This document shows positions 1 through 12,423 of a DNA stretch of 12,423 nt, in pieces. The stretch is from Promethearchaeia archaeon (lineage in GTDB: Archaea > Asgardarchaeota > Lokiarchaeia > Sigyniarchaeales > SOKP01). The notes under the pieces were generated by a model that had not been told where the DNA came from, searched no databases, and saw only the letters and a program-made list of their open reading frames with translations. How positions within the stretch are numbered: position 1 is the first letter of the stretch; every line of letters begins with the position of its first letter. The position numbers were made by a program, and so were the translations under genes. Location: the NCBI GenBank assembly GCA_029856105.1, contig JAHQWH010000238.1:1-12423 (forward strand), in the 5' to 3' direction.

Positions 1-555
1 GGTCAACCTAAAGAAGACAGCGCAAGAATTATCCTTAGTGAAGACTACGAAGGTATAATCACTAGAGATTATGGATTTATTATTGCTATTGTTAATGTAC
101 TTGATGTAGGACATGGTATCATTATACCTGGAAATGCTAATACCTTTCATAAAGTAGAATTCTCTATTTTAACTTTTAAACCTAAACTCGGAGAGGTTGT
201 TGAGGGAGAAGTCGTTGAGTTAGTAGATTTTGGCTCATTCATACGTTTGGGACCGCTAGATGGCTTAGTTCATGTCTCCCAGATATGCGATGATTATATC
301 TCATTTGAACAGGTCGGTAATCGATTTATTGGTAAAGAAACGGGAAAAATACTTGAAGTTAACAATGATGTGAGGGCAAAAATAATTGCAGTCTCTTTAG
401 GTACAGGAAGGAGCGGTAAACTAGGTTTGACGATGCGCCAAAAGTTTTTAGGGAGACCAGAATGGATTGAAGCGGATGTCGAGGAAGTGTACGCTGAAAA
501 AGAAGCAAAGGATAAGAAAAAAAAAGAAGATGAAGTTAGTAAGGATAAAGAATAA
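1..555 (+). CDS. rpoE1: DNA-directed RNA polymerase subunit E' (Rpo7), 5'-truncated by the window edge
   Basis: Frame 1 is open from base 1 (GQPKEDSARIILSEDYEGII...HKVEFSILTFKPKLGEVVEGEVVELVDFGSFIRLGPLDGLVHVSQI), so the ORF-track start at 247 is internal. Contains S1-domain motifs and KLGLTMRQKFLG typical of RpoE1, and is followed by spt4. Confidence 0.96.
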   Translation, partial: GQPKEDSARIILSEDYEGIITRDYGFIIAIVNVLDVGHGIIIPGNANTFHKVEFSILTFKPKLGEVVEGEVVELVDFGSFIRLGPLDGLVHVSQICDDYISFEQVGNRFIGKETGKILEVNNDVRAKIIAVSLGTGRSGKLGLTMRQKFLGRPEWIEADVEEVYAEKEAKDKKKKEDEVSKDKE

Positions 556-589
556 TTTTATTATTAAATAATAGTAGGCGAAAATATTT

Positions 590-778
590 TTGAAAGAAAA
601 AGCTTGTAAAAATTGCCATTTAATTACCAAAAAAGAACAGATTTGTCCAAAATGTAAAACCCATAGTCTCAGCGAAGATTATACCGGGGAAGTCATAATA
701 ATTAATCCTTCGGAATCTAGATTTGCGGAATATTTAAAGATCCATTTTCCTGGGAAGTATGCATTAAGAGTAAGGTAA
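590..778 (+). CDS. spt4: Transcription elongation factor Spt4 (RpoE'')
   Basis: KACKNC...CPKC zinc ribbon, YTGEVIIINPSES and C-terminal PGKYALRVR. Canonical position after rpoE1. TTG start. Confidence 0.95.
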   Translation: MKEKACKNCHLITKKEQICPKCKTHSLSEDYTGEVIIINPSESRFAEYLKIHFPGKYALRVR

Positions 779-823
779 TTTAATACTTATCCTCAATGAT
801 AAAGTCGTATCATATCTTTCTTA

Positions 824-1408
824 TTAATTTTTCATTAAAGATACAAATTTCTGTACAACTTTTTTTATCCTTTTTTCAACGTCTACCATAACGATACCTT
901 CGGGAATCTGGCGCTTTGAATCAGTTATGGGTGGTTGGCCGTAAAACACTAAATTTTTAACCGTTTCGTTAAGAGGAATGCTCAGAACCAACGGCAAGAC
1001 TAATAAATCTTCTTCGCCTTTAGTAACTTTAAATAGTGTTCTTTTATCAGACGTTATAATCTCATCTAAAAGAGTAAAACTTTCTTTTTTAATACCTCCT
1101 TCAGGGTTTTCAAATTCAATAATTTCTTCAAAAAAATCCTCAATCTTTATTTTAATTTGATTTCTTTGAGTTTTTCCGTCGATGATGCAAAGTTTAATGA
1201 AAGATTTTAGAAAATCATTCTCGAGAAAATCCCTTGTTACGATATCTCCAACTAGATACACCTTTACTTCAAAATTGGCGTTTTTATAATTTCTAATATG
1301 TTCTTCTACTTCAGAAATAGTTTCTTTCCGCGTTCCTGCAATTAATTTACCTAAAGGCTGAGAAAACTTATGTCTTTCGGTTGTAGGGATTTTTAGATTT
1401 TTATCCAT
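824..1408 (-). CDS. DUF359 family GTP-dependent dephospho-CoA kinase
   Basis: Motifs VGDIVT, IIDGKTQR, NPEGGI, GEEDLLVLP and VFYGQP...EGIVMV. SD-like GGAGTGA (1421-1415) lies upstream of the ATG. Sits in the usual spt4/rps24e neighbourhood but is inverted. Confidence 0.9.
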   Translation of the reverse strand: MDKNLKIPTTERHKFSQPLGKLIAGTRKETISEVEEHIRNYKNANFEVKVYLVGDIVTRDFLENDFLKSFIKLCIIDGKTQRNQIKIKIEDFFEEIIEFENPEGGIKKESFTLLDEIITSDKRTLFKVTKGEEDLLVLPLVLSIPLNETVKNLVFYGQPPITDSKRQIPEGIVMVDVEKRIKKVVQKFVSLMKN

Positions 1409-1425
1409 CTTAAATCACTCCATTT

Positions 1426-1629
1426 TTATGTTTTTACTTTATTATAGAGATTAAAAGTTAAAATAAACAATAATACCCACAAAAATAGGCAACCAACAAA
1501 GATGCTAACGTATATTCCTGTGACTACATTTTTTAGAAGCAAAAATAATACAATCGTAATAATAATTAATGCCACTTCGATGGTTATCATAATTTTTGTT
1601 TTCAACAAGTAATTTTTAGATTTGGACAT
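1426..1629 (-). CDS. Small hypothetical membrane protein (two hydrophobic segments)
   Basis: ATG at 1629 (MSKSKNYLLK...); the ORF track extends it to TTG 1650. Two hydrophobic stretches of about 20 aa with basic flanks. Ends 17 bp upstream of the DUF359 gene on the same strand. Confidence 0.55.
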   Translation of the reverse strand: MSKSKNYLLKTKIMITIEVALIIITIVLFLLLKNVVTGIYVSIFVGCLFLWVLLFILTFNLYNKVKT

Positions 1630-1746
1630 ATTTTTCTTACAAAAAACCAAAATTTTATTTTTTATTATTTCTTTAATTTTTTATAACTCAGAATTATCTT
1701 TAAATTAACTGATTATCTGAGAAAAAGAGTAATAAAAAGGTTCGAA

Positions 1747-2103
1747 ATGTCGTTTAATATTGAAATTTTGGAAGAAAAAATAAACCCATTAATCGATCGA
1801 ACGGAATTAAAATTCAGAATCGATCATTTTAGTGCCGGGACACCTAATAAGTTAGATGTTAAGAAGAAAATTGCAGCGTTGAAGAACGCAAACGAAAAAT
1901 ATACAATAATTCGTAAAATTAAAACTCATTTCGGTAGCTCATACGATGTAGGGTTAGCAAATATTTACAAGAACGCTAAAGAACTTCAATTCTATGAGCC
2001 TTTCCATATTCAAGTGCGAAATTTACCCAAAGACACGCGAGAAGAAATTTATAAATTAAAGAAAAGAAAAGAACCTTTCAATCACTTATTTGAATACGAT
2101 TAA
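1747..2103 (+). CDS. rps24e: 30S ribosomal protein S24e (eS24)
   Basis: NPLIDRTE, GTPNKLDVKKKIA, KIKTHFG and YEPFHIQVRN motifs. Adjacent to rps27ae. Confidence 0.94.
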   Translation: MSFNIEILEEKINPLIDRTELKFRIDHFSAGTPNKLDVKKKIAALKNANEKYTIIRKIKTHFGSSYDVGLANIYKNAKELQFYEPFHIQVRNLPKDTREEIYKLKKRKEPFNHLFEYD

Positions 2104-2130
2104 TTAATTAAAAAGTAAATTGAAGAATTT

Positions 2131-2361
2131 ATGTCAAATAAATCAAATGCATCCAAATTTTATAAAATTGAAGATGGTAAAATAGTTAGGACACATAGAG
2201 TTTGTCCTAAGTGTGCCCCCTCGGTATTTCTCGCGGACCACTACGATAGATGGTCGTGCGGAAAGTGTGGATACACTATATTCAAAAGAAAAGGTAAGAA
2301 GGGAGCTGCAACAGTTGCAAAACATAGTAGGACCCCTCGAAAACGCACTAAGTCAACTTAA
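2131..2361 (+). CDS. rps27ae: 30S ribosomal protein S27ae (eS31), no ubiquitin fusion
   Basis: [11 protein letters not shown]...CPKC...[18 protein letters not shown] zinc-finger signature. Confidence 0.96.
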
Positions 2362-2439
2362 ACTCTAATAATAAACTCCATACTATCTTTTTCAATATCT
2401 CCTTTTAATACACCATTTTAACTTTGCTATATTTATATT

Positions 2440-2445
2440 AGGTGA
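2440..2445 (+). promoter_or_regulatory. Shine-Dalgarno-like site (AGGTGA) for kae1
   Basis: AGGTGA ends 5 nt before ATG 2451 and is complementary to the 16S rRNA 3' end. Confidence 0.55.
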
Positions 2446-2450
2446 ACCGG

Positions 2451-3458
2451 ATGAAATTAAAAAAAGTTTTAGGTATTGAATCTACTGCTCACACTTGGAG
2501 TGTGGGTATTATAGGATTTGATGGAACGGTATTTAGTCTTGTTAATGATATTTATATTCCAGAAAAAGGTGGTCTTCATCCAGCTTTAGTAAAAGAGCAA
2601 CATCTTAATAATTTTATGAATATTATAAATCAGGCGTTATTAGAAGCTAGTATTTCAATACATGATATTGATTTAATCGCGTTTAGTAAGAGCCCTGGTT
2701 TAGGGCCCATATTAAAAATTGGTGCCCAAGCTGCTAGAATGTTAACTCAACTGTTAGATATTCCAATAGTAGCTGTTAATCACTGCATTGCTCATATAGA
2801 AATTGGACGGCTAATGTGTAAAATTGAGGACCCTTTAACTTTATATGTATCAGGCGGGAATACGATTGTTAGTGCGTATGAGTCTGGAAGATATCAAATT
2901 TTTGGAGAGACTCTCGATATTCCTATTGGTAATTTATTAGATTCATTTGCCCGCGATGTTGAATTACCCCATCCTGGAGGCCCAAAAATCGAAAAATTAG
3001 CGTTTAACTCAAATAAATATTTGTCTTTGCCTTATGTTGTGAAAGGTATGGATTTATCTTTTTCAGGACTCTATACAGCCGCTAAAAGGTTATTAGAGTC
3101 CAAAGATTATAATAAGAAATATAATTTAAACGATGTTGCTTATTCATTGCAAGAAACTGCTTTTGCTATGCTAACTGAAGTTACCGAAAGGGCTTTAGCT
3201 CACACGGAAAAAAAAGAAGTTTTATTAACTGGTGGTGTTGCTGCTAATAAAAGGTTGCAAGAAATGATTAAATATATAAGTGCAGAACATGGCGCGAGGT
3301 TTGAAGTTGTTCCTTTAAAATACTCGGGAGATAATGGAGCAATGATTGGATGGACTGGCCTTCTAAGGCATGAAGCTGAAGGGGGTCATACAATTTTGGA
3401 AACGAAAATAAACCCTAAAGAACGCATGGATCAAATCACAATTCCTTGGAGAGATTAG
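2451..3458 (+). CDS. kae1: KEOPS complex tRNA N6-adenosine threonylcarbamoyltransferase Kae1
   Basis: LGIESTAHT, PGLGP, VNHCIAHIEIG (metal-binding histidines), LYVSGGNT, GETLDI, GGVAAN and GDNGAMI motifs. ATG 2451 is preferred over GTG 2442 because the GTG lies inside the SD. Confidence 0.97.
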   Translation: MKLKKVLGIESTAHTWSVGIIGFDGTVFSLVNDIYIPEKGGLHPALVKEQHLNNFMNIINQALLEASISIHDIDLIAFSKSPGLGPILKIGAQAARMLTQLLDIPIVAVNHCIAHIEIGRLMCKIEDPLTLYVSGGNTIVSAYESGRYQIFGETLDIPIGNLLDSFARDVELPHPGGPKIEKLAFNSNKYLSLPYVVKGMDLSFSGLYTAAKRLLESKDYNKKYNLNDVAYSLQETAFAMLTEVTERALAHTEKKEVLLTGGVAANKRLQEMIKYISAEHGARFEVVPLKYSGDNGAMIGWTGLLRHEAEGGHTILETKINPKERMDQITIPWRD

Positions 3459-3471
3459 GTGGTTTAAGAGA

Positions 3472-4146
3472 TTGATTGATGAGATTGTCATAGAGAAACT
3501 TTTTCACAAGGGTGCTGAAGCAAGTCTTTTCTACGGTCATTGGTTTGGTAAAGAGGTTATATTTAAACTCCGTAGCCCTAAAAATTATCGTATAGAGCAG
3601 CTCGATAAAAAAATACGCGTTATGCGAACCCTTAACGAGGCTAAAGCTTTAATAAAAGTTAAAAACTATGGTGTAAATGTTCCTCAAGTTTACGAAATTG
3701 ACACTGAGAACTCTACAATCGTAATGAAGTATATCAAAGGAGAAAAATTAAAAGATTTTATGAATTCAATAGAAGAAGATAGAAAACAGCAAATCTTTAA
3801 TGAGATCGGTAAATTTGTCGCTATTTTACACAAAAATGGTCATATTCATGGTGATCTTACAACAAGCAATATCATTATTACTTCAATTCAAGAAATTTTC
3901 ATTATTGATTTTGGACTCCACAATTACTCCGATTCTATTGAAGATAAAAGCGTTGATCTCCATCTTTTTAAAAGAGTTTTACTCTCTTCTCATGGTACTG
4001 ATTATAAAATTTGTTTTGATGCCTTTTTAGATGGTTATAGCACAGAATATTGGAAAGCAAAAGTAAATGAAAGCAATGAAATCATAAGAAACATGACTAC
4101 AATAGAAACAAGAGGGCGCTACATCAGAAAGGAAGATAGAAAATAA
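3472..4146 (+). CDS. bud32: KEOPS complex kinase/ATPase Bud32
   Basis: KGAEA, K.R.PK.YR, IHGDLTTSN, IDFGL, EDKSVDLHL and C-terminal RGRY. Lies 13 bp after kae1. TTG start with AGGTGG upstream. Confidence 0.95.
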   Translation: MIDEIVIEKLFHKGAEASLFYGHWFGKEVIFKLRSPKNYRIEQLDKKIRVMRTLNEAKALIKVKNYGVNVPQVYEIDTENSTIVMKYIKGEKLKDFMNSIEEDRKQQIFNEIGKFVAILHKNGHIHGDLTTSNIIITSIQEIFIIDFGLHNYSDSIEDKSVDLHLFKRVLLSSHGTDYKICFDAFLDGYSTEYWKAKVNESNEIIRNMTTIETRGRYIRKEDRK

Positions 4147-4412
4147 TATAAAATTTTTTCACACTACCTTATATTGTTTACATTAATTGTTCATTATAAA
4201 GATAAACACATCAAAATTATTTACATCTGATATAGAGCCCTTTAAATACCTTCATATTAGGAGAGATAATTTTATATACAAGTTTAACTTATAAATTATT
4301 ATCAAAAAGTTGGAATTTATTAAGGGTTAAGAATATTTTAGCATTTGTAATTCTAAATAACACCTCCTTTTGAATTTGATTTTAAAGATTAATAAGATTG
4401 GGGTAATTTAAA

Positions 4413-4625
4413 TTGCCAAACAATAAAAAAAAGAAGAAACCAAAAATGCAAAATATAACTATCAACATACCTGAGATATATGATGAAAATATTCAAAAAT
4501 TAATAAAAATGAAAGTAACAGCTAGTAGATCAGAAGCTATAAGAATTGCAATTCGAGAGTTCTTACACACCGAATACGATAACCTGAAACTACTAGGATA
4601 TTTTGACCCAGTAGAATTAGAATAA
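4413..4625 (+). CDS. Ribbon-helix-helix (CopG/Arc/MetJ-like) DNA-binding protein
   Basis: Beta strand QNITINIP, helix A, then SRSEAIRIAIREFL helix B. Lys-rich N-terminus. TTG start with GGGGT upstream; alternative ATG at 4446. Confidence 0.85.
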   Translation: MPNNKKKKKPKMQNITINIPEIYDENIQKLIKMKVTASRSEAIRIAIREFLHTEYDNLKLLGYFDPVELE

Positions 4626-4631
4626 ATATTA

Positions 4632-4874
4632 TTATCTTCGCTTACGAATTTTTCGTGCTTCTCTTTCAACTTCCCTTAAAACAACAATATCGGCAACTTG
4701 TACAGGACCTTTAACATTTCTCGTAAGAATTCGATTTTTATCTGGTCCTTCAAGAATTCTAACTTTAATTTGATTGATCTCCCCGGTTAAACCAGTTCTG
4801 CCAACAATCTGAAGAACCTCGGCAGGAATAGAGGCATCATACACAGTTTTTCCTTTTTTCTCAATCTTTACCAA
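4632..4874 (-). CDS. rps28e: 30S ribosomal protein S28e (eS28)
   Basis: [42 protein letters not shown]...[12 protein letters not shown] start with GGTGA (4885-4881) upstream. Confidence 0.96.
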
Positions 4875-4888
4875 GGACTTTCACCGTA

Positions 4889-5260
4889 TTATTTTTTTAA
4901 TACTTCTAACTTTTTTATTATATCTTCTAAAGCTTTATCGTTTCCAGTTCCAATAGTTTCAATAGCTACAGCAGATGACGCGATGTTAATTCGAGCAGCG
5001 TTTCCCAATTCTTTTTTTGTAGCAATATAACAATAGGGAATTGATTTTTCTTCGCAGAGCAAAGGTACATGAAATAATATTTCGGGTGGACTTACATCTT
5101 CTGCCATAATAACAAGCTTCGCGAGGCTCCTTTCTATTGACTTTGTTACCTCATTCATTCCCTTTCTAATTTTTGAATCCCGATTGCTAGAAATTAATGA
5201 CAATAATGCCTTGATATCATCTTTTAGGGCATCAGGAACTTTAAATTTTATATAACTCAT
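4889..5260 (-). CDS. rpl7ae: 50S ribosomal protein L7Ae (eL8), K-turn binding protein
   Basis: KIRKGMNEVTKSIER, LVIMAEDVSPPEI, HVPLLCEEKSIPY and KKELG motifs. Probable ATG at 5260 (MSYIKFKVP); the ORF track extends it to TTG 5275. Confidence 0.96.
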   Translation of the reverse strand: MSYIKFKVPDALKDDIKALLSLISSNRDSKIRKGMNEVTKSIERSLAKLVIMAEDVSPPEILFHVPLLCEEKSIPYCYIATKKELGNAARINIASSAVAIETIGTGNDKALEDIIKKLEVLKK

Positions 5261-5332
5261 TTTTTCTCTTTCCAATATATATTTCTAATATATTATCATA
5301 AATCATCGATTTTTAATATGGTATTAAATATA

Positions 5333-5364
5333 GGATTTAAAATAAAATTTTGGATTTAAAATAA
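5333..5364. repeat. 13-bp perfect direct repeat GGATTTAAAATAA (5333-5345, 5352-5364); possible tandem TATA boxes or operator for rpl7ae
   Basis: Seen directly. Reads TTATTTTAAATCC on the minus strand, about 75-105 nt upstream of the rpl7ae ATG. Function is inferred. Confidence 0.45.
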
Positions 5365-5551
5365 TATTAAGAGAAAATGGTCAGAGCCTATAAACACATA
5401 AGGCATATATCGAAGATATGAACAATTTTTAGAATTGATAATGTAAACATCTAAAAAGTGAAATCCAACATTATGGATAAGAACATTATTTTTAGAATAT
5501 TAATGTATTAAAGGTAAAATTTTTTTAGAATACTACTTTTAATAATCTATT

Positions 5552-5752
5552 ATGATTATTCCCATAAGATGTTTTTCATGCGGACGGCTCGTGGCCAATA
5601 TTTATAAACCTTATTTGGAGCTTATAGAAAAAGGAGAAACCGCTGAAGACGCTTTTAAAGAGTTGGGTATTGAAAGGTTCTGTTGCAAAAGAATGATTGT
5701 TAGCCATGTAGACTTGATAAATGAGCTATTAAAGTTCCCAAGGCTACAATAA
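5552..5752 (+). CDS. rpoN: DNA-directed RNA polymerase subunit N (Rpo10)
   Basis: MIIPIRCFSCG...LGIERFCCKRMIVSHVD, the CxxC...CC zinc signature of Rpo10/RPB10. Confidence 0.97.
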   Translation: MIIPIRCFSCGRLVANIYKPYLELIEKGETAEDAFKELGIERFCCKRMIVSHVDLINELLKFPRLQ

Positions 5753-5813
5753 GCTAAAAATCTTATCTTAAATATAGTTTTTCAGAATCAGATTTAAAAA
5801 AGTAATATTTTTA

Positions 5814-5996
5814 CTACTCTTTCCCATAGACGCTAGTCCATCTTACTTTACGTGGGTTTCTTTTTTGCACTAACATAGCGACTCTACATTTATGTGTACA
5901 GAAATTTAGAATAGTCCCATCTTTCTTAATGTACATATGGCCCCTTCCTATTAAGACATCCCCCTGGCAAAAGGAGCATTTTTTTACTTTAACCAT
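5814..5996 (-). CDS. rpl24e: 50S ribosomal protein L24e (eL24)
   Basis: CSFC...GRGHMYIKKDG...FCTHKC...RNPRKVRWT (TRASH-type eL24). Confidence 0.96.
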   Translation of the reverse strand: MVKVKKCSFCQGDVLIGRGHMYIKKDGTILNFCTHKCRVAMLVQKRNPRKVRWTSVYGKE

Positions 5997-6025
5997 CGAA
6001 TTTTCATCTCGCTCTGTTAATTAGA

Positions 6026-6439
6026 TTATTCTTCTTTCACTTTAAAGAGTTCAGTTTCTCCATATTTTACAACTTTTAAATTTAGTAGCGTCATATCATA
6101 ACTAACTTCATTTCCGCGCACCATCTTCCTTCTTTTTTCCCCTTTTCTCTTTGGTTTATAACCAATAGCTTTTTTTGAAACCAAAATTCTCTTTTTTACT
6201 GGGCCGTGAACGTCTTTTCTCATAGGAAAGCCGCTAGCATCTGAACCACCCATGACCTGAAACTCGTAGTTTGGAAAACCAATTAGACCCCCTTTAATAA
6301 TTTCGCCTATCTTCATACCTTCAAAACGGACATTTTGAAACCTCTTTTCATCGATCTCAATTAATTTAGATAATCCCTTTCCCGGGCCTTCGCTTCCCCC
6401 AGAAATATTTAGCTTATATACTCTTTTCTCTGAACTCAT
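6026..6439 (-). CDS. rps6e: 30S ribosomal protein S6e (eS6)
   Basis: KLNIS, GMKIGE, GGSDASGFPMRKDVHG and GEKRRKMVRGN motifs. Probable ATG at 6439; the ORF track extends it to TTG 6457. Confidence 0.96.
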   Translation of the reverse strand: MSSEKRVYKLNISGGSEGPGKGLSKLIEIDEKRFQNVRFEGMKIGEIIKGGLIGFPNYEFQVMGGSDASGFPMRKDVHGPVKKRILVSKKAIGYKPKRKGEKRRKMVRGNEVSYDMTLLNLKVVKYGETELFKVKEE

Positions 6440-6605
6440 AATTATCAAACTAACCAAAAGGAAATTACTAAAAAGAATGTCCTAAAATTTAAATATTTTA
6501 TTGATTTTTGAGGTTTTAGAATTTTTCAGAATAATTTATTAAAAATAAAATTTATTTTAAAGATCAGTACTTATTAAAAATAAAGAAATAAATTGGGATC
6601 TAAAT

Positions 6606-7427
6606 TTGCAAATATTTGAGGCGCTTGAATTAAGAGAATTTCCTTATTTCTTGACTGTTGATGTTGAGGGAGGAGAAACAGTTGGAGATATAATTACTGA
6701 TCTTAATAGTCGCAAAGTTTATTTGCTTATAGATCACGATACTAAAAGGATTTGGACTTATAATGGCCCTAATAGCTCTTTAAAGCTTCAAGTTTTCGGA
6801 GGAATTTTAGCGGGAATGTTCCGTAAACAATTAAGATTGTTCTACAGAGTTTATTCGTTAAATTTTTATTCTAAAGATGGTCCTGAATTTAAAGAAGTAA
6901 TGGATAAACCCATTGGAGATGGAAGAGCAAGATCTATCGATAAAAAGGACTTTTCTGATTCAGGAATGCAAAGTACAGAGAGAGAAATGAATATCCGCAA
7001 TCCAAGATTAAGTAAAGCTATGGAAAATATAAATCTCTGTACTAAACCAGAAGACCTTAACAGAATCTTTATAATTGTTGGCGGTATTATTTATTCCGAA
7101 GAAGAGGTTCCAGAAGCTATGCTCATTGAGGAAAAAAGTTCCGTTAACCTTGTAAAAATGGGAAGATTAAATAATGGGTTCACATTATTCGATGATCGAA
7201 ACTATTCAACGCGAATAATTGTTAAGGATAGGGTAATTCAAGGAATTGAGCTCTTTGTCCATAATTACGATGAAATGCCCTCTTTACGCATTAAATCGCC
7301 CATAATTCACGAAGATAAAATAAGTGAAGAAGGAGATATGGAAAAATTAATTACTTCCTTTGAAATTCCTGACTCGTTACCAGATATCGAAGCTACGGAA
7401 GGCGAAAACCAAAACAAAAACACTTGA
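6606..7427 (+). CDS. Putative gelsolin-like domain protein with an uncharacterised beta-rich C-terminal domain
   Basis: N-terminal DLNSRKVYLLIDHDTKRIWTYNGPNSS + long helix + DGPEFKEVM resembles the gelsolin-repeat pattern (LNSxxvFiLD..iyvWxGxxSs..helix..ExxeF). Recognised by eye only. TTG start. Confidence 0.6.
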   Translation: MQIFEALELREFPYFLTVDVEGGETVGDIITDLNSRKVYLLIDHDTKRIWTYNGPNSSLKLQVFGGILAGMFRKQLRLFYRVYSLNFYSKDGPEFKEVMDKPIGDGRARSIDKKDFSDSGMQSTEREMNIRNPRLSKAMENINLCTKPEDLNRIFIIVGGIIYSEEEVPEAMLIEEKSSVNLVKMGRLNNGFTLFDDRNYSTRIIVKDRVIQGIELFVHNYDEMPSLRIKSPIIHEDKISEEGDMEKLITSFEIPDSLPDIEATEGENQNKNT

Positions 7428-7595
7428 AAAAACTAAAATAATTCTTTTAATAAATCCTTACTCTCTTATTTTTTCAATTTTATTAAAGATAATTTTAATA
7501 ATAGAGAATTAACTCTAATTTAATGTAGTAAAGAATTATTTTATAATATCTAAAAAATATAAAATTTTAAATAGATAATAATTGCGTTGTTTTAT

Positions 7596-8867
7596 ATGGC
7601 TAAAACTGACTATTTTATAGGAGAAGCACTTCTAGGTGCTGGGAGCTCGTTAGCTCATATCGATCTAATCATCGGCTCCAAAGACGGACCCGTGGGAATT
7701 TCTTTTGCTAATGCCCTTAGTAACCCTTCAATAGGTCATGGAGGGCTTCTAGCGTGTATTAGACCGAATTTATTAACTAAACCTGTTACTATGGTAATTC
7801 CAAAAGTAACTGTTTCAAAAATGGAAGAGGCTAATAAAATTTTTGGGCCCGCTCAAGCGGCTGTTGCTAAAGCAATAGCGGATGCTGTCGAAGAAAACCT
7901 CATTCCGATGAATAAAATTGATGAATGGCTTTTAATTGTGAGCGTTTTTATCCATCCTGAAGCAAAAGATTACAGGAAAATATATCAGTATAATTATGGT
8001 GCTACAAAGTTAGCTATTCAAAGGGCTTTAAACAATTATCCTCCAATTAAGAAAATTTTCTACGATAAGGATCGCGCGAAACATCCTGTTGCTGGATTAA
8101 AAGTTCCAAGACTTTGGAGACCGCCCTATATACAAGTTGCTTTAGATGCGCCAAGTTTGGAACACCAATTGAAAGTTGTTAACCAACTCCCAAAAAGCGA
8201 TAGAATCATTTTAGAAATTGGAACTCCGTTTCTTAAGAAATATGGAATGGAGGCAATGATAAAGATACGGGAGGTTGCTCCAGAGAAATTCATAGTCGCT
8301 GATTTAAAAACGCTTGATGTCGGCAAATTAGAGGTGGATTTTGCTTTTGATGCTACTGCCGACGCTGTAGTAGCAAGTGGTCTAGCATCTCCCAAATCAA
8401 TTGATAAGTTTCTATTAGAAGCAAAACGTCTTGGAATTTATGGGTTCGTTGACACAATGGAAGTGGTTGATCCCATCGAGAAATTAAAGCAATTGAAACA
8501 AATACCAGATGTTGTCATTCTTCATAGAGCGATAGATGTAGAAAGCTCCATGGAAGGTTCAGATGACGCCCAAAAACTAAAATGGCAATTCGTTCCTAAA
8601 ATAAAAGAACTGTATGCTGATAAAAAATTAGCATCTGGAAAAGATCGCGTGTTAGTAGCAGTTGCTGGAGGAATCGAACCATCTACAGCTGAATATGCTC
8701 TAAAAATGAAAGCAGATATCTTAATAGTTGGTAGATATATTACTTCCAGCAAGGATATTAAGAACTCCATGCGTCAATTCATCAACATCTTGCCAGGATA
8801 CTCTGATATAGACCTAAAGCGTATACATGTAGACGACGACGATACTAACGACCTAAAATCTAAATAA
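7596..8867 (+). CDS. fae-hps: Bifunctional formaldehyde-activating enzyme / 3-hexulose-6-phosphate synthase (Fae-Hps)
   Basis: Fae domain: GEALLG, AHIDLIIGSKDGPVG, FGPAQAAVAKA, YQYNYGATKLAI. Linker RLWRPPYIQVALD. HPS domain: EIGTP, ADLKTLDVG, LHRAIDVE, VAVAGGI, ILIVGRYIT. ATG 7596 is preferred to TTG 7587. Confidence 0.95.
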   Translation: MAKTDYFIGEALLGAGSSLAHIDLIIGSKDGPVGISFANALSNPSIGHGGLLACIRPNLLTKPVTMVIPKVTVSKMEEANKIFGPAQAAVAKAIADAVEENLIPMNKIDEWLLIVSVFIHPEAKDYRKIYQYNYGATKLAIQRALNNYPPIKKIFYDKDRAKHPVAGLKVPRLWRPPYIQVALDAPSLEHQLKVVNQLPKSDRIILEIGTPFLKKYGMEAMIKIREVAPEKFIVADLKTLDVGKLEVDFAFDATADAVVASGLASPKSIDKFLLEAKRLGIYGFVDTMEVVDPIEKLKQLKQIPDVVILHRAIDVESSMEGSDDAQKLKWQFVPKIKELYADKKLASGKDRVLVAVAGGIEPSTAEYALKMKADILIVGRYITSSKDIKNSMRQFINILPGYSDIDLKRIHVDDDDTNDLKSK

Positions 8868-8868
8868 A

Positions 8869-8898
8869 TTTTAATTTTTAACCTTCTCTTTTTATTTC
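8869..8898 (+). terminator. Putative archaeal U-rich terminator after fae-hps
   Basis: Pyrimidine/T-run tract directly after the stop codon at 8867. Confidence 0.35.
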
Positions 8899-8995
8899 CT
8901 CTAATAAAATTTAAACTTCTATTAACTTAACTCTTAAAATTAAAAAAAAAAGAAATATAATTAGTGAAAAAAATTTATAGGAAATTGATTTTGCA

Positions 8996-9319
8996 ATGAC
9001 CGAAAGAAAAACTTATTCCGTTTTAATTATTGACAATTTTCATTTTGATCCTGAACATGATATGGTAATCGAAGGTTTTCCAACTGTTGATTTGGCTATT
9101 GAATATGCACGTTGTATTGTTCGTTCATCAATAGAACATCATCGAAAACCCAAACAGACAAAGGAAAAATTAAAACAACTGTGGCATCTATTCGGAGAAA
9201 GTGCACTAGTTATTGGACACAAATATCGAGGTAGTGACGAACTTGATTTCTTTATCAATAATCCTGTAAAAGATGACAAACTTGATTGTAAGAAAATTAG
9301 AGAAAAGGCAGGATTGTAG
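8996..9319 (+). CDS. Hypothetical protein (107 aa)
   Basis: ATG-started ORF with globular composition (IDNFHF, GFPTVDLAIEYAR, LWHLFGE, ELDFFINNP). No family can be confidently named. Confidence 0.75.
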   Translation: MTERKTYSVLIIDNFHFDPEHDMVIEGFPTVDLAIEYARCIVRSSIEHHRKPKQTKEKLKQLWHLFGESALVIGHKYRGSDELDFFINNPVKDDKLDCKKIREKAGL

Positions 9320-9327
9320 TAAAGATT

Positions 9328-9578
9328 CTAGAATAGATTTTCTTTTAGAAAATCATAAGTTTTCCATCTAACTTATTTTGGAAATGTATGTCCTCCTTAA
9401 AAAGTAATAGTTACAAATTTTTTCTTTTTTTCGAGAGTAGATGTTTTCCAGTTATTGTTATATCAGAAGCACCGGTTATTGCTAAGAATCTTGTTGAGGG
9501 GATATGATCTGGGAAGAAATCAAAATCATAACCATCGCCTCTTAAACAAGGAATAACTGTTTCCGGAGTGTTATTAAC
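9328..9578 (-). pseudogene. Decayed C-terminal fragment of an alpha/beta-hydrolase
   Basis: Manual translation gives VNNTPETVIPCLRGDGYDFDFFPDHIPSTRFLAITGASD..., then after a frameshift near the A-runs KFVTITF*GGHTFPK*VRWKTYDFLKENLF*. This matches the order of acid motif (LAITGxxD), catalytic His motif (GGHxFP) and terminal helix (YDFLKENL). No start codon, two internal TAA stops. Confidence 0.65.
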
Positions 9579-9614
9579 TTATCAATAAAGTGTTCAGAAA
9601 CAATTCAAAATGTT

Positions 9615-9637
9615 AAAAAAAGAAAGATAAAAAAAAA
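9615..9637 (-). terminator. Putative U-rich terminator downstream of the TrmB-like gene
   Basis: Two T-runs (9 and 7 nt) on the minus strand, 45-70 nt after the stop at 9683. Confidence 0.4.
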
Positions 9638-9682
9638 CTCTTGTATTAAATTATCCGGTTTGGGATTTTGGTTAAGCTCCTC

Positions 9683-11938
9683 TTATTTTATTGGTCGACT
9701 GTTGGCCTGAAAAATAGGCCCGATAAATTGGGAGTATAATATACTGTAGGCTGTCTGATTGGAAACCACGCTTATCATTTCTCCTTCTTTTTCCGTTGCA
9801 GGACCAATGATGACTTCTTCAGCGTCTCTGGTTAGCGCAAAGAATTCGCCAGCTCCACTTAATTGCCGGAATTGGATATTACCTAGCGCAATCATCTTTT
9901 TTATGATATCGCCGTAGGTTGCCATATCAAACCTCGATGTTAGCATGAACCTTACCGCCTTTTTCTGATAAGCGTATTCACTTATAACTTGTAAAATCTC
10001 TGGAAGCACGTAGGGCATTACGATAATAATTGATGATTTTACCCTATAAATAGCATCCTTCATAGCTGCAACTAGAGCCTCTCGTCCTACCACTTGCCAC
10101 GTCGTAATGTCCATTATTTCTGGAATTGAACTTGAAGTGTTGTGTATATCACCAAGCTTTATTTCGTTCTTTTCGGCTAACTCTGTGGCGTCGTCAATGG
10201 AGTTCATAAAGTGGAGCGTGAAATCGGCGATCGCATCTTTAATGTTTTGTGTTGTGTCTCGCGTAGTATTCGATAAACTATTTTGTAAAGTTTTCGCATT
10301 TTCTTCGTATTTAGACTTATGATCAATAAGCATTTCGCTTAAGTTTCTATCTAAGTCTGTTGATTCATCGCCCCATAAGTTAATTTCAGCGGTAATTTTG
10401 TCAGAACTGTCTCTTTTTCCACCAATGAATTTATCGTCAAGGTCTCTAATCCAATCCTCTTTTATTCTTTTAACATCGGTGTCATAAGCAGTATAGTGCC
10501 TTAATGATTCTTCTTTATGTTTATTAATTGCTTCGTCGTATTGTTTATGGTGGGTTTTTAGCGAGTTCTCTAGCGAATCTTTAAGCTTAACATTGGTATC
10601 GGAGCAATCTTTTACGCCACTTTGCAAAGTGTTATCGATCTCTCCCGACATATCACTCGCAAGCGTTTCTAATTGTACATTTATGGTCTCTTGTGCTTTA
10701 TGATCTAAATCGTTGGTTTCACTAACGACATTATCGTTTTCTAAAGTTATAATATCTGTGATGTCCGTTTTCATGCTGTCCGAAGTAATTCGCGTATCTT
10801 TTACATATGTCTCACTTGTGTTTGTAAAATCGTTTTTCATAGGTTCAGTATATTTGAGAATGTTTTGAATCGTAGTTTCATGTCTTGCTTTATACTTTTT
10901 CTTTTTACCCATCCAAAAAAATCCCTTTTTACCCATTTCAGCCGAAAAATCTGTAAACCTATTAGCGTGTTCTAAAAGATTATCAATTAAGGTTAACGTC
11001 ATACTTTTAAATTCATTGGTTTGGTCAGTTAACGTCCTATGTCTTTCGTCGACTGTTGCTCTTAAATTAGTTTGAAGGGTGTCAGTGGTGTTCTTAAGGT
11101 GGTTTAAGTGTTCTTTTAATAGATTTGAAATCCTTTCTTTAAGGTCTACGATTATCTTGTCCATTCTTTCCAAATATTTTTCAAGAATTTGTTCCATTCT
11201 AGGTTTAAGATCGTTTGCGATAGTTTTATGTCGATCTACATGATCATCTAAATCTTTTTTCAGTTCTCTTTCTAAATCTTCTACTCTTTTTGAAAAATCA
11301 GATAATAACTCTGAAATTAATCCTGTTAAACTATCCTTTGTTTTATTTACCGTAGATTCGTTTTCTCTTACTCTAGTATCTGAGATATTTTTAATATCTG
11401 AATTTAGCGTGCCCATTATAGAATGAAGATTTTCTTCCAATGTTTTAGATGTATCCGTAAACCGGTTTCTAGAACTGTTAATTCGGTCTCTTTTGTTGTT
11501 GTTCTTAGTGTCTGAATCTTCAAAAAAAGCTTTTATTTGGTCGTCAACGGCAGTTACTACTTCATTAATGCTTTTATCTTGGATAGCCTGCAAACTTTCA
11601 AATCGATCTGATTGATCTGCTAAAATTGAGTCTTTTATTTTAGCAATTTCGTCCCTAAACATCTTAGACTCTCCGATGTACAATTCAAAGTATGGTTCTA
11701 ATGGAATAAACCTGTCAACAATTCCAGTTACTTTTTTGAGAAAACCCTTTTCAACCAACCAATTAGTAACCTCAATAACGCTTTCATATGTCAATTCAGG
11801 GTGGTTTTCCGTTAAAGTTAAATAAACTTCCGACGAAGTTGCTCTTGGGACTCTAAGATAAACAATATATACATTAATTTGGTCTTCAGAGAAACCATAT
11901 CTCGTGAAAATTTCCTTCGTAAATTCTTTTAAGCTCAT
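9683..11938 (-). CDS. TrmB-like protein: N-terminal wHTH, about 520-aa helical (hendecad coiled-coil) insert, C-terminal degenerate PLD-like domain
   Basis: aa 1-83 YGFSEDQINVYIVYL...ATSSEV...LVEKGFL...RFIPLEP is TrmB-type wHTH-like. aa 612-751 WQVVGREALVAAMKDAIYRVKSSIIIVMP...TRDAEEVIIG is TrmB effector/PLD-like with no intact HKD. The middle is helical with 11-residue periodicity. SD GGAG at 11950-11947. Confidence 0.8.
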   Translation of the reverse strand: MSLKEFTKEIFTRYGFSEDQINVYIVYLRVPRATSSEVYLTLTENHPELTYESVIEVTNWLVEKGFLKKVTGIVDRFIPLEPYFELYIGESKMFRDEIAKIKDSILADQSDRFESLQAIQDKSINEVVTAVDDQIKAFFEDSDTKNNNKRDRINSSRNRFTDTSKTLEENLHSIMGTLNSDIKNISDTRVRENESTVNKTKDSLTGLISELLSDFSKRVEDLERELKKDLDDHVDRHKTIANDLKPRMEQILEKYLERMDKIIVDLKERISNLLKEHLNHLKNTTDTLQTNLRATVDERHRTLTDQTNEFKSMTLTLIDNLLEHANRFTDFSAEMGKKGFFWMGKKKKYKARHETTIQNILKYTEPMKNDFTNTSETYVKDTRITSDSMKTDITDIITLENDNVVSETNDLDHKAQETINVQLETLASDMSGEIDNTLQSGVKDCSDTNVKLKDSLENSLKTHHKQYDEAINKHKEESLRHYTAYDTDVKRIKEDWIRDLDDKFIGGKRDSSDKITAEINLWGDESTDLDRNLSEMLIDHKSKYEENAKTLQNSLSNTTRDTTQNIKDAIADFTLHFMNSIDDATELAEKNEIKLGDIHNTSSSIPEIMDITTWQVVGREALVAAMKDAIYRVKSSIIIVMPYVLPEILQVISEYAYQKKAVRFMLTSRFDMATYGDIIKKMIALGNIQFRQLSGAGEFFALTRDAEEVIIGPATEKEGEMISVVSNQTAYSILYSQFIGPIFQANSRPIK

Positions 11939-12373
11939 AAGCTTTTCTCCATTTCTAAAATTAAAATCTAATAAAATTCATATTAATTAAATTAAATTTA
12001 ATCTGAATTTCTTTTTAATATTATTTAAAATATTTTATATATAATAATATTTTCAAAATGATAATATTAAAACTTAAGGATTAAGAAGCTTCATTTTTTG
12101 AGACTTTAATACAGTATCTAATAATATGTTTAAATATAATCAAAAAGATAAACAAAAATTTTAGAAATCTTTCCGCAAATTGTTTTAAAAAATTTTATAT
12201 AATTAAAAATAAAATAAGGGTTAATCCTAAAAATTGAAACCATACCTAAACTTTAAAATTTGCTTTCAGATTAAAAGTAAATCATATCCTTTTCAATCGG
12301 GTAATTTTATTCCTCAATCCTTTTTATATGCCCTTTTCTTGTTTTAATTAAAACAATTTAGTGAAAAAAAAAA

Positions 12374-12423
12374 ATGAAAAAATTAAGTAAAATTCTCTTA
12401 GGCACAATTTTTCTAATGATCCT
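12374..12423 (+). CDS. 5' start of a probable secreted or membrane protein (truncated by the window edge)
   Basis: ATG 12374 gives MKKLSKILLGTIFLMI..., a basic n-region plus hydrophobic h-region typical of a signal peptide. Open to the end of the window. Confidence 0.5.
   Translation, partial: MKKLSKILLGTIFLMI

Follow-up and report, generated by a model that had tools for sequence, protein, structure and literature searches.

A TrmB-type head on a fold-back hendecad rod in Lokiarchaeia: a candidate fixed-length spacer or tether with a putative membrane-binding tip

This locus raises the question of how a protein with TrmB-like domains at both ends and a very long helical region between them is built, and what it might do. 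The gene, a complete CDS by ORF call (P0001, 751 aa plus stop), occupies positions 9683..11938 of the window (the whole 12,423-nt stretch of DNA analysed), on the minus strand, as do all features described below. It is preceded by an AT-rich non-coding region (11939..12423) with a GGAG at 11947-11950, and no gene lies upstream of it on the same strand within the window. Scanning the window with Rfam and for tRNAs gave no hits. An earlier note on this DNA had proposed a DNA-binding head on a long hairpin stalk, and most of that architecture was upheld, while its functional labels stand on weaker ground.

Both termini proved to be TrmB-related, as the earlier note had supposed, by profile E values and VIA-align Z scores. 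The N-terminal winged helix-turn-helix (wHTH, aa 1-83, 11690..11938) was recovered by profile and structural matches: the family profile A2 matched TrmB 3qph (E 3.2e-9) and TrmBL2 5bpd (E 3.7e-6), and the domain superposed on TrmBL2 5bpi_D with a VIA-align Z of 9.2 (rmsd 2.0 Å, 71 residues), while the window protein alone reached 13.5-18.1 bits for the TrmB wHTH, under the Pfam cut-off of 25.6. The C-terminal domain (aa 612-751, 9686..10105), joined to the rod by a linker (aa 589-611, 10106..10174; AlphaFold2 pLDDT 26-46), was identified with VIA-align and Foldseek as the first subdomain of the TrmB effector domain, which has a PLD-like fold. It aligned over ~120 residues with TrmB 2f5t (Z 8.0), TrmBL2 5box (Z 7.8) and 3qph (Z 7.2), VIA-align also matching Nuc, NucT and Zucchini, and its best Foldseek match was TrmBL2. 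This subdomain was recognised by its fold and, in 6 of 26 family members, by PF11495 (best E 1.6e-6). The window protein's own C-domain had no Pfam match and no PDB sequence match, and a C-domain profile found nothing meaningful among PDB sequences, the best hit (E 0.022) being a designed protein. A search of the protein for an HKD motif was negative. The sugar-binding second effector subdomain is missing, as the chain stops at aa 751 and aligns with residues 106-236 of TrmB only, which places the protein outside TrmB in the strict, sugar-sensing sense.

By profile and fold the protein is homologous to TrmB and TrmBL2. It has a wHTH, a helix and a PLD-like subdomain in common with TrmBL2 (TK0471/PF0496; 5bpd, 5box, 5bpi, 5bqt) and TrmB (3qph, 2f5t) of Thermococcales, and TrmBL2 is likewise without the sugar-binding second subdomain. 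In TrmB the domains are joined through a short dimerisation helix, alpha5 (PMC4158304), whereas here that single helix gives way to two long ones of ~245 aa each, which form a hairpin. The head also departs from the family in its recognition helix, which is not of the basic, DNA-contacting kind with Tyr50/Asp51. The helix (aa ~51-63) is acidic, with a net charge of −3 where TrmB has +2 and TrmBL2 +1 (family range, −4 to +1), and the alignment puts Ile55 and Ser53 in place of Tyr50 and Arg48 of TrmB. The wing (aa 64-78) is basic in the whole family, with charges of +1 to +4, and R29 and R32 of the wHTH are invariant. With Ile55 in the place of Tyr50, a residue important for DNA binding by TrmB (PMC4158304), and with an acidic recognition helix, the protein looks to have lost canonical DNA reading, as far as sequence can tell; the head may still be able to bind DNA through the wing, given that the wing stays basic and R29/R32 are invariant. 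The DNA-binding head originally suggested therefore survives as a TrmB-type wHTH, but with doubtful DNA reading.

The region between the two domains is almost free of proline, as had been noticed, with only P246 and P366 in aa 84-603. AlphaFold2 predicted one helix at aa 92-337 and another at aa 346-588, separated by a break over residues 338-345. Arm 1 (10928..11665) is one uninterrupted helix of ~22 hendecads by AlphaFold2 and periodicity, and arm 2 (10175..10903) is the return helix, also of ~22 hendecads, by AlphaFold2, periodicity and covariation. The mid-chain break and the two equal arms anticipated in the note were thus found, but with these helix limits the arms measure 246 and 243 aa instead of ~255; at 0.15 nm per residue the rod is ~37 nm long, which agrees in scale, though not in exact arm length, with the ~38 nm first put forward.

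The periodicity of both arms is that of hendecads rather than heptads, in agreement with the original reading. Fourier power was maximal at 3.66 residues (342 in arm 1 and 221 in arm 2, compared with 42±13 and 34±10, and maxima of 109 and 77, in 500 shuffles) and at background level at 3.5 residues. With the arms set in rows of 11, the hydrophobic core consists of hendecad positions a, d, e and h, and the columns singled out earlier (L204 and F215 through L303, I208 through L274, and L211 through L288) occupy positions a, e and h. The hydrophobic phase is nearly constant within each arm and is lost only at aa ~340-355. The hydrophobic stripe formed by the core is narrow and weak: large hydrophobic residues make up 36-74% of core positions. 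It is flanked by positions carrying basic residues, with acidic ones on the far face. The same 3.66-residue period was found in forms of 830, 962 and 1052 aa. The rod has net charges of −10 and −17 (whole protein, −29), and is conserved at 2.4-2.5 bits, close to the level of the globular domains, with a conserved patch mirrored between the arms (aa 226-258 and 425-457). Matches to the ZorA tail, SpiroCoCo, Baculo_PEP_C and Exonuc_VII_L, and the apparent kinship with ApoA-I and other apolipoproteins, were below threshold and were read as coiled-coil or periodicity noise.

That the two arms pair antiparallel and in register, with i+j about 682, and so join the head domains at one end of a straight rod, is strongly supported. 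Arm lengths were surveyed in 237 homologues, and in the Loki clade arm 2 minus arm 1 was 12 in every length class: (249,261), (289,301), (293,305), (300,312), (311,323), (322,334), (333,345), (344,356), (355,367) and (399,411). Eight of these classes obey 289+11n. Lengths are fixed inside genera, and changes between genera are equal in both arms and mostly in 11-residue units, so that the expectation of matched indels in the two arms was borne out exactly across the survey, and that of 11n steps for the most part. The indels are concentrated in a hot spot of arm 1 (aa ~154-200, 11339..11479), where longer relatives have 40-150 additional residues, and in its mirror in arm 2 (aa ~482-535, 10334..10495), where insertions of equal size occur. 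Individual events are mirrored as well: an insertion of 40 at aa 163 goes with one of 40 at aa 509, a deletion of 11 at aa 292 with one of 11 at aa 383, and 4+7 residues were inserted per arm. Antidiagonal averages of APC-corrected mutual information had their maximum at i+j = 681-686, and with indel-free sequences only the peaks were at i+j = 682/686/690/678/675, which centres the fold-back at aa ~341. Conservation profiles are likewise correlated between arm 1 and mirrored arm 2 (r = 0.69). The steps by which the two arms change match exactly and mostly measure 11 residues, which shows that rod length is tightly selected. This exact co-variation of the arms amounts to a rare natural experiment, and it also yields the register, i+j≈682.

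The middle region was modelled as an antiparallel hairpin, neither a compact bundle nor a parallel coil: AlphaFold2 of aa 205-478 (81 sequences) gave this form with a pLDDT of 90.6. The apex model was closest in structure to the chemoreceptor hairpin 2ch7 (Z 11.6, 268 aligned), followed by SMC and Rad50 arms, with which the full-length model aligned likewise. Values of Z up to 11.6 are in the range usual for long helices, and for this reason these geometric matches were taken solely as a sign that the model is a hairpin; Foldseek with the apex model gave no match at E <= 0.001. Equal arms and covariation would fit an extended antiparallel homodimer, with arm 1 lying on arm 2 of the other chain, just as well, and only two observations favour a hairpin over it: the break is rich in Gly, and AlphaFold2 models the monomer as a hairpin. 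No published description of a TrmB head on a fold-back rod was found in the literature, and on the basis of this search the hairpin rod is a previously undescribed architecture within the TrmB family.

At the apex, the helix break falls within GKKGFFWMGKKKKYK (aa 336-350, 10889..10933), a motif that is invariant in A1 and has no counterpart in TrmB or TrmBL2. The apex loop comprises 9-15 residues, and the sole Cys of the protein is at position 445. Residues 335-352 carry a net charge of +8, four aromatic residues and two or three Gly. Variants of the tip always combine Gly with aromatic or hydrophobic and basic residues, while the tips of distant Asgard clades are far less basic. Apart from the tip, the protein has no strongly cationic, aromatic patch, the wHTH having a net charge of −3 and the rod being acidic.

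Given an acidic rod and head and an aromatic tip of charge +8, our best guess is a membrane-anchored spacer or tether, and we give about an even chance to the reading of the protein as a TrmB-derived head on a fold-back hendecad rod that, with its tip inserted in the membrane, sets a fixed length. This function was read from charge and motif, and nucleic acid or protein would be equally plausible ligands of a Lys-rich aromatic loop. Evolutionarily, the linker helix of TrmB and TrmBL2 has been replaced by two ~245-residue hendecad (11/3) helices. The tip would act like DivIVA and enter the anionic cytoplasmic membrane peripherally; in DivIVA, as summarised in PMC3924036 (Oliva et al. 2010), loops with aromatic and Lys/Arg residues cap a coiled coil and insert into the bilayer. 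The putative membrane-binding tip repeats this pattern of exposed aromatics beside Lys/Arg, although the DivIVA cap belongs to a parallel dimer and is non-homologous, whereas here the pattern sits at a hairpin apex. Projecting from the membrane, the rod would act as a spacer that holds the head at a distance of ~37 nm, rising to as much as ~60 nm in genera with long arms. The head itself probably no longer reads DNA by a canonical recognition helix, and may hold DNA non-specifically by its basic wing, or else a protein partner. TrmB and the chemoreceptor hairpins make it likely, by analogy, that the protein dimerises into a four-helix rod.

The narrower reading of a strict DNA-membrane tether, already offered in the earlier note, in which the head would bind DNA non-specifically like TrmBL2 and the tip would bind membrane, keeping chromatin at a fixed distance from the envelope, appears unlikely. 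The RacA-DivIVA pair of Bacillus is a functional analogue of such a tether. The strict tether is favoured by the nearest solved relative being the chromatin protein TrmBL2, by the family-wide basic wing with invariant R29/R32, by the cationic, aromatic tip and by the conserved rod length, but the acidic recognition helix, the loss of Tyr50 and Arg48, and the net charges of the wHTH and of the whole protein all speak against it.

Going further, the spacer or tether could be an Asgard molecular ruler tuned by genus, its membrane-inserted tip and rigid hendecad rod holding a TrmB-derived, chromatin- or protein-binding head 37-60 nm off the membrane; in this full form the proposal is speculative and, we think, unlikely. 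The ruler, if real, would give the nucleoid or a cytoplasmic assembly its organisation with respect to the envelope, and the lineage nearest to eukaryotes would have a prokaryotic equivalent of membrane-chromatin tethers. Binding of membrane by the tip together with binding of chromatin or a partner by the head would represent a new mode of organising the Asgard cell interior. The co-variation of the two arms predicts that species with forms of 751, 831, 874, 962 or 1051 aa should show structures whose lengths differ in proportion in cryo-ET. Apart from its cellular role, a long, regular antiparallel hendecad coiled coil might be of use to protein engineers.

Chemoreceptor hairpins, the best structural matches, suggest a signalling device, in which binding of a partner or of membrane at the tip would cause a change along a dimeric four-helix rod that switches the TrmB head. 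The cytoplasmic signalling domain of methyl-accepting chemotaxis proteins (MCPs; e.g., 2ch7, 3zx6) is also a long antiparallel hairpin with a conserved tip, and the MCP family, in which symmetric periodic indels of the two arms give rise to length classes, is the only well-known precedent (PMC5907407) for the pattern seen here, where such indels also define length classes, with 11- rather than 7-residue units. A rod conserved almost like a globular domain, with its mirrored patch, fits signalling too. The likeness is structural only, however: MCPsignal was absent from the Pfam matches at E <= 1, leaving no sequence kinship with MCP signalling domains, and in contrast to MCPs the protein has hendecads instead of heptads, a TrmB-module head, no transmembrane part and no Che partners. 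With no evident methylation or kinase partners, no conserved operon, and a head that looks a poor DNA reader, a signalling role is quite unlikely.

SMC, Rad50 and MukB proteins also have equal antiparallel intramolecular arms, with N- and C-terminal parts in one head and a functional apex, and the fold-back of equal arms at an apex in the window protein corresponds to this plan, although its hendecads are regular and without the usual SMC interruptions. An ATPase-free bridge of this type, made of tip-to-tip or extended antiparallel dimers with heads ~75 nm apart, would cross-link DNA or protein; self-association could be driven by the exposed FFW cluster, and arm matching and covariation are blind to whether pairing is within or between chains. 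It is nonetheless very unlikely. ATPase motifs, none of which had been visible to the earlier note, are indeed absent, with no Walker A motif ([AG]xxxxGK[ST]) in the protein and no SMC or Rad50 match in Pfam or NCBIfam, and the apex has neither an SMC hinge nor a Rad50 CxxC zinc hook. Because the ATPase motifs are absent, the likeness is limited to geometry, and of the SMC-like rod once considered only this geometry is left. Tips of +8 would moreover repel one another, and the conserved Gly and the AlphaFold2 models favour a turn.

An apolipoprotein- or perilipin-like lipid binder, whose 11/3 helices would open flat on lipid with the hairpin as a lipid-free storage form, is highly improbable: the 11-residue amphipathic period, with its basic flanks and acidic far face, and weak sequence matches (PF01442, E 3.2e-7; ApoA-I chains, E ~3e-6) recall the 11/22-mers of apolipoproteins A-I, A-IV and E, which we read as shared periodicity, but the PF01442 score of 30.7 bits is far under the cut-off of 90, two prolines in 520 residues leave no Pro-punctuated 22-mers, the hydrophobic face is narrow and weak, the protein is archaeal and cytoplasmic, and the exactly matched arms and their i+j covariation argue for packing between helices.

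Whatever the role of the proposed spacer or tether, its gene is near-universal, single-copy and expressed in Lokiarchaeia. It was present as a single copy in 62 of 68 genomes of its own family and, in the sister family, in 6 of 7; more than 160 orthologues are exactly 751 aa long, and there were no indels among 31 orthologues of 72-95% identity. The gene is covered by metatranscriptome contigs, of a kind that can contain DNA even in RNA libraries; one of 2270 nt matches the extent of the gene, and an RNA contig reaches to 11983 in the upstream region. The gene flanks were without RNA-contig cover, from which nothing was inferred. Neighbouring genes in the window differ from those at the locus of a 73%-identical orthologue, and no conserved operon partner came to light. 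Two paralogues occur in the same genome, in which the 11/3 periodicity is confined to part of the helical region, and a paralogue at L002 scores 40.4 bits against the TrmB wHTH Pfam.

The 751-aa protein encoded at 9683-11938 (-), here called the rod protein, is strongly supported as a fold-back rod bearing a TrmB-type head, the head being formed by the two terminal domains, a winged helix-turn-helix (wHTH) and a PLD-like C-terminal domain. No description of a TrmB-headed fold-back rod was found in the literature searched; the architecture is a new one among TrmB proteins, and it is genuinely interesting both to Asgard cell biology and to the study of coiled coils. The elements that the earlier note had read from the sequence were each found again on re-checking. 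The middle region (aa 84-603) is indeed nearly proline-free, broken only by P246 and P366, and the hydrophobic residues listed as evidence of hendecads occupy positions a, e and h in rows of 11, with positions d and i partly hydrophobic. Averaged over 31 orthologues, hydrophobicity gave a Fourier peak at 3.66 residues in both arms (power 342 and 221, against 42±13 and 34±10, maxima 109 and 77, in 500 column shuffles), while power at the heptad period of 3.5 was at background. The hydrophobic phase was nearly constant across about 245 residues per arm, so that the arms are without stutters, and it collapsed only at aa ~340-355.

AlphaFold2 modelling of the full chain (pLDDT 60) gave a wHTH followed by helices at 92-337 and 346-588, interrupted at 338-345, and then by an alpha/beta domain at 616-745. 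The two near-equal arms and central break proposed earlier thus stand, with arms of 246 and 243 residues rather than about 255, and a rod of ~37 nm (at 0.15 nm per residue) rather than ~38 nm. A model of aa 205-478, built from an 81-sequence alignment, was more confident (pLDDT 90.6) and comprised two helices broken at aa 338-339; the middle region was modelled as a hairpin, as had been suggested, and not as a compact bundle or parallel coil. Its best whole-length structural matches were the chemoreceptor hairpin 2ch7 (Z 11.6, 268/274 aligned) and SMC or Rad50 arms, although long helices commonly score this high, so that these values serve only to show that the model is a hairpin.

A profile search against 1.8 billion representatives, supplemented by another search for homologues, yielded a family of numerous length classes spanning 751-1052 aa; every named member was Asgard (Loki/Promethearchaeota, Hod-, Heimdall- and Jordarchaeales), and long forms retained the 3.66-3.67 period. 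When 237 sequences were aligned to an HMM of the 751-aa form (arm 1, P82 to F331; arm 2, R352 to T613), the Loki-clade classes had arms of 249/261 (163 sequences), 289/301 (20 sequences), 293/305, 300/312, 311/323 (13 sequences), 322/334, 333/345, 344/356, 355/367 (7 sequences) and 399/411 aa. Arm 2 exceeded arm 1 by 12 residues in every one of these, despite growth of up to 150 residues per arm, and eight classes fit the series 289+11n. The earlier proposal that arm lengths should be correlated was therefore borne out throughout the Loki clade, mostly in 11-residue steps, and roughly equal arms were kept in more distant clades (258/271, 283/283, 296/308, 261/256). Much longer distant relatives (P0158, P0162, P0169, P0189, P0220 and P0259; 1100-1788 aa) also occur, likewise in genomes of other Asgard families; they match the rod profile several times per chain, end in the same C-domain, and may carry multiple or much longer hairpins.

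Length changes were mirrored about the centre of the rod: 40 residues were inserted after both 163 and 509, 11 were deleted at both 292 and 383, and insertions of 4+7 residues lay at 176/183 in arm 1 and 491/498 in arm 2, which places the paired sites at a sum of residue positions (i+j) of about 670-685. Matched 7s or 4s in both arms were occasionally used besides 11-residue units, so that 40 can be read as 3×11+7. Chemoreceptor hairpins likewise form length classes through symmetric indels in both arms, but in seven-residue units (PMC5907407, citing Alexander and Zhulin), unlike the 11-residue units seen here. Covariation, which does not depend on indels, was measured as APC-corrected mutual information and averaged over antidiagonals of constant i+j; it peaked at i+j = 681-686 for all sequences and at 682, 686, 690, 678 and 675 for the 163 indel-free ones, where nine of the top 10 of 246 antidiagonals lay within 675-690, so the turn falls at aa ~341. 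Conservation computed in windows correlated between arm 1 and mirrored arm 2 (r = 0.69). A mirrored, highly conserved mid-rod patch (aa 226-258 and 425-457, within 10580-11263) contains surface positions as well as the invariant K245-P246 and the sole Cys, C445, and may mark a kink or a site where a partner binds; the second invariant proline, P366, is not a mirror of P246.

Given the matched arm lengths, mirrored indels, covariation, mirrored conservation and AlphaFold2 model, it is close to certain that the arms pair antiparallel and in register. Such pairing could also arise between two chains, as an extended antiparallel dimer, but the conserved Gly-rich break and the predicted models speak for the hairpin, which is considerably the more probable, the dimer being a minor alternative. 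An apolipoprotein-type lipid belt is improbable, as matches were far under threshold, proline punctuation was lacking and the helices covary with each other.

The TrmB relationship of the termini was confirmed by profile and structure. Alone, the rod protein scored 13.5-18.1 bits against Pfam TrmB, below the cut-off of 25.6, while a profile of the family N-termini matched TrmB 3qph (E 3.2e-9) and TrmBL2 5bpd (E 3.7e-6), and the modelled wHTH superposed on TrmBL2 (Z 9.2, rmsd 2.0 A). The modelled C-domain superposed on the first effector subdomain of TrmB (2f5t, Z 8.0; 3qph, Z 7.2) and TrmBL2 (5box, Z 7.8), as well as on PLD-fold nucleases (Nuc, NucT, Zucchini), and 6 of 26 family members matched PF11495. 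The motif check found no HKD motif, and in the structural alignment to TrmB the second, sugar-binding subdomain had no counterpart; the head thus resembles that of TrmBL2.

A DNA tether or SMC-like machine had been proposed, a functional reading that is only partly borne out. Motif checks and domain-family searches found no ATPase motifs, as the earlier note had also observed, and no hook or hinge, so the SMC likeness is one of geometry only. TrmB Tyr50, important for DNA binding (PMC4158304), aligns with Ile55 and Arg48 with Ser53, and the recognition helix has a charge of -3 (-4 to +1 across the family), versus +2 in TrmB and +1 in TrmBL2; judged from these residues and charges, canonical DNA reading is unlikely. 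The head may touch DNA non-specifically or bind a protein ligand, since its wing is basic across the family (+1 to +4) and R29/R32 do not vary. The chain is acidic (net -29; arm 1 -10, arm 2 -17, wHTH -3), and the apex (aa 335-352) has a net charge of +8, four aromatic residues and two or three Gly. Its motif, GKKGFFWMGKKKKYK, is invariant throughout the 751-aa class and becomes KQGLFFTKGKKRKF or KRGSAWKALFLGKHK in other length classes; distant clades keep Gly or Pro and aromatic residues, with fewer basic ones. DivIVA binds membrane via similar exposed aromatic and basic loops capping a coiled coil (PMC3924036), and by this analogy the best reading is that the tip would anchor the protein peripherally to the membrane, and that the rod, acidic and self-repelling, would present the head at a set distance.

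Among 301 genomes drawn from the phylum, a single copy of the gene was found in 62 of 68 from the same family and in 6 of 7 from the sister family, one of the genomes with the gene being a complete, single-contig 4.4-Mb sequence. Each genus keeps to one length (751 aa in the two largest; ~831, ~857, ~937 and ~1051 in others), and no indel was seen among 31 orthologues at 72-95% identity. A single 2270-nt RNA-Seq metatranscriptome contig (96% identity, word depth 250) spans 9714-11983, that is, the gene and 45 nt upstream with nothing beyond, and parts of the gene also turned up in another run from that study and in one run from a hydrothermal-vent study. This fits a monocistronic, well-expressed mRNA, although DNA can be present in RNA libraries. 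The gene seems to be a solitary one, with ~485 bp of AT-rich non-coding DNA on its 5' side, GGAG 8 nt ahead of the ATG, and neighbours unlike those around an orthologue of 73% identity.

The window is otherwise a housekeeping stretch (Rpb7/RpoE, S24e, Kae1, Bud32, S28e, L7Ae, RpoN, L24e, S6e, Fae-Hps) of a 3.66-Mb Asgard MAG (Lokiarchaeia/Promethearchaeota; completeness 92%). Kae1 (TsaD family) and a Bud32-like kinase, the usual archaeal KEOPS pair, lie side by side at 2442-4146 (+), surrounded by genes for ribosomal proteins and RNA polymerase subunits, including RpoN (5552-5752) and L24e (5814-5996). Fae-Hps is flanked by ORFs at 6606-7427 (+), 273 aa, and 8996-9319 (+), 107 aa, neither with a Pfam match, the latter convergent with the rod gene.

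Two paralogues lie on other contigs of the same genome, L002:850-2841 (+), 663 aa, and L003:982-3237 (-), 751 aa, the latter with a Cys-rich N-terminal extension. In both, a TrmB wHTH is accompanied by a helical stretch of ~270 aa, hendecad in part only, by the PLD-like domain seen in the rod protein, and by a Pro-rich linker; each also has a conserved C-terminal module whose last residues read FWRKKVNI or FWRQKLNI. No stand-alone PLD-like domain was found in this genome; one occurs in G210, a genome of the same family (217-aa open frame), and the profile search returned others of 188-192 aa (P0143, P0149, P0154, P0160) and 143-147 aa (P0146, P0165, P0166), several with a basic MFRKKK-type N-terminus. 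Such proteins could either partner the head of the rod protein or compete with it.
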